A stretch of DNA of 64,000 bases, from assembly GCA_902526795.1 (NCBI GenBank), contig CABZMF010000001.1, positions 199,458 through 263,457 of the forward strand, given 5' to 3'. This DNA comes from an uncultured Fidelibacterota bacterium. GTDB taxonomy: Bacteria; Fidelibacterota; Marinisomatia; Marinisomatales; Marinisomataceae. Shown in pieces: positions 1-64,000 of this stretch (positions within the stretch are counted from its first letter, which is position 1; each line of letters starts with the position of its first letter). The translations under genes and the position numbers were made by a program. The notes below the pieces were generated by a model. That model was not told the origin of the DNA, made no database searches, and saw only the letters and a list, made by a program, of their open reading frames with translations.

Positions 1-1110
1 TTTAGCCCAGGTTCTTTTGTGAGTCGTGAATTTCTTGGAAATTTGAATTTATCTAATACAGAACTTTTTGAGAGAGTTATTGTTGAAGAAGAGTTGGCTG
101 GCAACTTCAAAGCCTCTGAAGATATCACTTCATTCTATGGAATGGCATCATATGATTATTCAGACCAATTGTTAGTTGTAGGTGGAATAAGACTAGAAAG
201 AACATCCTTATATGATTTAGAAGCAAGAAGCTATAATGAAGATAATGATCAAAATAATATCATTACAGCCGCTGATAGCGACTATACTGATGTATTACCT
301 TCTTTACACTTGATATATGATTTAGATGGGGCATCAAAGATTAGGGTTGCTTTAACAAAGTCTTTAGCAAGACCTAATTACTTTGATACCGTTCCATATC
401 AACAAGTGAAAGTGGAAGATGAAGAGATAAAGGTCGGTAACCCTGAACTAGAGACTACAATTTCAACAAATTTTGATATTTCTTTCGAAAGATATTACGA
501 TGATATTGGATTATTCTCAGCAGGAATATTTACTAAAGATATAGACAACTTCGTTGTTTACACATCTGGGTATGTAACTCAAGCTGACAATCTACCAGAT
601 TACGATGGTTTCCAATTAGAAAAAGCTTTGAATGGAGGAAATGCATCTTTATTAGGAGTTGAAATTGCATTTCAAAGGCAAATATTACCAGGACTTGGTT
701 TGTATGCCAATGTTACTGCCATTGACTCAAAAATAGATAATTTAGATCCAAAGCTTCAAGAAGATAGACCCGATGTAAAAGATAATTCTATACCGGGTAC
801 GTCAGAGCTTAGTTACAATCTTTCTATGTCATACGAAAGAGGGCCAATGACCGTGCGTTTATCTCTTAATCATCAAGGAGAGTTTCTTGAAGAATTTGGT
901 GATTCTAAATCTGAAGATAGATGGTATGATAAAGCAACATATGTTGATTTAAATGCAAATTATAATCTTAGAGAGAATATCTCTATCTATGCTGATTTCA
1001 ATAATTTAACTAATCAGCCATTGAGATATTATCAAGGAAGTAGTAGATATATGATGCAAGAAGAGTATTATAATAGAAAATTTACTCTTGGAATAAAAGC
1101 TGATTTATAA
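1..1110 (+). CDS. TonB-dependent outer membrane receptor, C-terminal beta-barrel part (5' truncated by window edge)
   Basis: Frame is open from base 1, so the GTG at 19 is not the true start; barrel motifs (KSLARPNY, VGNPELE..S.NFDISFERY, NLTNQP) and C-terminal strand FTLGIKADL. Confidence 0.9.
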   Translation, partial: FSPGSFVSREFLGNLNLSNTELFERVIVEEELAGNFKASEDITSFYGMASYDYSDQLLVVGGIRLERTSLYDLEARSYNEDNDQNNIITAADSDYTDVLPSLHLIYDLDGASKIRVALTKSLARPNYFDTVPYQQVKVEDEEIKVGNPELETTISTNFDISFERYYDDIGLFSAGIFTKDIDNFVVYTSGYVTQADNLPDYDGFQLEKALNGGNASLLGVEIAFQRQILPGLGLYANVTAIDSKIDNLDPKLQEDRPDVKDNSIPGTSELSYNLSMSYERGPMTVRLSLNHQGEFLEEFGDSKSEDRWYDKATYVDLNANYNLRENISIYADFNNLTNQPLRYYQGSSRYMMQEEYYNRKFTLGIKADL

Positions 1111-1196
1111 TAGTTAATTTGAGATAATATATTATTATTAAATAAGATTAATAATTCTTGTTTTTTAGATAATAATATCAAAAATTTCTATCATAT

Positions 1197-1269
1197 TCCG
1201 GAGTAGCTCAGTTGGTAGAGCGAGTGACTGTTAATCACCAGGTCGGGAGTTCGAGTCTCTCCTCCGGAG
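1197..1269 (+). tRNA. tRNA-Asn(GTT)
   Basis: Acceptor TCCGGAG/CTCCGGA, D-arm AGCTCAGTTGGTAGAGC, anticodon loop CTGTTAA, T-loop GTTCGAG; CCA not encoded. Confidence 0.95.
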
Positions 1270-1305
1270 CAATAATTAAAGAGTTCAATATAGAGGTAAA
1301 ATAAT

Positions 1306-2280
1306 TTGGATTTTCTTACACTATGGTCTTTATTAGGTTTTCTATTTGCAGTATATGCTGTTACTGCTAATGACAGTATTCAAACTCTAGGTACTTACAT
1401 TTCATCAAACAGAGACATCAAATGGTATTGGATGTTTGTATACATGGGATCTATTTTTGTTTTTACAATGATTCAGGGATTTTATATCAACGATCCTGCT
1501 TTTGGAAGGTTAGATAAATTTGAACCTATAACTATTCAATGGTATCATGCTTTAGCTCCTCTAGTTCTTGTAGGTTTGACTAGATTAAAAATTCCAGTTT
1601 CTACAACATTCTTAGTCCTTTCTGTTTTCGCAACTTCAATTGTCATGGAACAAATGTTACTTAAAAGTTTTGTTGGTTATGCAGTTTCATTTGTCTTTGC
1701 ATGTGGTTCCTGGTATTTGATAAGTAAATACTTTTTAAATGAAGGAGAGAAGGGTAAAAATAAATATAATGAATACTGGAGAGTAGCTCAGTGGTTAACT
1801 ACTGGATGGTTGTGGTCAACATGGCTTAAACATGATTTGGCTAATATTATGATTTTCTTACCTAGGTATAGTTCAGTTCAAAGCTTTCAATTCCAGCTAT
1901 TTGTTATACTAGTCATGCTTTTAGGTTTAGCATTCATGTTTTATGAGCGCGGTGGAAGAATACAAGAAATTGTTTTATCTAAAACAAACACGAGATATGT
2001 AAGATCTGCTACTCTAATCGATTTGGTTTATTGCTTCGTTTTATATTATTTCAAGGAAGTTAATAATATCCCAATGAGTACAACTTTCGTATTTATGGGA
2101 ATGTTAGCTGGAAGAGAGCTAGGTATTTGGCTGTCAATTGGTTATGGAAAATTGACATATACTGACAGACACAAAAAAGCTATTTTCCCAATGCTTTATA
2201 TGGATTTCTTACGACTAATGCTGGGTTTAATGATTAGTGTTTCTCTTGCCTCTGGAATTCAATGGTATTCCAACCTGTAA
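1306..2280 (+). CDS. Multi-pass membrane protein, remote PiT/PHO4 phosphate-transporter-like
   Basis: About 9-10 hydrophobic segments; two half-repeats (ANDSIQTLGT...PVSTT and HDLANI...PMSTT) echoing the PiT signatures; TTG start with GAGG SD. Confidence 0.55.
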   Translation: MDFLTLWSLLGFLFAVYAVTANDSIQTLGTYISSNRDIKWYWMFVYMGSIFVFTMIQGFYINDPAFGRLDKFEPITIQWYHALAPLVLVGLTRLKIPVSTTFLVLSVFATSIVMEQMLLKSFVGYAVSFVFACGSWYLISKYFLNEGEKGKNKYNEYWRVAQWLTTGWLWSTWLKHDLANIMIFLPRYSSVQSFQFQLFVILVMLLGLAFMFYERGGRIQEIVLSKTNTRYVRSATLIDLVYCFVLYYFKEVNNIPMSTTFVFMGMLAGRELGIWLSIGYGKLTYTDRHKKAIFPMLYMDFLRLMLGLMISVSLASGIQWYSNL

Positions 2281-2296
2281 TACTTTATTTTAACAT

Positions 2297-3130
2297 ATGA
2301 ATCTTAAAAATAAACTTATTCTGATTACTGGAGGAGCTAAGGGTATAGGTTTAGCCACTGCACAAAGAATTCTAAATGAAGGTGGAAAAGTAATTCTTTG
2401 GGATTTCAATGAAGACGATCTTAACAAAACCGTTAACAATTTTAAAGAACAAGGATTCGATATTTTCTCACAAATTTGTGATGTTACAAACAAAGAACAA
2501 GTATATAGCAATGCAAATATCATTAAGGAAAAATTTGGTGGTATTGATATCTTAATTAATAATGCTGGTACTGTTTATACAGGATATATGCTGGATAGAA
2601 GTGATGAAGAGCTTGAAAATCTTATCAATGTAAATTTCACGTCAATGATATATACTATTCGCGCATTCATGCCAGCTATGCTTGAGAAAAATTCTGGACA
2701 TATTATTAATATTTCTTCAGCATCTTCAATGACTGGAGCGCCTAAGCTAGCAGTATATGCTGCTACTAAGTGGGCCGTTGCTGGATTAACTGAATCTTTA
2801 AGACTTGAAGTTCAAAAAATGGGTAAATCTGGTGTCAAATTTTCATCAATCCATCCAAATTTCTTAAAAAAAGGTCTATTTGAAGGTACAAAATTAAATC
2901 TTTTAGGTCGTATTTTAGCTCCAGGAGTTAACAATCATGATGACGTGGCAAAAGTGATTGTAAACAGAGCAATTAAACTTGGATTTCATTCCCCTAAAGT
3001 GCCATGGATCATGAATCAAGTTGTGCTATTAAGAGCTTTATTACCGAGTTCTTTATTAATAAAATTTAGTAGTTTATATGGCTTATATGATATGATGGAT
3101 GATTATAAAGGTTATAAAGATGGAAGATAA
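2297..3130 (+). CDS. Short-chain dehydrogenase/reductase
   Basis: TGGAKGIG, NNAG and YAATK motifs. Confidence 0.92.
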   Translation: MNLKNKLILITGGAKGIGLATAQRILNEGGKVILWDFNEDDLNKTVNNFKEQGFDIFSQICDVTNKEQVYSNANIIKEKFGGIDILINNAGTVYTGYMLDRSDEELENLINVNFTSMIYTIRAFMPAMLEKNSGHIINISSASSMTGAPKLAVYAATKWAVAGLTESLRLEVQKMGKSGVKFSSIHPNFLKKGLFEGTKLNLLGRILAPGVNNHDDVAKVIVNRAIKLGFHSPKVPWIMNQVVLLRALLPSSLLIKFSSLYGLYDMMDDYKGYKDGR

Positions 3131-3152
3131 TTTTGAATTACAAAGGAAAAGT

Positions 3153-3911
3153 ATGAAGTATTTTAATAGAATATGGATGTGTACATTGTTTATTTTTTTT
3201 ACGGTTGCATGCTCTAAACAAGAAACACAATCAAATGACGCTGATAAGGAGTTGATGGTAACCTTTCAAGATTCATTAAGTTATTCAATGGGAGTTAATA
3301 TTGGCAAGAACTTACCTACAACAGATATAAATCAAGAGCTTCTAATTGAGGGTTTGAATGATTTTTGGTCACAAAATGAACCAAGACTTACTGCTCCTGA
3401 AAGAATGCAGATTTTAAGAGCATTTAATATTATAAACTCAGAAATGGATCGAAATCAAATGAAAGCAATGGGAGAAAAAAATGCTAAGCTTTCAAGAGAA
3501 AATAAAATGAAAGGTCAAGAATTTTTAGAAAAGAACAAAACATCAGAAGGTATAAGAGTTTTTAATAGGAGTCAGATTCAATATAGAATTATTGCTGAAG
3601 GTAGTGGAGAAATACCTGACTATGATGACGTTGTAAAGGTACACTATAATGGATATTTTATTGATGGCCATAAATTCGATAGTAGTTATGATAGAGGAGA
3701 ACCTGCAACTTTTGGAGTTAATGCCGTAATACCAGGTTGGACTGAAGTTCTTCAGAAAATGCCAGTAGGTTCCAAATGGGAAGTTTTCATTCCCCAAAAT
3801 CTTGCTTATGGAGTCAGTGGAGTTACAACTGATCCTAAAAAAGGTGAGTACGTTATTCCTCCTTCTTCAACCCTTATTTTTGAGATTGAATTATTAGAAA
3901 TTCTGGATTAA
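3153..3911 (+). CDS. FKBP-type peptidyl-prolyl isomerase lipoprotein (FkpA/Mip-like)
   Basis: DSLSYSMGVNIG dimerisation domain; VHYNG..IDG.KFDSS, VIPGWTE, IP..LAYG; lipobox TVAC. Start moved from 3099 to the Met at 3153 (AAGGA SD, signal peptide). Confidence 0.9.
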   Translation: MKYFNRIWMCTLFIFFTVACSKQETQSNDADKELMVTFQDSLSYSMGVNIGKNLPTTDINQELLIEGLNDFWSQNEPRLTAPERMQILRAFNIINSEMDRNQMKAMGEKNAKLSRENKMKGQEFLEKNKTSEGIRVFNRSQIQYRIIAEGSGEIPDYDDVVKVHYNGYFIDGHKFDSSYDRGEPATFGVNAVIPGWTEVLQKMPVGSKWEVFIPQNLAYGVSGVTTDPKKGEYVIPPSSTLIFEIELLEILD

Positions 3912-3914
3912 AAA

Positions 3915-4865
3915 ATGAGTTTTAATAATTTTATTATTTCATTAGTTACTATAATTATTTTCAGTTGTAACAATCCTAGTCATCAGGTTATTGTCTTGGA
4001 TGATCCTATGTTTGTAACGGAACCTGTTGAAGACGCAGGAATGGACAGTATAGGATTTTTAATGAGAAAACATGTAATCGTTGTTACTTTGAAGGATAAA
4101 AATGAGCTTCATGTTTATAATGCGATGAATGGAAAATTGAAAAAATCTATTGTTAGAGAAGATGCATTTCCAAATGGAGTCACTACAATTAATGATCAAT
4201 TTGTGTTGGTGACAGAAAGAGATAATAAACATGTGGCAGTCTTTAATTCATCAATGGAATTTTTAGGAACATTTGGTGGAGATGAATTACGAAGCCCTTA
4301 TGGAATTACATTTTATAAAAAAGAAGATGGATTATATAAAGTTTTAGTAACGGATAGTTATGAATATAATAATCCGCGACAGGATAGAATTCTTACTTGG
4401 GATTTTAAAATTGAAAATGAAAACTTTGATGTAAGTTCATCAAGTGTACTTGGTAGTCCTACTTTGTACCAAGTTGAAAGTATTTACGCTGATAAATATT
4501 ACCAAACTCTATTAGTTGCTGAGGAAATGAAAGAGTATCATAAGGTAATGGCTTTAGATTTAATTTCTGGTGAAATCAAAAAAAATGATTTAGGCAACTT
4601 TGATATGGGAAATGATCCAGAAGGAATAGCTTTGGTATTAAACAACGATAATACTGGATACTGGATTTGTACTGAGCAAAGTAAAACAGATAATAGATTT
4701 CATCTTTACGATCGAGAATCTTTGAATCATTTTGCTACAATGTACTTAAAAGATGTTTCTTATACTGATGGTATTACCACTGCCTACATGCATGGTAAAT
4801 GGTTTTTATATGCTGTAGACAATGACGCTAGGATAGTAGCATTTGAATTGCCAGAAATCAATTAG
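3915..4865 (+). CDS. Beta-propeller phytase-like lipoprotein
   Basis: Lipobox IFSC; motifs TEPV, VESIYAD, AEE, DPEGIAL, GYWICTEQ..F.LYDR and V..TDGI match beta-propeller phytase blades. Confidence 0.7.
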   Translation: MSFNNFIISLVTIIIFSCNNPSHQVIVLDDPMFVTEPVEDAGMDSIGFLMRKHVIVVTLKDKNELHVYNAMNGKLKKSIVREDAFPNGVTTINDQFVLVTERDNKHVAVFNSSMEFLGTFGGDELRSPYGITFYKKEDGLYKVLVTDSYEYNNPRQDRILTWDFKIENENFDVSSSSVLGSPTLYQVESIYADKYYQTLLVAEEMKEYHKVMALDLISGEIKKNDLGNFDMGNDPEGIALVLNNDNTGYWICTEQSKTDNRFHLYDRESLNHFATMYLKDVSYTDGITTAYMHGKWFLYAVDNDARIVAFELPEIN

Positions 4866-4878
4866 AAATCCTTAGCAT

Positions 4879-5760
4879 ATGCTTTATTTAATTTTTTCAT
4901 CCGTATTTCTTATTGGGTTAGTTTATTTTTTAAGAAATCAAATCATATTAAATATTTATAAGCTTCCTTTGATTAGGAAGTCTTGGCAACTTCCATATAT
5001 GGATGCAGGTTCAGTTCAACTTAAGAATGATAATAAGCCTGTAGTTGTGTGTTGTGGCGATAGTATCACGCACGGCCATATTGGTTATGATTGGGTTGGT
5101 TCATTAAGAAAAAAAGATAATTCTAAGGTTTATATAAATGCAGGAATAAATGCTGACCTTACTTGGAATTTAAATCAAAGAATTGACGATATTTTAAAAC
5201 ATAATCCCGACTACATAACAATTCTTATTGGAACAAATGATGTTATTGGGAGTCAGCCAGTTAAACTAATTCAAAATTATTACATTCAAACCAAAGGATT
5301 ACCTCAAATACCTACCAAAGATTGGTTTGAGGAACAGATTGAAATTTTCATCAAAACAATTAAAGAAAAAACTTCAGCAAAAATTGCCATCTCAACTTTG
5401 CCTTGGCTTGGAGAAAGAAAGGATGCTCCTATAATTAATGTGATAAGAAAGTTTAATGTTATCATTACGAATCTTGCTTTAAAATATGATTTAATAATTT
5501 TAGATTTTTTTAAAACACTTGAGAAAAATATTGAGAAAAGTAATAACACAACCGATTTTGATATAAGTATACCTTATACAACATCTGAAATTAGACGGCT
5601 TAGAGGTTTAAGAGCTGTGATACTTTATTATGTATTTGGTTGGAGTTGGAACAGAATAGGTGAGAAATATAAACTTCAATTTCTTTGTGATCACATCCAT
5701 TTAAACGAAAGAGGTGGGCACTTAATGGAAGAGAAAGTTAAAAAATTTTTAACGACTTGA
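4879..5760 (+). CDS. SGNH/GDSL hydrolase with N-terminal membrane anchor
   Basis: Blocks GDSIT, G(INAD), GTND and DHIH. Confidence 0.88.
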   Translation: MLYLIFSSVFLIGLVYFLRNQIILNIYKLPLIRKSWQLPYMDAGSVQLKNDNKPVVVCCGDSITHGHIGYDWVGSLRKKDNSKVYINAGINADLTWNLNQRIDDILKHNPDYITILIGTNDVIGSQPVKLIQNYYIQTKGLPQIPTKDWFEEQIEIFIKTIKEKTSAKIAISTLPWLGERKDAPIINVIRKFNVIITNLALKYDLIILDFFKTLEKNIEKSNNTTDFDISIPYTTSEIRRLRGLRAVILYYVFGWSWNRIGEKYKLQFLCDHIHLNERGGHLMEEKVKKFLTT

Positions 5761-5876
5761 GTTATGAATCAAGTTAGTCATCATTCATGCTGCTTATAAT
5801 TTGCCACGCAAAAATTATGAATAGTATCTCCATTTACTAATTTAATTAATATATTAAAAAGTTTCTATTAACTGAT

Positions 5877-6191
5877 TTACGATCTGACTGAAACTATCTT
5901 AAGACCAGAACTTGTACAACTTAAAGTATAATCGATTGGGTTCATACCGCCGCAGAAAACAGTCACATAATAATTATTTCCACTTTGCCTTACACTTCCA
6001 GTAGAAAAACGACATCCGACTGCGCTTGCTCCTAAACCATAATTACTTCTAGCATGATTAAGTGCTTTCATATCAGCAGTGCTTTTGTAACACTTTGAAG
6101 AGCTACTTTTTGATTTACTTGGCGATATTAATTGAAATAAAATAATGATACTTAACAACACAACTAAAACTTTTAAAACTTTTTTTTCCAT
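5877..6191 (-). CDS. Small exported hypothetical protein with 4 Cys
   Basis: Basic N-terminus plus hydrophobic helix, Ser-rich linker, 4 Cys; 1 nt downstream of the neighbouring ORF. Confidence 0.6.
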   Translation of the reverse strand: MEKKVLKVLVVLLSIIILFQLISPSKSKSSSSKCYKSTADMKALNHARSNYGLGASAVGCRFSTGSVRQSGNNYYVTVFCGGMNPIDYTLSCTSSGLKIVSVRS

Positions 6192-6192
6192 T

Positions 6193-6534
6193 CTATTCTA
6201 TTGCTTCAATAATTTTTTTTGTAAGAATACCTAATGCTTCATTATTTTCTTCAATTCTTTTTTGAGTTTCTTTAAGTTTTTTTAAGCTAGTAGCAACTTC
6301 ATCAAAATCTCCTATTCCGTCATTTACATAAAGATAAACTTCAAAATATAAAGCCGCAAATAAGGATAGATCATTACTCAGATTTTTTGCAGATAAAACA
6401 ATTTCTTGTTGTTGTAAAAGAATAGTTTCTTGAAGGGTAAAATATTGATTAGCTCTATTAATAACTGAAAAGAGCGACAACGAAAGTGTTATCATCAATA
6501 TTGATATTGAAATGTTTAATATTTTCTTATCCAT
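6193..6534 (-). CDS. Hypothetical membrane-anchored helical protein
   Basis: N-terminal TM segment followed by a coiled-coil-like region. Confidence 0.55.
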   Translation of the reverse strand: MDKKILNISISILMITLSLSLFSVINRANQYFTLQETILLQQQEIVLSAKNLSNDLSLFAALYFEVYLYVNDGIGDFDEVATSLKKLKETQKRIEENNEALGILTKKIIEAIE

Positions 6535-6581
6535 AAATGAATTTAGTTCTTCAATTTAAAGTAAACTAGCAATTTGATGAT

Positions 6582-6631
6582 GTACCCCGGACAGGATTTG
6601 AACCTGTGACCTACGGATTAGAAAATCGTTG
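6582..6631 (-). repeat. att-like direct repeat of the tRNA-Arg 3' half
   Basis: 6582-6624 is identical to 8097-8139 (43 bp); extends to 50 bp with 2 mismatches, ending in the anticodon stem. Confidence 0.95.
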
Positions 6632-6663
6632 ACTTCTCGAGGAGAAAATTAAAGAAATATTGT

Positions 6664-7944
6664 TTAGTTTAAATGTGAATTATCTGATCTATTACAACTT
6701 TGACATTTACATCTACCATTTGAAAGAATTGTTTGTCCTCCATGAGAATATTTATCAACATGATCGGCATCAACTTCTTTAAATTCAATTTTTCTATCAC
6801 ATTCTGTACATTTTTCATTTGAATTTTTCCAAAGTACATATCTTTCCTCATCTGAGAATCTTCTATTTAAATCTTTAATTGCAACGTCATCATTCCATAA
6901 TAAAAAATATTTTTCAAGACAATTATACCTTAACTCCATATTGCCAGGATCATTAGTGCTATGTTGACTCATGTTTTGATATGCGCTTAGTTCAATATTT
7001 TGTTCATTTTCATCTAACCTGTAATTATATATAAGTTCTTTATTGAATCGAGTAAAAAATTCCTGGAGTTTTCCATATATTTTTTCATGAGCATATTTAG
7101 ATAAAATATTTCCAATACCAATATAATATAATTGTGTTATTGTTAGTTTTTTTAACAAGGGATCTTCTTTTTGAAACACTTTTGTCATCAAATCTAAATT
7201 CTTTGTTACATTTGAAATTAATTTCTTTGAATTCTCATCACTCATTGTTTTATTGTTTCTTACCATATTATCTAAAAATTGTTTTTTAATTTCACAAAAT
7301 CTTGATAATCCTCCATTTATTGTATTTTCTTCAATTCTCAAAAGTTTTGCTGAAACTTCATAGTGTGAATATTTTTTATTTTTGAAGGTTACATATTCTT
7401 TAAAATATTTGTGTTCAGCAACATCACGAATTAATGAGCACATATCTCCGCCAAATGCATTTCTTTTCTCAGCCGAAGAAAGAGTTTCTCCATTATTTAA
7501 TCTTTGAAATAATTCTTCAATATCTTCTTCTTCAGCATTTTTAACTTCTGTAATACTTAAACTAATATCTCTAAATCTTTCTTTCCAACTATCTGAAAAG
7601 TCTGAATATCTATCACCACCTTTGGGTGCATTTTTTTCATCATGAACTGATTCAGAAAACTTAAAAGAATTGCCTAATGCAAATTCATCATTCAAAAATT
7701 CCCATATAGTAGATAGTCTTTGTTTTCCATCGATAACAGCATATATATATTCATCTTTTTCATCATACAAATCATGAAGATAAATTTTGGGTGTATCAAA
7801 ATAATTTAAAAGTGAATCTATCAAGAGCTGTTTTTTATCATTCGACCAAGCACCACTTTCTCTTTGATATGGTGGATTTGTGTTGATTCTATTTTTCTCT
7901 GTTCTAAAAAACCCTACACTTTTTGTTGTTGCTGTGCACTTCAT
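6664..7944 (-). CDS. DUF262 (GmrSD-like) domain protein with C-terminal HNH nuclease; putative modification-dependent restriction/defence protein
   Basis: PPYQR..W, VIDGKQRL.T, IEELFQRLNNG..L....KRNA (DUF262); C-terminal CTEC...DADHV...GG....NGRCKCQSCN (zinc HNH). Confidence 0.8.
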   Translation of the reverse strand: MKCTATTKSVGFFRTEKNRINTNPPYQRESGAWSNDKKQLLIDSLLNYFDTPKIYLHDLYDEKDEYIYAVIDGKQRLSTIWEFLNDEFALGNSFKFSESVHDEKNAPKGGDRYSDFSDSWKERFRDISLSITEVKNAEEEDIEELFQRLNNGETLSSAEKRNAFGGDMCSLIRDVAEHKYFKEYVTFKNKKYSHYEVSAKLLRIEENTINGGLSRFCEIKKQFLDNMVRNNKTMSDENSKKLISNVTKNLDLMTKVFQKEDPLLKKLTITQLYYIGIGNILSKYAHEKIYGKLQEFFTRFNKELIYNYRLDENEQNIELSAYQNMSQHSTNDPGNMELRYNCLEKYFLLWNDDVAIKDLNRRFSDEERYVLWKNSNEKCTECDRKIEFKEVDADHVDKYSHGGQTILSNGRCKCQSCNRSDNSHLN

Positions 7945-8029
7945 ATATCAATATAAAGTAATTCTTTTACAAAAAAAATACTAATAACCACAACGGATTT
8001 TCTAACTGTTGATCGAAGATCAGTGGATT

Positions 8030-8051
8030 TGTGTAGTTGGTGTGTAGTTGG
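8030..8051. repeat. Tandem 11-bp direct repeat TGTGTAGTTGG x2, possible integrase arm-binding sites
   Basis: Exact tandem copy about 45 bp from the tRNA-Arg 3' end, inside the island. Confidence 0.6.
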
Positions 8052-8097
8052 TAAAATAAAGAGTATTTTAAAAGAGTAAAAAGGGGATTTGTCGTCG

Positions 8098-8171
8098 TAC
8101 CCCGGACAGGATTTGAACCTGTGACCTACGGATTAGAAATCCGTTGCTCTATCCAGCTGAGCTACCGGGGC
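8098..8171 (-). tRNA. tRNA-Arg(TCT)
   Basis: Reverse complement GCCCCGGTAGCTCAGCTGGATAGAGCAACGGATTTCTAATCCGTAGGTCACAGGTTCAAATCCTGTCCGGGGTA; anticodon loop TTTCTAA. Confidence 0.96.
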
Positions 8172-8252
8172 ATGAGCCAAATTTAACTAATTAATAAAAA
8201 CTTTAAAGCTTTTTTGTAAAATTCTTCCGAGGGGCTTCCGACGAGAAATTTC

Positions 8253-8281
8253 TTGCAAAAAATCTTGTTTAGTATTAGAAT
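8253..8281 (+). promoter_or_regulatory. Sigma70-type promoter of the 75-aa gene
   Basis: TTGCAA (8253-8258), 17-nt spacer, TAGAAT (8276-8281); AAGGAG SD at 8312-8317. Confidence 0.65.
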
Positions 8282-8323
8282 ATTGAAATTAGCTTATTCA
8301 CTAAACTTTTTAAGGAGAATAAA

Positions 8324-8551
8324 ATGGCTGAAAAAGTAAAAACATGTGGTGTTAGTAAAGAAAGTGGCTATCTATATTATTTAGGTAAAGATGGTAATGT
8401 ATGGCGCTCAGGTATGTCAAGAGGCGGATCTGGAGGCGGTAATGCAGAGAAAGTTGCTGACGCTGGAGTAACGCGTGAAAGTGGTTACCTATATTTCATC
8501 GATAAAGACGGTGATGTATCTCGCGCACCTATGGCTAGAGGTAGAGGTTAA
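8324..8551 (+). CDS. 75-aa protein made of two 33-aa repeats joined by a Gly linker; candidate DNA-binding/nucleoid protein
   Basis: Residues 2-34 vs 41-73 are 20/33 identical (AEKV..xGVx[KR]ESGYLY[YF]xxKDGxVxRxxMxRG); own promoter, SD and terminator. Confidence 0.85.
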   Translation: MAEKVKTCGVSKESGYLYYLGKDGNVWRSGMSRGGSGGGNAEKVADAGVTRESGYLYFIDKDGDVSRAPMARGRG

Positions 8552-8580
8552 TAAACTTTTATCTTATTTGGTTTTTATTG

Positions 8581-8608
8581 AAAAAGGAGCATTTCGATGC
8601 TCCTTTTT
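8581..8608. terminator. Bidirectional intrinsic terminator
   Basis: AAAAAGGAGCAT-TTCG-ATGCTCCTTTTT perfect hairpin with A and T tracts, between convergent genes. Confidence 0.9.
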
Positions 8609-9228
8609 TATTTAACTATGGAATTTTTATGACTGCCAACAATCCCGCTTGAAACTATCATTCTAAAACCTTCTTCAACATCCACATCTGCAGGAGTAGT
8701 ATCCTCCTTAGTAATAATAACAAAATATCCAGATGTAGGATTAGGAGTTGTTGGTACAAAAAGATGGTAGAATTCTTCATTAGTCTCATTTACAGATTCA
8801 CCTGTTACAAATCCTAATGTCCACATTCCTTTTCTGGGATACTCTATATAAACAACTTTTTGAAATGAATCAGTCTGAGATCCGGACAGTGTTTCAATTA
8901 TTTGTTTTGTTGTTCCATATATTGAGTCTATCAAAGGAATTTTTTTGAAAATGCTTTCAAACCAATCTACGACCCTTTTACCGATCACATTTCGGGCTAA
9001 GGCTCCAAAAATTATCAATGCAAAAAATACAATGAATAAACCAACCATGGAACTGAGTAAACCAAATCCTGGAAAAGTTACATCAACAAATTTTTCAAGC
9101 GGTTCTGCAACGGTACCTCCAATCCAAATCGTTACTTCTAAAGTAACTTGTATTACATATACTGTTAGAGCTAGAGGAACTATAGTTGCAATACCTGCTA
9201 TTAGATTCGATTTAATTTTTTCAAACAT
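8608..9228 (-). CDS. DUF502 family membrane protein
   Basis: Two N-terminal TMs; IPLIDSIYGTTKQI, IEYPRKG.W.LGFVT, FVPTTPNPTSGY. Confidence 0.9.
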   Translation of the reverse strand: MFEKIKSNLIAGIATIVPLALTVYVIQVTLEVTIWIGGTVAEPLEKFVDVTFPGFGLLSSMVGLFIVFFALIIFGALARNVIGKRVVDWFESIFKKIPLIDSIYGTTKQIIETLSGSQTDSFQKVVYIEYPRKGMWTLGFVTGESVNETNEEFYHLFVPTTPNPTSGYFVIITKEDTTPADVDVEEGFRMIVSSGIVGSHKNSIVK

Positions 9229-9253
9229 AATTTAATTTATTAAAAAATAGATT

Positions 9254-10135
9254 CTATTTCCTATATATAAGTATAGAACTTCCAAGAATGAACAAGGTTC
9301 CTATAATTTCTTTTGTAGAAAGTACTTCCCCAAGAAAAACCCATCCGAGAAATATAGCAACTATAGGAGGAAAAATAGCTACATAAGTTACTTGTGTTAC
9401 ATTAAGGTATTGATACAGCCAGAAGTAAATTCCCCAAGAAATAAATCCTCCAAATACTATTAAATATAAAGTTGATAGAATGAGCTCATTATTCCATACT
9501 ATGACAGATATATCTTCTTGGAAAAGGAATGATGTTGATAGCATAACAAATCCTGTTAATACTTGACAAACAGCATTCATTTGGTATGGGCCAACTTCAT
9601 CATTATGTTTTTTGTAAAGAACACTCGGATATGCTGCTATAATTATTACTGCAATAAGTACAAGTATAGCTGAAAAGGATTGTGACGCTAAATCAATTTC
9701 TTGATTTGAGCTCATAATAGTAACACCTAAAAGACCAGTAAAGAGCGCTGCAATTTTATTTTTATTAAGTCTTTCAGCTGGATCATCATTAATCATAAAA
9801 TGAGCCATTAAACTTGTAAAAAGAGGAAATAAGCCCCATAAAATAGATGAAATACTTGAAAAAATATATTGTGTAGCCCAATATGTCATTCCATATGATA
9901 AGCTAAAGTTTAAAAGACCAAATGATAAATATAATTTTATTGCTTGAGAAGAAGTTGGTATAGATAATTTTTTATACAATATATATATGTAAAAAATAAT
10001 TCCTGAGAAAAGAAATCTCAACCCTACTCCATAAAATGGCGGAACTCCTGCATTTAAAGAAATTTTGATGAAATACCAAGTTGAACCCCAAATCAAGCAT
10101 AAAGCTATGAATGGAAATAAGATTTTATTATTCAT
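9254..10135 (-). CDS. EamA/DMT family transporter
   Basis: LIWGSTW...K, 10 TMs, PIVAIFLGWVFLGE. Confidence 0.88.
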   Translation of the reverse strand: MNNKILFPFIALCLIWGSTWYFIKISLNAGVPPFYGVGLRFLFSGIIFYIYILYKKLSIPTSSQAIKLYLSFGLLNFSLSYGMTYWATQYIFSSISSILWGLFPLFTSLMAHFMINDDPAERLNKNKIAALFTGLLGVTIMSSNQEIDLASQSFSAILVLIAVIIIAAYPSVLYKKHNDEVGPYQMNAVCQVLTGFVMLSTSFLFQEDISVIVWNNELILSTLYLIVFGGFISWGIYFWLYQYLNVTQVTYVAIFPPIVAIFLGWVFLGEVLSTKEIIGTLFILGSSILIYRK

Positions 10136-11055
10136 TATTTTGAAGACTGATAGATAGAAGCAAGCAAGGCACTTGCAATATATATACTAGAATATGTACC
10201 CACAATAACCCCTACCAACATTGTAAAAGAAAAAGGTCTAATAACTTCACCTCCATAAACCAATAAAACAATGATTACAAATAATGTTGTAAGGGAGGTA
10301 ATTAATGTTCTACTTAATGATTGGTTGATACTTTTATTTATAGTTGATTCAAACATTACTGTACCAGACGATTTCATATTTTCTCTTATTCTATCAAGAA
10401 TAACAATTGTATCATTTAATGAATATCCAACAATAGTTAAGAATGCTGCAACGGTACTTAACGTAATTTCAAATCCTGTTAATGAAAAAACTCCAAGCGT
10501 TATTATGACATCATGAACTAAAGCTAAAATCGCTCCAAGAGCAAATCTAAATTCAAACCGTACGGATATATAAAATAAAATTAATACCAGAGCAGAAATA
10601 ACCGACCATAGTGCTTTTCCACTTAGTTCTGATCCTACTTTAGGACTTACAGAACCTAAAGATAATATGAAGTCATTTTTATTAGTAGGAACTTTATCTG
10701 ACATTGATTTATAAAGGTGGTTAATTACTAATTGACCAAAATTCTCAGGTTCGTTATCAAGAGATTTAATTTTAATCATAACGTCACTTTGACTTCCAAA
10801 GTATTTAATTTCTTCACTACTTAAATCTAATGTTCTTTCATCAATAGATACTGACTTTAGAGCATTTCTAACTTCCTGAATTGAAACATCATCAGAGAAA
10901 TTAATTCCAATTGCTGTACCGCCTTTAAAATCAATACCAAGATTTACACCAATTAAAAGCATTATAATAGAACCAGTAGCTAGTACCGAAGATAGGCCAA
11001 ATCCAAAGGATTTGAATTTCATAAAATTAATATTTGTTTTCTCTAAAAACTTCAT
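10135..11055 (-). CDS. secF: Protein translocase subunit SecF
   Basis: LGIDFKGG, V.PKVGSEL, HDVIIT, GYSLNDTIVILDRIREN, RTLITS.TT. Confidence 0.96.
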   Translation of the reverse strand: MKFLEKTNINFMKFKSFGFGLSSVLATGSIIMLLIGVNLGIDFKGGTAIGINFSDDVSIQEVRNALKSVSIDERTLDLSSEEIKYFGSQSDVMIKIKSLDNEPENFGQLVINHLYKSMSDKVPTNKNDFILSLGSVSPKVGSELSGKALWSVISALVLILFYISVRFEFRFALGAILALVHDVIITLGVFSLTGFEITLSTVAAFLTIVGYSLNDTIVILDRIRENMKSSGTVMFESTINKSINQSLSRTLITSLTTLFVIIVLLVYGGEVIRPFSFTMLVGVIVGTYSSIYIASALLASIYQSSK

Positions 11056-11057
11056 AA

Positions 11058-12854
11058 TTATATACTAAGTTTCTCAATATTTTTTGTTGTTGTTACAAAG
11101 TCAAAAACAAATCTTGTAACAATTATTGCTGTAAACATGCTTACAATAATTCCCCAAAATAATACGGTTGCAAAGCCTTTAATAGGACCACTACCATATT
11201 GATACAATACTGCTGCAGCTATACCAGTAGTCAAATTAGCATCTACAATTGTTCTAATTGCTCTTTCATATCCTGAATCAATTGCAGCTCTTACAGATTT
11301 ACCATTACGTAATTCTTCTTTGATTCTTTCGAAAATAATGACATTAGCATCAACTGACATACCAACGGTCAAAATTAATCCTGCAATGCCAGGTAATGTT
11401 AATGTTGCTTCAAGAAGGGCAAGAACACCCAATAATAAAATTAATGTCCATAAAACAGAGAAACTTGCAATTAAACCGGACATTTTGTAGAACATAACTA
11501 TAAAAATAACAACTAAAAGCAAACCAATTGCCATGGATAATGTTCCCTTACTAATTGAATCTGCTCCTAAAGATGCTCCTACAGTTCTTTCTTCGGCAAT
11601 TGTAACAGGTACTGGTAATGCACCTGCTCTTAAAACAATAGCAATATCTTCAGCTTCTTCAATTGAATCAAGACCCTCTATTACTGTTCCTCCGCCAAAA
11701 ATTTGTCCTCGAATAACAGGTGCCATATGAACTTTTTTATCCAAAACAATAGCAATTCTATTATTTATATTTGCTCCAGTAATTCTAGCCCATTCTCTAG
11801 AACCTTCACTATTCATTTCAACTTCCACAACTGCTTGACCAGCAGTAACACCAGCTTGGCTAAGCCTCATTTGAGCATCTTCAATAACTCCCCCAGTAAG
11901 CTCAGCATTGTCAAATAAATGATATAGAGTATAAAACTCTTCTTCTTCTCCAATTTCATTAATAAGCATTAAAGAAGAATCACTCGTTAATAAAGTACTA
12001 TTAGTTGCTTCCAAAATCTGCTTCACATTTTCCTGCAATAAAATATCTTTAAGTGTATCAAGATTTTCAGAAGAAATAGCTAAATTTCCACCTACGGATA
12101 TTAGCAATGAAGAGAGACTAAATTCTGAATTTACATCTGATTGAAAAAGTTCATTTATTTCATCTTCTTCAACATTCTCATTTTGATTATACGAAGAAAT
12201 AATACTATCAATTTGTCTTATAATGGAGTTAGTACTTTCAACGTTTTTTACTATCATCAGCTCTAATAACGCTGTACTTTGAAGTAGATCTCTAGCTCTT
12301 TCAGGATCTTCAATACCCGCTAATTCAACAATTACTCTATTATTACCTTGCTTTTGAATAGTTGGCTCAGCTACACCAAATTGATCAACACGGTTCTGGA
12401 TGATTTCAATTACCCTTTTAATTGAATCTTCTGATTGAAGTGAAAGTTCGGTAATAATTTGATCTTTTGTCTTTCCATAGTTAATAAAGTATCTAGGTAA
12501 TTTTAAGTTGCTATCATCCGCAATATTTTCAAAAACAGTAAAAAAATCAATTGAAGAATTATTATATTCAACTTTTAATTCATCAAGAAAATTATCAAAA
12601 TTTTTATCTTTATTTTTAGCTAAATTATCTATTAGTTGAGGAAGGTCAACCTCAAGAACAATGTAAATTCCCCCTTTTAAATCTAGTCCTTGTTTAATAC
12701 TTCTAGATTCGAAGTAGTCTTTTTGATCTGAAGAAAGATTGGATACGCTTTTTTCATCCATCATTGCATATCTAATAGTTGGAAGTAATGCATAAGTCCC
12801 TAATCCAAATATAAATAATATGGTTAATAATCTATTTCTTATTGAACTATTCAT
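11058..12854 (-). CDS. secD: Protein translocase subunit SecD
   Basis: GLDLKGG, NRVDQFGVAEP.IQ, LRAGALP, LTLPGIAG..L..GMSVDANV.IFERIKEEL. Confidence 0.97.
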   Translation of the reverse strand: MNSSIRNRLLTILFIFGLGTYALLPTIRYAMMDEKSVSNLSSDQKDYFESRSIKQGLDLKGGIYIVLEVDLPQLIDNLAKNKDKNFDNFLDELKVEYNNSSIDFFTVFENIADDSNLKLPRYFINYGKTKDQIITELSLQSEDSIKRVIEIIQNRVDQFGVAEPTIQKQGNNRVIVELAGIEDPERARDLLQSTALLELMIVKNVESTNSIIRQIDSIISSYNQNENVEEDEINELFQSDVNSEFSLSSLLISVGGNLAISSENLDTLKDILLQENVKQILEATNSTLLTSDSSLMLINEIGEEEEFYTLYHLFDNAELTGGVIEDAQMRLSQAGVTAGQAVVEVEMNSEGSREWARITGANINNRIAIVLDKKVHMAPVIRGQIFGGGTVIEGLDSIEEAEDIAIVLRAGALPVPVTIAEERTVGASLGADSISKGTLSMAIGLLLVVIFIVMFYKMSGLIASFSVLWTLILLLGVLALLEATLTLPGIAGLILTVGMSVDANVIIFERIKEELRNGKSVRAAIDSGYERAIRTIVDANLTTGIAAAVLYQYGSGPIKGFATVLFWGIIVSMFTAIIVTRFVFDFVTTTKNIEKLSI

Positions 12855-12898
12855 AAGTGAGTGAATTTAATACATTAAGATACTTTTTCACTATTTTT

Positions 12899-14077
12899 TT
12901 AAATTATATTTAATGCCTTTCCACAATCTTTAAAAGCATTTATGGCATACTCTAATTGTTCTCTGGAATGAATTGATGAAAGTTGTACCCTAATTCTTGC
13001 TTGATCTTTAGGAACAACTGGAAAAGAAAATGGAATAACGTAAATATTTTTTTCAAGCAACATTTCTGATAAAGCTACATTTTTTTTTGCATCGTAAATC
13101 ATTATTGGTACAATTGGATGTGATTCACCCATAACTTCAAAGCCAATTTCTTTTATTTTTTCTCTAAAGAATAGTGTATTCTGTTCAAGATCCTTTAAAA
13201 GGTTTTTATTTAAGTTAATAATTTCTAATGCTTTTAAGCATGCTACAACTAAAGCAGGAGCAAGACTATTTGAAAAAAGATATGGCCTAGATTTTTGTCT
13301 TAAAGTATCAATAATACTCTTAGAAGCAGATACAAAACCTCCAGATGCTCCACCAAGTGCTTTTCCAAAAGTAGAAGTAATTATATCAACCTTATCTAAT
13401 ACGTTATAATATTCAGCACTACCTTTGCCATTTTTTCCAATAAAACCTGTCGCATGACAATCATCAACCATTATAATCGCATTATACTTTTCAGCTAAAT
13501 TTACGATTTTATCAATTGGAGCTATTGTTCCATCCATACTAAAAACTCCATCAGTAGCAATAAGTTTTATTCTAGCTGTAGATTGACTTAATTTTTTTTC
13601 CAAATCATCCATATCACAGTTTTTATATCTAAATTTTTGTGCTTTGCAAAGTCTAATTCCATCAATGATTGAAGCATGATTAAGTTCATCTGAAAAAACT
13701 GCGTCTTTATCACTTAGAATTGTTTCAAATAATCCACCGTTTGCATCAAAGCATGAAGAATAAAGTATAGTATCATCCTTATTCAAGAATCTGCTGACCG
13801 AATCTTCTAATTCTTTATGAATAGTTTGAGTTCCACATATAAATCGTACCGAACCAAGTCCAAATCCCCATTCTTTGATGGCATTCATCGCTGCTTGTCT
13901 TATTTGATTGTTGTTAGCTAATCCAAGATAATTATTAGCGCAAAAGTTAAGTACCTTTTTACCGTTAACATTAATCTCTGCTTCTTGAGCGGTTTCAATC
14001 ACCCTTTCGTTTTTATAAGTACCTTGATCTTTAATGTCACTTAATTGAGTATTTAAGATTTTATCAATTTCTTTCAT
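12899..14077 (-). CDS. kbl: Glycine C-acetyltransferase (2-amino-3-ketobutyrate CoA ligase)
   Basis: NFCANNYLGLA, SVRFICGTQ, NHASIIDG, TFGKALGGASGG, LRQKSRPYLFSN, ARIRVQLS. Confidence 0.96.
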   Translation of the reverse strand: MKEIDKILNTQLSDIKDQGTYKNERVIETAQEAEINVNGKKVLNFCANNYLGLANNNQIRQAAMNAIKEWGFGLGSVRFICGTQTIHKELEDSVSRFLNKDDTILYSSCFDANGGLFETILSDKDAVFSDELNHASIIDGIRLCKAQKFRYKNCDMDDLEKKLSQSTARIKLIATDGVFSMDGTIAPIDKIVNLAEKYNAIIMVDDCHATGFIGKNGKGSAEYYNVLDKVDIITSTFGKALGGASGGFVSASKSIIDTLRQKSRPYLFSNSLAPALVVACLKALEIINLNKNLLKDLEQNTLFFREKIKEIGFEVMGESHPIVPIMIYDAKKNVALSEMLLEKNIYVIPFSFPVVPKDQARIRVQLSSIHSREQLEYAINAFKDCGKALNII

Positions 14078-15030
14078 TTTATTTTTTCAATAATTTTTTC
14101 AATAAATTCTTTTAAATGTACTTCAGTCGAAAAATTCCAATATTTCTTAGACATACTACAATTTAAACTTGAGGGCCATGTATCTGCAACTGATTGAAAT
14201 TTTTTATCTTTATTAAAAGAAACTGTAAAAATAGGAAATTTTTCTTTCAGAACATCACTTAAATCTTTAGCAGTAAAGCTTATTTCCTGAACATTAAATA
14301 CTCTAAGAGTTGAATCTATTTTCTTTACATTCATAAGCTTTACAATAGAGTAAATAGCTTTATTTATACTAATAAAAGGTAGATTTGTTTGGGGAGATAG
14401 TTTACAATCAAAGTGTTGATTTTTTAGTGCAGCGTGAATCATTTGTGGCGCATAGTCTGTAGTACCTCCTGAAGGTATTGTATCAAAACTGATTACTCCA
14501 GGGAATCTAATTGATCTAAAATCTAAACCAGAATCAATAGATTTACTTTTTTCGTGGATTTTACTCCCATATTGCTCTACAAGAAGTTTGCTGTGACCAT
14601 AGATTGTTGAAGGTTTTATTATGTCTTGTTCTGATGCACATTTTATTTTTCTTGGGCCATAAACAGCTATTGAGCTTGGAAAGAAAAACTTGCATAGAAA
14701 ATTCCTTTTGACAGCATTTTGAAAAGCAAAATCTATCAAATTTTTCGAAGCACCTTCATTAACTTTAATTGAAAGTCCAGGGTTTTTAATTGCAGATTGA
14801 CTTAATATAGCTGCAAAATGATATACTTCAGTTATAAAATTGGTTTCAAAAATTGATTTTATTAAATCATAATTAAGTATGGAGTCTTTTATATATTTAA
14901 CAGATTCAATTTTTCCTTTTGAATCATTCACATCAATAGCAATTATTTGTTTATCAAGACTTACTAGTTCCTTAAGTATTTTACTTCCAATTTCTCCATT
15001 GAATCCTGTAACTAATACTTTTTTATTCAC
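14074..15030 (-). CDS. tdh: SDR-type L-threonine 3-dehydrogenase
   Basis: Extended SDR (YG.SK) with FPGVIS...GGTTDYA; overlaps kbl. Confidence 0.8.
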   Translation of the reverse strand: MNKKVLVTGFNGEIGSKILKELVSLDKQIIAIDVNDSKGKIESVKYIKDSILNYDLIKSIFETNFITEVYHFAAILSQSAIKNPGLSIKVNEGASKNLIDFAFQNAVKRNFLCKFFFPSSIAVYGPRKIKCASEQDIIKPSTIYGHSKLLVEQYGSKIHEKSKSIDSGLDFRSIRFPGVISFDTIPSGGTTDYAPQMIHAALKNQHFDCKLSPQTNLPFISINKAIYSIVKLMNVKKIDSTLRVFNVQEISFTAKDLSDVLKEKFPIFTVSFNKDKKFQSVADTWPSSLNCSMSKKYWNFSTEVHLKEFIEKIIEKIK

Positions 15031-15108
15031 ATACTAAGTTAACTCAGATAAAATGATTTTTTAAAAACTTTGTATTACCCTTATTTAGCATTTAAATTTT
15101 TTAAACCT

Positions 15109-15873
15109 ATGAAAAAAATTATCTCAATAATTAATCAAAAGGGTGGAGTTGGAAAAACTACTACTGCCATTAATTTGGCTGCAAGCTTGGGAATTTTAGA
15201 AAAAAAAACTTTGTTGATTGATTTCGATCCTCAGGCTAATGCAACTACAGGTTTAAAAAATTTTGACATTGAAAATGATTTTTCAATATATGATGCAATG
15301 ATTGGAAATAAAAAAATAGTTGATACTATCTCTAACACAAGTCTGGAGTACATGTACTTTATAAAATCTGATGCAAATCTAGTTGGATGTGAGATTGAAT
15401 TAGTTTCTCTAGCAAACAGAGAAAAGCAACTTTTAAAACTTATTAATAAAATAAAAAAAAATTACGACTATATTTTAATTGATTGTCCACCTTCCTTGGG
15501 TTTATTAACACTTAATGCATTAACAGCATCTTCAGATGTTTTAATACCAATTCAAAGTGAATTTTTTGCGCTTGAAGGTTTAAAAAGTCTTCAAGAGACT
15601 ATAAAAATAGTTAAAAAAAATATTAACGAAAAATTAAATATACTTGGCCTACTTATAACAATGCATACAAAAAGATTAAAACTTTCCAAGAAAGTTGAAA
15701 AATTGTTAAAAAGAAATTTTAAAAATAAATTGTTTATAACTAAAATAAATAGGAATGTTCGTTTGGCTGAAGCTCCAGATGATGGTAAACCAGCAATAAT
15801 GTATGATGTTAATTGTTCTGGAGCGAAAGATTATATGAAATTGGCATTGGAAATAATTAATGAAAAAAAATAA
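15109..15873 (+). CDS. parA: Chromosome partitioning ATPase ParA/Soj
   Basis: NQKGGVGKTTT, D.DPQANAT, IDCPPSLG, NVRLAEAP; start moved to the ATG at 15109. Confidence 0.95.
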   Translation: MKKIISIINQKGGVGKTTTAINLAASLGILEKKTLLIDFDPQANATTGLKNFDIENDFSIYDAMIGNKKIVDTISNTSLEYMYFIKSDANLVGCEIELVSLANREKQLLKLINKIKKNYDYILIDCPPSLGLLTLNALTASSDVLIPIQSEFFALEGLKSLQETIKIVKKNINEKLNILGLLITMHTKRLKLSKKVEKLLKRNFKNKLFITKINRNVRLAEAPDDGKPAIMYDVNCSGAKDYMKLALEIINEKK

Positions 15874-16690
15874 GCAGCTTGGTCAAGGTTTGGGAGCTCT
15901 TTTGACTCCGTCTAAATCAAAAATAGAAGACTTGAGTCAAAGCAGCATACTCCTTAGTAAAATTAAAGCAAATCCAAATCAACCTAGAAAAAATTTTGAG
16001 GATAAATCTTTAAAACAACTTGCTCAATCAATCAAAGAAAAAGGACTAATTAGTCCAATAACTGTTAGAAAATTAGATAATAAGTATATTATTGTTGCAG
16101 GTGAAAGAAGATTTAGAGCTCACAAATTATTAAAAAAGAAAAGAATTTTAGCTTATATCATCGATGCAAATTCTAATAAAGATATAATGTATATGGCTTT
16201 AATTGAAAATATACAGAGGGAAGATTTAAACCCAATTGAGGAAGCAAAAGGATATAAATATTTGAAAGATAATTTAAAATCTTCTATAACTGATATTGCA
16301 AAAACAGTTGGAAAGTCAAGACCAGCAGTTTCAAATGCATTAAGATTATTAAAGCTCCCAAATGAAATTCAAGAAAGTATTTTAAAAGGAGAAATTAATG
16401 CAGGACAAGCACGAGCAATACTTCAAAGAAAGACTTCACAAGGAATGATTGCTCTATGGGTGAAACTTTTGAAGGAAAAAATATCTGTAAGGAAAACAGA
16501 GAAGCTTGCTTCAAAAAGAAAAGTTTCCCCACAATTGCAAAATATCCAAAATAAACTTACAAGATTAATTGGTGAAAAAGTTATAATTAACCAAAACTTT
16601 AAAACAAAAAAAGGTTTTGTAAAAATTAATTTTGATAAAAAAACAATTTCTAGGGTTTTAGATAAGTTAAAATCAATCAAGGCTGACTAA
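15860..16690 (+). CDS. parB: Chromosome partitioning protein ParB/Spo0J
   Basis: LGQGLGALL, NPNQPRK.F, AGERRFRA, ENIQREDL, HTH KSRPAVSNALRLL. Confidence 0.95.
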   Translation: MKKNKQLGQGLGALLTPSKSKIEDLSQSSILLSKIKANPNQPRKNFEDKSLKQLAQSIKEKGLISPITVRKLDNKYIIVAGERRFRAHKLLKKKRILAYIIDANSNKDIMYMALIENIQREDLNPIEEAKGYKYLKDNLKSSITDIAKTVGKSRPAVSNALRLLKLPNEIQESILKGEINAGQARAILQRKTSQGMIALWVKLLKEKISVRKTEKLASKRKVSPQLQNIQNKLTRLIGEKVIINQNFKTKKGFVKINFDKKTISRVLDKLKSIKAD

Positions 16691-16696
16691 AATTTA

Positions 16697-17431
16697 ATGA
16701 AATTAAGTAAATATAAATTTTTATTTATCTCTCCTTTTTCCGATAAATCATGGCAAATAGAATTTAGTAGATTTACATTTATAGCATCAATTGTATCCAT
16801 AACATTTTTATTAATTGGCTCATTTATACTGATATATTTCTCGTCTCCAATTATTAAAGAATTTTTAAGAGTTTCTACTATTAACAAGGAGATAAAAGAA
16901 CAACAGGAAATAATAAATAATATAGATAAGTCTATGGAAGAGATAGCCATTATGAAATCATACATAGATACAATAATTGGTACTGAAGTCACAAGTGAAT
17001 TAGATGAAAATAAAATTAGATTTATGGTTGCAAATAATTTACCAACAGTCAAACCTACAGATGGATTAATTAGTAAATTATATGATATTGAAACTAAGCA
17101 TGTTGGAATAGATCTTGTAAATGAAGTTGGAACCCCAATTTTTGCAACTGCGAGTGGATCTGTAATAATAAGTGATTTTTCTGAAGATTTTGGAAATTTT
17201 ATTATCTTAGATCATCAAAATGGATACATATCACACTACTATCATAATGACGAAAATTTTGTTAAGAAGGGTGATCTAGTTAATGCAGGAGATATTATTG
17301 CAAAATTGGGTAATTCTGGAATGTCAACTGGACCTCATTTACACTTTGAAATTTGGAAAGATGGACAGCCATTAGATCCCAATAATTTTTTTGACGATTT
17401 TAACCTTAAATCTGATAAATTATCTAAATGA
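16697..17431 (+). CDS. M23 metallopeptidase with N-terminal TM and coiled coil (LmdC/Csd1-like)
   Basis: HVGID and STGPHLHFE zinc motifs; TM about aa 26-47. Confidence 0.9.
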   Translation: MKLSKYKFLFISPFSDKSWQIEFSRFTFIASIVSITFLLIGSFILIYFSSPIIKEFLRVSTINKEIKEQQEIINNIDKSMEEIAIMKSYIDTIIGTEVTSELDENKIRFMVANNLPTVKPTDGLISKLYDIETKHVGIDLVNEVGTPIFATASGSVIISDFSEDFGNFIILDHQNGYISHYYHNDENFVKKGDLVNAGDIIAKLGNSGMSTGPHLHFEIWKDGQPLDPNNFFDDFNLKSDKLSK

Positions 17432-17772
17432 AGATTCAATCAAAAGCAACTAATAGTCAAACTATAATAGCTGAAGACGTAGCTATAGATGGTAATGTTG
17501 TATTAAGTGGAAATGTAACTATTTATGGCGAAATTAAAGGTTCTGTCAAAACCAATGGAGCCATTCAGTTAGCTAAGAGCGGAAAAATTTATGGTGATGT
17601 TCAAGCATCAATGATACAAATCAATGGTTATATTGAGGGAGATGCACACATAAATGGTTCTGCTGAACTTTTAAAAGGTTGTGAGTTAGTAGGCAATTTA
17701 AAATACAAAATTTTAACAATTGAGGACGGTGCTCAGTTCTCTGGAAGATGTGATATAATAGTTGACAAATAA
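17428..17772 (+). CDS. Bactofilin (polymer-forming cytoskeletal protein)
   Basis: TII...V.I.G.V..SG.V.I.G.I.G.V beta-helix repeats, L.IEDGAQF.G. Confidence 0.92.
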   Translation: MKIQSKATNSQTIIAEDVAIDGNVVLSGNVTIYGEIKGSVKTNGAIQLAKSGKIYGDVQASMIQINGYIEGDAHINGSAELLKGCELVGNLKYKILTIEDGAQFSGRCDIIVDK

Positions 17773-17959
17773 TAAAAAGACTTTAAGTTCTATTTTGGCT
17801 GAAAGCTATTCTGTCTATTTTGAATTTCTTGGAATCATTATTTCTTGGCTTTTAATAGCTTTTTTATTTTTTGGTGATTTATGGAGAATTATAATAATGA
17901 TTATTGGAGTTTTTCATGCTTCATATCGTGCATATCAGCAAGTAAAAAATAATAATTAG
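17762..17959 (+). CDS. Small 2-TM protein, probable AtpZ/AtpI-like
   Basis: Two TMs; immediately upstream of atpB. Confidence 0.45.
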   Translation: MTNNKKTLSSILAESYSVYFEFLGIIISWLLIAFLFFGDLWRIIIMIIGVFHASYRAYQQVKNNN

Positions 17960-18013
17960 CATTTCAACTTTTTTTTCTGTTTTTCCTGACAACTTTCTAT
18001 TTATATTTCGGCG

Positions 18014-19187
<1,174 letters not shown>

Positions 19188-19205
19188 TCAAAATAAGGAA
19201 ATAAT

Positions 19206-19712
19206 ATGAATCCATTATTAACGCCAGAGCTAGGCACATATGTCTGGTCATTAGTTATTTTTTTAACTGTACTTTTTGTTTTGAAGAAGTATGCTTGGAA
19301 TCCTCTTCTTGATTTTTTAGAAGAAAGAGAAAAGGATATTGCAGAATCTCTTAAAATGGCAGAAAGCGCAAAGTCTGACCTTGAACAAATAAAAGATGAG
19401 TCTGAGAAAATACTTAATGAGGCAAAGAAAGAAGGTAAATCAATTGTAGGAGATAGTAAGCTTAGAGCAGAAGAATCTGCAGCAAAAATTCTTAATGATG
19501 CAAAAGCAAAATCTAATGAATTTCTTGATGATGCGAAGTCAAAAATTGAGATTGAGAAGAAGCGTGCAATTAAAGAAATTAAGGAAGAAGTTGTAGATCT
19601 TAGTCTAGAACTAGCCACAAAGGTTTTACAAAGAAATGTAAAAGATGATGACAATAGTAAGTTTATTAAATCATCATTAGAAGCAGTTAAAGTAGATGAA
19701 GCAAAATCTTAA
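19206..19712 (+). CDS. atpF: F0 subunit b
   Basis: N-terminal TM, LKKYAW.P, long charged coiled coil. Confidence 0.94.
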   Translation: MNPLLTPELGTYVWSLVIFLTVLFVLKKYAWNPLLDFLEEREKDIAESLKMAESAKSDLEQIKDESEKILNEAKKEGKSIVGDSKLRAEESAAKILNDAKAKSNEFLDDAKSKIEIEKKRAIKEIKEEVVDLSLELATKVLQRNVKDDDNSKFIKSSLEAVKVDEAKS

Positions 19713-20238
19713 AAAGATAAATATTTATTCCAATTTATTAAATGATGCTGTTAATTCATTTAAAGATTTTATTAGTGTCAAAAGTGGATTGGAAGAATTT
19801 AATTCATCTTTAAAAGATGATTTATCAATCAATACTTTTTTCAAATCAAAGACTGTAGAAAATGCAGAAAAAGTGAGTCTTTTTGAAAAAGCTGTTTCAA
19901 GTTCAATGAATGTTATTTTAGTAGAAGTGCTAAAAGTAATAATAGAAAATGATGACATAAGTTTATTAAAAAATGTTGCTAAACATTTTACTTTACTATC
20001 AAAACAAAAACTAAATATTGCATTTGTTGAAGTAGTTTCTTCAAACGAGATGAATAGTGATCAAAAAGATGATATATCCAATTCTTTGAGTGAACTTATC
20101 AATAAGAAAATTGATATCAACTTTAATGTTGATAAAAATTTAATTGGGGGACTTAAAATTAAAGTAGACGACACATTATATGATAGTAGTCTGCAAACAA
20201 AATTAGAAAACGCAAAATCAAAATTAGTAGGGGTATAA
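19696..20238 (+). CDS. atpH: F1 subunit delta
   Basis: VDKNLIGGLKIKVDD..YDSSL; operon position. Confidence 0.9.
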   Translation: MKQNLKKINIYSNLLNDAVNSFKDFISVKSGLEEFNSSLKDDLSINTFFKSKTVENAEKVSLFEKAVSSSMNVILVEVLKVIIENDDISLLKNVAKHFTLLSKQKLNIAFVEVVSSNEMNSDQKDDISNSLSELINKKIDINFNVDKNLIGGLKIKVDDTLYDSSLQTKLENAKSKLVGV

Positions 20239-21756
20239 ATGGATATTAAGACAAATGAAATTGGTGATTTGCTAAGGAGTCAGATTAAAGATATCAATGA
20301 AAGTGTTGATGTTAATGAGGTTGGCGAAGTATTAGAAATTGGCGATGGTGTTGCTAGAACAAGCGGACTTGGAAGTGTAATGAGTTCTGAGCTGGTTGAG
20401 TTTCCAAATAATGTATTTGGAATGGCTTTAAATTTAGAAGAAGAAAATGTTGGTGCAGTACTATTTGGTGATAGTAGTCTTGTAAAAGAAGGTGATACTG
20501 TTAAAAGAACAGGTAAAGTTGTCGAAGTTCCAGTTGGTAAAGAACTTTTAGGTCGAGTTGTTGATCCTCTTGGCCAACCAATGGACGGCAAAGGTCCAAT
20601 AAACGCCAAAGAAACTTTACCAATTGAAAGAAAAGCATTAGGTGTTATGCAGAGATTTCCAGTTAAAGAACCCCTACAAACTGGATTGAAATCAATTGAT
20701 AGTATGATTCCAATTGGTAGAGGACAAAGAGAGTTAATTATTGGCGATAGACAAACAGGAAAATCAGCTATTGCAATTGATGCAATTATAAATCAAAAAT
20801 CAACTCATAGTACTGATAGTCCAGTTTATTGTGTTTATGTTGCTGTTGGTCAAAAAGCATCAACAGTTGCTAAACTAGTTGCTGAGCTTGAAGCTAACGG
20901 TGCAATGGAATACACAACTGTTGTTGTAGCCAATGCTTCAGATCCAGCTCCACTACAATATATTGCTCCATATTCAGGGTGTGCAATGGGAGAATATTAT
21001 AGAGATAATGGTATGCATGGTTTAATCGTTTATGATGATTTGTCAAAACAAGCAACTGCATACAGGCAGATGTCTCTAGTTTTAAGAAGACCTCCTGGAA
21101 GAGAAGCTTTCCCTGGAGATGTATTCTATTTACATAGTAGATTACTTGAAAGGGCTTCAAAGCTTTCAGAAGATTTAGGTTCTGGTTCGTTAACCGCACT
21201 TCCAGTTATTGAAACTCAAGAAGGTGATGTATCCGCTTATATTCCAACGAATGTTATATCAATTACTGATGGACAAATTTATTTAGATACAAATTTATTT
21301 AATGGTGGTGTTAGACCTGCTGTTGATGTAGGACTATCTGTTTCAAGAGTTGGTGGTAGTGCACAGATCAAAGCTATGAAAAAAATTGCTGGTAAATTGA
21401 GATTAGACTTGGCCCAATTCAGAGAATTAGAGGCTTTTGCTAAATTTGCTTCTGATTTGGATGAATCAACTGCAACTCAAATTACTAGAGGAAGACGAAT
21501 GGTTGAAATTTTGAAGCAAAATCAGTATGTACCAATGACTACAGAGAAGCAGGTTGCAATTATTTATGCCGCAAGTCAGGGTTATTTAGATGATATTGAA
21601 TTAGAATCAGTTAAGGAGTTTGAAGTAGGGCTTCTAGATCATTTTGAGGCTAAACATTCTGAATGTTTGCAAGAAATAAGTAGTTCAGGAGACATTTCTG
21701 ATAATCTTGGTAAAAAAATGAATAAAGCAATAGAGGAATTCAAGAAAAGCTTTTAA
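20239..21756 (+). CDS. atpA: F1 subunit alpha
   Basis: [30 protein letters not shown]. Confidence 0.98.
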
Positions 21757-21757
21757 T

Positions 21758-24298
<2,541 letters not shown>

Positions 24299-24315
24299 TT
24301 GTTAGATTGTTGTAG

Positions 24316-26067
24316 ATGACTATTAGAACACATAATTGTGGTGAATTGAATAATAATCATATTGACAAGACCGTTCAACTTTCAGGATGGGTAAACTCTA
24401 TAAGAACCCATGGTCAGATCATATTTATAGATATTCGGGATCGTTTTGGTAAAACACAGGTTATACTTAGTTCTGAAGAATTAGTTGAAATTGGTAAAAC
24501 CTTGTCAAATGAAGATGTTATTCGTGTATCCGGTATAGTTTCTGCAAGGGAAAAAGATTTAATCAATCCTGATTTATCAACAGGCCAAATTGAAGTTCTA
24601 GCTGAAAAAATTAATTTATTAAGTACTGCTGAGCCTATGCCTTTAACTATACAAGATCGGGAGGCATCTTCGGAAGAACATAGATTAAAATATAGATATT
24701 TAGAGCTGAGAAATTCTTCTCTTCAAAATAATTTAATTATTAGGCATAAAACAGCCCAGGTTGTTAGAAATTTCTTATCTGAAAATCATTTCTTAGAAAT
24801 TGAAACACCAGTATTGATGAAATCAACTCCAGAAGGTGCAAGAGATTATTTAGTGCCTAGCAGAGTTCATAACGGTCAATTTTATGCTTTACCACAATCC
24901 CCGCAAATGTATAAGCAACTGTTTATGATTGCAGGCTTAGATCGTTATTTTCAAATTGTTAAATGTTTTAGAGATGAAGATTTAAGGTCTGATCGTCAAC
25001 CTGAGTTTACTCAAATAGATTTAGAAATGAGTTTTGTAGACGAAGATGAAGTCAGAAATTTAATTCAAAATTTAATTATCAAAGTATTTAGAGAAATAAT
25101 CAACGTAGAAATAAATGATTTTCCAGTTCTTACGTATAAAGAAGCTATTGAAAAATATGGTACTGATAAACCTGATTTAAGATTTAAAATGCATATCAAT
25201 GATTTTAAGCCTTTTTCAGGTAAATCTGATTTTAAAGCATTTTCTTCCTGTGAGGCAGTAAGAATGATTCACACTCAGAAAGCTGATAAATTTTCCAGAA
25301 AAGTTATAGATGAAATGGATGCGTATGCTCAATCAATTGGAGCCAAAGGACTAGCATGGTTTAAAGTAAATAATGGTGATTTTGAGGGAGGAATTTCTAA
25401 ATTTTTTGATTCTGAACTTCGCAAAGAAATCATTAATAATTTTGGAATTAAAGATAACTCAATATGTTTCATAGTTGGTGATAAACTAAATGATTCACTC
25501 AAAATTCTCGGAAAAGTAAGAAGTAGGCTAGGTGATTTATTGAATCTTAAAGATAATGACCTGTTTTCTCCTGTTTGGATTGTAGATTTTCCTTTATTTG
25601 ATTGGAATCACGAAACTGAAAGATTTGATTCCGTAAATCATCCTTTCACAGCTCCAAAAGATTTTGATATCAAAAATATTCTGTTAAACCCTGGAGATAT
25701 TATTTCTAAAGGCTACGATATAGTAATTAATGGCTATGAGGTGGCTGGAGGTTCAATAAGAATCCACGATCATAAATTGCAAAAAGATATATTTAAAATA
25801 ATGAATTTGTCTGAAGAGGAAATTTCGGAAAAATTTGGATTTTTTATAGATGCATTAAAATATGGAACACCACCTCATGGTGGCATTGCATTTGGATTAG
25901 ATAGATTGGTCATGCTGTTGGCAAAAGTAACAAATATTAGAGATGTAATTGCATTTCCAAAGACAACATCAGCATCTGCTTTGATGGAAGAAGCTCCAAA
26001 CCTTGTTTCAGAAGAACAATTAAATGAACTTGGAATAAAGATTGTAGATGATGAAAAAAACGTTTGA
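24316..26067 (+). CDS. aspS: Aspartate--tRNA ligase
   Basis: [50 protein letters not shown]. Confidence 0.97.
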
Positions 26068-26995
26068 AATAAAGGGTGTGGACTTAACTAGTCTGTATGG
26101 AGTAGGTGATAAAAATATTCTTTTTTTAGAAAAAAAACTTCCTCTTCAATTAAATATTAGAGGAAACAATATTTTTTGCCAAGGCTTAAAAAAAGATATC
26201 AATCATTTTGATTCAGTTCTAAACCAAATGATTAATTCAGTTAAAAAGGGTAATACTTTATCTCAAAAAGATATATCTCAATTAGTTGCCTTAAATGCTT
26301 CTGAACAATCATCAAAATCAAATGGTTCCATTGAGAACGTATTATTTTATGGTAAAAAGGGTCCTGTTTTTCCCAGAACCGATGGTCAGAAAGAATTAGT
26401 AAAATCTTTTTTAAAAAATGACATAATAATTTCGGTGGGTCCAGCAGGAACCGGAAAAACATTCCTTGCAGTAGCATATGCATTATCATTACTTGAAAAA
26501 CATGAAATTGAAAAAATTATTTTCTGTAGACCAGCTGTTGAAGCCGGAGAAAATTTAGGTTTTCTTCCTGGAGATCTTAAAGATAAAATTGACCCCTATT
26601 TAGCTCCATTGTATGATGCACTTCATGAGTTACTTCCAAAGAATAAAATTCAAAATTTTCTAGATAGAGGAATTATTGAGATTATACCTTTAGCTTATAT
26701 GAGAGGAAGGACAATAAATCGTTCAGCAATGATTTTAGATGAAGCTCAAAATGCTTCATCAATTCAAATGAAAATGTTTTTAACAAGACTAGGTATTGAA
26801 TCTCGAGCAATTATAACTGGAGATGAGTCTCAAATAGATTTACCTACAAAATCTAATTCTGGGTTAGTTGATGTTTTGAAAATACTAAAAAACATTAATG
26901 ACATTGGTATTGTAAAATTGGATGAACATGATATAGCAAGACATCATCTGGTTAAAGATATCATTGATGCTTATTCTAAATCAAAAAATAAATAG
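26048..26995 (+). CDS. phoH: PhoH family ATPase
   Basis: [39 protein letters not shown]. Confidence 0.93.
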
Positions 26996-27004
26996 GAAAT
27001 TATA

Positions 27005-28072
27005 ATGACTAAAATTTTTGAGAAAATTTCAGATAAAAATCATGAACAGGTTGTTTATTGCAACGATCCATCATCAGGCTTAAAGGCAATTATTGCAATT
27101 CATAATACCGTGCTCGGTCCCGCTTTAGGTGGGTGTAGGATGTATCCTTATAAGTGTGAAGAAGATGCCCTTGTAGACGTATTAAGATTATCAAGAGGTA
27201 TGACATATAAAGCTTCAATTTCAAACCTTAATATTGGAGGAGGTAAAGCAGTAATTATAGGTGATCCAAATAAAGATAAATCTGAAGTTCTTTTAAGATC
27301 ATTTGGAAAGTTCGTGCAGAGCTTAGGCGGAAAATATATAACTGCCGAAGATGTGGGAATGTCTGTACATGACATGGAGTTTATTAGAATGGAAACTAAT
27401 AGTGTAACAGGTATTACAAGAGCAATGGGTGGAAGTGGAGATCCTTCAATATTAACAGCTCTTGGAGTTTTTGTTGGAATGAAAGCTGCATTGAAAAAAC
27501 GATTAAATATTAATTCAGTCAAAGGTTTAAAAATTGGCATACAGGGTTTTGGTAAAGTAGGTTATTATTTATGCTCACATTTAAAAGATGAAGGTGCAAA
27601 AATTTATGGTAACGATATTAATCAAGAATCATTAGAAAGAGTTAAAGAAGAGTTTGGCGTTATTCCAGTTGATGGCGATGAATTGATGTCTATGAATTTA
27701 GATGTTTTCTCTCCTTGTGCAATGGGAGCTATTATCAATCCTTCATCAATTGAAAATTTAAAGTGCAGTGTAATAGCTGGCGCTGCAAATAATCAGCTTG
27801 AAAAAGAAGATAGAGATTCAAAGCTTTTAAGTAAGAAAGAAATAATGTATGTACCTGATTATGTTATTAATGCTGGCGGACTAATGAATGTTGCCAATGA
27901 ATTACAGGGTTATAACAAAGAAAAAGCCAGATACCAGGTAGAGGGTATCTACTATATTCTTATGAGAATATTTGATTATGCTGCTAATAACAATATGTCC
28001 ACTCTTGAAGCAGCAAATCTTCTGGCTGAAAGAAGAATTCAAGATTACATAAAATGGAATCATCAACAATAA
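27005..28072 (+). CDS. Glu/Leu/Phe/Val dehydrogenase (leucine dehydrogenase-like)
   Basis: LGPALGGCRM, GMTYK, GGGKAVI, YITAEDVG, GAANNQL. Confidence 0.92.
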   Translation: MTKIFEKISDKNHEQVVYCNDPSSGLKAIIAIHNTVLGPALGGCRMYPYKCEEDALVDVLRLSRGMTYKASISNLNIGGGKAVIIGDPNKDKSEVLLRSFGKFVQSLGGKYITAEDVGMSVHDMEFIRMETNSVTGITRAMGGSGDPSILTALGVFVGMKAALKKRLNINSVKGLKIGIQGFGKVGYYLCSHLKDEGAKIYGNDINQESLERVKEEFGVIPVDGDELMSMNLDVFSPCAMGAIINPSSIENLKCSVIAGAANNQLEKEDRDSKLLSKKEIMYVPDYVINAGGLMNVANELQGYNKEKARYQVEGIYYILMRIFDYAANNNMSTLEAANLLAERRIQDYIKWNHQQ

Positions 28073-28078
28073 TATCAA

Positions 28079-28501
28079 ATGTCTAAAAATAATAAACAAC
28101 AAAGAAAGTTAGCTAGAGAGGCTGTATTGCAAGCACTTTATGCAAAACATGTTTCAAGTGAAGATGATAAAAAAGTTTTACATGATATTTTTATTAGGTA
28201 TGAATTTGATAAAATGACAAAAAAGTTCGTTGAAGAATTATTTAACCTGACTATAAAATTTTCTGAAGAGCTGGATAAAAAAATCGAATCAAATTTGGAT
28301 AATTGGACTATTGATCGTTTAAATGTAATTGATAAACTAATAATGAAAATGTCTCTTTGTGAGATGATACATTTAAAGTCATATGATATTTCACACAAAG
28401 TTACGATCAGCTCAGCAATTGAAAATGCAAAAAAATTTAGCTCTGAAGATAGTACCTCGTTCGTAAATGGAGTATTAGATTCAATTTATAAGGAATTATA
28501 A
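28079..28501 (+). CDS. nusB: Transcription antitermination factor NusB
   Basis: RKLARE..LQALY, W..DRL..ID..I, FVNGVLD. Confidence 0.92.
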   Translation: MSKNNKQQRKLAREAVLQALYAKHVSSEDDKKVLHDIFIRYEFDKMTKKFVEELFNLTIKFSEELDKKIESNLDNWTIDRLNVIDKLIMKMSLCEMIHLKSYDISHKVTISSAIENAKKFSSEDSTSFVNGVLDSIYKEL

Positions 28502-31500
28502 ATGAGTATTCTAACAAAAATATTTGGAACTAAATCCGATAGAGAAATAAAAAAGATTTCGCCAATTGTTAATCAAGTAAATGAATTCTATGATACTCTG
28601 GAAGGAAAAGATATAGCTTACCTTCAAAGCCGAACCAAAGAATTGCAACAAATTATTCAACAAGATATTTTAACTGAAGAAAGTGAAAAATTATCTAATA
28701 TTGATGACTCAAAAGAATTAAAAAAAATCAGAGCTGAAATTGCTGAAAAAGTTTTAGGTAAGCATTTGGTAGAATCATTTGCTCTAGTAAAGCATGCATG
28801 TAGACTTCTATATGATAAAGAGTGGGATGTAGTAGGGCAAAAGATTAAATGGGAAATGATTCCTTACGACGAGCAAGTTGTTGGTGGTATTGTATTACAT
28901 CAAGGAAAAATTTCAGAAATGAAAACTGGAGAAGGTAAAACCTTAGTTGCCACTTTCCCTATTTATTTGAACGCTCTTTCCGGCCGTGGAGTACATGTTA
29001 TAACTGTAAATGATTACTTAGCCCAAAGAGATGCTGAGTGGATGGGTAAGGTATTTGAGACTTTAGGATTATCAGTTGGATTTATATTAAATAGCATGAA
29101 TCCTGAACAGAGAAAATCTTCTTATAATTGTGATATTACATATGGGACCAATAATGAATTTGGTTTTGATTATCTTAGAGATAACATGACTATTGATAGA
29201 GAGTTTTTAGTTCAAAGAAAACATAACTATGCAATTGTTGATGAGGTAGACAGTGTTTTGATTGATGAAGCAAGAACTCCCTTAATTATCTCGGGGCCTG
29301 TTGAGACAAAAATTAATCAATCTTATATTGATTTAAAACGCCCAGTTCAATCTCTTGTTACAAAACAAACTCAACTAGTTAGCTCTTTAGTTACAGAAGC
29401 GCAAACATTCTTAAAAAATGAAGAAATTTCGGATGAAGAAAAACAAAAAGCAGGATTATTATTACTTAAAGCTAAAAAAGGTCTTCCTAAATTTCAAAAA
29501 TTACAGGACATATTTCAAGAGCAAGGTACTATAAAAATGATGAATGCCGTTGAATCTGAATACATAGCAGAGAAGAAAACTTATCTTCTTGATGAAGATT
29601 TATTATTTTCTATTGATGAGCAATCTAATAGTGTTGATTTATCTGATAAAGGTAGAGAAGCATTGTCGCCGGATAACAATGATGCTTTTACAATTCCAGA
29701 TTTAGGTGAATTGTTATCTGATATTGATGATAAAAATCTTTCTGATGAGCAAAAGCAATTAGAAAAAGAAAAAGTATATAAGTTACACTCAGAAAGAAGT
29801 AGCAAGATTCACTATTTAAGTCAACTTTTAAAAGCCTACACATTATTCGATAAGGATGTTGAATACGTTGTTCAAAATGGACAAGTATTAATTGTAGACG
29901 AGTTTACCGGTAGAGTTCTTCCTGGACGAAGATTTAGTGGAGGCCTTCACCAAGCTTTAGAAGCTAAAGAGAATGTCAAAATTGAAAAAGAAACTCAGAC
30001 ATTAGCCTCTATAACAATTCAAAATTATTTTAGAATGTATGATAAGTTATCAGGAATGACTGGAACTGCAGATACAGAAGCAGCTGAATTTGAAAAGATA
30101 TATAATTTAGGAGTAACAGTCATACCAACACATAGATCTATTAAAAGAAATGATTTCAATGATGTTATTTATAAGTCTATGCAAGCAAAATATAAGGCAG
30201 TTATAAATGAAGTAAGTGAATACTATTCTAAAGGTCAACCTGTGCTCATTGGAACTATTTCAGTAGAAGTATCTGAACTATTATCAAAGATGTTAAAACA
30301 AAAAGGTATTCCTCACAATGTTCTAAATGCTAAGCAACACCAAAGCGAAGCGCAAATTGTTGCACAAGCAGGTTTAAAAAAATCAATTACAATTGCAACG
30401 AATATGGCTGGAAGAGGAACTGACATTAAATTGGGTCCAGGCGTAGAAGAATTAGGTGGATTACACATCATTGGAACAGCAAGACATGAATCTAGAAGAA
30501 TCGATTTACAGTTAATGGGTCGTTCTGGTAGACAGGGAGATAATGGTTCTTCCCGATTTTATATTTCTCTTGAAGATGACCTTATGAGATTATTTAATAT
30601 GGATAGACTTGCAACTTATATGGATAGGCTGTCGATGGATGAGGATCAAGAGTTAAGCGCAGGAATGCTAAATAGAGGTGTAAGTAATGCACAAAAGAAA
30701 GTAGAGGAAAGAAATTTTGCAATGAGAAAACATCTTCTGGAATATGATGATGTTCTTAATCAGCAAAGAGAAATAATTTACGATTTAAGAAATAAGGCTT
30801 TATTATCCGATTCAATTAAAGATACTATTCATGAGTTTATCGAAGATTTTATTTACGACGTCATTGGAGACTTGGATTTTAAGCTATTAAAAGAATGGGA
30901 CTGGCAAAGTATAAATCAACAATTAAATAGCAATATACTTGTTACTATTGATATAAAAGAACTTGACTCTACTAATTCTATAGATGAGTTAATTGATTTT
31001 ATAAATGAGAAAGCATTAAAGTACTATCAACTAAAAGAAGACATTATTCCAAAAGAATTATTAAGAAAAGTCGAAAAATTTATTGTTCTAAAAACAATTG
31101 ATGAAAAATGGAGAAATCACTTACTTGGAATGGATCAATTAAGAGAGGGAATAGGTTTAAGAGCATATGGGCAAAAAAATCCGTTGATTGAGTACAAGTC
31201 TGAATCGTATAATTTTTTTCAAGAGCTTCTTATAAGCTTACGAAGCACGGTCATTCAAAGAGTTTTTCATGCCCAAATAAGTGATCAGCAACAAACTCAG
31301 CAAAATCCGTTGCAAAAAAATATACAACTTCAGCATGATGATGTTGATTCCAATTCTGATGCTACTCAGCCTGAAAAAAATCCTTCAATGATAAAATCAA
31401 ATACTGATTTAAAGTTAGGCAGAAATGACAAGATTGAACTGATTTCACCGTCTGGTGAAAAAGTTAAAGTAAAATTTAAAAAAATTGATCAATATCTTTT

Positions 31501-31528
31501 GAAAGGGTTCACTCGTGTCGAAAACTAA
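28502..31528 (+). CDS. secA: Preprotein translocase ATPase SecA
   Basis: MKTGEGKT, VDEVDSVLIDEARTPLIISG, ATNMAGRGTDI, GRSGRQGD.G. Confidence 0.98.
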   Translation: MSILTKIFGTKSDREIKKISPIVNQVNEFYDTLEGKDIAYLQSRTKELQQIIQQDILTEESEKLSNIDDSKELKKIRAEIAEKVLGKHLVESFALVKHACRLLYDKEWDVVGQKIKWEMIPYDEQVVGGIVLHQGKISEMKTGEGKTLVATFPIYLNALSGRGVHVITVNDYLAQRDAEWMGKVFETLGLSVGFILNSMNPEQRKSSYNCDITYGTNNEFGFDYLRDNMTIDREFLVQRKHNYAIVDEVDSVLIDEARTPLIISGPVETKINQSYIDLKRPVQSLVTKQTQLVSSLVTEAQTFLKNEEISDEEKQKAGLLLLKAKKGLPKFQKLQDIFQEQGTIKMMNAVESEYIAEKKTYLLDEDLLFSIDEQSNSVDLSDKGREALSPDNNDAFTIPDLGELLSDIDDKNLSDEQKQLEKEKVYKLHSERSSKIHYLSQLLKAYTLFDKDVEYVVQNGQVLIVDEFTGRVLPGRRFSGGLHQALEAKENVKIEKETQTLASITIQNYFRMYDKLSGMTGTADTEAAEFEKIYNLGVTVIPTHRSIKRNDFNDVIYKSMQAKYKAVINEVSEYYSKGQPVLIGTISVEVSELLSKMLKQKGIPHNVLNAKQHQSEAQIVAQAGLKKSITIATNMAGRGTDIKLGPGVEELGGLHIIGTARHESRRIDLQLMGRSGRQGDNGSSRFYISLEDDLMRLFNMDRLATYMDRLSMDEDQELSAGMLNRGVSNAQKKVEERNFAMRKHLLEYDDVLNQQREIIYDLRNKALLSDSIKDTIHEFIEDFIYDVIGDLDFKLLKEWDWQSINQQLNSNILVTIDIKELDSTNSIDELIDFINEKALKYYQLKEDIIPKELLRKVEKFIVLKTIDEKWRNHLLGMDQLREGIGLRAYGQKNPLIEYKSESYNFFQELLISLRSTVIQRVFHAQISDQQQTQQNPLQKNIQLQHDDVDSNSDATQPEKNPSMIKSNTDLKLGRNDKIELISPSGEKVKVKFKKIDQYLLKGFTRVEN

Positions 31529-32687
31529 AAAAAATACAAAATTTTCCACAAAAACTATTCATGTTGGAAATAAAATTGATGAAACTGGAGCAGCTGTAAC
31601 TCCATTACATTTAACTTCTACTTTCAGACAACCAACATTTCGCAGTAGTGAAAAGTTTGTTTATTCAAGAACAGGAGGACCTACAATTGATGCGCTTGAA
31701 GAAAACTTTGCAATGCTTGAAGATGCTAAATATTCTTTCGCATTTGCTTCTGGTATGGCTGCAATGTCCGCAATATTTTTAATGTTCAAGCCAGGAGATC
31801 ATGTTTTGATATCTAAAAACGTTTATGGCGGTGTTTTTCGATTGGTCACAAAAGTTTTGAATGATAATGGTGTTAATTTTGACTTTATTGATACAACCGA
31901 TTTAAACTTAATTAAAAAATCAATCAAGGAAAGTACTAAATTGATTCATTTAGAAACTCCAAGTAATCCACTTTTAGAAATAGCAGATATTTTAGCTATA
32001 TCAAAGATATGCAAATCAAACAAAATTTTATTAAGTGTTGATAATACATTTATGAGTCCATACGGTCAAAAACCATTAAATCTTGGAGCAGACATAGTTA
32101 TGCATAGCACAACAAAATATATTGGAGGACATTCTGATGTTTTAAGCGGTGCTCTGATGGTAAATGATAAAAAATCTGCAGAAAAAATTACTCTAATTCA
32201 AAATACATCTGGAGCGTTGCCAAGCCCTTTTGATGCATGGTTATTGCTACGATCTATTAAAACTTTATCTTTGAGAGTTGAAAAGCATTTTAGTAATACA
32301 ATGAAAATTGCAATTTGGTTAAAAAAGCAGAAAAAGGTTACAAGAGTAATTTACCCAGGTTTAAAAGAACATCCCCAGTATTCAATTGCCAAAAAACAGC
32401 AAAAAAATCCGAATGGAAACACAGTCTATGGTGGAATAATTTCATTCGAATTAGAAAAATCTATTGATATTAATAAATTTGCAAAGAAATTAAATTTTAT
32501 CACTTTAGCTGAAAGTTTAGGAGGGGTAAAAACATTAATATCTTGTCCTTATTCAATGACCCATGCTTCTGTGCCAAAAAAAGAAAAAGAAACACTAGGT
32601 ATTACTAAAAATCTTTTGAGACTTTCTGTAGGTATTGAAAATGCAGATGATTTAATTTCAGAACTAGATTTAGCTATAAATCATTAA
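31515..32687 (+). CDS. PLP-dependent trans-sulfuration enzyme (cystathionine gamma-lyase/synthase)
   Basis: YSR.G.PT, FASGMAA, ETPSNP, STTKYIGGHSD, SLGG..TL. Confidence 0.92.
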   Translation: MSKTKKNTKFSTKTIHVGNKIDETGAAVTPLHLTSTFRQPTFRSSEKFVYSRTGGPTIDALEENFAMLEDAKYSFAFASGMAAMSAIFLMFKPGDHVLISKNVYGGVFRLVTKVLNDNGVNFDFIDTTDLNLIKKSIKESTKLIHLETPSNPLLEIADILAISKICKSNKILLSVDNTFMSPYGQKPLNLGADIVMHSTTKYIGGHSDVLSGALMVNDKKSAEKITLIQNTSGALPSPFDAWLLLRSIKTLSLRVEKHFSNTMKIAIWLKKQKKVTRVIYPGLKEHPQYSIAKKQQKNPNGNTVYGGIISFELEKSIDINKFAKKLNFITLAESLGGVKTLISCPYSMTHASVPKKEKETLGITKNLLRLSVGIENADDLISELDLAINH

Positions 32688-32729
32688 ATAAACATTTTTT
32701 ACTAATTATATTTATATTTCGTTAAATAT

Positions 32730-32811
32730 GCCGTGGTGGCGGAATTGGTAGACGCGCTGGTCTTAGGAACCAGTATCGTAAGATGTGAAGGTTCGAGTCC
32801 TTTCCACGGTA
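32730..32811 (+). tRNA. tRNA-Leu(TAG)
   Basis: GCCGTGG/CCACGGT acceptor, anticodon loop CTTAGGA, long variable arm, GTTCGAG T-loop. Confidence 0.96.
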
Positions 32812-32814
32812 CTT

Positions 32815-34605
32815 ATGGAAATTTTATTTTTAGGTGGAATAATATTAGTAGCATTAATACTCTTTGTTACTGAATTATTTCCTATTGATGTCACAGCTCT
32901 ATTAGTGTTAGGCCTACTGCTTATTTTAGGCTTGGTTAGCCCTTCGGAAAGTCTTCAGGGATTTTCTAACCCTGCTGTAATTACTATTGCATGCTTATTT
33001 ATACTAAGTCATGCCTTGCAAAAATCGCACATACTTGAATATTTAATAATCAATATTAATTCATTAATAGATAGGTCAAGAGTATTAGGAATGATTGCAT
33101 ATCTATTTGCTATTGGAGTCGCTTCAGCTGTTGTAAACAATACAGCAATTGTTGCTATTTTTATGCCAGTAACAATTAGACTAGCAGATAAGTATAACAT
33201 GAGTCCATCTAAAGTACTAATTCCATTAAGCTATGCTGCCATTTTGGGAGGTACTTTAACCCTTGTAGGAACATCTACAAATTTAATTGTTAATTCAATT
33301 TTAGTTGATTCATCAAATGGACAAGTATCGTTGGGAATGCTTGAATTTGCAAAGTTTGGTATTATAAAATTTATTGTTGGATTGATTTACATATTTACCA
33401 TTGGATATAAGCTTCTCCCAATTAGGGTAGCTAAGTCATCAAGTATTGAAGACTATCGTCTTGATGGGTATTTAACAGAATTTAAAGTATCTAAAAACTC
33501 TCCATTGGAAGGAAAGACGCTTCTTGATAGAAAAATTAATGAAAACTATGACGTCATTGTCCTTGATGTTTTAAGAGGCGGTGAAATAATAAATTCAAAT
33601 CTTCGAAATCTTATTATTCAAGAAGACGATATTCTATTTGTAAAAGGTTCATTTGATAATTTTCAAAGATTAAAAGAAATTGAAAATCTTATTATGTTAG
33701 CAGATGAAAAACTAACACAAGAAGAGCTTGAACAAGAAGATAATATCCTAGCTGAATGTCTTGTAACTGATAATTCTGAATTAATTGGTCTTACTTTACA
33801 AGAAGCAAATTTTAGAAGGTCTTTTGGAAGTTTTGTATTAGCCATAAGAAGAGAAGGCGAGATCATTCGTAGAAAGTTAGCTCATTTCATTCTAAAGCCT
33901 TTTGATACATTATTGGTTTATGGACCAAAAGATAGAATAAATCAACTTGCAAATAAGGAAGGATTCATTGTTTTAGGAAAGGTAGATGGATCTTTAGATG
34001 GACATCCATTCTGGTGGTTAAGTTTAGCTTCAATATTACTGGCTGTAACATTAGCTATTTTTAATATAATTCCAATTGTAGTTGGTGTGATTTTAGGTGT
34101 TATAGCATTATTACTTTCAAAGGTGATTACTCCAAATGAAGCATATAGTTCTATTCATTGGCAGGTAATTATAGTTATTGCTGCATTTCTTCCGATGGGG
34201 GCTGCAATTCAACGTACAGGATTAGACGTTATTATAAGTGATTCAATTTCTACCTTTGTTAATCTGTTTCCTGCTGATATTTTACCATATTTATTATTAG
34301 CACTTATTTATTTTATTACAATGATTTTAACCGAAATAGCATCAAACGCCGCAACAGCTATTATTATGACACCTATTACATTATCATTAGCGGCAAATTT
34401 TGGATTTGATCCTAAACCATTTATTTTTGCAGTCTGTTATGCTGCTTCGGCCTCATTCATCACTCCAGTTGGTTATCAAACGAACCTAATGGTATTTGGA
34501 CCTGGCGGATATAGATATTCTGATTATATTAAGGTTGGTCTACCATTAGGATTGATACTATGGGTTGTTTCAGTTATAATGATTCCAATGATATGGCCAT
34601 TTTAA
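32815..34605 (+). CDS. SLC13/CitT-type permease with two TrkA-C (RCK-C) domains
   Basis: GFSNPAVITI, LIPLSYAAILGG..TLVGTSTN, FITPVGYQTN.MVFGPG.Y; start moved out of the tRNA to the ATG at 32815. Confidence 0.92.
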   Translation: MEILFLGGIILVALILFVTELFPIDVTALLVLGLLLILGLVSPSESLQGFSNPAVITIACLFILSHALQKSHILEYLIININSLIDRSRVLGMIAYLFAIGVASAVVNNTAIVAIFMPVTIRLADKYNMSPSKVLIPLSYAAILGGTLTLVGTSTNLIVNSILVDSSNGQVSLGMLEFAKFGIIKFIVGLIYIFTIGYKLLPIRVAKSSSIEDYRLDGYLTEFKVSKNSPLEGKTLLDRKINENYDVIVLDVLRGGEIINSNLRNLIIQEDDILFVKGSFDNFQRLKEIENLIMLADEKLTQEELEQEDNILAECLVTDNSELIGLTLQEANFRRSFGSFVLAIRREGEIIRRKLAHFILKPFDTLLVYGPKDRINQLANKEGFIVLGKVDGSLDGHPFWWLSLASILLAVTLAIFNIIPIVVGVILGVIALLLSKVITPNEAYSSIHWQVIIVIAAFLPMGAAIQRTGLDVIISDSISTFVNLFPADILPYLLLALIYFITMILTEIASNAATAIIMTPITLSLAANFGFDPKPFIFAVCYAASASFITPVGYQTNLMVFGPGGYRYSDYIKVGLPLGLILWVVSVIMIPMIWPF

Positions 34606-34606
34606 T

Positions 34607-34840
34607 ATGCAGTGGAACGAAATAAATAATACGATTACTAAAACATTTGAATTTAATTCTTATCTTGATGGAATTGATTTTGTAAATGAAGTTGCTAATT
34701 TAGCTGAACAAGAAAATCATCACCCTGATATTGAAATAGGATATTGCAAAGTTACTATTTCTTTAACAACACACGATGCTGGCGGGCTTACAGATAAAGA
34801 TTATAAGCTTGCAAAACTTATTGATGATTTAAATATTTAA
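34607..34840 (+). CDS. Pterin-4-alpha-carbinolamine dehydratase
   Basis: AE..NHHPDI...Y.KV.I.LTTHDAGGLT..D. Confidence 0.93.
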   Translation: MQWNEINNTITKTFEFNSYLDGIDFVNEVANLAEQENHHPDIEIGYCKVTISLTTHDAGGLTDKDYKLAKLIDDLNI

Positions 34841-35671
34841 ATGTCATATTTAATAATAGTTTCCATACTTTGGTCCTTTTCATTTGGTATTATAAAATAT
34901 GGACTTGGCGGTGTAGACTCTTCATACATCAGTTTTATAAGAAGCCTTATAGCATTTCTATTTTTTTCTTCAATTTCAATTTATAATATCAAAAAATTTA
35001 GTTTTGATTTAAAACTGGTGATTATTGGAGCAATACAATTTGGCTTAATGTATGTATTTTACATTCAGTCGTATGCATACTTACCAGCATATTTGATTGC
35101 AACCTTCACTATTACCACACCAATTTTTGTAGGTCTAGCTTCAAAATTTATTTTAAAGGAACAAATATCAAAAAATGGTATATATGCAATTATATTAGTT
35201 TTAATTGGATCATTTCTCATGCGAATGAATATTGTAAATCCGTTAAATTATTGGATTGGATTTTTACTTATTCAATTTGCTAATTTTTTCTTTGCATCTG
35301 GACAGATACTTTTTAAAGAATGGAATGCTAAAAATGATAGTAAAGATATAGTTCATAATTTTTCGCAATTATTTTTAGGAGCTACATTAATTACTTCGAT
35401 TTTTTATTTTTTTAGTATTAATAATAGTTATGAGTTGACTTCAATAAACTTATTTACCTTAATATTTCTTGGTTTGATTTCAACAGGACTAGGCTTTTTG
35501 TTTTGGAATATTGGTTCATTAAAAGTATCTAATGAAAAGCTTGCTGTAATGAATAACCTAATTATTCCGTTAGCAGTTTTGAATTCTTTCTTTATTTTTG
35601 GAGAGCAAATTGATCTAGTTACATTTCTTCCGGGAATTATTTGCTTTTATTTTGCTTTAAAAGTCTTATAA
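34841..35671 (+). CDS. EamA/DMT transporter resembling E. coli YigM/BioP biotin transporter
   Basis: ILWSFSF...VDS...R, GAIQFGLMY, GLG...WN.G...V....L.VMNN pattern as recalled for YigM. Confidence 0.7.
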   Translation: MSYLIIVSILWSFSFGIIKYGLGGVDSSYISFIRSLIAFLFFSSISIYNIKKFSFDLKLVIIGAIQFGLMYVFYIQSYAYLPAYLIATFTITTPIFVGLASKFILKEQISKNGIYAIILVLIGSFLMRMNIVNPLNYWIGFLLIQFANFFFASGQILFKEWNAKNDSKDIVHNFSQLFLGATLITSIFYFFSINNSYELTSINLFTLIFLGLISTGLGFLFWNIGSLKVSNEKLAVMNNLIIPLAVLNSFFIFGEQIDLVTFLPGIICFYFALKVL

Positions 35672-36424
35672 TCTTTTTCTATTTTTTTTATGATTATTCC
35701 TAAAAGGCTTTGACATAAGAAATGAAATTGGTCCTTCAAGAGCAATTACCAATTTCCAAATAAATGGAAAAATGAACATTTTTTTCTTTTTATCTAGAGC
35801 TTTCACAATACGATTAACGCCATCTTCAGTAGAAATCATAAAGGGTGTCATTGTACCCATAGAGTCAGTCATTTCACTTTTTACAAATCCTGGGCAAATT
35901 AAAGTAACATCAACATTTGTCGGTAAAGTTCTTCTCCAGCTGATACTAAGTGCTTTTACAGCATGCTTTGAAGCAGCATAGGCACCTGCCCCAGGCCATG
36001 CAAAATGACTTGCAACAGATCCAATAATAGCGATATGACCTTTATCATTTTTTATCATCGAAGGCATAAAAGGAACAACAGTATTGATTACACCATTGAC
36101 ATTGACATCAATAACTTTGTTTAATTCTGTTGGATCACCTTTGTGAATTTGATCAACAAAACCGTACCCAGCATTTGCAATTACCAAATCAATGCTCGGA
36201 ATTTTGGATAAAAAGTCTTCAATTGACTCTTTGGTAGCGTGTTGATCAGTTACATCTAAGCAGTATGTAACAACTCTACCACCAAGCTCTTCACAATTCT
36301 TGGCAACATCAGATAACTTTTCTTTTCTTCTACCGCTTAATGCTAGAAAAGCACCTCTTTTAGCATATTTGTACGCAAGATGTTCTCCTATACCACTTGT
36401 AGCTCCAGTTAGATAAATATTCAT
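35666..36424 (-). CDS. Short-chain dehydrogenase/reductase
   Basis: TGATSGIG, IANAG, YAASK; start moved to the Met at 36424. Confidence 0.9.
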   Translation of the reverse strand: MNIYLTGATSGIGEHLAYKYAKRGAFLALSGRRKEKLSDVAKNCEELGGRVVTYCLDVTDQHATKESIEDFLSKIPSIDLVIANAGYGFVDQIHKGDPTELNKVIDVNVNGVINTVVPFMPSMIKNDKGHIAIIGSVASHFAWPGAGAYAASKHAVKALSISWRRTLPTNVDVTLICPGFVKSEMTDSMGTMTPFMISTEDGVNRIVKALDKKKKMFIFPFIWKLVIALEGPISFLMSKPFRNNHKKNRKRL

Positions 36425-36484
36425 GAAGAATACTACAAATTTATAAGTCACAATTCCATAAAAACTATTTATATTATCGATTGT

Positions 36485-37456
36485 ATGGGAAAAAAAGAAA
36501 TTAACGGGTTATCTCAATCAATTTTAGAGAGTTATTCTTCTCAACTTTTAGATGTATCTAAAAATATTGATCAGGATATTCTTAAAGCTGCAGAGTTAAT
36601 TATCAATAACTCTGGTAAAGTTGTAATAAGTGGATTAGGTAAATCGGGACTCATTGGACAAAAGATAGTTGCAACTTTATGCAGCACTGGTACACGTAGT
36701 GTCTATATGCATGCTGCAGAAGCTATTCATGGAGACTTAGGTATATATAATCCTGGTGATCCAACCATTTTAATTTCAAAAAGTGGAAACACAGAAGAAT
36801 TGGTAAAATTAATTCCTATTTTAAAAGAGTTCAAATCACCATTAATTGCCATAGTAGGTAATGTAGATTCTTTCATTGCAAAAAATTCTGATATTGTACT
36901 TAATGGAACAGTTGAAAAGGAAATAGATCCATTAGGGGTTGTTCCAACAACTAGCTCTTTGGTTGCATTAGCAATTGGAGATGCTTTAGCTTCTGTTCTT
37001 ATGGTTCAAAGAGGTTTTGATAAGAAGGATTTTGCAAGGAATCACCCGGGCGGTGAATTAGGAAAACAATTAGCACTGAAAGTTAAAAGTGTTATGCATC
37101 CTGTAAATGAGGTTGCTCAAATCAATGAAAATGATTCAATTAGTTCATGTGCTAAGAAGATGACTGATATACCATTAGGTGCAGCGCTTTTTTTAGAAAA
37201 TGATATATTAAAAGGAATAGTAACAGAAGGGGATTTAAGAAAATCAATAGCTTCTATCAATGATTTATCAAATTCAATTTTGGATTTTATTAATAACAAT
37301 CCTATTTCAATCAATCCTTCGATATCAATACTAGATGCTATGAAAGTAATGGAAGATAGACACTCTCAAATTTCTTGTTTACCTGTGATAGATAGTGATG
37401 GAAAATGCCTAGGTCTTGTAACACTTCACGATTTATATCAAACTAAACTAGTATAA
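36485..37456 (+). CDS. kdsD: Arabinose-5-phosphate isomerase (KpsF/GutQ), SIS plus 2 CBS domains
   Basis: GLGKSG.IG.K, H..EA.HGDLG, PTTSS, HPGG.LG, CBS pair. Confidence 0.9.
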   Translation: MGKKEINGLSQSILESYSSQLLDVSKNIDQDILKAAELIINNSGKVVISGLGKSGLIGQKIVATLCSTGTRSVYMHAAEAIHGDLGIYNPGDPTILISKSGNTEELVKLIPILKEFKSPLIAIVGNVDSFIAKNSDIVLNGTVEKEIDPLGVVPTTSSLVALAIGDALASVLMVQRGFDKKDFARNHPGGELGKQLALKVKSVMHPVNEVAQINENDSISSCAKKMTDIPLGAALFLENDILKGIVTEGDLRKSIASINDLSNSILDFINNNPISINPSISILDAMKVMEDRHSQISCLPVIDSDGKCLGLVTLHDLYQTKLV

Positions 37457-37461
37457 AAGGG

Positions 37462-40400
37462 TTATCTTACAATAACCATTTTCTTGGTTTTATTGTAATC
37501 ACTTTGACCATCAACTTTAGCTCTAAGTTGATAGAAATATACTCCACTACTTACTTTTTCACCATCGTCATTTCTACCATCCCATAAAGTAGTATGTTGT
37601 CCAGCACCTTTATCACCTTCATCTAAGGTTCTTACAAGTGTACCGACAGTATTGTAGATAAGTATTTCTACATCAACGGTATTTACCATTAGTGATGGTA
37701 TATCATACATGATAGTGGTTTGATTGTTAAATGGATTTGGATAATTCTGATACAAATTGAATTCGTCAGGATTTCTTAGTTGCATCATACCATTTCCAAT
37801 CATACCCTCCGCATTGAAGAGTTGATAGTTTAATTCTAAATCACTGGAAATAGGAGCGCCGTCAATATTGATTACAATTTTACCATCATTTGAAGATAGG
37901 TTTCCGAATTCAACTTCATAATATTCGTTTTCTTCATTTTCATTTTCTAGAACTAGGTAGCCTTGTTTTTGTTCAGTATTGAAATCATAAATATTGTTGG
38001 TATTTCCAATTTCAAATCTTCCAGCAGTTACACCCTCAGGAAGTTCAATAATGATTTGATTACCTAAAATTTCTGCTTCAAATTCAGTTGGCATAATTTC
38101 AATATCTTCAACAGTTCTTCCCTGTGCTTTGGTCCAAAGCCACATTCTAGAAAATACACTTAAATCTTTCACATCATTTACGTTGTCAGGAGTAGAAACA
38201 AGATATGGAACAGTTCCAGTTGCAGGACCAAGATCTACTGAGCTATCAACTCCAGCATTAGGCCATGCATTTACAAATACATTGAGGTCTTCAATGTCTA
38301 TATCATTATCGCTATCATAATCACCTAGATATGAAACGTAAGTGGTCACATTCTGGGAAACAAGATCAGAGTTATTATAACCACCATCTCGAGCGTATAA
38401 ATATACGGTAAGTTCTGTCTGATCTGGTAAAGATAGTCCTGTTAAAGTAAGTTCATCACCAGCAGCAATTACTGCAGATCCATATGAAGTAGTTGAACTC
38501 CCTATATCAAGAACATAGTCTACTATTCCCGTATCATCGCTAAATCCATCAGCAGTAATACTTATTTCAGTTAAAGATTTCAAGTAGCCATCAACAAGGT
38601 TATCAATTGTGAACGTTCCTGCAGTAGGTGGTGATGTATCAAGCAAAAAGGATATTTCATCACTTAAAGTTTCATTTCCATCAGTATCAACTGCACTCAC
38701 TCTAAAAAACCATTCTTCTCCCGAGGTAGCAGGATGGACATAGTTATCAATAGAATACGTTTGTGTATATACAAAAGTAGTATCTGGCCATGGAGTAGTT
38801 GAAGGAGATGGTTCAAAATGTGTTGAATTTACATCACCTAAATTACCTTGGCCCAAGAGTGTACTAGAGTCAGCTGTAAAACCTTCTGTTAAACTTCCAT
38901 ATACATTATTTGACGCAAAATCAGGTTCACCATTTCTATTCCAATACAATTCAATTGCGTCAACTTGAGCTCCGCCATCAATATCTCTTAAAGCAACAAT
39001 TCCTTGTGGAGCAAGGGGGGCACCATCAGCACTTAATTGTCCTGCAGTTATTCTAAAATTATCAAAAAAAGCATATTGTTGATTAGTTGTTTTAACATGT
39101 ATTGCAATTCTTATTTTGGATCCTGCATATGCAGATAAATCATATGATTGAGGAGTCCAAGTACCAGTATTTTCATCAACTATATTTGCTAGAGTAACTG
39201 TAAATTCTTCTGGAGCGAGACCACCATTTGGAGATAAAAGGACATCATATGTTTCGCTTCCTGCATTCATATTAGTGTAAAAACTTAAAATATTATCTGT
39301 ACCTGGTCTTAAGTGTAAAATAGGACTTACAACCCAGTCGTCAGCATTACCGGCACCTGCCATTCCAAGACCAGCCATCCAGTGACTTCCTTCTGCAGCA
39401 CCGTTTCCAGCTATGTAATACCACCAACTAAATGCATCAGCATCATTATTTTGATTAAAAATAGTCCATGAATAAGTATCTCTTCCCATGAAGTCAATTC
39501 TGCCATAAGGCGTAGATTCAAATCCTTCTTCGTATAAGGTATCTTGAACAGCTGTAGCCCAAATCAAATTATTTTTAGTGGTAACACTGTTATTAGTCCC
39601 ATCATCAACTGTAAGAGATATTGAATATCTTCCAGCGTCAGCAAAAGTATGAGTAGGGTTTTGTTCAGTACTACTTGAACCGTCACCAAAGTCCCATGCC
39701 CAAGAGGTTACATTCCCCGTTGAACGATCAACAAAATCAACTTCTAAGGGAAATACTCCTGAAGTTTTACTTGGTGAAAATGCAGCATTTAAAGGCGCAG
39801 TTGAGGTAAAACCAGGTGATGTAAATTGACCTCGACCAAATGTTCCAGCAGACATTTCACCATTACTATTCATTGCAAGCATGTCAACTCGAGTATTGGC
39901 TAGCCCGTCATTAGATGGATTCCAAACTACTGAAGAACTAGTAATATCATCTGATACCCAAACACCGACTTCTGTAGCAATAGCGACTTGATTAAAATTA
40001 TCTCTATTGTATAAACCCCACCTAACAGGCATATCAGGTAGATCACCTTCAACATTTACCCATCCATTTGCTCCACCCCCAGATATTGTTTCATAAATAG
40101 AATCAATACCATAGTTAGATAATGTTATTAAAATTTGATTATCATCTTTTCCAACATCAATTGATGAGATATAACCTGTAGTTGCTCCAGGACTGATTTC
40201 AGTAATTGTATAATTATCAGTATGAGCGTCTATAATTTTAAAAACTCTACCACCTGCAGTAGCTACAAATAATACCCCACTGGTATGTGGAGAAACTTTA
40301 TAGGCTGAAGCACCAGAACCTAAATTAATATTTATAAAATCGTGATTGGTTAATGCAGTATAATCTTTTTGCCTCAGAATACTATTATTATCAAAAGTAG

Positions 40401-42165
40401 CATACAATGCTTTGTTTACTCCATCAATAACGCTTGGGTTGATGAAAAATCCTGCATCTGTTCCATCGGCATTTGTTACATTTGAGTAAAGACCAAAAGA
40501 TGATCCGCCGTTTGTACTTCGAACAATATTTCCATACGTAGTAGCACTAAATTGATAAGTTGGATCTACTTGATCAATATGGGTATAAGCTCCATCTCCT
40601 CCATAAACTTCTAATCCTTCTTGCTTCCCAGCAGTATTTAATCTCCATGTTCCATTATCTTGAGCACCACCTAAGACATAATCTGACGTTGTAGGATGAA
40701 TTGCAGTTGAATAAAATTGAGTTGTAACCATATTATCATTTTTCATTGTAAATGTATTTCCACCATCAGTAGTCAGAAAAACACCACCGTCGTTGGAAAA
40801 AAGAATTTTATCACTATCGATAAAAACAATATTGTGATGATCTGCATGCACGTATGGTTGTGAAAAACCTGTACCTCTCCATTCTGAGATTTCTGTCCAA
40901 TTAGTTCCTGAGTCAGTTGACTTAAAGATTGATAGTGCTCCAGCTGCATATATTGTATTTGGATCATTTGGATCAATGCCTAACAATCCCCAATAATCCA
41001 TTGAACCTTGGTAATCTCCAAAAGGATTACCATTTTCATCTTCCGCAATGCTTATTGGAGTCCACGTACTCCCAGCATCAGAAGATTTTGCAATATAAGT
41101 TATGTAACCTGTAGTTAAGCTTTCCATCATTACATACAAAACATTTGGATCGGAAGGAGATACATCAACAAATGTTCTATCAAAACTACCTAAGGCTCCC
41201 AAATCAAATTGTGTAAATGTTATACCATCATCGGAATAGAAAACTTGTCCACCACCTTCATTAAAAGTATTTGTTCTAGTACCTACAATAAGCCTGTTAT
41301 TTGAATCAAGTTCTAAATCAGTTACATGATGATTAGAACCAGCAGAAATTTCTCCCAAAACTTCTGTCCAAGTTGAACCGCCATCTGAAGACTTCTGTAA
41401 TCCATTTATACCAGAATACGAACCGTTAGAAGCGGCTCTTCCTCCACCTGCATATACTACACCAACACCATTTTCATTTCTAACAATTATCGTATCTATG
41501 AATTTTAGTTCGGTAGATGAAGAAAGTTGACTCCAAGTTGCACCTCCATCAGATGTTTTCCAAATTCCTTGTCCTTTTAATCCATGACCTCTTCTTTCAC
41601 CAGTACCAACATAAATGATATTGGCATCAGTAGGATCTGATGCAACGCAAGTAATAGCTAGATTATCCCAAAAATCTGATACTTTTGACCATTCAGAAGT
41701 TGAACTTTCGATATTTGTAATTGACCATAATCCACCACTTACACCTGCAGCCCAAACTTTTGCATTTGAATCAAAATTTCCATCAAGCATTAAAGCCCTA
41801 GTTCTACCAGCTTGTTTACTTGGTCCACGCTCAGTCCAATTTATTTCGCTTTGTCTATTAAAATAGGATAAACTATTTAATTTTGCATTTTTGATTTTTA
41901 ATGCTTCGAGCGCTCTTTCAGATGGAATTGTATTTGAACTTGGATCACGAGTCATTAAAAAATCATGATAATTTTTTAAATCTGGTCTAAGTTTTTTTGG
42001 AAGACTTTTGACATAACTTCTTTTGAAATATTTATCACTTAAATAATCACTTATATATGCTTCATTTTTAACTTTTTTATATTCATAAATTATGTTTTTA
42101 GCTGGTTGGTATGCTAAAAAACTAAAAATTAAAACAAACGCTAATATGTATATATTTTTTCTCAT
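37462..42165 (-). CDS. 1567-aa secreted multidomain protein: Asp-box (BNR) beta-propeller, PKD, cleaved-adhesin-like domain, Ig/FN3-like, dockerin-like, T9SS-type C-terminal domain
   Basis: Signal peptide; at least 6 Asp-boxes (e.g. WKTSDGGATW, FKSTDSGTNW); PKD WDFGDG; DDWVVSP adhesin motif; GDYDSDNDIDIEDL and PDNVNDVKDL Ca-loops; YQNYPNPFN...SGVYFY...KKMVIVR tail. Confidence 0.85.
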   Translation of the reverse strand: MRKNIYILAFVLIFSFLAYQPAKNIIYEYKKVKNEAYISDYLSDKYFKRSYVKSLPKKLRPDLKNYHDFLMTRDPSSNTIPSERALEALKIKNAKLNSLSYFNRQSEINWTERGPSKQAGRTRALMLDGNFDSNAKVWAAGVSGGLWSITNIESSTSEWSKVSDFWDNLAITCVASDPTDANIIYVGTGERRGHGLKGQGIWKTSDGGATWSQLSSSTELKFIDTIIVRNENGVGVVYAGGGRAASNGSYSGINGLQKSSDGGSTWTEVLGEISAGSNHHVTDLELDSNNRLIVGTRTNTFNEGGGQVFYSDDGITFTQFDLGALGSFDRTFVDVSPSDPNVLYVMMESLTTGYITYIAKSSDAGSTWTPISIAEDENGNPFGDYQGSMDYWGLLGIDPNDPNTIYAAGALSIFKSTDSGTNWTEISEWRGTGFSQPYVHADHHNIVFIDSDKILFSNDGGVFLTTDGGNTFTMKNDNMVTTQFYSTAIHPTTSDYVLGGAQDNGTWRLNTAGKQEGLEVYGGDGAYTHIDQVDPTYQFSATTYGNIVRSTNGGSSFGLYSNVTNADGTDAGFFINPSVIDGVNKALYATFDNNSILRQKDYTALTNHDFININLGSGASAYKVSPHTSGVLFVATAGGRVFKIIDAHTDNYTITEISPGATTGYISSIDVGKDDNQILITLSNYGIDSIYETISGGGANGWVNVEGDLPDMPVRWGLYNRDNFNQVAIATEVGVWVSDDITSSSVVWNPSNDGLANTRVDMLAMNSNGEMSAGTFGRGQFTSPGFTSTAPLNAAFSPSKTSGVFPLEVDFVDRSTGNVTSWAWDFGDGSSSTEQNPTHTFADAGRYSISLTVDDGTNNSVTTKNNLIWATAVQDTLYEEGFESTPYGRIDFMGRDTYSWTIFNQNNDADAFSWWYYIAGNGAAEGSHWMAGLGMAGAGNADDWVVSPILHLRPGTDNILSFYTNMNAGSETYDVLLSPNGGLAPEEFTVTLANIVDENTGTWTPQSYDLSAYAGSKIRIAIHVKTTNQQYAFFDNFRITAGQLSADGAPLAPQGIVALRDIDGGAQVDAIELYWNRNGEPDFASNNVYGSLTEGFTADSSTLLGQGNLGDVNSTHFEPSPSTTPWPDTTFVYTQTYSIDNYVHPATSGEEWFFRVSAVDTDGNETLSDEISFLLDTSPPTAGTFTIDNLVDGYLKSLTEISITADGFSDDTGIVDYVLDIGSSTTSYGSAVIAAGDELTLTGLSLPDQTELTVYLYARDGGYNNSDLVSQNVTTYVSYLGDYDSDNDIDIEDLNVFVNAWPNAGVDSSVDLGPATGTVPYLVSTPDNVNDVKDLSVFSRMWLWTKAQGRTVEDIEIMPTEFEAEILGNQIIIELPEGVTAGRFEIGNTNNIYDFNTEQKQGYLVLENENEENEYYEVEFGNLSSNDGKIVINIDGAPISSDLELNYQLFNAEGMIGNGMMQLRNPDEFNLYQNYPNPFNNQTTIMYDIPSLMVNTVDVEILIYNTVGTLVRTLDEGDKGAGQHTTLWDGRNDDGEKVSSGVYFYQLRAKVDGQSDYNKTKKMVIVR

Positions 42166-42170
42166 CTTTT

Positions 42171-43220
42171 CTACTCACTAATTAAAATATATGCTTCAAC
42201 AGCATCATTCACAGTAATATCTCCACCATCAACATCAAGCATCAAACTACCAGAGCCTCCAGCTGATGGATCTAGATTAATACCTACTAATGTATCAACC
42301 GAACCATTTAAAGTAAAGTTTACGGTTGCAATTACCCCATCTCCATCATTTGATGGAAGATCACTTGATAGAGATGATGTATAAATAATAAGTCTATTTA
42401 CTCCAGGATTACTTGTGGTAACTATTAGTGGATCAGTATCTCCCTTTAAAAAGTCTCCTGCTGTTACACTGTCATATGTCATTAAACTATTGTCGTAAAA
42501 TATTACAACTTGAGCAGCTGCCATTCCGGTAACTCCCAAAACTTTAACGTCAAGTGAAAACGATGATCCGCTTGAAACTTCAAGATATTTAGGATCTAAA
42601 ACAAATGCAGGGGTTTGAACATCTTCAACTGTAATAAATGCAGGAGCAGTATATGTTACAGTCCCACCATCTCCAGTAACAGATAAACTTACATCAAATG
42701 TTCCAGATGTAGTATAAGTGTGTATTGGATTTGTGTCAGAGCTTGTATTACCATCCCCAAAGTCCCAAGAAGAGGATGAGTATCTTATTGACTCGTTTGT
42801 GAACTCAACTCTTAAATCTTTTTTACCTGAAGTGGTATTAGCTGAAAATACGGCTGTAGGGGGTGTTGGTGAAACATTTATATAATTAGTTTTAGTTTCA
42901 ACATCAGTACCATTGGGACCAGTTGCAGTAAGTGAGACAGTATATGTTCCAGCTTCATTGTATGTATATTGTACAAGAACTCCTGATGCATCTAATATAC
43001 CATCACCATTAAAATCCCACTCATGTCCAGTAGTATTTGTTGATGTAGAAGTAAATGTAACAGCTAATGGAGCTCCACCGCTTAATGGATTTGCTGTAAA
43101 AAGTGCGACAGGAGGATCATTGCTAGGACCAGTGCCTCCGGAATCATCTCCACCGCCTCCACCGCCACCGCAGTTTATAAGGAATAAAAGTATAAATAGT
43201 GATAATGCTTTTTTGAACAT
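42171..43220 (-). CDS. Lipoprotein with poly-Gly linker, two PKD domains and a C-terminal cohesin-like domain
   Basis: Lipobox LINC followed by G7; WDFNGDG and WDFGDG PKD motifs; cohesin pattern F.LDV.V..V..MAAAQ..I.YD..L.....V.AGDFL...GDGVIATVNF. Confidence 0.82.
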   Translation of the reverse strand: MFKKALSLFILLFLINCGGGGGGGDDSGGTGPSNDPPVALFTANPLSGGAPLAVTFTSTSTNTTGHEWDFNGDGILDASGVLVQYTYNEAGTYTVSLTATGPNGTDVETKTNYINVSPTPPTAVFSANTTSGKKDLRVEFTNESIRYSSSSWDFGDGNTSSDTNPIHTYTTSGTFDVSLSVTGDGGTVTYTAPAFITVEDVQTPAFVLDPKYLEVSSGSSFSLDVKVLGVTGMAAAQVVIFYDNSLMTYDSVTAGDFLKGDTDPLIVTTSNPGVNRLIIYTSSLSSDLPSNDGDGVIATVNFTLNGSVDTLVGINLDPSAGGSGSLMLDVDGGDITVNDAVEAYILISE

Positions 43221-43282
43221 TAGAAAATGTACGATAAAACATTGCTTGTTATCAATGATTAATTAACAATAAACATAAAATG

Positions 43283-44365
43283 TTAGATTCGTGTTATTTT
43301 CACATTTCTTGAAGATAAATATGATATTAAAAACTCAATGCATTTATCATTTTCACCCACAAATTCAGGAGGGTAGACTCCTTTTTTCTCCCAAAGATTA
43401 TTTAATAGCATATTTATAGTTGCAGTTGCTGTAAAGCCAGTTGTTCTGGCCATGGATGAAGATTTTGAATTAATATCATTTTCGTCATAAAGATGATAAT
43501 GAATGTTTTTTTCTTCCGAAAAAATATTAATGTTCAAAACTGTAAATTCAGGTTCATCATCTTCCAGTCTCCACTCTTCAAAGAGTTTATTAATAGTGCT
43601 TTCAAAATTATTATTATCAAATAATCCTTTATTTATCATGGACTTTATTAATTCAGCATGCCCAGGATACCTAAGAGTTTTTTCTTTCATATTTGGAATG
43701 TGCTTCATTGTTTTTATTAGTGATCGTAATCCATCAGTATTAAATGCTTCTAATTTACCCACACGATCAATTTCTATCACTTTAATATCAGTTAGGGCCG
43801 GTTTTGTAATTATTTTTGAATCTATCATCATCCTTGCTGGACGAGTATACTCTTCTATAACATCAATTGGAGAGAAAGGCGCTTTATAATTGAATGGAGG
43901 TATTGGATTTTTTGGAAGTCCTCCAACAGAATAATCAAAAGAGTGAATTTTTATTTTATTGTTCCAATACCCTAGAAGAAAATTTGGAATTCCAGGAGCA
44001 ACACCAGCATCGACAATTGCGGTAACACCTTTTTCTTTAGCTAAGTCATCAAGCTGTAAAATATTTTCAGGTGAAAAAGAAATATCTACAACATCTTTTC
44101 CACATTCTATAATTGTTTGCAGTGCTTCATATCCTAAAAACCCAGGAACTGCTAAAAGAACAATATCAGCATCACTTATCCATAAACTCAGCGAATCTTT
44201 ATCTTGTACATCAATTTTATTTATGTGTATGGATTCATTTTGTTCTTTAATTGATTCTAATAAATCTAGATTTGAATCTCCTAAGTGAACTTGATATTCT
44301 TTGGATAATTCAAGCGCCATGGTTTTACCAACTAGACCAGCACCCACTTGAAAAATTTTTTTCAT
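43283..44365 (-). CDS. Saccharopine dehydrogenase family protein (lysine 6-dehydrogenase-like)
   Basis: GAGLVG, DAGVAPG, VGGLP..P.PP..YKAPFSP..V.EEY.RPA, EAFNTDGL, KTLRYPGH. Confidence 0.88.
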   Translation of the reverse strand: MKKIFQVGAGLVGKTMALELSKEYQVHLGDSNLDLLESIKEQNESIHINKIDVQDKDSLSLWISDADIVLLAVPGFLGYEALQTIIECGKDVVDISFSPENILQLDDLAKEKGVTAIVDAGVAPGIPNFLLGYWNNKIKIHSFDYSVGGLPKNPIPPFNYKAPFSPIDVIEEYTRPARMMIDSKIITKPALTDIKVIEIDRVGKLEAFNTDGLRSLIKTMKHIPNMKEKTLRYPGHAELIKSMINKGLFDNNNFESTINKLFEEWRLEDDEPEFTVLNINIFSEEKNIHYHLYDENDINSKSSSMARTTGFTATATINMLLNNLWEKKGVYPPEFVGENDKCIEFLISYLSSRNVKITRI

Positions 44366-44374
44366 TGACAGTTG

Positions 44375-44448
<74 letters not shown>

Positions 44449-44455
44449 AAAATTA

Positions 44456-44668
44456 TTACTTATATAATAAGGCTAAAGGAATAATTACCAAATAGCCAAC
44501 TAATAATAGAAGTGGAGAAATTACTAAGCTTTGAAAGCTATTAACATCTCCCAGGTACATTATCAAATAACCCACAATTATAACGAAAACTCCAAAACCA
44601 AACAAAAGATAATTTTTTCTTTTATAAGGCCATAAAAACTTCACTTTTGTTCTACTATCTTCTTTCAT
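44456..44668 (-). CDS. Small 2-TM protein (DUF3098-like)
   Basis: RKNYLLFGFGVFVIIVGYLIM...SP.LLLVGYLVIIP.ALLYK; start moved to the Met at 44668. Confidence 0.7.
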   Translation of the reverse strand: MKEDSRTKVKFLWPYKRKNYLLFGFGVFVIIVGYLIMYLGDVNSFQSLVISPLLLLVGYLVIIPLALLYK

Positions 44669-44761
44669 AATCGTTAAGTTAGTTGCGATATTTATTCTTT
44701 GCAAAAATATTATTACATCCATTGATTTGAAAATATAAATAAGGTAATTTCTAGCCCTTAT

Positions 44762-45751
44762 ATGAAAGTAATGAATACCACAAATTCTTTGGTTTTAGCA
44801 ACATTTATTATCGTTATAACGATGCTTTATTCTATAAACAATAGAACGATAAATCCTACAATTTTAACAATTGAAAAAGGAATGTCTTTAAGTACTGTTT
44901 CTCAATTATTACATCAAAAAAATATAATTGTAAGCCAGGATATTTTTAAAGCAAAGGTTATGTTAAGAGGTTTAGCTTCAAAAATACCAACCGGTAAATT
45001 TTTGCTAGAAGGAAAGGTTTCTGATTCAGTTTTAATTGATTCAATTTTTTATGAAGGTCCAATCAAATTAAAACTTACTATTCCGGAAGGTTTACAATCT
45101 GATCAAATATTTCAAAATATTAATTTGTTGCTTAAAACTAATTATGATTTTAAAAAATATTTTAATTCTAAAGAGATAATACAAGATTTTAATATTAAAG
45201 GTAAAAGTCTTGAGGGTTACCTTTATCCAGATACATATTATTTATATCACGATTCTTTGCCAGATGAGATCATTAATATTTTACTTACAGAATTTTGGAA
45301 GCGATTTGATAAAAATTTAATTAATAGAACGAATCAACTAGGACTTTCAGTACATCAGGTTGTAACTTTGGCGTCGATTATTGAAGGCGAAGCTATGTTA
45401 AGTAGCGAGCGTAAAACAATTTCTTCAGTATATCACAATAGATTAAAAATAAATATGAAGTTACAAGCAGATCCAACAATACAATATATCATTCCTGGAC
45501 CCCCTAAGACGTTATCCAATAGAGATTTAAGAATTAAATCTGATTATAATACTTACCAAAATTATGGTTTGCCACCAGGTCCCATTAATAATCCAGGCAT
45601 TGAATCAATTATAGCTGCGCTTTATCCAGAGGATACAAATTTTTTATTTTTTGTGGCTCAAGGTGACGGTTCACACGCTTTCACAACAAACGAAAAGGAT
45701 CATGAAGAGGCTAAAAGGATTTATAAAATTAATAAAAGAAATAATAGATGA
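44762..45751 (+). CDS. mltG: Endolytic transglycosylase MltG
   Basis: LEGYLYPDTY, LASIIE.E, NRL...M.LQADPT, YNTY...GLPPGPI.NPG. Confidence 0.95.
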   Translation: MKVMNTTNSLVLATFIIVITMLYSINNRTINPTILTIEKGMSLSTVSQLLHQKNIIVSQDIFKAKVMLRGLASKIPTGKFLLEGKVSDSVLIDSIFYEGPIKLKLTIPEGLQSDQIFQNINLLLKTNYDFKKYFNSKEIIQDFNIKGKSLEGYLYPDTYYLYHDSLPDEIINILLTEFWKRFDKNLINRTNQLGLSVHQVVTLASIIEGEAMLSSERKTISSVYHNRLKINMKLQADPTIQYIIPGPPKTLSNRDLRIKSDYNTYQNYGLPPGPINNPGIESIIAALYPEDTNFLFFVAQGDGSHAFTTNEKDHEEAKRIYKINKRNNR

Positions 45752-47913
45752 AATTAAAAGATTTAAATACTCAACAACTAGAAGCAGTTCAAATAGTTGA
45801 CAAACCAGTGTTAGTTTTTGCAGGAGCAGGAAGCGGAAAAACTCGTGTCCTCACTTACAAGGTTTGGTATTTGATTAAGGAGAAGCTTTTTAAGCCCCAA
45901 GAAATTTTAGCACTTACTTTTACCAATAAAGCCGCCTCAGAAATGAAGCTAAGAATTCAAGAAAATATATCTAGTGAGGGAGTAAATGTGGGAACATTTC
46001 ATTCCGTAGGAGCTCGAATGTTGCGAATGAATATTTCATCTCTTAAAGAAGGATATAATTCAAGTTTTACCATTTATGATACATCAGATCAAAAAGCAGT
46101 TATAAAAGAAGTTTTAGAAAGTTTAAATCTCTCTGAGTTTAAAGAATTAAATGTGAGTTTTCTTAAATCACAAATTGACAAGTTTAAAAATACTAACACC
46201 TCTATTAAAAAAATGGAGCAAGATGCTCAAACGTTCGAAGATGAAAAGATTATTGAGGTTTATAAAGCTTATTGTGATAGATTAAAGTCAAATAATGCAC
46301 TTGATTTCAACGATTTACTTTTACTTCCAATAAGACTATTAAAAGAAAATTCTAAAATTTTAAATTTTTACCAAAAAACTTGGAAATATGTACTAGTTGA
46401 TGAATTTCAGGATACAAATTCCCCTCAATTTGAAATAGTTTCGCTTCTAGCTGGAAAACATCAAAATATTACTGTAGTAGGAGATGATGACCAATCAATT
46501 TATGGTTGGAGAGGAGCTAACATAGATAATATTTTAACCAATTTTCAAGATACTTTTGCAAAAAATATCGAAATAAAACTTATAAAAAATTATAGATCAA
46601 CACAAAGAATCTTAGATGGTGCATGGTCTGTTGTTTCCAATAACAAAAATAGAGCTGAAAAAAAATTAGAAGCTACTAGAGGCAAAGGTGAAAAAATTTC
46701 GCTTATTTCAGCTGGAAGTGATGAAGAAGAATCAAACGCAATTTGTGACTCAATAAAATCAGAAATAAAACTTAACAAAAATACATTTAAGGACTTTGCA
46801 GTACTATATAGAACTAATGCTCAGTCCAGGTCTATTGAGCAAGCAATGGTAAAAGAAGGTTTGCCTTATAACATTGTTGGAGGAACAAAGTTTTATGACA
46901 GAAAAGAAATAAAAGACGTTTTAGCCTATTTAACTTTAGTAGCAAATAATAATGATGATATTGCACTAAGAAGAATAATTAATTTTCCAGTAAGGGGTAT
47001 TGGAGAAAAATCAATTAATATGTTTGTTGATTTAGCCATGAAGAAGAAAATTTCTTTATTTGACAGTTTAACATTTTGTAGAGATTTAAAATTGAGAGGT
47101 AAACAGCAAGATTCAATCGAAAATTTTTATACTTCTATTAAAAAATTTAGTGAATTATTAGAAACTTTAGATCCAAAAGAATTGATTAGAACCCTACTAG
47201 AAGAATTCAATATTGAAAATTATTATAAGAATAATCCCGTTGAGCAGGATCGTTATGACAACATTCAAGAATTAAAAACTTCTGTAGATAAATTTTCTGA
47301 TCAAGTTGGCGGTAACTTAAAAGATTTCCTTCAAGAAATTTCTCTCTTTACTGATATTGATGAATGGGATGATAAAGAGAATTCAATAACGCTGATGACA
47401 GTTCATGCTGCTAAAGGACTTGAATTTCCTACAGTATTTATTAGCGGTTTAGAACAGGGTCTTTTTCCTCTTATTAGAATTGATGATGGACCCGATCAAA
47501 TGGAAGAAGAAAGAAGACTGTTTTACGTTGCTGTTACACGAGCTATGAATCAAGTTTACCTTTTAAATGCAAAATACAGAAGGCGATTTGGAGCTATGAA
47601 TACAAACTCATTTGTTCAATCAGATTTTTTGAGTGAAATTGATGAGGATGTGGTAAAATTAAAATCATACAAATCAGTATATACTAGAAGAGTTGTAGGA
47701 ACTGGTAGCCAGAAAAAAATTAAAATTTCTAGAACAGTGACTGAGTTTGATGATTTCAAAATTGGAGATAAAGTTCAGCATAATCTTTTTGGTGTTGGAA
47801 CCATTCTTGTTTTAAGTGGCACTGGAGAGAATCAAAAAGTTGGTGTTGAATTTGATGGAGGTTTAAGAAAAAAATTGATTGTTAAGTACGCTCGATTAAA
47901 AAAAATAGATTAA
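45748..47913 (+). CDS. pcrA: ATP-dependent DNA helicase PcrA/UvrD
   Basis: AGAGSGKT, TFTNKAA.EM, VDEFQDTN, VGDDDQSIY.WRGA, NYRST, MTVHAAKGLEF, EEERRLFYVA.TRA, C-terminal tudor-like domain. Confidence 0.93.
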   Translation: MKLKDLNTQQLEAVQIVDKPVLVFAGAGSGKTRVLTYKVWYLIKEKLFKPQEILALTFTNKAASEMKLRIQENISSEGVNVGTFHSVGARMLRMNISSLKEGYNSSFTIYDTSDQKAVIKEVLESLNLSEFKELNVSFLKSQIDKFKNTNTSIKKMEQDAQTFEDEKIIEVYKAYCDRLKSNNALDFNDLLLLPIRLLKENSKILNFYQKTWKYVLVDEFQDTNSPQFEIVSLLAGKHQNITVVGDDDQSIYGWRGANIDNILTNFQDTFAKNIEIKLIKNYRSTQRILDGAWSVVSNNKNRAEKKLEATRGKGEKISLISAGSDEEESNAICDSIKSEIKLNKNTFKDFAVLYRTNAQSRSIEQAMVKEGLPYNIVGGTKFYDRKEIKDVLAYLTLVANNNDDIALRRIINFPVRGIGEKSINMFVDLAMKKKISLFDSLTFCRDLKLRGKQQDSIENFYTSIKKFSELLETLDPKELIRTLLEEFNIENYYKNNPVEQDRYDNIQELKTSVDKFSDQVGGNLKDFLQEISLFTDIDEWDDKENSITLMTVHAAKGLEFPTVFISGLEQGLFPLIRIDDGPDQMEEERRLFYVAVTRAMNQVYLLNAKYRRRFGAMNTNSFVQSDFLSEIDEDVVKLKSYKSVYTRRVVGTGSQKKIKISRTVTEFDDFKIGDKVQHNLFGVGTILVLSGTGENQKVGVEFDGGLRKKLIVKYARLKKID

Positions 47914-47939
47914 ACAATCAAATTAATGTAATTTGACAT

Positions 47940-48404
47940 ATGCAAAATTTAATACCATGTAGATTTCATATTGAGGTTGAAGCTGTTCTTAAAAGTGAAG
48001 GCTTGAGAGCAACTAAACAACGTTTAAACATTTGGGATGAATTATCTTCAACAGATAAACATCGTGATATTGAAACAATTCTTGCAGACCTCAAAAAGAA
48101 AAAAATCAATGTATCAAGAGCAACTTTATATAGAACAATTGATGTTTTTGTTAAACATAATCTTCTAAAAAAGATAACTTTAGATAACGGTAAATTCTTA
48201 TACGAGCATAACAAAAAAACAATTACACCTCAACATGATCATATTGTTTGTGAAGATTGTGGAGAAATATTTGAATTTTATGATAATGAAATTTCTTCAA
48301 TTGAGAATAAAATCGCGGATGATTTGAATCTCAATGTCACAAAACGTGTTCATCAATTATCTGGAACTTGTAAAGATAATCAATGTTCACATTCAAAAAA
48401 TTAG
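47940..48404 (+). CDS. Fur family transcriptional regulator
   Basis: R.TKQR, VSRATLYRT, HDHIVCEDCG...EF, G.C...C. Confidence 0.9.
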   Translation: MQNLIPCRFHIEVEAVLKSEGLRATKQRLNIWDELSSTDKHRDIETILADLKKKKINVSRATLYRTIDVFVKHNLLKKITLDNGKFLYEHNKKTITPQHDHIVCEDCGEIFEFYDNEISSIENKIADDLNLNVTKRVHQLSGTCKDNQCSHSKN

Positions 48405-48408
48405 TTCA

Positions 48409-49290
48409 ATGAAATCTATCCTTATTTCAAGCTTAGTAGCTGATATGAAGCTTCAAGGTTTTTATTTATGTCTTGAAAAAAAGTCTCAAAAGAAAAAAGA
48501 TGGATCAACATATTTAAATTTATTACTTCAAGATAAATCAGGGTTAGTTAGAGCAAGAATTTGGAATAATGTTCAAAGACTTTCTAAGAAATTTAATAAT
48601 GGAGATCCGGTTGCTGTCAAGGGAGTTACTTATAAGTATGGTGAAAGTATATTTTTAAAAATTGATAACATTTCTCGCGCAGATGAAAAAAAGTATAGTC
48701 AATATGGCTTTAAGCCGTCGGACTTGATACCTACATCAAAGAAAAAACCAAATGATTTATGGAAAGAATTACAAGCTGAAGTGAATTTAATTTCAAAGGG
48801 CCACCTAAAGAAAATAACAAAAAATATTTTAAGAGATCATAAAAATAAGTTCAAGATTTATCCAGCAAGTATTTCTTATCATTATAACTATCAAAATGGA
48901 TTAATTGAGCAAACAGTTTCTCTGCTAAAAATTGCAAAGCAAATTGGTGAACACTATGACATTGATATAGATTTGCTAGTTTCAGGAGTATGCCTTCATC
49001 AAATCGGAAAACTTTATTCAATAAACCTCGGTTCTGAAATTTCCAAAGCTAACCATAAGTCTTTGGTTGGTAATGCTATCCTTTCAAGGGACGTTGTCAA
49101 TAAGTATATATCTGAAATAAATAATTTTCCGGAAGATGATAAGCTTCAATTAGAACATTTAATCTTATCATATCAAGGTCGAAAAGAGTGGCAGAGCCCT
49201 GTTGAACCTCAGACGCTTGAGGCAGTATTATTACATTCAATAAATTTTTTAGACTCTAAAATCAATTTTATGAGAAGAGATGAGTTGTAA
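48409..49290 (+). CDS. YhaM/CBF1-like OB-fold plus HD-domain protein with degenerate active site
   Basis: N-terminal OB fold (G..YL.L.L.D.SG...ARIW); HD motifs read EQT, LHQIGK, LSYQG, HSINFLD; start moved to the Met at 48409. Confidence 0.8.
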   Translation: MKSILISSLVADMKLQGFYLCLEKKSQKKKDGSTYLNLLLQDKSGLVRARIWNNVQRLSKKFNNGDPVAVKGVTYKYGESIFLKIDNISRADEKKYSQYGFKPSDLIPTSKKKPNDLWKELQAEVNLISKGHLKKITKNILRDHKNKFKIYPASISYHYNYQNGLIEQTVSLLKIAKQIGEHYDIDIDLLVSGVCLHQIGKLYSINLGSEISKANHKSLVGNAILSRDVVNKYISEINNFPEDDKLQLEHLILSYQGRKEWQSPVEPQTLEAVLLHSINFLDSKINFMRRDEL

Positions 49291-50878
49291 AAATTTTTTA
49301 TCAATTTATTTTTTATCATCTATCCTTTTATCTCAAGAAGAAATACCATTTGATGTATCAAAACATTTTGCAGTTATCCTTGATAACAATCAATTAATTT
49401 GGAATTTAGACCAGTCTTTTGAAAAATTATTAATTGACAGATCCTCAAAAAACTTTAGAAATAAATTTACAAATTTAACTTTTGAAGAACTTCCTGAAGA
49501 CTCATCATACGTTAAAAGCAAATTTATTTATGAATTTGGTGACTATGGTTTTGATAAGCTTAGTATAGGTTTAAAGAAGAATTCTAAAGATGAAATTTTT
49601 CAATTTAAAGGACAAAAGAAAAGTTTTTTTGGACAATACTCTGAATTTGCTGATTCTGAAAAACCGCCATTAAGCTTATTTTACAAATTTAATTATTCTA
49701 GGAATTTTAAAAATAATAAAATTTATTCCACTCTTGGATATTTTAGAGATGAATCAGGTTTTTATTTTAATTTACCATCAGAAATAGATTCATCTTCAAA
49801 TAGTGAATTTTCAGACTTTATTTCTCTAACTATTGGAAATAGCTTTGTAAAAAGAGACCATCATTTTGATATCAGATTAAACCACTTAAGTAAATATGAG
49901 TCATCCCAAATTTCTCAATATTCTTTAAATAATAAGTATGATTTAGATAGAAATAGAATAAGTACTCACATACACAATGGAAATTTTCTTTCTTTAAAAA
50001 TTGCACTCGATAATAAGCATTACAAAAATGAAAGATTAAATACAGGTTTTTCAAGAAATTCATTTATAATAACAAATGCTAATAATTTTAGTTTTGGAAA
50101 TTTCGTTTATGGAATAGATTTTATTGAAGATAAAATCAAACCAAACTTTCTCTACAGAAATATTTTCCGCTCATTAAGCATTTTTTATGAAATAAAAAAC
50201 CAAGCATCAATGGTTGTGATAGATTCCTATGACTTTAACCATACAGGGCAGTTTGAAGGCAAGGATATAGAAACCTGGCAAACTATTTCAACATCATATG
50301 TTTTAAGTCAAAAGATTGATTTATCTACTACTTTAAAATACGTTCGTGCTACTAATTTCGTTATTCCAAATGATTTAGGAGATGTATTTATTCCTGAGGC
50401 TGAAAGGTATAAATTTGAAGATGATCAAATGATGTCCCTTCAAACTAAATTTTCAATCCCATTTAAATACGGTTCATTAAATCTGAATCACTCCTACAAC
50501 TTTTATGATAGTTTAATTAGCTCAAATAGACCTCATATTTTTGCTTTTGATTATCTTTTTAGTTTATCATTTATTAATGACAATTTGGGAATCAAGGGAA
50601 AACTCAGTTTGCAATACATGTCAAGAAATAATTCCCAATATAGTTTTAATTATTTTAAAAATATGCCTCAAAGGAAAAATAGTATTAATTCTGACGATTA
50701 TTTAAATATCTCTCTTAGTACAGAAATTGCCATATCCGATGTACTATTGACAATTAGACTGAATAATGCCCTAAATAAGTTAAATGATACGGAAGATTAC
50801 TCATTAAGAAATCATGAATTTTTTAATCCAATTAGTAGCTTATTAACATTTGGAATTATCTGGGAATTTGACGACTAG
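49280..50878 (+). CDS. Hypothetical outer-membrane beta-barrel protein (putative porin-like)
   Basis: Signal-like N-terminus, aromatic-rich amphipathic strands, terminal strand TFGIIWEFDD. Confidence 0.55.
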   Translation: MSCKNFLSIYFLSSILLSQEEIPFDVSKHFAVILDNNQLIWNLDQSFEKLLIDRSSKNFRNKFTNLTFEELPEDSSYVKSKFIYEFGDYGFDKLSIGLKKNSKDEIFQFKGQKKSFFGQYSEFADSEKPPLSLFYKFNYSRNFKNNKIYSTLGYFRDESGFYFNLPSEIDSSSNSEFSDFISLTIGNSFVKRDHHFDIRLNHLSKYESSQISQYSLNNKYDLDRNRISTHIHNGNFLSLKIALDNKHYKNERLNTGFSRNSFIITNANNFSFGNFVYGIDFIEDKIKPNFLYRNIFRSLSIFYEIKNQASMVVIDSYDFNHTGQFEGKDIETWQTISTSYVLSQKIDLSTTLKYVRATNFVIPNDLGDVFIPEAERYKFEDDQMMSLQTKFSIPFKYGSLNLNHSYNFYDSLISSNRPHIFAFDYLFSLSFINDNLGIKGKLSLQYMSRNNSQYSFNYFKNMPQRKNSINSDDYLNISLSTEIAISDVLLTIRLNNALNKLNDTEDYSLRNHEFFNPISSLLTFGIIWEFDD

Positions 50879-52938
50879 AGCCTATATTCCAAAATAAAAT
50901 TTATGCTTCTCCCAGGCTCTGGATAACCGATAGTAGAAATATATTCTTCATCCAAAAGATTATCTACAGCCATATTAAGTACTATTGAATCTTCATCCAT
51001 CCAATTGAAAACATTTGATACTCCAAGACTCAGTAATCCATATGATTTATCATTTACTTGTTCTGCGAATGAGGACTGATATTGCAAAATCCTATCTCCA
51101 ACTAACTTATAGTTTAATGAAAAGTGAGTCAAATTATTCAACTTATATACAAGAAGTAAACTAGCTGAGCTATCTGGTACATATAATAGTTTTTCATCTA
51201 CATCTTTATCAAGAGTCTCATACACATTATATGTTAATTGCATTTGTAAGTCTGAAAAATCTTTTAAATATTGAAAATTATAAGATGTTCTTTCAGCTGA
51301 GGAAACATTTATAGGTACATATTTAAATGATTCGTTGGGTTGCCATAATATTAAATTTTCATAATCTTTTAAAGATGCAGTTACTTTTATTTTTCCGATC
51401 GAAGATTCATTAGAAATGGATAATGCAATGTATTCACTTTCTTCAGGTTTTAAATTAGGATTACCTCCACTGTATAAACCATCTGGCCAATATAAATCAT
51501 TCATTGTAGGAAATTGAAATGATGAACCTATATCAAGGTTAAAGTCAAATGAACTACCAGAATCAGCAAACTGATTTATTGCTTCAAACCCTAAATTATA
51601 AGTTGTTTTGTCATTTTCTTCCCTTGAATCGTAGCGCATCGAAGGAGAAACCTTGAAGTCGTAATCAGAATTAACATAATTACCAACAAACGAAAATGAT
51701 GTTGTTTCTAGTTCTTCTTTTTGTAATTCACTGCTGTCAACTCGTTCAGATTTTATATTGAAAACAGCTTCATAATTAAAAGACGGATTTATTGTTTGAT
51801 TTCCTTTGAACCCAAAAGCTGAATAGTCAAGTGCATGTTCACTATAAACCGGAAAAGATCCTTCTGAATCGTCAAATTCCTGGTAATTAGTTGATCTATT
51901 CATATATAAATCAAGTGAACCATTTTCAAAAAACTTACTGAAGGATAAAGCAAATAGATCAAAGTCATCAGTTCTTGTAGCATTTGGTGATGGAAAACTT
52001 GTACTTCCTGCTGCTCCTCTAACATTCTCAGTTAACAGTGTGAATATGTTTAGTAGGAAGTCTTCTCTAATAACAAATTTTCTGTCAACAGAAAGGAAAA
52101 ATTGATCCAAATAATTATTCAATCGTTTAACATTATTTCCTGAAGAATCAATATATTTATAATCTCCATTGTATGAGGTTTTACCAAATGAAATATTTCT
52201 TTTTGAAGTTTTTCTGTTTATGGAATAATTAGCTCCGTACTGTTTAAATCCAAAATCTCCTACACTATAGAAAACATTATTATTTAAAATATTATTATTA
52301 ATGTTTAAAGAACCATCAATGGAGCCAGAACCAAATTTTGTTCCAGAATTTAATCTGTAATTAACAGATTGGAGCGCGAAAGAAGGTAGTGTAGAAAGAT
52401 CAACCTGACCATTCATCGCATCAGTCAAATCGATTCCATTGTAAAGAACTTTTGTATGTCTTGCATATCCACCGTCAAATGATGCAGAAGCGACTCCGGC
52501 ATATCCACCATAGGTCCTTATTTCTAAAGAAGGAATTTGATTAAGAGAACCATTTCTTGAAAAAATTCCTAAATTATTTAATGAAGTCTTATTTTTAAAA
52601 TAATCCTCCTTTTTCTTACCATAAACATCAACTTTTTCTAGCGATATATTTTCTTTGACCATTATTATAGATTTACTTAATTGGTCCTCATTTTTTACGA
52701 TGACATCTTTAAATCCAATTCTTTGAAATAAAACATCTGATCCATTCATAATGTTAATTGAGAAGTCACCATTTTCATCTGAAATTGTCCAATTTCTTTC
52801 TTGTGACTCTGAATTTAATTCCTCAATTATAACATAAGAAATTTTAGTTCCAGATACGTCCTTAACATTACCAGTAAAAGTCTGTCCAAACAGATTTGAT
52901 ATTAATACTAATATTAATATATATGATTTCTTTATCAT
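50875..52938 (-). CDS. btuB: BtuB-like TonB-dependent cobalamin receptor
   Basis: N-terminal carboxypeptidase-regulatory-like domain, plug (GG...VL.NGI.L...NGQ.DLS.LP, GS.SI.G..N), barrel ending YPEPGRSINFILEYRL; cobalamin riboswitch upstream. Confidence 0.75.
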   Translation of the reverse strand: MIKKSYILILVLISNLFGQTFTGNVKDVSGTKISYVIIEELNSESQERNWTISDENGDFSINIMNGSDVLFQRIGFKDVIVKNEDQLSKSIIMVKENISLEKVDVYGKKKEDYFKNKTSLNNLGIFSRNGSLNQIPSLEIRTYGGYAGVASASFDGGYARHTKVLYNGIDLTDAMNGQVDLSTLPSFALQSVNYRLNSGTKFGSGSIDGSLNINNNILNNNVFYSVGDFGFKQYGANYSINRKTSKRNISFGKTSYNGDYKYIDSSGNNVKRLNNYLDQFFLSVDRKFVIREDFLLNIFTLLTENVRGAAGSTSFPSPNATRTDDFDLFALSFSKFFENGSLDLYMNRSTNYQEFDDSEGSFPVYSEHALDYSAFGFKGNQTINPSFNYEAVFNIKSERVDSSELQKEELETTSFSFVGNYVNSDYDFKVSPSMRYDSREENDKTTYNLGFEAINQFADSGSSFDFNLDIGSSFQFPTMNDLYWPDGLYSGGNPNLKPEESEYIALSISNESSIGKIKVTASLKDYENLILWQPNESFKYVPINVSSAERTSYNFQYLKDFSDLQMQLTYNVYETLDKDVDEKLLYVPDSSASLLLVYKLNNLTHFSLNYKLVGDRILQYQSSFAEQVNDKSYGLLSLGVSNVFNWMDEDSIVLNMAVDNLLDEEYISTIGYPEPGRSINFILEYRL

Positions 52939-52975
52939 ACTTTCCTCCGAAGTTTTTTATTATTGTTTACAAATA

Positions 52976-53120
52976 AGGTCTCCTGGCTTTTACCTAAAAT
53001 GGTTTAATTCCTTCTCCAACCTCGTTGAATGGATTTTATTAAACCTCAGTAATTACAGTAGCGGGGACTGCCAAAGATTTTCACTTTGTTCCCTACATTC
53101 GCACTAAAACATTAAACTTT
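52976..53120 (-). ncRNA. Cobalamin riboswitch
   Basis: Reverse complement has AGGGAA..AGTGAAAATC, CAGTCCCCGCTACTGTAA and the B12-box AAGCCAGGAGACCT, 38 nt upstream of the receptor ATG. Confidence 0.92.
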
Positions 53121-53158
53121 ATTTTGTACAATGTAAATGATTATTTATAAATTATTGA

Positions 53159-53686
53159 ATGTCAAATCAGCAATCTAATAATTTAAACAACCTTACATTG
53201 ATTCTTAACGCAAGCTATTTACCCCTTGGAGTATGTAATTCCAAACGTGCAATTTGTTTATATTTTTTAGATAAAGTTGATATCTTAATGAATTATGATG
53301 ATCGCGTACATTCACCGTCAATGCAAATGAGAGTACCAAGCGTAGTTAAATTAAAAAAATATGTTTCATTTAATAGTTTAGATATTGTTCTAAACAGAAA
53401 AAATTTACTTATGAGAGATCATTCATCATGTCAATATTGTGGCTCTAAATCAAATCTAACCATTGATCACATAATACCAAAACAACAAGGTGGAAAAGAT
53501 AGTTGGGAAAATTTAATTATAGCATGTTCACCATGTAATTCTAGAAAAGGAAATAAAACTCCTAGCGAAGCTGAAATGAAACTTTTAAAAATACCTAAAA
53601 AACCAAATAGATTTATGTATTTTAATCAATATATTAATCAAAAAAACGAAGGATGGAAAGAATACCTATTTCAAAGTAAAAATTAA
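53159..53686 (+). CDS. HNH endonuclease (McrA-like, solitary)
   Basis: LILNASYLPL, RD...CQYCG...LTIDHIIPK..GG..SWEN...AC..CN.RKG..TP. Confidence 0.9.
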   Translation: MSNQQSNNLNNLTLILNASYLPLGVCNSKRAICLYFLDKVDILMNYDDRVHSPSMQMRVPSVVKLKKYVSFNSLDIVLNRKNLLMRDHSSCQYCGSKSNLTIDHIIPKQQGGKDSWENLIIACSPCNSRKGNKTPSEAEMKLLKIPKKPNRFMYFNQYINQKNEGWKEYLFQSKN

Positions 53687-53689
53687 GAT

Positions 53690-54655
53690 ATGAAAAAAAG
53701 GATTTTAAGCGGAATTCAGCCTTCAGGGCAATTACATATCGGAAACTATTTCGGTATGATTGAAAGAATGATTCAATTTCAAGATTCCTCAGATTTATTT
53801 TGTTTCGTTGCAAATTATCATTCAATGACATCCATCAATGAAAAAGTTAAACTCGAAAAAAATACTCAAGAAGCTTTTATAGATTTATTAGCATTAGGTT
53901 TAAGTCCTGAAAAATCAACTTTCTGGGTGCAATCACATGTCCCCGAAGTTGCAGAATTAGCTTGGATTTTATCTAATTATGCCTCTGTTGGACAAATGCA
54001 AAGGTCAACATCATATAAGGACAAAATAGCAAATGGTCTAAAACCTAATATGGGATTATTTTCTTACCCTGTTCTTATGGCTTCGGATATATTATTGTTT
54101 CAATCTGAATTAGTTCCCGTAGGTAAAGACCAAAAACAACATCTCGAGATAACAAGGGATATTGCGATAAAGTTCAATAACACATTTGGCGATGTTTTTA
54201 CAATTCCTGACATAGAGATTGACACTAGCAATGATACTATAGTTGGCATTGATAATAGAAAAATGAGCAAATCATATAATAATACCATCCCTATTTTTGC
54301 AGATAATGATACAATTAAAAGTCAAGTAATGAATATTATTACTGATTCTGCTGGGTTAAAAGATCCCAAAGATATTAACACTCCTTTATTTAATATTTAT
54401 TCTCTATTCATTGACGAAGAATCTAAAAATGAACTTAAAGACAGATACAATACTCCTGGTCTGAAATACATGGAAGTCAAAAAAGAATTAGTAGATATAA
54501 TTATTAGTTTTTTTGAAGAAAAAAAATCCATGAAAGAACATCTTCTTTCAAATATTGATGAGGTAAACAAAGAGATGAAATTAGGAAAAAGTAAAGCAAA
54601 AAAAATAGCTCAAAAGACTCTTAAAAAAGTCAAAAGTGCAACTGGTTTACTCTGA
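53690..54655 (+). CDS. trpS: Tryptophan--tRNA ligase
   Basis: SGIQPSG.LHIGNY, YPVLMASDIL, VPVGKDQKQH.E, KMSKS. Confidence 0.97.
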   Translation: MKKRILSGIQPSGQLHIGNYFGMIERMIQFQDSSDLFCFVANYHSMTSINEKVKLEKNTQEAFIDLLALGLSPEKSTFWVQSHVPEVAELAWILSNYASVGQMQRSTSYKDKIANGLKPNMGLFSYPVLMASDILLFQSELVPVGKDQKQHLEITRDIAIKFNNTFGDVFTIPDIEIDTSNDTIVGIDNRKMSKSYNNTIPIFADNDTIKSQVMNIITDSAGLKDPKDINTPLFNIYSLFIDEESKNELKDRYNTPGLKYMEVKKELVDIIISFFEEKKSMKEHLLSNIDEVNKEMKLGKSKAKKIAQKTLKKVKSATGLL

Positions 54656-55378
54656 ATGTTCAATATAAAGTTAGAAAATTTTGAGGGTCCCTTAGATTTA
54701 CTATTGTACTTCATTAAAAGAGATAAAATAGATATATATGATATACCAATTACTAAAATAACAAATGAATATATTTCTGTCATTGATGAAGCAAAAAAAT
54801 TAGATGTATCAATAGCTGGAGAGTTCTTATTTATGGCATCAATGTTATTAAGAATAAAAACTCAAATGCTTATCCCAAGACAAATTGATGAGGAGTCATT
54901 TGATATTGATGACCCTAGAATTGACCTAGTTGCTAAATTAATAGAATACAAAAAATATAAAAATGTAGCCCATCAATTAAAAAATTTACATCTTGAAAAT
55001 AAAAATACTTTTTTTAGATCAAATATTAATATTGTTTATGATAAATCTCCTGATGTGTCTGATTATTTGAATGAGGTATCTTTATTTGATATCTCAAAAA
55101 TTTTTAAAGAAGCTATTGATAATGCTCCATCCGAAGACAGCTATGAGATTTACAAGGAATTAGTTTCTCTGAAAGCTCAAAAAAATTATATTCTTAAAAG
55201 TTTTAAAAAAAAGAAAGTTTTATTATTAAAAAATTTGCTTAAAGAACTCAAAACTAAAATTGAAATTATTGTAACATTTCTTGCAATGCTTGAAATGATC
55301 AAGCAATCAGAAATTATTTGTTTTCAGAAACAAAACTTCGACGATATTAAAATTAAATTAATTGTTGCAAAAGCATGA
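54656..55378 (+). CDS. scpA: Segregation and condensation protein A
   Basis: FEGPLDLLL..I...KIDI.DIPI..IT, IVTFLAMLE. Confidence 0.95.
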   Translation: MFNIKLENFEGPLDLLLYFIKRDKIDIYDIPITKITNEYISVIDEAKKLDVSIAGEFLFMASMLLRIKTQMLIPRQIDEESFDIDDPRIDLVAKLIEYKKYKNVAHQLKNLHLENKNTFFRSNINIVYDKSPDVSDYLNEVSLFDISKIFKEAIDNAPSEDSYEIYKELVSLKAQKNYILKSFKKKKVLLLKNLLKELKTKIEIIVTFLAMLEMIKQSEIICFQKQNFDDIKIKLIVAKA

Positions 55379-55905
55379 CAAAAAATCAACAAATTATTGA
55401 ATCACTTTTTTTTGTTTCCACTGTTCCTCTAGTTCAAAGTGATATCATAAAAGTATTTGGAAACGAAAATGCACCAAATCTAAAAGATGAAGTTTCTAAA
55501 TTAAATTTACTTTATGAAAAAAATTCATTTTTCATAAAACAAATTGGTGAAGGTTATATGATGGTTAGTAAAAAAGACTATGAACCTTTCATATCAAAAC
55601 TAATTCCTTCAAAAAAATTAATGCTTTCCAACGCTGCATTGGAAGTTTTGGCAATTATAGCATATAAACAGCCTACTTCAAGAATAGATATAGAGTCCAT
55701 TAGGGGAGTGGATTGTAAAGGTGTAATAAAAAATTTGTTATTGAAAAAGCTTATTAAAATTCAGGGTAGAGATGTTTCTTTAGGAAAGGCTTTACTTTAT
55801 AAAACAACCGATGATTATTTAAAGCATTTTGGAATAAGCAACTTAAACGAAATGCCTACACCAGAAGAAGTTTCAGAGCTAGTTGAATCTGAAAAATTAT
55901 CATAA
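55375..55905 (+). CDS. scpB: Segregation and condensation protein B
   Basis: LS.AALE.LAIIAYKQP.SR.DIE.IRGV, LY.TT..YL.HFG. Confidence 0.95.
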   Translation: MTKNQQIIESLFFVSTVPLVQSDIIKVFGNENAPNLKDEVSKLNLLYEKNSFFIKQIGEGYMMVSKKDYEPFISKLIPSKKLMLSNAALEVLAIIAYKQPTSRIDIESIRGVDCKGVIKNLLLKKLIKIQGRDVSLGKALLYKTTDDYLKHFGISNLNEMPTPEEVSELVESEKLS

Positions 55906-56612
55906 TGAAATTATTTAAGATTATATGTTCTTCAGGTGAACTCTCCAGAAGAAAATCAATTGATGCAATTAAAGAGGCCATGGTTACCGTAAATGGTAGA
56001 TTAGTATTAGATCCATTTATAGATATTAGCGAAAAGGATGATATTCGTCTTGATGATAAAAAAATAAAACATAATATTAAATTGACAACTATTTTATTAA
56101 ATAAACCAAAAGGTTTCTTATCAACAAAATCTGATGAAAAAGGAAGAAAAACTATTTTTGAATTAATTCCAAAGACCCCACCATTACATCATGTTGGAAG
56201 GTTAGATAAAGATACAACCGGTGCAATTATACTTACAAATGACGGAAATCTCTCACAGTTTTTAATGCATCCTAAGAATAATATAGAAAAAGAATATATT
56301 GCAACAACCGATCAGTTTATAAATGAAAAAAATGCAAAGAGAATTTTTAAAGGTGTTTTTATAGGGTCAAATGAAAAAGGAAAAGCTAAAATTATCTCAC
56401 AAAAATCAATAAAAGGAAAAATTGAAGTTAAAATGATTCTAAAGCAGGGAAAAAAAAATGAAATTAGAAGAATTTTTAAGTTTCTTGACTTAAATCTATA
56501 TTCATTAAATAGAACAAGAATTGGCGAAATAGAGCTTTCAAATCTTTTATTAGGTAGTTGGAGGCCATTGACAAAAAAAGAATTAAATTTTTTAGCAAAA
56601 ATTCAGCCTTAA
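55905..56612 (+). CDS. rluB: rRNA pseudouridine synthase (RluB/RsuA family)
   Basis: S4 domain SRRK, LNKPKG, VGRLDKDT.G, EKEY, GKKNEIRR; follows scpB. Confidence 0.85.
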   Translation: MKLFKIICSSGELSRRKSIDAIKEAMVTVNGRLVLDPFIDISEKDDIRLDDKKIKHNIKLTTILLNKPKGFLSTKSDEKGRKTIFELIPKTPPLHHVGRLDKDTTGAIILTNDGNLSQFLMHPKNNIEKEYIATTDQFINEKNAKRIFKGVFIGSNEKGKAKIISQKSIKGKIEVKMILKQGKKNEIRRIFKFLDLNLYSLNRTRIGEIELSNLLLGSWRPLTKKELNFLAKIQP

Positions 56613-56662
56613 ACTTCTAAAACTAAACATCTTGGTATTTCTGAAAAGAAAAACTAACTTTC

Positions 56663-57340
56663 GTGGCATTTATGGTAATTACTATTGATGGAGCAGCAGG
56701 AGTTGGCAAATCATCCACTGCTAAAGAATTAGCAAAACGGCTAGGATATCAGTATTTCGATACAGGTGCCATGTATAGAGCTGTAACGTTTTATTTTTTA
56801 GCTGAAAATGTTGATTTAGAATCCAACAATCAGGTTACTAAATCACTTGATTCCATAAAATTGCATATTGATTTTTCATTTGATAAGGAAATGAGAATTT
56901 TTTTAGATGATGAGGATATTAGTTTGAAAATTCGAAGTCAAGAAGTTACAAGTACAGTTAGTATAGTCAGTGCTATAAAAGAAGTACGGGATAAGATGGT
57001 TAAAATTCAAAGATCCTTTGCTGAAAATGGTAATTTCGTGGTTGAAGGAAGAGATATAGGCACAGTTGTTTTTCCTGATGCAGAACATAAGTTTTTTCTT
57101 CAAGCAGATTACGATGTAAGAGCTAAAAGAAGGTTGGCTGATTTTGAAAAAATTAATGAAGCCAAAAATATTAACGAGATAAAAAAGGATTTGGAAAAAA
57201 GAGATAAGTATGATTCAACTCGTAAACTATCTCCATTAAAAATACCTAATAATGCAACTATAGTTGACACGACTTTTTGTTCTTTTGATGATCAAGTTAA
57301 CCAAATCTTAAAACATATAGAGAAAATGAATGAACGATAA
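56663..57340 (+). CDS. cmk: Cytidylate kinase
   Basis: ITIDGAAG.GKSS, DTGAMYRA, VVEGRDIGTVVFPDA. Confidence 0.96.
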   Translation: MAFMVITIDGAAGVGKSSTAKELAKRLGYQYFDTGAMYRAVTFYFLAENVDLESNNQVTKSLDSIKLHIDFSFDKEMRIFLDDEDISLKIRSQEVTSTVSIVSAIKEVRDKMVKIQRSFAENGNFVVEGRDIGTVVFPDAEHKFFLQADYDVRAKRRLADFEKINEAKNINEIKKDLEKRDKYDSTRKLSPLKIPNNATIVDTTFCSFDDQVNQILKHIEKMNER

Positions 57341-59120
57341 AATTAAAAAAGAAAATAGTAATGAAATAAAAGAAACTACTCTAGACGAAATTAAAGTTGA
57401 AGAAGCTGTAGTTGAGCCCATCGAAAATGAAGAAGAAGAAAAAAAATCTTTTACTCATAGTTCTAAAAAAGACATTAAAAATTATTTAAGTAAGGATTTA
57501 TTTGCAGATGTAAAAAGAATATCCTTTACAGATGATCAGCCATTAGATGAAAAAAATAAAGAGGTTCTTTCGGAAGAATATCAAGGAACATTTAATGATA
57601 TATCGGAGAATCAAATTATATCAGCTAAAGTAATTGGAATTAGCGATAACGATGTAATGGTTGATATTGGCTTTAAATCGGAAGGGTTGATTACTAGATC
57701 TGAATTTGATAATAAAGATTTACCCGAAATTGGATCAAATATAGATATTTTCTTAGAAAAATTTGAAGATACTGATGGAAATATTACTCTTTCAAAGTAC
57801 AAAGCTGACTTTATTAAAAGATGGGATGAATTAAAACATTTCTGTGAAAGTGGTGAGCCAGTTAATGGTAAGGTTATTAAAAGGGTAAAAGGTGGTTTGG
57901 TAGTTGACTTAGGTGTTATTCAAGCTTTCTTACCAGGTTCGCAAGCTGATGTTCAGCCTATAAAGAATTTTGATGATTTTGTTAATAAAGAATTTGATTT
58001 TCAAATTGTAAAAGTTGACGAAATGCGTAAAAATCTTGTTGTTTCAAGAAAAGCTATTTTAGAAGAGTCATTAAATGAAAAGAGACAAGAATTAATGTCA
58101 AAAATTGAAATAGGAGCTGAGCTTGAAGGAATTGTAAAAAATATAACTGATTTTGGTGCATTTATTGATTTAGGTGGCGTTGATGGTTTAATTCACATAA
58201 CTGATTTTTCTTGGGGAAGAATCAATCATCCATCTGAAATTGTAGAAATTGGCCAAAAAATTAATGTTCAGGTCATAGATTTTAATAAAGAAACCTCTCG
58301 AATTTCTTTGGGTTTAAAGCAATTAGTAGATAACCCTTGGGAAACTATTCCAGATAAGTACAAGGTTGGAGACATTGTTAAAGGTAGTATCGTAAGTATC
58401 ATGAATTATGGAATCTTTATTGAGATTGAAAAAGGAATTGAAGGTCTAATTCACATATCCGAGGTCTCTTGGACAAAAAATGTTCAAAATCTACAAGATT
58501 CTTACAAGGTTGGTGAGTCAATTGAGTCTAAAGTTCTATTTGTTGATTCAGATGAACAAAAAATTAGTCTTGGAATCAAGCAGCTTTCTGACGATCCATG
58601 GGAGGAAATATCTAAGCTCGTAAAAGTTGGAGATAAAAAATCTGGAGTGGTAAACAAGGTTACTAAGTTTGGTGCATTCGTATCGTTGACTGATGAATTA
58701 GAGGGCTTTATAAGAACAACAGATTTTCATTGGACTAAAAATCCTTTACATCCAAAAGAGTTCGTTAATGAAGGAGATACGGTTGATTACATAATTTTAG
58801 AGATTCTTGAAAAAGAAAGAAAAGTCTTATTAAGTGTAAAGGACTTAACCGATAATCCTTGGGATAGCATTTCAAGCAATTTTAGCTCTGGGGATAAAAT
58901 TAAAGGTTCATTTCATAAGATGAATGACTCAGGTGCTATTATTAAATTAGATAATGATATTCAAGGTTTAATACCAATGAATGAGATATCAAAAGATCAG
59001 AAAAAAAATACTATTAGTATACTTAATGAAGGTGATTCTTTAGATTTAATTGTTGTTGAGGTTAAACCTAATGAAAAAAATATCATTTTAATGCTTGATG
59101 AATCTAATGTTGGCGATTAA
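57330..59120 (+). CDS. rpsA: 30S ribosomal protein S1
   Basis: Six S1 repeats (VDIGFKSEG, FLPGSQ.D, GAFIDLGGVDGLIH, EGLIHISE); acidic N-terminal extension. Confidence 0.96.
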   Translation: MNDKIKKENSNEIKETTLDEIKVEEAVVEPIENEEEEKKSFTHSSKKDIKNYLSKDLFADVKRISFTDDQPLDEKNKEVLSEEYQGTFNDISENQIISAKVIGISDNDVMVDIGFKSEGLITRSEFDNKDLPEIGSNIDIFLEKFEDTDGNITLSKYKADFIKRWDELKHFCESGEPVNGKVIKRVKGGLVVDLGVIQAFLPGSQADVQPIKNFDDFVNKEFDFQIVKVDEMRKNLVVSRKAILEESLNEKRQELMSKIEIGAELEGIVKNITDFGAFIDLGGVDGLIHITDFSWGRINHPSEIVEIGQKINVQVIDFNKETSRISLGLKQLVDNPWETIPDKYKVGDIVKGSIVSIMNYGIFIEIEKGIEGLIHISEVSWTKNVQNLQDSYKVGESIESKVLFVDSDEQKISLGIKQLSDDPWEEISKLVKVGDKKSGVVNKVTKFGAFVSLTDELEGFIRTTDFHWTKNPLHPKEFVNEGDTVDYIILEILEKERKVLLSVKDLTDNPWDSISSNFSSGDKIKGSFHKMNDSGAIIKLDNDIQGLIPMNEISKDQKKNTISILNEGDSLDLIVVEVKPNEKNIILMLDESNVGD

Positions 59121-60069
59121 TACTATAAAATTCAAAAGAATATTCTATTCTTTTGTTATAGCTTTTGTTTTTTGGTTTTTAATCAAGAGTGAAGATGTGT
59201 ATACTGTCAATTTGGACATCCCTTTAGTTGCTAGAAATTTACAAGAGCAAAAAACTTACAAAGAAGAAGTTCCTGAAAATATTTTTGTTACATTAAAAGG
59301 AACTGGTAGATCATTCTTTTGGTTACGATTTTTTAAAAACTTTTATTCTGATGACTATAAAGCAGTTATCGATTTAAGTAGTATTACTGATGAATATAAT
59401 TTTCAGCTAGATACATACTACAAAGAAAATCCTGAAAAAATAGTATTACCCTCTTCTTTAGATTTACAGTTTGTGGAAGTTTTAAATCCTAGAAATGTTC
59501 AAATTAAGCTACAAAGATACATGGTTAAAAAAGTTCCAGTAAAATCACAAATTTTAGTCAGTACCGAACCTGGATTTATAGATGTTGGTACAAAATTTTT
59601 ACCCGATTCGATTAGTATTGGTGGACCTGAAGAGACTGTTAACGATATTGAATTTGTTTTAACAGAAAATGATACACTCTCTGATTTAATTTCTTCCTTT
59701 AGTGGAAGCTGGATAATTTTAAATCCAAATAAGCTTGTAAGTTTTGATCCTAGAAGGGTTGATGGATTAATTAATATTCAGCCTATAAGTGAAACAATTA
59801 TAACTAATATACCGGTTCAATTAGTAAATAAACCAAGCGATGTAAATGTTTTTGTCAATCCAGCTACTGTTTCACTTACTATAGTTGGAGGATTAGAACA
59901 GATTGCAAGTATTTTACCAAAAGACATTGATGTTATTATTGATTTTAATTTTTGGAATTCTGAAAAGCAATTCTATTCTCCTCAAATTAGTCTACCTAAT
60001 TTCTTGATAGAATGGAAAGATCTATCTCCAAATAATTTAGAAATTTTAGTTATTAAAGAAATTAATTGA
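59095..60069 (+). CDS. YbbR/CdaR-like domain protein
   Basis: N-terminal TM (IAFVFWFLIK) and repeated YbbR-like units (P..V.I.GP, P.TVSLTIVG); exact start uncertain (59095-59110). Confidence 0.7.
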   Translation: MMNLMLAINTIKFKRIFYSFVIAFVFWFLIKSEDVYTVNLDIPLVARNLQEQKTYKEEVPENIFVTLKGTGRSFFWLRFFKNFYSDDYKAVIDLSSITDEYNFQLDTYYKENPEKIVLPSSLDLQFVEVLNPRNVQIKLQRYMVKKVPVKSQILVSTEPGFIDVGTKFLPDSISIGGPEETVNDIEFVLTENDTLSDLISSFSGSWIILNPNKLVSFDPRRVDGLINIQPISETIITNIPVQLVNKPSDVNVFVNPATVSLTIVGGLEQIASILPKDIDVIIDFNFWNSEKQFYSPQISLPNFLIEWKDLSPNNLEILVIKEIN

Positions 60070-61040
60070 TTATTCTTGGCATAGAGACATCATGTGACGA
60101 AACTGGAGTCGCTATTTGTAGCGACTTCAAAATCTTATCTAGTTATACTAAGACGCAATCAATTCATCAAAAATATGGAGGGGTAGTCCCTGAAATTGCA
60201 TCTCGAGAACACGAAAAATATTTACCCAACATTACTAACAAAGTTCTTAATGATGCAAATATGAGATTTAAAGATATTGAAGCAATTGCAGTAACTAATG
60301 GACCAGGTTTAATGGGCTCTCTTCTTTCAGGTATTAGTTTTGCTAAAGGGCTTGCTCAAGCGCTGGATATTCCTATTATTCCAATTAATCATTTAGAAGC
60401 ACATTTAAACTCAGTCTTTATAGACCATTCAGAATTAGAGGCTCCATTTATTAATCTTTTAGTATCTGGAGGTCATACACAATTATGGTTAGTTAAAAGT
60501 ATGTTTAATTATGAACTTCTTGGTGAAACACTTGATGATGCTTGCGGTGAAGCTTTTGATAAAGGTGCAAAAAAAATGAATTTGAATTATCCAGGTGGAC
60601 CTGAAATTGAGAATCTTGCAAAAAATGGTAATAAAGATTTAATAAATTTTCCAAGGCCAATGATAAATGATAATTCTTTTAATTTTAGTTTCAGTGGACT
60701 GAAAACCTCTTTAATTAATTGTGTAAATGAAGATAATTATAATTTTCAGGATATTGCTGCTAGTTATCAAGAGGCAATAGTTGATACATTGATAAATAAA
60801 TTTATAAAAGCGATGGATAAATTTTCTGTAGACTCTGGAATTATTTGTGGTGGTGTTGCTGCAAATAAGAGGTTAAGAAAAAAGCTTAGTGAGCTTGATA
60901 AAAAAATCATTTATCCATCAATGAAATATTGTACTGATAATGCTGATATGATTGCTTTTTTGGCAGAGCACAAAATAAATAATAAAAAAATCAATTTTGA
61001 TAATGATTTTAGTGCTTATTCAAGAGGAATGATTACATGA
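60066..61040 (+). CDS. tsaD: tRNA N6-threonylcarbamoyladenosine biosynthesis protein TsaD
   Basis: LGIETSCDETG, GGVVPE.ASR.H, NHLEAH, DDACGEAFDK, FSFSGLKT, CTDNA.MIA. Confidence 0.96.
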   Translation: MIILGIETSCDETGVAICSDFKILSSYTKTQSIHQKYGGVVPEIASREHEKYLPNITNKVLNDANMRFKDIEAIAVTNGPGLMGSLLSGISFAKGLAQALDIPIIPINHLEAHLNSVFIDHSELEAPFINLLVSGGHTQLWLVKSMFNYELLGETLDDACGEAFDKGAKKMNLNYPGGPEIENLAKNGNKDLINFPRPMINDNSFNFSFSGLKTSLINCVNEDNYNFQDIAASYQEAIVDTLINKFIKAMDKFSVDSGIICGGVAANKRLRKKLSELDKKIIYPSMKYCTDNADMIAFLAEHKINNKKINFDNDFSAYSRGMIT

Positions 61041-62242
61041 TAAGTACGTTAAAGCTGATTAAAAAAATTATAATTTTAAACATTTATTTTTTAATTATAA
61101 TGACTTCATGTTCAGATAAAAAAAATAACAAAGATTATTTTGAACCTGAAATTCTATCAAATGAAGTTAACTTTGAAGAGCCAATTGATTTATCTATTAT
61201 GAATATTTTAATTTACCCTAATCAATTTGATAAAAATTCCGTTTATTTAGACACAGAAATTTTAAGTGAAAGAGGAGGTGAGGGAGATGTTCAGATTTCA
61301 TTAATTAATGATGATAAATTAGTCGCATCTCATTCGATAAAAATTAAATCTAATATTAGTAACTATTTCCAATCTTTTTTGATATCAGGAAATATAGATT
61401 TTGATAAAATTTTTGAATTAAATATTTCTGCTTTAGAAGGAGAGGAAAATATTTCAAATAATAGATATTCATTTCACAGTAAACTTAAAATTGAAAAACC
61501 AAAGATTGCTGTTATTTCTGGAAAACTAAATTTTAACTCACCATTCATAATTAATAATCTCAATACAGAATATGATCATTTTTATCCTAACCCTTTAGAC
61601 GGAAATTTAGATATTACTAACTTTTGGTTTAATGAGTATGATATACTTATTCTTGATAACTTTCCAAGTAAACCTGTGTCTGATAAATGGCTAAATTTAT
61701 TTTTAAAAAAAATCTATTCTGAAGAAACTTCTTTAATTATGACTTCAAGATTTGATCAAAACTTTAATGAGATAAAGAATTTTTTTCCAATATTTGGATT
61801 AAATACAAAAGATAATATAGACCTCCAATCCTTAAATAGTTTTTCTAGATTCTCAAAACAATCTTTTAAATCATCCTTTATTATATCAAATGAGCTATAT
61901 AATCATTCAGAAAATTTTAAAAAACAACTTGTTGATACAATTGATTGGATTTTGTTTGATACAAATATCCAACATTCTTTTTTCATTGCTAATAGTAATT
62001 TAAAAAAAAATAAATCAATCTTTATTTATGGATATTCAAATATTGTAGATTTAGAAATTAAAAATTTTAATGTTGAGCTGCTTCAAAATGATAGTGTAAT
62101 TGATTCTTTAAAATTATTATACAATCCAATATCTGGATATTATTTTTGCCAATTAAAAGCTAGAAAAGCAGGACAGCACATTTTGAAAATCAAAGAAAAT
62201 AATAAATTAATTGATACTATAAATATTAATATATTCAATTAA
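61037..62242 (+). CDS. Hypothetical lipoprotein (Ig/CARDB-like plus GATase-like fold)
   Basis: Lipobox MTSC; E.N..NN motif; YDILILDN.P. Confidence 0.5.
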   Translation: MISTLKLIKKIIILNIYFLIIMTSCSDKKNNKDYFEPEILSNEVNFEEPIDLSIMNILIYPNQFDKNSVYLDTEILSERGGEGDVQISLINDDKLVASHSIKIKSNISNYFQSFLISGNIDFDKIFELNISALEGEENISNNRYSFHSKLKIEKPKIAVISGKLNFNSPFIINNLNTEYDHFYPNPLDGNLDITNFWFNEYDILILDNFPSKPVSDKWLNLFLKKIYSEETSLIMTSRFDQNFNEIKNFFPIFGLNTKDNIDLQSLNSFSRFSKQSFKSSFIISNELYNHSENFKKQLVDTIDWILFDTNIQHSFFIANSNLKKNKSIFIYGYSNIVDLEIKNFNVELLQNDSVIDSLKLLYNPISGYYFCQLKARKAGQHILKIKENNKLIDTININIFN

Positions 62243-62258
62243 ATGAGTAAATTATTAA

Positions 62259-63524
62259 ATGCTAGATATAAAAAAAATTAGGGTAAATCCAGAAAGAGTT
62301 TTAAAAGATCTATTAAAAAAAGATAAAGATATTTCCCTTAAAAGTATTTTAAATATTGATGCAAAATTAAAGTCTCTCACTACAAAATTAAATGAGTTAC
62401 AGGCTAAGCAAAATAGTAAATCTAAAGAAATAGGAAAGCTAAAATCAAAAAGAGATTCTTCAGACGAAGTTTTCAAAAATTTAAAAGTATTATCTGAAAA
62501 GATTAAAGAACTTGAAAAAGAGCAAAAAAAATTATCATTTTTACTAAAAAATGCTTTGCTTGAAATACCAAATTTACCTCATTCCTCATGTCCTAAAGGA
62601 AAAAATGAAAAAGATAATATTGTTGTTTTAGAAAAGAATAAAAAAGAAAATTACAATTTTACGATAAAAGATCACGTAGAGATTGGAAAAAATTTAGATA
62701 TACTTGATTTTGAAATTTCTGCAAAAATGTCTGGTACAGGTTTTCCACTTTTTAAAGGAAAAGGAGCATTATTAGAAAGAGCTCTAATAAATTTTATGAC
62801 TGATTACCATTTAAATAATTTTGGTTATACAGAGTTTTTCACTCCATTTTTAGTTAAGCCTGATACAGCTTTAACAACTGGTCAACTTCCCAAGTTTTCA
62901 GAAGATATGTACCATATTGAAAAAGATGATTTATATTTAATACCTACGGCCGAGGTATCTCTTACTAATATTCATAAAGATGATTTGTTCTCATTAAGTG
63001 ATTTACCTAAATATTACCTAGGCTATTCTGCATGTTTTAGAAGAGAAGCTGGATCATATGGAAAAGATACAAGAGGCTTGTTAAGGGTTCATCAGTTTAA
63101 TAAAGTTGAGTTAGTCAAATTTGTAGAACCAAAAAAATCTTATAAAGAACTTGATTCTCTTGTTAAGCAGGCTACAAATATTTTAGATTTATTAGATCTT
63201 AATTACAGAGTAGTTGAATTATGTTCTGGAGATCTAGGTTTTGCTGCTGCTAAATGTTTTGATCTTGAAGTTTGGTCTCCAGGAGAAGAAAAATGGCTAG
63301 AAGTTTCTTCCTGTAGCAATTTTGAAGATTTTCAATCTAGAAGAGGAAACATAAGATTTAAAAATTCAGATGGTAAAATAGATTTTGTTCATACATTAAA
63401 TGGCTCAGGATTAGCCACACCAAGAATTTTTGCGGCATTGCTTGAAACACATCAAAATAATGATGGTAGTGTTAGTATTCCACAGTGTCTCCAATCATAT
63501 ATGGGAATTTCGGAGATAAAATAA
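62259..63524 (+). CDS. serS: Serine--tRNA ligase
   Basis: MLDIK.IR.NPE, YLIPTAEV, CFRREAGSYGKDTRGL.RVHQF.KVE, HTLNGSGLA.PR. Confidence 0.97.
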   Translation: MLDIKKIRVNPERVLKDLLKKDKDISLKSILNIDAKLKSLTTKLNELQAKQNSKSKEIGKLKSKRDSSDEVFKNLKVLSEKIKELEKEQKKLSFLLKNALLEIPNLPHSSCPKGKNEKDNIVVLEKNKKENYNFTIKDHVEIGKNLDILDFEISAKMSGTGFPLFKGKGALLERALINFMTDYHLNNFGYTEFFTPFLVKPDTALTTGQLPKFSEDMYHIEKDDLYLIPTAEVSLTNIHKDDLFSLSDLPKYYLGYSACFRREAGSYGKDTRGLLRVHQFNKVELVKFVEPKKSYKELDSLVKQATNILDLLDLNYRVVELCSGDLGFAAAKCFDLEVWSPGEEKWLEVSSCSNFEDFQSRRGNIRFKNSDGKIDFVHTLNGSGLATPRIFAALLETHQNNDGSVSIPQCLQSYMGISEIK

Positions 63525-63535
63525 TTGCGAATTAT

Positions 63536-64000
63536 ATGGATTTATTTTAATCTTATTTTTTGGACATTATTATTTGGTCTTAGTTCCCTTTTTACAATAC
63601 TTTTAACAGGAAAAAAAGAACATTTTAAGTTTTTTGGAATCATTTGGGGTAAAACTTTATCCTTCATTTTTAATATAAAGCTTATTGTTATTGGCAAAGA
63701 AAATTTATTAAATGAATCAAATTATATTTTTGTTCCAAATCATGCATCGTTAATTGATATACCTTTATTACTAATTGCAGTTAACAGATACACTGTTTTT
63801 ATCGCAAAGGATGAGCTTAGAAAGATTCCAATATTTAAATCAATTCTAGATAAAGCAGGATTTATTTTTGTAAATAGAAAAGATAATGAGAGCTCTATTA
63901 ATTCCATAAATAACCTAATAAATGACATAAAAGATTTACCAAGATCTGTTGGGATTTTTGCGGAGGGAACAAGAACAAAAGATGGAAATTTACAAATGTT
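63536..64000 (+). CDS. plsC: 1-acyl-sn-glycerol-3-phosphate acyltransferase (3' truncated; absent from the ORF track)
   Basis: My translation from ATG 63536 gives NHASLID, FIAKDEL, GFIFVNR, FAEGTR and runs off the window. Confidence 0.88.

What the first reader, a model, noticed from the sequence alone, without database searches (positions are those of the whole stretch)
6582..8146. Minimal integrase-less cassette: one gene between tRNA-Arg and a duplicate of its 3' half
Seen: a 43-bp perfect (50-bp, 2 mismatches) direct repeat at 6582 and 8097 spanning the anticodon loop to the tRNA 3' end, with identity breaking in the 5' anticodon stem. Known: this is the attL/attR geometry of tyrosine integrases that cross over in the anticodon loop. 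Only 1465 bp lie between the repeats, holding one gene and no integrase. Inference: either a reduced island or a non-autonomous single-gene cassette mobilised in trans, i.e. a swappable defence slot.
Basis: partly seen in the sequence, partly recalled or inferred. Interest (0 to 1): 0.65.

Follow-up and report, generated by a model that had tools for sequence, protein, structure and literature searches.

The report
Integrase-less gene cassette at tRNA-Arg
A single restriction-like gene sits in a small standardised cassette inserted into the tRNA-Arg gene of a marine Marinimicrobia (SAR406) genome; it belongs to a large family of integrase-less cassettes that share this site with 6.5-kb or larger elements carrying the matching integrase, so the site works as a swappable gene slot.

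Summary
tRNA-Arg(TCT) lies at 8097-8171 (-), and a 43-bp perfect copy of its 3' part lies at 6582-6624. One 426-aa DUF262+HNH gene lies between them, with no integrase.

Comparison with 16 Marinimicrobia genomes and 94 metagenome stretches shows a recurrent system:
- 67 distinct mini-cassettes of 373-2285 bp, all crossing over in the anticodon loop.
- They form arrays of up to four tRNA-fragment copies.
- Each has a conserved ~150-bp tRNA-proximal module, usually one tRNA-co-oriented ORF, and a conserved ~28-bp distal end.
- Cargo differs between cassettes: restriction-modification (RM) systems, nucleases, surface lipoproteins and unknowns.

Evidence that this cassette moves:
- The window's cassette sits at about 10% of the flank depth in one metagenome.
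- An empty-site contig exists.
- A 96%-identical copy sits in a genome whose flanking genes are only 79-84% identical.

Autonomous elements of 6.5 kb or more (tyrosine integrase, resolvase, ParB/DruA, Xis-like) occupy the same site. Their arm repeats match the tandem repeats in the cassette modules.

Best reading: a non-autonomous cassette mobilised in trans. Trans-mobilisation itself is inferred, not shown.

The parts
8097..8171 (-). Intact tRNA-Arg(TCT) gene. In the integration model its 5' part is host DNA and its 3' part was brought in by the cassette.
   Evidence: ARAGORN; Rfam tRNA, 73.9 bits.
8097..8139 (-). Core copy 1 (attL side): anticodon loop TTTCTAA through the tRNA 3' end, 43 bp. 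The crossover is placed in the loop at 8133-8139.
   Evidence: Identical to 6582-6624. All partial copies in relatives start at this same point.
8078..8096 (-). Start of the cassette module: tRNA trailer GACGACAAATCCCCTTTTT, a terminator-like GGGG..CCCC stem followed by a T run.
   Evidence: Conserved after the tRNA or a partial copy in nearly all cassettes. A terminator function is inferred.
8031..8051 (-). Tandem direct repeat, CCAACTACAC twice with an 11-bp period. Putative arm-type integrase binding sites that label the cassette for a particular integrase variant.
   Evidence: The 10-mer occurs only here within window 5000-10000, searched with up to 1 mismatch. 59 of 67 cassettes carry such a pair at +44 to +57, in about 17 sequence variants. 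The same kind of 8-mers is confined to the P and P' arms of the integrase-bearing elements.
8006..8026 (.). Short inverted repeat (9 pairs including G-T), next to and overlapping the pseudo-core.
   Evidence: The sequence is highly conserved in type A modules, but there is no covariation or folding support.
7991..8011 (+). Pseudo-core: an inverted copy (CAACGGATTTTCTAA...) of the tRNA's anticodon-stem 5' strand plus loop, about 105 bp from the tRNA end. Candidate accessory core-type integrase site.
   Evidence: (a reverse-strand match at +180 in every type A module). In type B modules both half-sites of the anticodon stem are kept but the spacer is changed. Function is inferred.
7945..7990 (-). 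AT-rich leader or promoter-like part of the module, directly upstream of the cargo start codon.
   Evidence: The first ORF starts at a median of +154 after the core in 64 cassettes. TAnnTTT lies within 45 nt upstream in 47 of 64, and TAnnTTTG in 10 of 64, against 3.7% of control windows. Promoter function is inferred.
6664..7944 (-). Cargo: 426-aa DUF262 (GmrSD_N, ParB-like NTPase fold) + HNH nuclease, a single-protein restriction-like enzyme resembling type IV.
   Evidence: Pfam GmrSD_N 6e-19 and HNH 1.4e-5. PADLOC NsnA 1e-32 and PD-T4-2_A 2e-19. AlphaFold model pLDDT 88.6. Best fold match is BrxU (7p9k), followed by ParB CTPase domains, SspE and an HNH nickase. The family is widespread; the nearest non-self homologue is 52% identical.
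6625..6652 (-). Conserved distal cassette end (P arm): TTAATTTTCTCCTCGAGAAGTCAACGAT, directly before the crossover. It contains a small palindrome.
   Evidence: Conserved in type A cassettes with unrelated cargo. Palindrome variants include TTCTCG-T-CGAGAA and TTATCG-T-CGATAA. It resembles the last 25 bp of the P arm of the integrase-bearing elements.
6582..6624 (-). Core copy 2 (attR side): the displaced original 3' part of the tRNA. Imperfect similarity continues to 6631.
   Evidence: Rfam gives a sub-threshold partial tRNA hit at 6583-6643.
5877..6534 (-). Two small ORFs (113 aa and 104 aa) between the cassette and the conserved GDSL-lipase gene. Probably older, decayed cassettes of the same array.
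   Evidence: Homologues of the 113-aa ORF sit between the tRNA and a partial tRNA copy in L008 and L018, and L008 has the standard distal end. In L006 the tRNA is followed directly by the GDSL gene.

Best explanation
The interval 6582-8146 is one unit of an array of gene cassettes added one after another at the single tRNA-Arg(TCT) gene of a Marinimicrobia (SAR406) genome.

The unit is a non-autonomous mini-cassette made of:
- a ~150-bp tRNA-proximal module: tRNA trailer, two tandem arm-type repeats, a pseudo-core and a promoter-like leader;
- one cargo gene co-oriented with the tRNA, here a DUF262+HNH restriction-like nuclease;
- a ~28-bp distal end.

Proposed mechanism:
- As a circle, the distal end, the 43-bp tRNA 3' part and the module together form an attP.
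- A lambda-type tyrosine integrase with an arm-binding N-terminal domain recombines this attP with the tRNA gene inside the anticodon loop (TTTCTAA).
- This rebuilds the tRNA and pushes its old 3' part, and any older cassettes, downstream.
- The integrase is not in the cassette. It is supplied in trans by elements of 6.5 kb or more (Int, resolvase, ParB/DruA, Xis-like HTH_17) that use the same site and carry the same kind of arm repeats.

Shown:
- the anatomy, and the common crossover point in about 70 units;
- alternative cargo and an empty-site allele;
- the low population frequency of this cassette;
- its transfer between diverged lineages;
- the autonomous elements at the same site, and their attP junction contigs.

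Inferred:
- that the tandem repeats are integrase arm sites;
- that the mini-cassettes are still excised and integrated in trans;
- the roles of the pseudo-core and the promoter-like leader.
For: 1. Geometry: an intact tRNA plus a 43-bp displaced 3' part. All partial copies in 16 genomes and 94 metagenome stretches start at the same anticodon-loop position.

2. Standard frame: 67 distinct cassettes of 373-2285 bp.
- 64 of 67 have their longest ORF co-oriented with the tRNA.
- The ORF starts at a median of +154 and stops a median of 46 nt before the next core.
- 55 cassettes have a single ORF.
- Modules are 84-96% identical to the window's module in cassettes whose cargo is unrelated.

3. Swapping:
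- L001 has the same flanks but a different cargo.
- Cargo differs between the genomes compared.
- In run X1 the flanks have depth about 171 and the cassette contig 16.7.
- An X10 contig joins 6581 to 8097, which is the empty site.
- L006 has no insert at all.

4. Horizontal transfer: the cargo in L107 is 95.9% identical, while DUF502, EamA and SecF are 79-84% and the left backbone 76% identical. The downstream neighbour also differs.

5. Integrase source:
- The L115 integrase abuts a partial core.
- The family comprises 19 clusters.
- L180 has a 6.55-kb Int-resolvase-ParB/DruA-Xis element exactly between the tRNA-Arg and the same backbone.
- L182, L183, L185 and L190-195 carry the junction P arm, core, P' arm, which is the circular or tandem form.
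- L184 shows such an element directly followed by a mini-cassette.

6. Arm sites:
- The elements' repeated 8-mers lie in their arms: every copy of CTACAACA in L180 and of GACTATA in L186, and 5 of the 7 TACAAGAA copies in L187, whose locus shows a duplicated set of element genes.
- The mini-cassettes keep a tandem pair at a fixed position in 59 of 67 cases.
- Three variants match those of the elements: L139 matches L180, ACCGACTATAT matches L186, and ACCTACAAGAA matches L187/L193.
- The window's CCAACTACAC shares CAACTACA with L115.

7. Size is bimodal, 0.4-2.3 kb versus 6.55 kb, and the cassettes contain no integrase remnants.
Against: - No circle (attP) junction of a mini-cassette was observed. 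Only Logan k-mer contigs were available, and these break at a 43-bp repeat.
- No integrase was found in the 64-kb window.
- The L115 integrase is not present at 85% identity or more in four runs that hold the cassette.
- No element with exactly the window's repeat variant was found.
- Mini-cassettes lack the P-arm arm-type repeats that the autonomous elements have. A lambda-like reaction might therefore be impaired in one direction.
- Precise loss (the empty site) and cargo replacement could also arise by homologous recombination between the 43-bp repeats or the conserved modules.
- The metagenome set was collected with a pattern that requires the module, so it cannot give frequencies.
Confidence: 0.7

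Rival explanations
1. The cassette is an immobile relic. It once entered by site-specific integration, or is a deletion derivative of a larger island. Today the site varies only through RecA-type homologous recombination on incoming DNA, using the conserved tRNA/module and core/backbone as homology arms, and through deletion between the 43-bp direct repeats.
For: - There is no integrase in the window and no co-occurring near-identical integrase.
- The empty-site joint lies within the 43-bp repeat, so it is equally compatible with homologous deletion.
- Between the window and L107, the tRNA, the intergenic region and the 75-aa gene are also 90-96% identical. A larger segment may therefore have moved by homologous exchange.
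- The conserved 190-220-bp inter-ORF elements would be good homology arms.
Against: - The cassettes are not deletion derivatives of the known element. They share no interior homology, have no integrase remnants and their genes run in the opposite direction.
- 59 of 67 cassettes retain an exact tandem pair of arm-type repeats at a fixed position, and a strongly conserved pseudo-core, although cargo and repeat sequence differ. This argues for continuing selection on cis-acting sites.
- Cassettes occur at first and internal array positions and next to different neighbours.
- The autonomous elements look active, since attP junction contigs exist.
Confidence: 0.2
2. The cassettes form an integron-like system. 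The conserved inter-ORF element folds as a single strand, with the junction pairing with the inverted pseudo-core like an attC hairpin, and is recombined as folded single-stranded DNA.
For: - The arrays consist of mostly single-ORF cassettes separated by a conserved ~200-bp element.
- The pseudo-core TTAGAAAATCCGTTG is the reverse complement of the junction CAACG(G)ATTTTCTAA.
Against: - RNAalifold on 22 type A modules gives -0.58 kcal/mol, only 4 pairs and no compensatory change.
- The three bases next to the crossover vary (GAT, ATA, TAA, CAA) without matching change in the pseudo-core.
- In type B the apparent complement is not maintained, for example in L106.
- The associated integrases are arm-binding phage-type enzymes with Xis-like partners, not IntI.
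- The crossover lies in a double-stranded tRNA gene whose stem supplies the inverted half-sites.
Confidence: 0.05
3. The repeat and the inserted gene are an assembly artefact: a chimeric join of a low-abundance contig into a high-abundance backbone across a 43-bp repeat.
For: In run X1 the cassette contig (depth 16.7) and the flanks (depth about 171) are separate contigs that end at the repeats.
Against: - The same cassette lies between an intact tRNA and a partial copy within the single 13.8-kb contig L107.
- Dozens of other contigs and isolate, SAG or MAG genomes show the same architecture.
- The depth difference is what population heterogeneity predicts.
Confidence: 0.03

Closest known systems
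Cis-mobilizable elements (CIMEs) and other att-flanked non-autonomous integrative elements, e.g. pseudo-SCC elements at rlmH in staphylococci (from my own knowledge; the CIME term also appears in ICEberg 2.0, PMC6323972)
   Same: Flanked by attL and attR of a site-specific recombinase, with no recombinase of their own. They share the site with autonomous relatives, accumulate in tandem, and are thought to depend on the relative's recombinase.
   Different: CIMEs are decayed ICEs of several kb. Here the units are 0.4-2.3 kb and mostly single-gene. They are built on one standard frame (module plus distal end) that is not derived from the autonomous element's interior, and at least 67 different cargos were found. 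I saw no sign of conjugation functions.
Additive flexible genomic islands next to tRNA genes (Alteromonas, PMC4119200; Methylophilaceae tRNA-Lys island with recurring 20-bp tRNA-end repeats, PMC10872708)
   Same: A conserved tRNA acts as the insertion target. Repeated copies of the tRNA 3' end separate added 'cassettes'. Size and content vary between strains at a fixed genomic position.
   Different: The passages of those papers that I read do not describe a conserved cis-acting module, arm-repeat variants or a pseudo-core, nor matching autonomous elements. This case is in Marinimicrobia, at tRNA-Arg(TCT), with the crossover in the anticodon loop (43-bp repeat).
Tycheposons of Prochlorococcus (bioRxiv 10.1101/2020.12.28.424599)
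   Same: Marine, tRNA-targeting, tyrosine-recombinase-driven elements that build islands. Tandem integrations are separated by partial tRNAs, and remnants occur in islands. Cargo includes defence and niche genes.
   Different: Tycheposons were found by screening for integrase-carrying elements; the text gives sizes of about 10-20 kb, and many carry replication modules. The window's unit has none of these hallmark genes. The preprint does not mention Marinimicrobia or SAR406. The autonomous Marinimicrobia elements (Int, resolvase, ParB/DruA, Xis) may be analogous, but I did not test whether they are related.
Integron gene cassettes
   Same: Arrays of mostly single-ORF, co-oriented, recombinase-less cassettes at one site, drawn from a large pool that includes defence genes. 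The recombinase is encoded elsewhere than in the cassette.
   Different: There is no IntI and no attC hairpin, and no common Pc promoter, since each cassette has its own promoter-like leader. The recombination site is a tRNA gene, with lambda-style arm repeats. The integrase is carried by a separate mobile element, not fixed beside the array.
Lambda-type attP organisation (core flanked by arm-type Int sites, with Xis)
   Same: The autonomous elements have direct and inverted repeats of an 8-10-mer on both sides of the core, an integrase with an extra N-terminal domain, and an HTH_17 Xis-like gene.
   Different: The mini-cassettes keep only two P'-side repeats plus an inverted pseudo-core. No biochemical data exist.
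GmrSD / BrxU family type IV restriction enzymes (for the cargo)
   Same: N-terminal DUF262 ParB-like NTPase domain with the DGxQR motif. BrxU (7p9k) is the best fold match. It is a single-polypeptide nuclease.
   Different: The C-terminal nuclease is a classical zinc-ribbon HNH (PF01844), not DUF1524. No solved structure is detectably similar in sequence. Specificity for modified DNA is untested.

Membership tests
tRNA-integrated genomic island (Islander-type) | An intact tRNA gene plus a displaced 3' fragment of it as a direct repeat marking the island ends | tested here: met
   8097-8171 is intact. 6582-6624 is a 43-bp perfect copy; 0 of 100 shuffles reach two matches.
tRNA-integrated genomic island (Islander-type) | A tyrosine integrase gene inside the island | tested here: not met
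   The single cargo ORF is DUF262+HNH. phmmer with XerC/XerD and tblastn with 19 family integrases find nothing in the window.
Non-autonomous att-flanked element (CIME-like) | Flanked by att sites of a recombinase and lacking that recombinase | tested here: met
Non-autonomous att-flanked element (CIME-like) | A related autonomous element uses the same attachment site | tested here: met
   L180 has a 6.55-kb Int-resolvase-ParB/DruA-Xis element between the same tRNA-Arg and the same backbone. attP junction contigs are L182, L183, L185 and L190-195. L184 shows an element followed by a mini-cassette.
Non-autonomous att-flanked element (CIME-like) | Excision or integration promoted by the autonomous element's recombinase | not testable with these tools
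   Only indirect evidence is available: an empty-site contig, 10% relative depth, transfer between lineages, and retained arm repeats.
Non-autonomous att-flanked element (CIME-like) | Derived from the autonomous element by deletion | tested here: not met
   There are no integrase remnants, cargo runs in the opposite direction to the element genes, and the P' module sequence differs from the element's P' arm apart from the repeats.
Integron cassette | An attC site that folds as an imperfect hairpin | tested here: not met
   RNAalifold gives -0.58 kcal/mol and no compensatory pairs.
Integron cassette | An IntI-type integrase with attI next to the array | tested here: not met
   The backbone around the tRNA is SecDF-EamA-DUF502-75aa on one side and GDSL lipase on the other. 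No recombinase is present.
Tycheposon | Hallmark genes inside the element (deep-branching tyrosine or large serine recombinase, replication module) | tested here: not met
   The window's unit has none. The separate Marinimicrobia elements do carry Int and a resolvase, but I did not test their relatedness to tycheposon recombinases.
Tycheposon | Integration at a tRNA gene leaving partial tRNA repeats | tested here: met
GmrSD-family type IV restriction enzyme (cargo) | N-terminal DUF262 (ParB-like NTPase) domain | tested here: met
   PF03235 scores 69.4 bits against a cut-off of 33.2. D72, G73, Q75 and R76 are invariant. Fold matches are BrxU and ParB.
GmrSD-family type IV restriction enzyme (cargo) | C-terminal DUF1524 His-Me finger nuclease domain | tested here: not met
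   The C-terminus matches PF01844 HNH instead. The conserved residues C379, C382, D394, H395, N409, C414 and C417 fit an HNH zinc-finger nuclease.
GmrSD-family type IV restriction enzyme (cargo) | Cleavage dependent on modified (e.g. glucosyl-hmC) DNA | not testable with these tools
   An expression and phage-challenge experiment is needed.
Lambda-type arm-binding integrase system (the autonomous elements) | Arm-type repeats on both sides of the core, an integrase with an N-terminal extra domain, and an Xis-like partner | tested here: met
   The 8-mers fall in the arms: all copies in L180 and L186, and 5 of 7 in L187. There are 3-4 copies in the P arm and 3-4 in the P' arm. The integrases are 411-417 aa, with about 85 aa before the SAM-like domain. 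HTH_17 genes are present. Binding is not testable here.

The most novel reading that the evidence does not exclude
Marinimicrobia (SAR406), one of the most abundant uncultured marine phyla, run a second, integron-independent gene-cassette economy. It would consist of an open pool of standardised, mostly single-gene mini-cassettes. Each cassette would carry its own promoter, a short tandem repeat that serves as an address label matched to one variant of a diversified arm-binding integrase family, and an inverted pseudo-core. The integrases would be supplied in trans by small autonomous elements, and the cassettes would be captured, stacked and exchanged at the anticodon loop of tRNA-Arg(TCT). 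The roughly 17 repeat variants would then reflect integrase-cassette specificity groups that compete for one chromosomal slot.
Probability: 0.45. Interest if true: 0.8.

Novelty: new variant of a known kind. Interest (0 to 1): 0.66.

Why it matters
How streamlined, uncultured ocean bacteria without plasmids or conjugation exchange genes is a long-standing question. In cyanobacteria, tycheposons gave one answer.

The site found here is a compact, sequence-defined exchange point in SAR406:
- one chromosomal slot;
- a large pool of tiny cassettes carrying restriction systems, nucleases and variable surface lipoproteins;
- a small family of integrase-bearing helper elements.

All cis-acting parts are short and conserved: a 43-bp core, a 28-bp distal end and a 150-bp module with a variable 11-bp repeat. 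The proposed trans-mobilisation and the integrase-to-repeat specificity are therefore directly testable in E. coli or in vitro.

The cassette ends can also serve as metagenomic handles, for PCR or read mining, to inventory the flexible gene pool and its turnover in natural populations. For the specific finding, it shows that the 'odd' integrase-less tRNA repeat is functional architecture and not debris.

Tried and rejected
- attC-like folded-strand model. The junction and the pseudo-core are complementary in type A modules. However, RNAalifold on 22 modules gives -0.58 kcal/mol with no compensatory changes, and the bases next to the crossover vary without a matching change in the pseudo-core. 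Rejected as the main model.

- Phage origin of the attP. A scan of IMG/VR for the tRNA 3' half found only L083, which carries a full tRNA in a different, GC-richer context. A scan for the module motif found nothing. No viral carrier was identified.

- Integrase in the window. Two motif regexes, phmmer with E. coli XerC/XerD, and tblastn with 19 family integrases all gave nothing.

- Co-occurrence of the L115 integrase with the cassette. Contigs of runs X1, X2, X4 and X6 cover only the core and module of L115, not the integrase gene, at 85% identity or more.

- Exact cognate element for the window's repeat variant CCAACTACAC. It is found only in other mini-cassettes. The nearest element repeat is CAACTACAAA in L115.

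- Circle junction of the mini-cassette. Only Logan k-mer contigs were available. They cannot resolve a 43-bp repeat, so this was not testable.

- Reduced-island reading. Rejected because there are no integrase remnants, the size distribution is bimodal, and one standard frame holds unrelated cargo.

- Rfam. There are no hits in the module other than the tRNA. The sigma-70 promoter scan gives no more hits than in shuffled sequence.

- More distant integrase relatives P0013 and P0014 (about 40% identity) have no tRNA-Arg core nearby, so they probably target other sites.
Full report
**Observation**

ARAGORN and Rfam place tRNA-Arg(TCT) at 8097-8171 on the minus strand. The 43 bases 6582-6624 are identical to 8097-8139. 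Extended to 50 bases there are two mismatches, exactly as reported. A 40-mer of the repeat occurs twice in the window and never in 100 shuffles. The other three tRNAs of the window have no partial copies.

Identity stops right after the anticodon loop. Between the repeats lies one long ORF, 6664-7944 (-), 426 aa, with a GmrSD_N (DUF262) domain and a C-terminal HNH domain. The cassette has 27% GC against 30-32% in the flanks. The window contains no tyrosine recombinase or remnant of one.

**Organism and site**

The flanking DUF502 protein retrieves 16 species-level Marinimicrobia (SAR406, Ca. Neomarinimicrobiota) genomes that share one backbone: SecD/F, EamA, DUF502, a 75-aa protein, tRNA-Arg, a variable stretch, GDSL lipase, four more genes, tRNA-Asn.

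The variable stretch differs between genomes:
- L006 has no insert; the tRNA is followed directly by the lipase gene.
- Ten genomes have one or two complete units bounded by a partial tRNA copy.
- Two more genomes break off inside a unit.

Every partial copy starts at the same base of the anticodon loop, TTTCTAA. Apart from three recurrent small ORFs, cargo differs between genomes:
- DUF262-HNH (the window);
- a C5 methylase with an R.HinP1I-like endonuclease (L015);
- Big_9/cadherin lipoproteins (L011, L012);
- two tandem lipoprotein cassettes (L010);
- small ORFs and proteins of unknown function.

A metagenome contig (L001) has the same flanking genes as the window, and an identical DUF502 protein, but carries a 60-aa ORF in place of the nuclease.

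**The cassette family**

A metagenome scan with the junction 'end of tRNA + first bases after it' returned 94 stretches. Parsing all loci gives 69 distinct core-to-core units. Of these, 67 are mini-cassettes of 373-2285 bp and two are elements of 6551 and 6553 bp, with nothing in between. Arrays reach four tRNA-fragment copies, that is three complete cassettes, in one 4-kb contig (L108).

The frame is uniform:
- The longest ORF is co-oriented with the tRNA in 64 of 67 cassettes.
- It starts at a median of +154 after the core (IQR 150-163).
- It stops a median of 46 nt before the next core.
- 55 cassettes have a single ORF.

The first ~150 nt form a conserved module of two types (43 type A, 18 type B). 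The last ~28 nt are also conserved, as TTAATTTTCTCCTCGAGAAGTCAACGAT in type A. The window's module is 84-96% identical to modules of cassettes with unrelated cargo.

A Pfam and PADLOC survey of 78 cargo ORFs gave the following, with no integrase:
- surface Ig/cadherin proteins (9);
- DUF4379 (4);
- HNH (3);
- DnaJ (3);
- two type II RM pairs;
- N6 methylases;
- Schlafen/AlbA_2;
- GH16;
- Kelch;
- many proteins with no hit.

**Evidence of turnover for the window's own cassette**

- In run X1 the flanks have k-mer depth about 171, while the 1479-bp cassette contig has 16.7. A second module variant has 25.3.
- In run X10 a contig joins 6581 directly to 8097, with 43 shared bases. This is the empty site relative to this cassette.
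- Contig L107 carries the same cassette in a different lineage. The cargo is 95.9% and the module 92% identical, but DUF502, EamA and SecF are 79-84% and the left backbone 76% identical. The downstream neighbour also differs.
- The cassette occurs in marine metagenomes of many studies from 2014 to 2025.

**The missing integrase**

phmmer with E. coli XerC and XerD against all ORFs of all loci hit one 411-aa protein in L115. It lies directly upstream of a partial tRNA core and is transcribed away from it. It defines a family of 19 clusters with Phage_integrase and SAM-like domains.

Contexts of the family members:
- In a 643-kb Marinimicrobia contig (L180) the integrase lies in a 6.55-kb element: Int, resolvase, ParB_N/DruA protein, six small ORFs and an HTH_17 (Xis-like) gene. 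The element is inserted between the same tRNA-Arg and the same backbone, bounded by the intact tRNA and a partial copy, with its genes opposite in direction to the tRNA.
- Contigs L182, L183, L185 and L190-195 carry the junction P arm, core, P' arm without the tRNA 5' half. This is the circular or tandem form.
- In L184 the element is followed directly by a type A mini-cassette.

**Arm repeats**

Each element has an 8-10-mer repeated on both sides of the core:
- CTACAACA in L180 and L190;
- CGACTATA in L186;
- TACAAGAA in L187 and L193;
- CAACTACAAA in L115.

These 8-mers lie in the arms. That holds for every copy of CTACAACA in L180 and of GACTATA in L186, and for 5 of the 7 TACAAGAA copies in L187, whose locus shows a duplicated set of element genes.

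The mini-cassette modules carry an exact tandem pair of an 11-12-bp unit at +44 to +57 in 59 of 67 cases, in about 17 sequence variants. Several variants equal those of the elements: L139 ACCTACAACAC matches L180, ACCGACTATAT matches L186, and ACCTACAAGAA matches L187/L193. The window's pair (CCAACTACAC twice, 8031-8051) shares CAACTACA with L115. No element with exactly this variant was found.

Integrases with the same repeat have more similar N-terminal regions: P0008 and P0009 are 78% identical there. I read the tandem repeats as arm-type integrase sites. This is an inference from position, duplication and matching.

**Other parts of the module**

The module also contains a strongly conserved inverted copy of the anticodon-stem 5' strand plus loop, here called the pseudo-core, at 7991-8011. 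In type B modules both stem half-sites are kept but the spacer is changed. RNAalifold finds no structure or covariation there. A sequence-specific protein site is therefore more likely than a folded attC-like site.

The module ends in an AT-rich leader. TAnnTTT lies upstream of the ORF in 47 of 64 cassettes, and the fuller Bacteroidetes-type TAnnTTTG in 10 of 64 against 3.7% of control windows. A promoter here is an inference.

**Cargo**

The protein belongs to a widespread family of ~420-aa DUF262-HNH proteins. The nearest non-self homologue is 52% identical. D72, G73, Q75 and R76 of the DGxQR motif, together with C379, C382, D394, H395, N409, C414 and C417, are invariant.

The AlphaFold model (pLDDT 88.6) best matches BrxU, a GmrSD-family type IV restriction enzyme. 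The next matches are ParB CTPase domains, SspE and an HNH nickase. PADLOC gives NsnA and PD-T4-2_A. The protein is most likely a single-protein NTP-dependent nuclease acting in defence. Its specificity is unknown.

**Interpretation**

The best explanation is a non-autonomous cassette that entered by tyrosine-integrase recombination in the anticodon loop and is mobilised in trans by integrases of co-resident or visiting elements of 6.5 kb or more.

The main rival is that the cassettes are now immobile and the site varies by homologous recombination. I give this about 0.2. It explains the empty site and the missing integrase. It does not explain the maintained tandem repeats and pseudo-core in 0.4-2-kb units with unrelated cargo.

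Weak points of the best explanation:
- no mini-cassette circle was seen, since only contigs were available;
- no integrase was found in the window or in four runs that hold the cassette;
- the mini-cassettes lack P-arm arm repeats.

**Comparison with what is known**

Additive genomic islands at tRNA genes with recurring tRNA-end repeats are known (PMC4119200, PMC10872708). So are tycheposons (10.1101/2020.12.28.424599, which does not mention Marinimicrobia), CIME and pseudo-SCC type non-autonomous elements, and integrons.

What appears new here:
- the standardised miniature frame;
- the variable arm-repeat label matched to a diversified integrase family;
- the pseudo-core;
- the host phylum.

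I found no description of this in the library. I rate it a new variant of a known kind.

Noticed in passing
window 8324-8551 (+): A 75-aa protein made of two copies of a ~30-aa motif (GV(S/T)(K/R)ESGYLY..KDG.V.R..M.RG) lies next to the tRNA. It is present in all 16 Marinimicrobia genomes examined plus the window and L001, and is 94% identical in DNA between lineages whose neighbouring genes are about 80% identical. It has no significant Pfam family.
   Followed up: partly
window 5877-6534 (-): The 113-aa and 104-aa ORFs next to the cassette recur in relatives. The 113-aa ORF is itself bounded by the tRNA and a partial tRNA copy in L008 and L018. They look like old cassettes that have lost their module in the window's lineage.
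   Followed up: partly
L011, L012, L093, L132, L145, L146 (cargo ORF starts): Many unrelated cargo lipoproteins begin with nearly the same signal peptide (MRKILFIIPFFLWTCGGG). The conserved frame seems to extend into the first ~15 codons for a subclass of surface-protein cassettes.
   Followed up: no
window 7971-8123 / 6595-6650 (run X6 contig) and 7990-8140 (run X1 contig): Contigs exist in which a module is joined directly to a distal end (skipping 6651-7970), or to another core ('goes back 151'). These would be cargo-less units of about 150-190 bp consisting of attachment sequences only.
   Followed up: partly
L180 9899-16537; L181-L195: The autonomous elements at this site have a conserved gene set: tyrosine integrase, small serine resolvase, ParB_N/DruA protein, a ~375-aa protein in some, several small ORFs and an HTH_17 gene. 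They are often assembled as circular permutations. Whether they are plasmid-like, satellite-like or tycheposon-like was not examined.
   Followed up: partly
L083 5023-6120 (IMG/VR UViG_3300035204_001150): A GC-richer viral-labelled contig carries a full tRNA-Arg(TCT) that differs by 2 bases from the window's tRNA. A weakly Xer-like 314-aa ORF lies on its 5' side. This architecture differs from the cassettes.
   Followed up: no
L196, L197 (integrases P0013, P0014): Relatives of the integrase at about 40% identity sit in similar Int-resolvase-HTH_17 elements but have no tRNA-Arg core nearby. They presumably target other sites.
   Followed up: no
L152 (terminal cassette), L093/L128/L132/L145: Some cassettes next to the backbone have a module and cargo (for example two DNA methyltransferases in L152) but no distal partial tRNA. 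The oldest array members apparently lose their distal repeat.
   Followed up: no
window 8574-8615: A 19-bp inverted repeat with a 4-nt loop lies between the convergent 75-aa and DUF502 genes (I8). It also gives sub-threshold Rfam hits (L20 leader, STnc40). It is probably a bidirectional terminator.
   Followed up: no

What the first reader, a model, noticed from the sequence alone, without database searches (positions are those of the whole stretch)
8253..8608. Strongly expressed-looking 75-aa tandem-repeat protein: candidate novel nucleoid-associated protein
Seen: a monocistronic unit with a near-consensus promoter (TTGCAA-17-TAGAAT), AAGGAG SD (uncommon in this window) and a perfect TTCG-loop terminator. 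The protein is two 33-aa repeats (61% identical; GYLY[YF]xxKDGxVxR beta-hairpin-like core) joined by GGSGGGN, has 12 K/R vs 9 D/E, ends in RGRG, and has no signal peptide. Inference: an abundant small pseudo-dimeric nucleic-acid-binding protein. From memory the motif resembles the small crenarchaeal chromatin protein CC1, which I cannot verify; a bacterial CC1-like chromatin protein would be notable.
Basis: partly seen in the sequence, partly recalled or inferred. Interest (0 to 1): 0.7.

Follow-up and report, generated by a model that had tools for sequence, protein, structure and literature searches.

The report
Uncharacterised small basic two-repeat protein
A real, strongly conserved 75-residue gene of a marine Marinimicrobia (SAR406) bacterium belongs to a large unnamed family of small basic all-beta proteins, found in many uncultivated bacteria and DPANN archaea, that probably bind DNA or RNA; it is not related to the archaeal chromatin protein CC1.

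Summary
Window 8324-8551(+) encodes a 75-aa protein made of two 33-aa repeats (20/33 identical, E 3e-15). It has its own promoter, an AAGGAG Shine-Dalgarno (SD) site in a genome where about 90% of genes have none, and a 14-bp TTCG-loop terminator. Promoter, SD and terminator recur in divergent relatives, and the gene is under strong purifying selection.

The protein belongs to a large unnamed family: 1164 representatives at 50% identity and at least 585 GTDB species genomes, all MAGs. Members come from Marinimicrobia, Elusimicrobiota, Omnitrophota and Woesearchaeota/Nanoarchaeota.

Members are nearly all basic (median pI 10). Some carry Lys/Ala/Pro-rich tails, and some are fused to ParB, HNH, ASCH or zinc ribbons. 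The repeats come in pairs.

AlphaFold2 gives a confident six-stranded all-beta model. It has no match in PDB or BFVD, and Pfam and NCBIfam give no hit. The only resemblance is a weak one to beta-propeller blades.

The CC1 lead fails. The Thermoproteales family that fits the published description of CC1 shows no similarity (hhalign probability 0.15%).

Best reading: an abundant, non-specific nucleic-acid-binding protein. This is inferred, not shown. Whether it binds DNA or RNA is open.

The parts
8253..8258 (+). -35 hexamer TTGCAA
   Evidence: Found by the promoter scan. TTGACA or TTGCAA lies at the equivalent place in 14 divergent Marinimicrobia loci.
8276..8281 (+). -10 hexamer TAGAAT, 17-nt spacer
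8312..8317 (+). Shine-Dalgarno AAGGAG, 6 nt before the ATG
   Evidence: Read from the sequence. It is unique among 55 genes of the window. A strong SD is conserved across the family.
8324..8551 (+). CDS, 75 aa plus stop; small basic two-repeat protein
   Evidence: purifying selection. AF2 pLDDT 87.5 and 87.3.
8327..8425 (+). Repeat 1 (aa 2-34): strands at 3-6, 16-20 and 26-30; core GYLYYLGKDGNVWRS
8426..8443 (+). Gly-rich linker (aa 35-40, GSGGGN); low pLDDT; variable in length and Lys-rich in other phyla
8444..8542 (+). Repeat 2 (aa 41-73): strands at 42-45, 55-59 and 65-69; core GYLYFIDKDGDVSRA
8579..8610 (.). Intrinsic terminator hairpin (14-bp stem, TTCG loop) with a T-run to 8613. An A-run on the left gives a U-run on the other strand, so it is probably shared with the convergent DUF502 gene, whose stop codon is at 8608-8610.
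   Evidence: -19.9 kcal/mol, z -5.4. Equivalent hairpins follow the gene in 14 relatives.

Best explanation
The gene encodes an abundant cytoplasmic small basic protein. Its structural unit is a pair of about 35-aa three-stranded beta-meander repeats packed into one six-stranded pseudo-twofold module.

I propose that it binds nucleic acid without sequence specificity, as an architectural nucleoid-associated protein or a general DNA/RNA-coating or chaperone protein. Binding would use the conserved Lys/Arg residues around the invariant G-[YF]-L-Y-[FY] strands. The conserved Met-Ala-Arg-Gly tips after the third strand, the flexible Gly/Lys-rich linker and the C-terminal tail would add electrostatic contacts.

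Shown:
- the gene is real, conserved and under purifying selection;
- its expression signals are strong and conserved;
- the family is very large and basic;
- the repeats occur in pairs;
- the predicted fold is confident and all-beta.

Inferred:
- high abundance;
- nucleic-acid binding;
- the binding surface;
- DNA versus RNA (I lean to DNA).
For: Expression signals:
- a conserved -35/-10, 5' UTR, strong SD and terminator in divergent relatives;
- AAGGAG in a genome where 49 of 54 ORFs lack any SD;
- a strong SD in nearly all of 82 family loci from several bacterial phyla and DPANN archaea.

Charge:
- 97% of 289 two-repeat members have pI above 9, median 10, core net charge +8.

Tails:
- several members carry long (AKKAPAKK)n- or KKRK-type tails, e.g. 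P0188, P0192, P0222, P0230, P0232, L013, L022, L030 and L038. From established knowledge, such tails mark mycobacterial HupB/MDP1 and chlamydial Hc1-type DNA binders.
- Viral contigs carry single-repeat forms with poly-K tails (L138-L140).

Fusions:
- the module replaces the C-terminus of two ParB_N+HTH_ParB proteins (P0154, P0239);
- it is joined to ASCH (P0218), to HNH (one member; the motif is visible in P0205) and to zinc ribbons (P0194, P0281, P0238, P0244).

Structure:
- two independent AF2 runs give the same six strands, pLDDT 87 and pTM 0.72-0.75;
- repeats per protein are 2 (363 proteins), 4 (6) and 6 (1), arranged as adjacent pairs.

Context:
- the gene stands alone with no conserved neighbour across phyla, as is usual for nucleoid proteins.
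Against: - There is no direct binding or abundance measurement.
- The window protein is the least basic of its group (net +3, pI 9.2). It has a Gly-rich rather than Lys-rich linker.
- The fusion partners are heterogeneous. They also include DoxX and other membrane segments, HEAT, GAF, SHOCT and SLT. Some fusions are probably assembly or gene-calling artefacts.
- There is no fold match to any known DNA- or RNA-binding fold.
- The only weak sequence resemblances are to beta-propeller blades.
- Codon usage gave no sign of high expression.
Confidence: 0.55

Rival explanations
1. It is an RNA-binding or ribosome-associated protein: an RNA chaperone in the manner of cold-shock proteins, or an accessory or hibernation-type ribosome factor. 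Surface tyrosines on the beta strands would stack on bases. The RGG-like Gly/Arg segments would contact RNA.
For: - It is small and all-beta, with invariant aromatic residues on the central strands.
- It has Gly/Arg-rich linker and tail segments (SRGGSGGGN, ARGRG).
- There is an ASCH fusion.
- Conservation within the phylum is very high, 78-99%, as for translation components.
- It has a strong SD in an SD-poor genome.
Against: - It never sits in a ribosomal-protein or translation operon in the loci examined.
- The patchy cross-domain distribution argues against a core ribosomal role.
- ParB and HNH fusions and H1-like tails point to DNA.
- There is no CSD, KOW, S1 or Sm hit in Pfam and no fold match.
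Confidence: 0.2
2. It is a two-blade fragment of a beta-propeller-like fold. It would oligomerise (for example as a trimer) into a ring and act as a ligand-binding or scaffold protein rather than a nucleic-acid binder.
For: - The repeat motif G-[YF]-L-Y-[FY]-x-D-x-x-G-x-[VI]-x-R resembles blade strands.
- The family profile gives weak hits to LRP6 YWTD propellers (E 3e-3, no single significant stretch).
- Other weak hits are DUF5050 and SSL_N, faint PF27482 Beta-prop_YycP and NHL-like neighbours.
- The profile also matches the 10 repeats of an S8 peptidase, P0229.
- From established knowledge, natural two-blade lectins such as RSL trimerise into propellers.
Against: - There are only three predicted strands per repeat. 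The would-be fourth segment is a Gly/Lys-rich linker of variable length and low confidence.
- Multi-repeat relatives have 4 repeats in two separated pairs plus a zinc ribbon, not 6-8 contiguous blades.
- The family is cytoplasmic and strongly basic, with poly-K tails.
Confidence: 0.12
3. It is a bacterial homologue of the crenarchaeal chromatin protein CC1.
For: There is only a general likeness: small, basic, beta-rich, apparently highly expressed. The CC1 description comes from PMC4200833 and PMC3189178.
Against: A 55-57-aa family is found only in Pyrobaculum and Thermoproteus, with 2-3 copies per genome including identical duplicates. That matches the published description of CC1: 6 kDa, a few Crenarchaea, three T. 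tenax genes of which two are identical. It has no internal repeat and no similarity to this family: hhalign probability 0.15%, E 0.38, and no BLASTP alignment.
Confidence: 0.02

Closest known systems
CC1 (Thermoproteus/Pyrobaculum chromatin protein; Luo et al. 2007, as cited in PMC4200833)
   Same: Small (6-8 kDa), basic, beta-rich. CC1 is reported to be highly expressed, and this gene looks so. CC1 binds ssDNA and dsDNA, which is the function proposed here.
   Different: - No detectable sequence relationship.
- CC1 has no tandem repeat and no GYLYF-DKxGD motif.
- CC1 is confined to Thermoproteales, whereas this family spans many bacterial phyla and DPANN archaea.
Sul7d/Sac7d and Cren7 (SH3-like crenarchaeal chromatin proteins)
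   Same: Monomeric basic all-beta proteins of 7 kDa. They bind DNA through a three-stranded sheet and insert a hydrophobic side chain (established knowledge). This family has a conserved Met after each third strand.
HU-type proteins with Lys/Ala/Pro-rich tails (mycobacterial HupB/MDP1; PMC5974015) and chlamydial Hc1
   Same: Some family members carry the same kind of low-complexity (AKKAPAKK)n tail.
   Different: The core domain is unrelated. The window protein itself has no such tail, only RGRG.
Beta-propeller blade repeats (YWTD/LDL-receptor class B, NHL, SGL, DUF5050, PF27482 Beta-prop_YycP)
   Same: Motif-level likeness of strands 2-3 and their DxxG turn. Profile hits are weak or faint.
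   Different: - Two repeats rather than 5-8.
- Three strands per repeat.
- No hit reaches a curated threshold.
- No structural match.
- The protein is basic and cytoplasmic.
Cold-shock proteins (CspA family)
   Same: About 70 aa, all-beta, with surface aromatic residues on the central strands, monocistronic and strongly expressed.
   Different: No CSD hit in Pfam. No OB-fold match. CspA is acidic, whereas this family is basic.

Membership tests
CC1 family (Thermoproteales) | Sequence homology to the CC1 proteins of Thermoproteus and Pyrobaculum | tested here: not met
   hhalign of family profile A2 against CC1 alignment A5 gives probability 0.15%, E 0.38. BLASTP gives no alignment. That the A5 sequences are CC1 rests on my recollection. 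It is supported by size, taxon range and copy number, which match the published description.
CC1 family (Thermoproteales) | Protein of about 6 kDa, single-domain and non-repetitive | tested here: not met
   This protein is 7.9 kDa and an internal tandem duplication. The CC1-type sequences have no repeat.
CC1 family (Thermoproteales) | Binds ssDNA and dsDNA and is highly abundant | not testable with these tools
   This needs EMSA and proteomics.
Nucleoid-associated / chromatin proteins (a functional class, not a homology family) | Small, basic and cytoplasmic | tested here: met
   The window protein has pI 9.2 and the family median is pI 10. There is no signal peptide or transmembrane segment in the sequence.
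Nucleoid-associated / chromatin proteins (a functional class, not a homology family) | Very high cellular abundance | tested here: inconclusive
   Only the signals could be examined: a conserved promoter, a strong SD and a terminator. Codon usage was uninformative. No expression data were available.
Nucleoid-associated / chromatin proteins (a functional class, not a homology family) | Non-specific DNA binding and nucleoid localisation | not testable with these tools
   The support is indirect only: ParB, HNH and zinc-ribbon fusions and K-rich tails.
Sul7d/Cren7 (SH3-like) | SH3-like five-stranded barrel | tested here: not met
Beta-propeller repeats (YWTD, NHL, SGL, Beta-prop_YycP PF27482) | A hit above the family's curated threshold | tested here: not met
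   Pfam scans of the window protein and of 8 relatives give nothing above cut-off. PF27482 appears only as a 'faint' precomputed hit on 2 relatives. The LRP6 hit has no significant single stretch.
Beta-propeller repeats (YWTD, NHL, SGL, Beta-prop_YycP PF27482) | Five to eight four-stranded blades closing a ring | tested here: not met
   There are two repeats of three strands each. Repeats occur in pairs. Oligomeric ring formation could not be tested.
Cold-shock domain | CSD/OB fold with RNP motifs | tested here: not met
   No Pfam hit and no fold match.

The most novel reading that the evidence does not exclude
This is a previously unrecognised cross-domain family of major chromatin or nucleoid proteins with a new fold: a duplicated three-stranded, propeller-blade-like beta-meander. 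It would serve as an abundant DNA-organising protein in Marinimicrobia, Elusimicrobiota, Omnitrophota and DPANN Woesearchaeota. Bacterial and archaeal copies are 75-83% identical, which would reflect exchange between bacteria and archaea, occasionally by way of viruses.
Probability: 0.25. Interest if true: 0.8.

Novelty: new variant of a known kind. Interest (0 to 1): 0.62.

Why it matters
Marinimicrobia (SAR406) are among the most abundant uncultivated bacteria of the dark ocean. Elusimicrobiota, Omnitrophota and DPANN archaea dominate many groundwater and gut habitats.

All of them carry a nearly invariant, apparently highly expressed small protein that every database calls 'hypothetical'. 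It has no fold relative among solved structures.

If it binds DNA or RNA, it would add a new family, and probably a new fold, to the short list of prokaryotic chromatin and RNA-chaperone proteins. It would also be one shared across the bacteria-archaea divide.

The question is directly testable with a 75-residue recombinant protein.

Tried and rejected
1. Pfam, NCBIfam and PDB sequence searches with the single protein gave only noise: FaeA and TetR wing-like hits and streptokinase.
2. A profile of 49 diverse members against PDB sequences gave only a weak LRP6 YWTD likeness.
4. PF27482, flagged on two relatives, looked like a possible family name. It is Beta-prop_YycP and the hits are only 'faint'.
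5. The CC1 paper itself is not held. I recovered the CC1-type family from genomes and tested it, with a negative result.
6. Gene neighbourhood across 82 loci showed no conserved neighbour across phyla. There is only within-phylum synteny: panC, uvrA and an aminotransferase in Omnitrophota; a GTPase, a zinc-ribbon protein and a HerA-like ATPase in Woesearchaeota.
7. Codon bias as a proxy for expression failed. The gene uses CGY for 3 of 6 Arg codons against 7% in the background, but the ATP synthase alpha and beta genes use none. No inference was drawn.
8. Rfam found only the tRNA above threshold.
9. tblastn against cultured phages and against plasmids gave no match.
10. Searches for a cultured host returned only MAGs in both top-80 lists.
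11. Literature searches for the motif, for PF27482, and for expression or nucleoid-protein reports found nothing on this family.

Full report
**1. What is in the sequence**

Window 8324-8551(+) is an ATG-initiated ORF of 75 codons, MAEKVKTCGVSKESGYLYYLGKDGNVWRSGMSRGGSGGGNAEKVADAGVTRESGYLYFIDKDGDVSRAPMARGRG.

- Residues 2-34 and 41-73 are 20/33 identical, period 39 aa. BLASTP of the two halves gives E 3e-15.
- The protein has 12 K+R against 9 D+E, pI 9.2 and mass 7.9 kDa. It has no hydrophobic N-terminus.
- The upstream neighbour is tRNA-Arg(TCT) on the other strand (8097-8171).
- The downstream neighbour is a convergent DUF502 membrane-protein gene (8608-9228).
- The unit is therefore monocistronic.

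**2. Expression signals**

- Promoter. TTGCAA-17-TAGAAT (8253-8281) is found by the scan. Such matches are not enriched over shuffles in this AT-rich region, so on its own it proves little.
- Promoter conservation. In 14 divergent Marinimicrobia loci a TTGACA/TTGCAA box, a 17-18-nt spacer and a TAnnnT-like box lie at the equivalent position. A strong SD precedes the gene and a GC-rich hairpin with a T-run follows it.
- SD site. AAGGAG (8312-8317) lies 6 nt before the ATG. Among 54 large ORFs of the window, 49 have no SD-like motif and none has AAGGAG.
- SD across the family. Nearly every one of 82 loci, from several bacterial phyla and DPANN archaea, has AGGAGG, GGAGGT or GGGGGT at this position.
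- Terminator. It is a 14-bp stem with a TTCG loop (8579-8610), -19.9 kcal/mol, z -5.4. It touches the stop codon of the convergent gene and has an A-run on its left, so it probably terminates both transcripts.
- RNA families. Rfam finds nothing but the tRNA above threshold.

**3. It is a real, constrained gene**

The word-index search returned 2530 homologues. The best 120 are 74-77 aa long and 78-99% identical. Where they carry a name, it is 'hypothetical protein' from Marinimicrobia, Neomarinimicrobiota or Fidelibacterota MAGs.

Against the relative L066 the gene is 62% identical in nucleotides but 81% in amino acids. Forty-five codons differ only synonymously and 14 non-synonymously.

The identical protein is carried by Tara Oceans contigs with the same neighbours.

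**4. The family**

An exhaustive profile search of 1.84 billion cluster representatives found 1164 with E up to 1e-3 and 388 with E up to 1e-10.

- Most are 70-110-aa proteins with the same two repeats.
- Of 289 such proteins, 97% have pI above 9. The median pI is 10 and the core net charge is +8.
- The repeat consensus is A-E-K-V-x3-G-V-x-[KR]-E-x-G-[YF]-L-Y-[FY]-[ILV]-D-K-x-G-[DN]-V-[SW]-R-[SA]-K-M-A-R-G. One Tyr per repeat is invariant.

The top hits are Elusimicrobiota/Endomicrobia, Woesearchaeota/Nanoarchaeota, Marinimicrobia and Omnitrophota. Auribacterota and a few Myxococcota, Nitrospirota and Dependentiae also appear. All are MAGs.

Archaeal and bacterial members are 75-83% identical to one query. 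That is remarkable for proteins from different domains and implies horizontal transfer.

Nine viral contigs carry relatives:
- one is a close copy of the Marinimicrobia type (L132/L133);
- others are 45-50-aa single-repeat forms ending in poly-Lys (L138-L140).

Cultured phages and plasmids have none.

**5. Structure**

Two AlphaFold2 runs were made, one with close and one with diverse alignments. They agree: pLDDT 87.5 and 87.3, pTM 0.75 and 0.72. The strands are at 3-6, 16-20, 26-30, 42-45, 55-59 and 65-69. Only the linker (31-40) and the last residues have low confidence.

The pTM values suggest that the two halves pack into one module. I could not inspect the coordinates.

Across 394 proteins, the number of repeats per protein is:

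| Repeats | Proteins |
|---|---|
| 2 | 363 |
| 4 | 6 |
| 6 | 1 |
| 7 | 1 |
| 3 | 4 |
| 1 | 19 (mostly truncated sequences) |

In the multi-repeat proteins the repeats lie in adjacent pairs. This supports the pair as the structural unit. Single-repeat viral forms would then have to dimerise.

No similar fold was found:
- Foldseek against PDB, best E 0.35;
- Foldseek against BFVD, best E 0.43;

**6. Known families**

Pfam, NCBIfam and PDB sequence searches give nothing significant. The recurring weak signals are all beta-propeller blades:
- LRP6 YWTD (E 3e-3, no significant single stretch);
- DUF5050 and SSL_N;
- 'faint' PF27482 Beta-prop_YycP on two relatives;
- the 10 repeats of an S8 peptidase, P0229.

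So each repeat looks like a blade fragment at motif level, but no membership criterion is met.

**7. The CC1 lead**

The CC1 paper is not held. Reviews describe CC1 as a 6-kDa, monomeric, basic, beta-rich, highly expressed protein of a few Crenarchaea that binds ssDNA and dsDNA. T. tenax has three genes, two with identical products.

A sequence I recalled as CC1 proved 100% identical to a Pyrobaculum ORF. Its 55-57-aa family occurs only in Pyrobaculum and Thermoproteus, at 2-3 copies per genome including identical duplicates. This fits the description.

That family has no repeat and no similarity to ours: hhalign probability 0.15%, BLASTP nothing. The CC1 resemblance is not supported as homology. 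A purely functional analogy remains possible.

**8. Function**

The arguments for nucleic-acid binding are indirect:
- family-wide basicity;
- H1-like Lys/Ala/Pro tails on some members and poly-K tails on viral single repeats;
- the module replaces the C-terminus of two ParB_N+HTH proteins;
- it is joined to HNH, ASCH and zinc ribbons;
- it has strong, conserved translation signals;
- it is a stand-alone gene without conserved neighbours across phyla.

The arguments against:
- other fusion partners are membrane segments, DoxX, HEAT, GAF, SHOCT and SLT, and some of these fusions are probably artefacts;
- the window protein is only mildly basic;
- there is no fold match to known binders;
- there are no expression data, and codon usage was uninformative.

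My probabilities:

| Reading | Probability |
|---|---|
| Abundant non-specific nucleic-acid binder | 0.55 |
| Specifically RNA- or ribosome-associated | 0.20 |
| Oligomeric propeller-like ligand binder | 0.12 |
| CC1 homologue | 0.02 |
| Something else | the remainder |

**9. Novelty**

No tool or paper searched gives this family a name or a function. The kind of protein, a small basic abundant binder, is known. The family and its predicted fold appear to be new.

**10. Seen in passing**

- A 1.5-kb insertion at tRNA-Arg carries a GmrSD_N+HNH gene. It is bounded by an exact 43-bp copy of the tRNA 3' half and is absent from the Tara contigs.
- The genome is SD-poor.
- A conserved CCGACG-type motif lies just upstream of the -35 box.

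Noticed in passing
window 6582-8139: There is a small insertion at tRNA-Arg(TCT). Window 6582-6624 is an exact 43-bp copy of the tRNA 3' half (8097-8139). The roughly 1.5 kb between the two copies holds one gene, 6664-7944(-), 426 aa: a GmrSD_N (DUF262) domain plus a C-terminal HNH, which looks like a type IV restriction enzyme. Tara contigs that carry the identical 75-aa gene lack this segment. No integrase lies inside it.
   Followed up: partly
whole window: The genome is SD-poor and has 30.6% G+C. Of 54 large ORFs, 49 have no Shine-Dalgarno-like motif in the 19 nt ending 4 nt before the start codon. This recalls what is known for Bacteroidota. The 75-aa gene is the exception.
   Followed up: partly
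window 8224-8250 and the equivalent positions in L016, L018, L021, L026, L032, L033 and L085: A conserved GC-rich motif (CCGACGG/CCGACGAG, followed by A-rich sequence) lies about 5-10 nt upstream of the -35 box in divergent Marinimicrobia relatives. It could be an operator or an UP-like element, or it could belong to the divergent tRNA promoter.
   Followed up: no
L138, L139, L140 (IMG/VR contigs), around 4001-4105: Viral contigs encode 45-50-aa single-repeat versions of the module that end in poly-Lys tails, for example MGRIIAKEVVVRKPGFLYYIDGKGNVCEAKMARGGKKKKKKKKKK. L132 and L133 carry a two-repeat copy whose N-terminus, MAEKVKTCG, is identical to that of the window protein.
   Followed up: partly
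window 8579-8613: The terminator hairpin abuts the stop codon of the convergent DUF502 gene (8608-8610). It is flanked by an A-run on the left and a T-run on the right, so it is probably a bidirectional terminator shared by both genes.
   Followed up: partly
window 8324-8551: The gene has the highest G+C of the window, 42.5% against 30.8% for the other genes. It uses CGT or CGC for 3 of 6 Arg codons against 7% in the background. The ATP synthase alpha and beta genes use no CGY codons, so this is not an expression signature. The cause is unexplained; composition or foreign origin are possible.
   Followed up: partly
L088/L091 (Pyrobaculum oguniense), L113/L117 (Thermoproteus sp. CP80), L087-L124: The CC1-type 55-57-aa gene is present in 2-3 copies per Thermoproteales genome. 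The products of some copies are identical although the genes lie at distant loci.
   Followed up: no
L017, L019, L027, L036, L039, L041, L050, L056, L062, L065, L073, L078, L079: In 13 loci an ORF that reads as uvrA lies within 5 kb of the family gene. In L062 it lies directly downstream on the same strand. The 13 are mostly Omnitrophota-type, plus two with Marinimicrobia-type proteins. The uvrA assignment rests on the ABC ATPase signature in the sequence and was not checked against Pfam. The linkage is most likely within-lineage synteny, but it recurs in two lineages.
   Followed up: no

What the first reader, a model, noticed from the sequence alone, without database searches (positions are those of the whole stretch)
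37462..43220. Cohesin-dockerin operon: lipoprotein mini-scaffoldin next to a dockerin-bearing, T9SS-tailed propeller enzyme
Seen: two co-oriented genes 5 nt apart. Gene 1 is lipobox-Gly7-PKD-PKD plus a C-terminal cohesin-like domain (about 42171-42611). Gene 2 carries near its C-terminus (about 38140-38330) a duplicated Ca-loop plus helix: GDYDSDNDIDIEDLNVFVNAW (Asp at loop positions 1,3,5,9,12) and PDNVNDVKDLSVFSRMW, i.e. dockerin architecture with an insertion in the second loop, followed by a T9SS-type sorting tail. Known: cohesin-dockerin pairs assemble cellulosomes in anaerobic Firmicutes and occur sporadically elsewhere with mostly unknown roles; T9SS cargo is normally anchored via A-LPS. 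Inference: a membrane-anchored lipoprotein captures the secreted enzyme/adhesin through cohesin-dockerin binding, a minimal cellulosome-like surface display system in a marine FCB bacterium, possibly docking other dockerin proteins encoded elsewhere.
Basis: partly seen in the sequence, partly recalled or inferred. Interest (0 to 1): 0.85.

Follow-up and report, generated by a model that had tools for sequence, protein, structure and literature searches.

The report
Lipoprotein cohesin paired with T9SS cargo
A marine SAR406 bacterium encodes a lipid-anchored cohesin protein next to a giant secreted surface protein with a previously unannotated dockerin-like module, and the same pairing recurs across several phyla, which suggests a protein-based way of holding type IX-secreted proteins on the cell.

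Summary
Two co-oriented genes lie 5 nt apart in a Marinimicrobia (SAR406/Fidelibacterota) chromosome.

- **Gene 1** is a lipoprotein-like PKD-PKD-cohesin protein. Pfam Cohesin scores above threshold, and the AF2 model superposes on type I cohesins at TM ~0.8.
- **Gene 2** is a 1567-aa BNR-propeller/PKD/Ig-rich protein with a T9SS type A tail and, upstream of it, a 77-aa Ca-loop/helix module.
- **The module** fails Pfam Dockerin on its own. It nevertheless defines a large unannotated family (669 clusters at 50% identity). The best PDB sequence and fold matches to that family are true dockerins, but none is statistically strong.

The strongest evidence is genomic. In unrelated loci from Marinimicrobia, Poribacteria and other lineages, module-bearing T9SS cargo genes sit next to a cohesin lipoprotein gene, often with a DUF5683 membrane-protein gene, and the gene order varies.

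One new point: the domain between the module and the T9SS tail is itself a degenerate cohesin.

The cargo proteins look like adhesins, not CAZymes, so "cellulosome-like" overstates the case. Binding is untested. I class this as a new variant of a known kind, of good interest.

The parts
42171..43220 (-). Gene 1: 349-aa lipoprotein-like PKD-PKD-cohesin protein (the anchor partner)
   Evidence: ORF. Pfam PKD_4 x2 and Cohesin. 849 homologues, all with PKD plus cohesin. AF2 model pLDDT 84.8.
43113..43220 (-). Signal peptide, lipobox-like L-I-N-C (Cys17), Gly7 run and acidic/Gly linker (aa 1-36)
   Evidence: Sequence. Ile15, Cys17 and Gly18-22 are invariant in 48 homologues. This stretch is disordered in the AF2 model. 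Cohesin partners in other loci have canonical lipoboxes.
42627..43112 (-). Two PKD (Ig-like) spacer domains (aa ~37-198)
   Evidence: Pfam PKD_4 at 84.7 bits, two stretches. PDB PKD hits.
42174..42611 (-). Cohesin domain (aa 204-349)
   Evidence: PF00963 at 44.5 bits, above the 24.1 cut-off. Foldseek target-normalised TM ~0.8, rmsd 2.0-2.6 A against 1aoh, 2vn5_A, 2ccl_A, 1anu and 2xdh. Profile hits on solved cohesins 5nrk_A and 4uyp_A at E 2e-4 to 8e-4.
37462..42165 (-). Gene 2: 1567-aa Sec/T9SS-secreted surface protein (the cargo)
   Evidence: ORF. Domain hits. N-terminal signal-peptide-like MRKNIYILAFVLIFSFLAYQ.
39796..41868 (-). BNR/Asp-box beta-propeller region (aa ~100-790)
   Evidence: Six S/T-x-D-x-G-x-T-W/F motifs at aa 204-557. 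Sub-threshold F510_1955 glycosylhydrolase hit, 56 bits against a 175 cut-off. PDB 3b7f BNR protein at E=4.6e-6.
39049..39783 (-). PKD domain (aa 795-864) and choice-of-anchor J domain (aa 879-1039)
   Evidence: Pfam PKD_4 at 64.3 bits. NCBIfam NF038128 at 68.5 bits, above the 30 cut-off.
38110..38340 (-). Dockerin-like Ca-loop/helix module (aa 1276-1352): canonical loop 1 plus helix, then a second loop split by a G-P-x-x-G-x-x-P hairpin, then a second helix
   Evidence: No PF00404 hit. Family of 669 clusters. 17 of the top 19 PDB profile hits are dockerins. 17 of 66 members hit PF00404. AF2 pLDDT 91.5. Best Foldseek hit is dockerin 2ozn_B, query-normalised TM 0.53, not significant. Ligand-position conservation.
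37744..38109 (-). Degenerate cohesin-derived beta domain (aa 1353-1474; aligned core aa ~1375-1446)
   Evidence: No direct Pfam hit. The positional equivalents in 31 of 101 carriers hit a cohesin HMM at E<0.01. The window copy is recruited by conservative iteration at E=1.7e-9, with reciprocal hits on true cohesins. hhalign 97.6% for all segments and 85.8% for the hard subset, against 0.2-0.5% for controls.
37465..37743 (-). T9SS type A C-terminal sorting domain (aa 1475-1567)
   Evidence: TIGR04183 at 25.2-25.7 bits, above the 23 cut-off. FlgD_ig at 41.6 bits and CHU_C at 29.2 bits. Resembles the CTDs of PorU and PorZ.

Best explanation
Genes 1 and 2 form a co-transcribed two-component surface-display unit. 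It is one member of a widespread cassette family found in Marinimicrobia/Fidelibacterota and in other phyla that have T9SS-tailed proteins.

**Proposed steps (all inferred).**
1. Gene 2 is exported by Sec, translocated by the type IX secretion system through its type A C-terminal domain, and then loses that domain.
2. The mature protein stays on the cell because its Ca-binding dockerin-like module, about 130 residues upstream of the cleaved tail, binds the cohesin domain of gene 1.
3. Gene 1 is tethered to the outer membrane by an N-terminal lipid, a Gly-rich linker and two PKD spacers.

**What is shown.** The domain identities, the cassette architecture, and the conserved genomic pairing across lineages.

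**What is inferred.** Physical binding, its Ca dependence, surface exposure of the lipoprotein, and retention as the purpose.

The pairing is essentially one dedicated cohesin per cargo. It is not a multi-enzyme scaffold. The passenger of gene 2 (BNR propeller, PKD, choice-of-anchor J, Ig-like region) is more likely a binding or adhesive surface protein than a proven enzyme.
For: **Gene 1 is a cohesin.**

**Gene 2 has a T9SS tail.**

**The module is a discrete domain.**
- It is about 70 aa, single-copy, and sits a median of 222 aa from the C-terminus of proteins 300-4700 aa long.
- Loop 1 has D/N/E at positions 1/3/5/9/12 in 99/90/84/89/100% of 140 representatives.
- The second half keeps D/N/E at positions 5/9/12 (99/97/100%), plus a 95% conserved acidic residue before an invariant GPxxGxxP insertion.
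- The family profile's best PDB matches are dockerins: 17 of 19, E 0.006-0.65.
- 17 of 66 members hit PF00404, best E 3.5e-5.
- The confident AF2 model's best structural neighbour is a dockerin bound to its cohesin, 2ozn_B.

**Linkage.**
- The pair is kept in all orthologous loci down to 52% cohesin identity.
- In 7 of 8 informative divergent carriers, a cohesin or cohesin-like lipoprotein gene lies within two genes.
- In 828 kb around 86 module genes, all 18 stand-alone cohesin ORFs lie on the same strand upstream of the module gene. 13 abut or overlap it. They fall into 10 clusters below 60% identity.
- Gene order differs in Poribacteria and in another high-GC lineage, yet the components persist.
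- Partner cohesins uniformly have lipoboxes.
- L104's partner has the same lipobox / Gly-rich / Ig-spacer / cohesin layout as gene 1.
Against: - The window's own module does not reach any curated dockerin model. PF00404 gives no hit, and NF041540 gives 15.8-18.4 bits against a cut-off of 29.
- The PDB sequence E-values are marginal, and the Foldseek E-values are not significant, 2.1 and 4.9.
- No complex model or binding test could be run.
- The gene 1 lipobox has Asn at -1.
- The side of the membrane that the lipoprotein faces is unknown. Under the E. coli rule (own knowledge), the acidic residue at +2 in the small homologues would mean inner-membrane retention.
- No T9SS core genes lie in the window.
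- Some module carriers have no adjacent cohesin: L106 and the L075/L076 family.
- The cargo's own cohesin-derived domain means binding in cis, or cargo-to-cargo binding, could compete with or replace the proposed interaction in trans.
Confidence: 0.55

Rival explanations
1. Secretion adaptor or holdase. The cohesin lipoprotein, together with the DUF5683 protein where present, binds the module in the periplasm. It pilots or holds its cognate giant cargo at the T9SS translocon and does not anchor it outside. This would resemble the cargo-specific, adjacently encoded PorP/SprF-type partners of type B CTD cargo in Flavobacterium (own knowledge).
For: - The gene pairing is 1:1 and tight, often with overlapping reading frames.
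- The module sits at a fixed distance from the CTD.
- An acidic residue follows the lipobox Cys in the partners. Under the E. coli rule this would favour a periplasm-facing location.
- A periplasmic-type CsgG/LpoB-like domain occurs in the third gene.
Against: - Cohesin-dockerin pairs characterised so far act extracellularly (own knowledge).
- Gene 1 has a long Gly linker and two PKD spacers. These are typical of a stalk that projects a domain away from a membrane.
- In Bacteroidota, acidic residues after the lipobox Cys are a surface-export signal (own knowledge).
Confidence: 0.15
2. Self-assembling array or fibre. Each cargo carries a dockerin-like module followed directly by a cohesin-derived domain. 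Cargo molecules therefore chain head-to-tail (the Doc of one into the Coh of the next). The lipoprotein, which has a cohesin only, serves as the membrane-proximal primer or anchor.
For: - The Doc-like plus Coh-like tandem is conserved across the family. The cis cohesin is clear in 17-31 of 101 carriers, down to E=2.3e-23.
- 3 of 39 carriers hit Pfam Cohesin outright. One is annotated 'cohesin domain-containing protein'.
- The passengers are adhesin- or fibre-like repeats.
Against: - In the window's gene 2 the cis domain is strongly degenerate. Directly it scores E=3.8 and has no Pfam hit. This suggests loss of binding, or a purely structural role like that of an X-module.
- Nothing shows that the cis cohesin recognises the module.
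Confidence: 0.15
3. No direct interaction. The module is only a Ca-binding EF-hand-type structural element that stiffens the stalk of T9SS cargo. The cohesin lipoproteins are independent surface proteins that happen to be co-regulated.
For: - The module does not meet curated dockerin thresholds.
- 14 of 66 members also hit generic EF-hand models.
- Some carriers lack a neighbouring cohesin.
Against: - Cohesin genes occur nowhere else in 828 kb of flanks except at the head of module genes.
- The association survives gene-order rearrangement and phylum-level divergence.
- The top PDB sequence and fold neighbours are specifically dockerins, not calmodulin-type EF-hands.
Confidence: 0.1

Closest known systems
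Clostridial cellulosome type I cohesin-dockerin pairs (e.g. C. thermocellum CipA cohesin with Xyn10B dockerin; PDB 1ohz, 2ccl, 1aoh)
   Same: The gene 1 domain has the type I cohesin fold, target-normalised TM ~0.8. The first half of the module is a canonical dockerin/EF-hand loop plus helix, and it aligns to repeat 1 of these dockerins.
   Different: - The host is Gram-negative.
- The anchor has a single cohesin on a lipoprotein, not a multi-cohesin scaffoldin anchored by SLH domains or sortase.
- The dockerin-like module is internal and is followed by a cohesin-like domain and a T9SS tail.
- The second Ca loop is split by a 13-residue hairpin.
- The cargo is adhesin-like, not a CAZyme.
Non-cellulosomal cohesin-dockerin pairs: C. 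perfringens NagH-NagJ (2ozn) and Archaeoglobus fulgidus cohesin (2xdh)
   Same: They are the best structural neighbours. 2ozn_B matches the module, and 2xdh is among the cohesin hits. In these cases too, cohesin-dockerin is used outside cellulose degradation.
   Different: Those modules are recognised by the standard Pfam models. They have no T9SS context and no lipoprotein partner.
Predicted FCB-group cohesin-dockerin systems: Cloacimonadota 'Ca. Stygibacter' (PMC8542988) and Chlorobium chlorochromatii Cag_2037/Cag_2038 (bioRxiv 10.64898/2026.03.19.712371)
   Same: These are also FCB-group bacteria. In Stygibacter the scaffoldin has a T9SS CTD. In Chlorobium, adjacent genes encode a cohesin and a C-terminal dockerin on an Ig-repeat protein, and the pair is modelled as a surface-retention pair.
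   Different: - Those cases use canonical, InterPro-detectable dockerins.
- Stygibacter has a multi-cohesin scaffoldin with enzyme cargo.
- Chlorobium exports by T1SS.
- Neither describes a lipoprotein cohesin, the split-loop module family, the Doc-Coh-CTD cassette or the DUF5683 partner.
T9SS cargo attachment in Bacteroidota: A-LPS linkage by PorU/PorZ, and type B CTD cargo with adjacent PorP/SprF-like partners (own knowledge)
   Same: These systems address the same problem of keeping T9SS cargo on the cell. The SprB/SprF case shares the logic of a dedicated partner encoded next to each giant cargo.
   Different: Here the proposed tether is a protein-protein cohesin/dockerin-like contact with a lipoprotein. 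It is neither a covalent glycolipid link nor a PorP-family barrel.

Membership tests
Cohesin (Pfam PF00963) | Match to the family HMM above the curated threshold | tested here: met
   44.5 bits against a cut-off of 24.1, aa 215-315 of gene 1. All 120 listed homologues carry PF00963.
Cohesin (Pfam PF00963) | Nine-stranded beta-sandwich (jelly-roll) fold superposable on solved cohesins | tested here: met
   AF2 pLDDT 84.8. Foldseek target-normalised TM 0.77-0.83 and rmsd 2.0-2.6 A over ~150 columns against 1aoh, 2vn5_A, 2ccl_A and 1anu. The sequence profile hits 5nrk_A and 4uyp_A at E 2e-4 to 8e-4.
Cohesin (Pfam PF00963) | Binds a dockerin | not testable with these tools
No multimer tool was available.
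Dockerin type I (Pfam PF00404) | Match to the family HMM above the curated threshold | tested here: not met
   No hit for gene 2 or for the isolated segment at E<=10. At family level, 17 of 66 members give weak hits, best E 3.5e-5. NCBIfam dockerin_GC scores 15.8-18.4 bits against a cut-off of 29.
Dockerin type I (Pfam PF00404) | Two tandem ~22-residue repeats, each a 12-residue Ca-binding loop (Asp/Asn at positions 1, 3, 5, 9, 12) followed by a helix | tested here: inconclusive
   Repeat 1 is fully canonical, with D/N/E at 99/90/84/89/100% of those positions. Repeat 2 keeps positions 5, 9 and 12 (99/97/100%). Positions 1 and 3 are replaced by an upstream conserved acidic residue (95%) followed by an invariant GPxxGxxP hairpin insertion.
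Dockerin type I (Pfam PF00404) | Small two-helix Ca-stabilised fold superposable on solved dockerins | tested here: inconclusive
   AF2 pLDDT 91.5, with helices at 17-26 and 58-73. The best Foldseek hit is dockerin 2ozn_B, query-normalised TM 0.53 and rmsd 2.3 A over 64 columns, but E=2.1. 8x39_B ranks fifth. The PDB profile search returns 17 dockerins among 19 hits at E 0.006-0.65, aligned to repeat 1 only.
Dockerin type I (Pfam PF00404) | Functional and genomic association with cohesin-bearing partners | tested here: met
   Adjacent cohesin lipoprotein genes occur in 10 independent clusters besides the window's. All 18 stand-alone cohesin ORFs in 828 kb sit at the head of module genes. The association also holds in Poribacteria.
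T9SS type A sorting domain (TIGR04183 / PF18962) | C-terminal ~80-90 aa domain matching the curated model | tested here: met
   TIGR04183 scores 25.2-25.7 bits against a cut-off of 23. CHU_C scores 29.2 against 27, and FlgD_ig 41.6 against 27. PF18962 itself scores 23.2, below its cut-off of 27. 33 of 39 family carriers have the tail.
T9SS type A sorting domain (TIGR04183 / PF18962) | Genome encodes the T9SS core machinery (SprA, PorK-N, PorU/V) | not tested
   None of these genes lies among the large ORFs of the window, which are housekeeping genes. The whole genome was not available to these tools.
Bacterial lipoprotein | Signal peptide ending in a lipobox [LVI][ASTVI][GAS]-Cys | tested here: inconclusive
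   Gene 1 has L-I-N-C, with a non-canonical Asn at -1. Cys17 is invariant in 48 homologues. Partner cohesins elsewhere have canonical lipoboxes: F-I-S-C, L-L-S-C, L-I-G-C, C-V-G-C.
Cellulosome / scaffoldin system | A multi-cohesin scaffoldin that gathers several dockerin-bearing carbohydrate-active enzymes | tested here: not met
   There is one cohesin per partner, and the pairing is mostly 1:1. Carrier passengers are Ig, fn3, cadherin, beta-helix and LamG domains, not CAZyme families. The gene 2 propeller gives only sub-threshold glycosidase similarity.

The most novel reading that the evidence does not exclude
The Doc-like module, cohesin-derived domain and T9SS tail, together with a cohesin-only lipoprotein and a DUF5683 membrane protein, would constitute a previously unrecognised T9SS-coupled surface-assembly system. 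The system would span several phyla: Fidelibacterota, Latescibacterota, Gemmatimonadota and Poribacteria. In it, giant adhesins are anchored non-covalently to a lipoprotein primer. Where the cis cohesin is intact, they would polymerise Doc-into-Coh to form arrays or fibres. This would be a protein-only alternative to A-LPS attachment.
Probability: 0.2. Interest if true: 0.85.

Novelty: new variant of a known kind. Interest (0 to 1): 0.7.

Why it matters
- **An open question about T9SS cargo.** How cargo stays on the cell outside the well-studied Bacteroidota is not known. A-LPS attachment has been shown only in a few species. This cassette offers a concrete, testable protein-protein mechanism.
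- **Ecological reach.** SAR406/Marinimicrobia is among the most abundant deep-ocean bacterial lineages, and related cassettes occur in at least three further phyla.
- **An annotation gap.** A family of about 670 sequence clusters of dockerin-like modules is currently annotated only as 'hypothetical', 'T9SS sorting domain-containing' or as repeat proteins. Their cohesin partners are annotated as 'hypothetical' or 'PKD repeat protein'.
- **Use of the domain pair.** If the mechanism holds, cohesin-dockerin use extends from enzyme scaffolding to dedicated anchoring of adhesin-type surface proteins in diderm bacteria. It would also supply new orthogonal Coh/Doc pairs for protein engineering.

Tried and rejected
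- **Single-sequence and narrow-profile searches of the module.** Against Pfam and the PDB these found nothing useful. A broad family profile was needed.
- **The search for homologous proteins.** With the gene 2 C-terminus it returned only 18 mostly fragmentary hits. With the module profile it returned one hit, because the word index is too coarse.
- **Promoter and terminator scan.** It was at chance level, 30 sites found against 28.7 expected.
- **First test of the inter-domain region as a cohesin.** Against the narrow gene 1 profile, hhalign gave 2.5%, and only 2 of 27 members hit Pfam. This was superseded by broader profiles with controls.
- **Cellulosome reading.** Considered and rejected on architecture and cargo type.
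- **Chance co-linearity from synteny alone.** Considered, because the close orthologues are fully syntenic. Rejected after finding the pairing in non-syntenic loci and in other phyla.
- **Peer et al. 2009.** The paper (PMC3035643) is not held in the library.

Full report
**1. What is in the window.**

Two co-oriented minus-strand ORFs are separated by 5 nt (CTTTT). Gene 1 is 42171-43220 (349 aa). Gene 2 is 37462-42165 (1567 aa). There is no terminator-like site in the gap, and the promoter scan is at chance level.

The surrounding window is ordinary chromosome:
- SecA, SecD, AspRS, ATP synthase alpha and beta subunits, ribosomal protein S1, SerRS and a TonB-dependent receptor;
- KpsF-type SIS/CBS isomerase, an SDR, EamA, saccharopine dehydrogenase, YceG, UvrD and Fur, by comparison with annotated orthologous contigs.

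The organism is a member of Marinimicrobia/SAR406. The cohesin domain is 99% identical to that of single-cell genome SCGC AAA298-D23. In NCBI taxonomy the name Candidatus Neomarinimicrobiota resolves to phylum Fidelibacterota in the FCB group.

**2. Gene 1.**

The N-terminus is MFKKALSLFILLFLINC followed by Gly7 and an acidic/Gly linker. Ile15, Cys17 and the Gly run are invariant in 48 homologues. The lipobox is non-canonical, with Asn at -1. I therefore treat lipidation as likely but unproven.

Two PKD domains follow. After them comes a Pfam Cohesin match above threshold, 44.5 bits against 24.1.

An AF2 model built on 48 homologues is confident, with pLDDT 84.8. Its C-terminal domain superposes on type I cohesins (1aoh, 2vn5_A, 2ccl_A, 1anu) and on the archaeal non-cellulosomal cohesin 2xdh. 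Target-normalised TM is about 0.8 and rmsd is 2.0-2.6 A over about 150 columns. A sequence profile of the domain also hits solved cohesins at E 2e-4 to 8e-4. The cohesin assignment is solid.

**3. Gene 2.**

From N- to C-terminus:
- a signal-peptide-like N-terminus;
- a BNR/Asp-box propeller region, with six Asp boxes at aa 204-557;
- a PKD domain;
- a choice-of-anchor J domain, 68.5 bits against a cut-off of 30;
- an uncharacterised region;
- the proposed dockerin at aa 1276-1352;
- a domain of about 120 aa;
- a T9SS type A tail, with TIGR04183 above its cut-off.

The only catalytic-family similarity is sub-threshold: F510_1955 at 56 bits against 175, and PDB 3b7f at E=4.6e-6. 'Propeller' is confirmed. 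'Enzyme' is not.

**4. Is the module a dockerin?**

By curated models, no. PF00404 gives nothing, even on the isolated segment. NCBIfam dockerin_GC is sub-threshold.

The segment is strongly conserved among orthologues. A profile of it recovers 669 clusters at 50% identity with E<=1e-3, of which 215 have E<=1e-10, out of 1.84 billion representatives. In these proteins the module is a discrete, single-copy unit of about 70 aa. It lies a median of 222 residues from the C-terminus of proteins 300-4700 aa long.

Four lines of evidence tie the module to dockerins:
- With a 66-member profile, 17 of the 19 best PDB matches are bona fide dockerins (E 0.006-0.65). All align to repeat 1.
- 17 of 66 members individually hit PF00404, best E 3.5e-5. 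14 hit EF-hand_1.
- Across 140 representatives, loop 1 has D/N/E at positions 1/3/5/9/12 in 99/90/84/89/100%. The second half keeps positions 5/9/12 (99/97/100%). It is preceded by a 95% conserved acidic residue and an invariant G-P-x-x-G-x-x-P insertion.
- AF2 folds the module confidently (pLDDT 91.5, pTM 0.82) as loop, helix, hairpin, loop, helix. Its best structural neighbour in the PDB is the dockerin of the C. perfringens NagH-NagJ cohesin-dockerin complex (2ozn_B), with query-normalised TM 0.53 and rmsd 2.3 A over 64 columns. A double dockerin (8x39_B) ranks fifth. The E-values, 2.1 and 4.9, are not significant.

My reading is that this is a divergent dockerin-like family not captured by current models. 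Membership in PF00404 is not demonstrated.

**5. Linkage, the decisive evidence.**

Close orthologues keep the pair. Those loci are fully syntenic, however, so that alone says little. I therefore looked at unrelated module carriers.

*Five carriers from the representatives search (973-3033 aa, different passengers).* Each has a small lipoprotein gene directly upstream. Three of these are Pfam Cohesin above threshold. Two are sub-threshold, E=8.4e-4 and 0.015.

*A metagenome scan with an independent sub-family motif.* This gave 80 further loci. In the 86 loci together (828 kb, 603 ORFs of at least 120 aa), an iteratively built cohesin HMM finds 18 stand-alone cohesin ORFs.
- All 18 lie on the same strand upstream of the module-bearing gene.
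- 13 abut or overlap it, 1 lies 696 nt away, and 4 have one large ORF in between.
- A 19th hit is a cohesin domain inside a cargo protein.
- The HMM was seeded with four of the first five upstream proteins plus the gene 1 cohesin, so the independent confirmations are the 13 ORFs in L023-L101.
- The cohesin domains fall into 10 clusters below 60% identity and are 21-34% identical to gene 1.

*Negatives with a visible upstream region.* These are one orthologous family of about 2180-aa proteins (L058, L071, L075, L076, L085), L038, and L106.

*Higher-GC lineages.* The components persist, but the gene order differs.
- In a Poribacteria contig (65% GC) the order is DUF5683/TPR protein, then cargo, then cohesin lipoprotein.
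- In another lineage (63% GC) the order is cargo, then a short DUF5683-type lipoprotein, then a protein with lipobox, Gly-rich linker, BACON domains and a C-terminal cohesin. That is the same layout as gene 1, with BACON in place of PKD.

*Taxonomic spread.* Named carriers come from Neomarinimicrobiota/Fidelibacterota, Latescibacterota, Gemmatimonadota and Poribacteria. None is annotated as a dockerin, and the partners are labelled 'hypothetical' or 'PKD repeat protein'.

An association that survives rearrangement and phylum-level divergence is strong evidence of functional coupling.

**6. Additional components.**

*A third gene.* It encodes about 330-370 aa, with a CsgG/LpoB-like N-terminal domain and a DUF5683 C-terminal region. 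It lies directly upstream of the cohesin gene in 8 of the 10 cohesin clusters. The window has no copy.

*A cohesin-derived domain in the cargo.* The domain between the module and the T9SS tail derives from a cohesin.
- The HMM built from lipoprotein cohesins hits this segment in 31 of 101 carriers at E<0.01 and in 17 at E<1e-5, best 2.3e-23.
- A conservative iterative search (Z=100,000) converges on 83 of 101 segments, including the window's. The window's copy enters at iteration 8 and ends at E=1.7e-9.
- The final HMM, built from these segments only, recognises true cohesins in return, down to E=9.6e-9. Among all window ORFs it hits only gene 2, and then gene 1.
- The aligned region is the domain core, not the flanks.
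- HH-suite gives 97.6% (P=4e-12) for all segments against true cohesins. It gives 85.8% (P=5e-6) for the 70 segments, including the window's, that are not detected directly. Negative controls give 0.2-0.5%.

The conserved C-terminal cassette is therefore a Doc-like module, then a Coh-derived domain, then the T9SS CTD. In gene 2 the cis cohesin is strongly degenerate.

**7. What the cargo proteins are.**

Of 39 full-length carriers, 33 have the T9SS tail. Their passengers are dominated by Ig-like, FN3, cadherin, beta-helix, LamG and PKD domains. Three hit Pfam Cohesin. This is an adhesin or surface-fibre repertoire, not a CAZyme set.

**8. Mechanism.**

The best-supported model (confidence 0.55) is a dedicated anchor. 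The cargo is secreted by the T9SS. After the tail is removed, it is retained by Ca-dependent binding of its dockerin-like module to the cohesin of the adjacently encoded lipoprotein.

Rival models are:
- a periplasmic adaptor or holdase role, by analogy with SprF/PorP partners of type B CTD cargo (own knowledge);
- Doc-into-Coh chaining of cargo, primed by the lipoprotein;
- no direct contact.

Binding, Ca dependence and the topology of the lipoprotein are inferred, not shown.

**9. Relation to what is known.**

Non-cellulosomal cohesins and dockerins are known to be widespread.

Within the FCB group there are two relevant inferences:
- a cellulosome-like complex with a T9SS-tailed scaffoldin in Cloacimonadota (PMC8542988);
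- an adjacent cohesin/dockerin gene pair modelled as a surface tether in Chlorobium chlorochromatii (bioRxiv 10.64898/2026.03.19.712371).

Full-text searches found nothing that links cohesin or dockerin to Marinimicrobia. They also found nothing that describes a lipoprotein-cohesin/T9SS-cargo cassette.

I therefore class this as a new variant of a known kind. The domain pair is familiar. The dockerin sub-family, the Doc-Coh-CTD cassette, the lipoprotein and DUF5683 partners and the T9SS coupling are new.

Noticed in passing
L017:770-1780, L019:682-1731, L022:6472-7455, L023:2202-3671, L094:2215-3321 and others: A third conserved gene of ~330-370 aa lies directly upstream of the cohesin lipoprotein gene in 8 of 10 cohesin clusters. 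It has a signal peptide, a CsgG/LpoB-like domain, a DUF5683 region with a PGxGQ(F/Y)Y motif, and a C-terminal beta-strand-like motif. The window has no copy. Function unknown.
   Followed up: partly
L021:385-10838 compared with window 37462-47913: A Marinimicrobia relative has the same flanking genes as the window (DUF3098, YceG, UvrD, Fur). At that chromosomal slot, however, it carries a different small cohesin lipoprotein (219 aa) and a different cargo (3033 aa). The slot appears to exchange cassettes.
   Followed up: no
L013 (REGJ01000060.1) and L016 (NHEX02000004.1): Contigs that carry this Marinimicrobia-type gene pair at 75-89% identity are deposited in MAGs labelled 'Nitrosopumilus sp.' and 'Flavobacteriales bacterium TMED96'. 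One module carrier (P0225) is labelled 'archaeon'. These look like binning contaminants.
   Followed up: no
L075:135-4315, L076:98-4258, L071:3-794: The main carrier family without an adjacent cohesin has, upstream, a large repeat protein. That protein ends in a conserved ...SLSDARDKTNIEDL...GFIAQELQ... region followed by a coiled coil. By eye this resembles the intramolecular chaperone domain of phage tail-spike and endosialidase proteins. Not tested with any tool.
   Followed up: no
L101:3593-10939 (cargo aa 1995-2127); P0274; 3 of 39 carriers: Some carriers contain a well-preserved cohesin domain in the same polypeptide as the dockerin-like module. One is annotated 'cohesin domain-containing protein'. 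This allows for self-association.
   Followed up: partly
L060, L081, L087, L094 (also L041, L043-L045, L056): In one sub-family the order is cohesin gene, then a ~1400-1900-aa ORF, then a ~680-690-aa ORF that carries the module. The split recurs in independent contigs. It may therefore be a genuine two-gene arrangement and not a frameshift.
   Followed up: no
L036:9521-10618, L037:8687-9790: A homologue of the DUF5683 third gene lies downstream of a module-bearing gene, with no detectable cohesin after it. This could be a neighbouring, divergent cassette.
   Followed up: no
L015:10146-14766 (BOWX01000001.1): In this MAG the orthologues of genes 1 and 2 are broken into short ORFs (96 aa and 207 aa pieces). 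This is likely frameshifts from assembly or sequencing error, not pseudogenes.
   Followed up: no
L004:11028-11035, and most small-cohesin cassettes: In many relatives the cohesin gene and the cargo gene overlap by 7-12 nt, whereas in the window they are 5 nt apart. This is consistent with translational coupling.
   Followed up: partly
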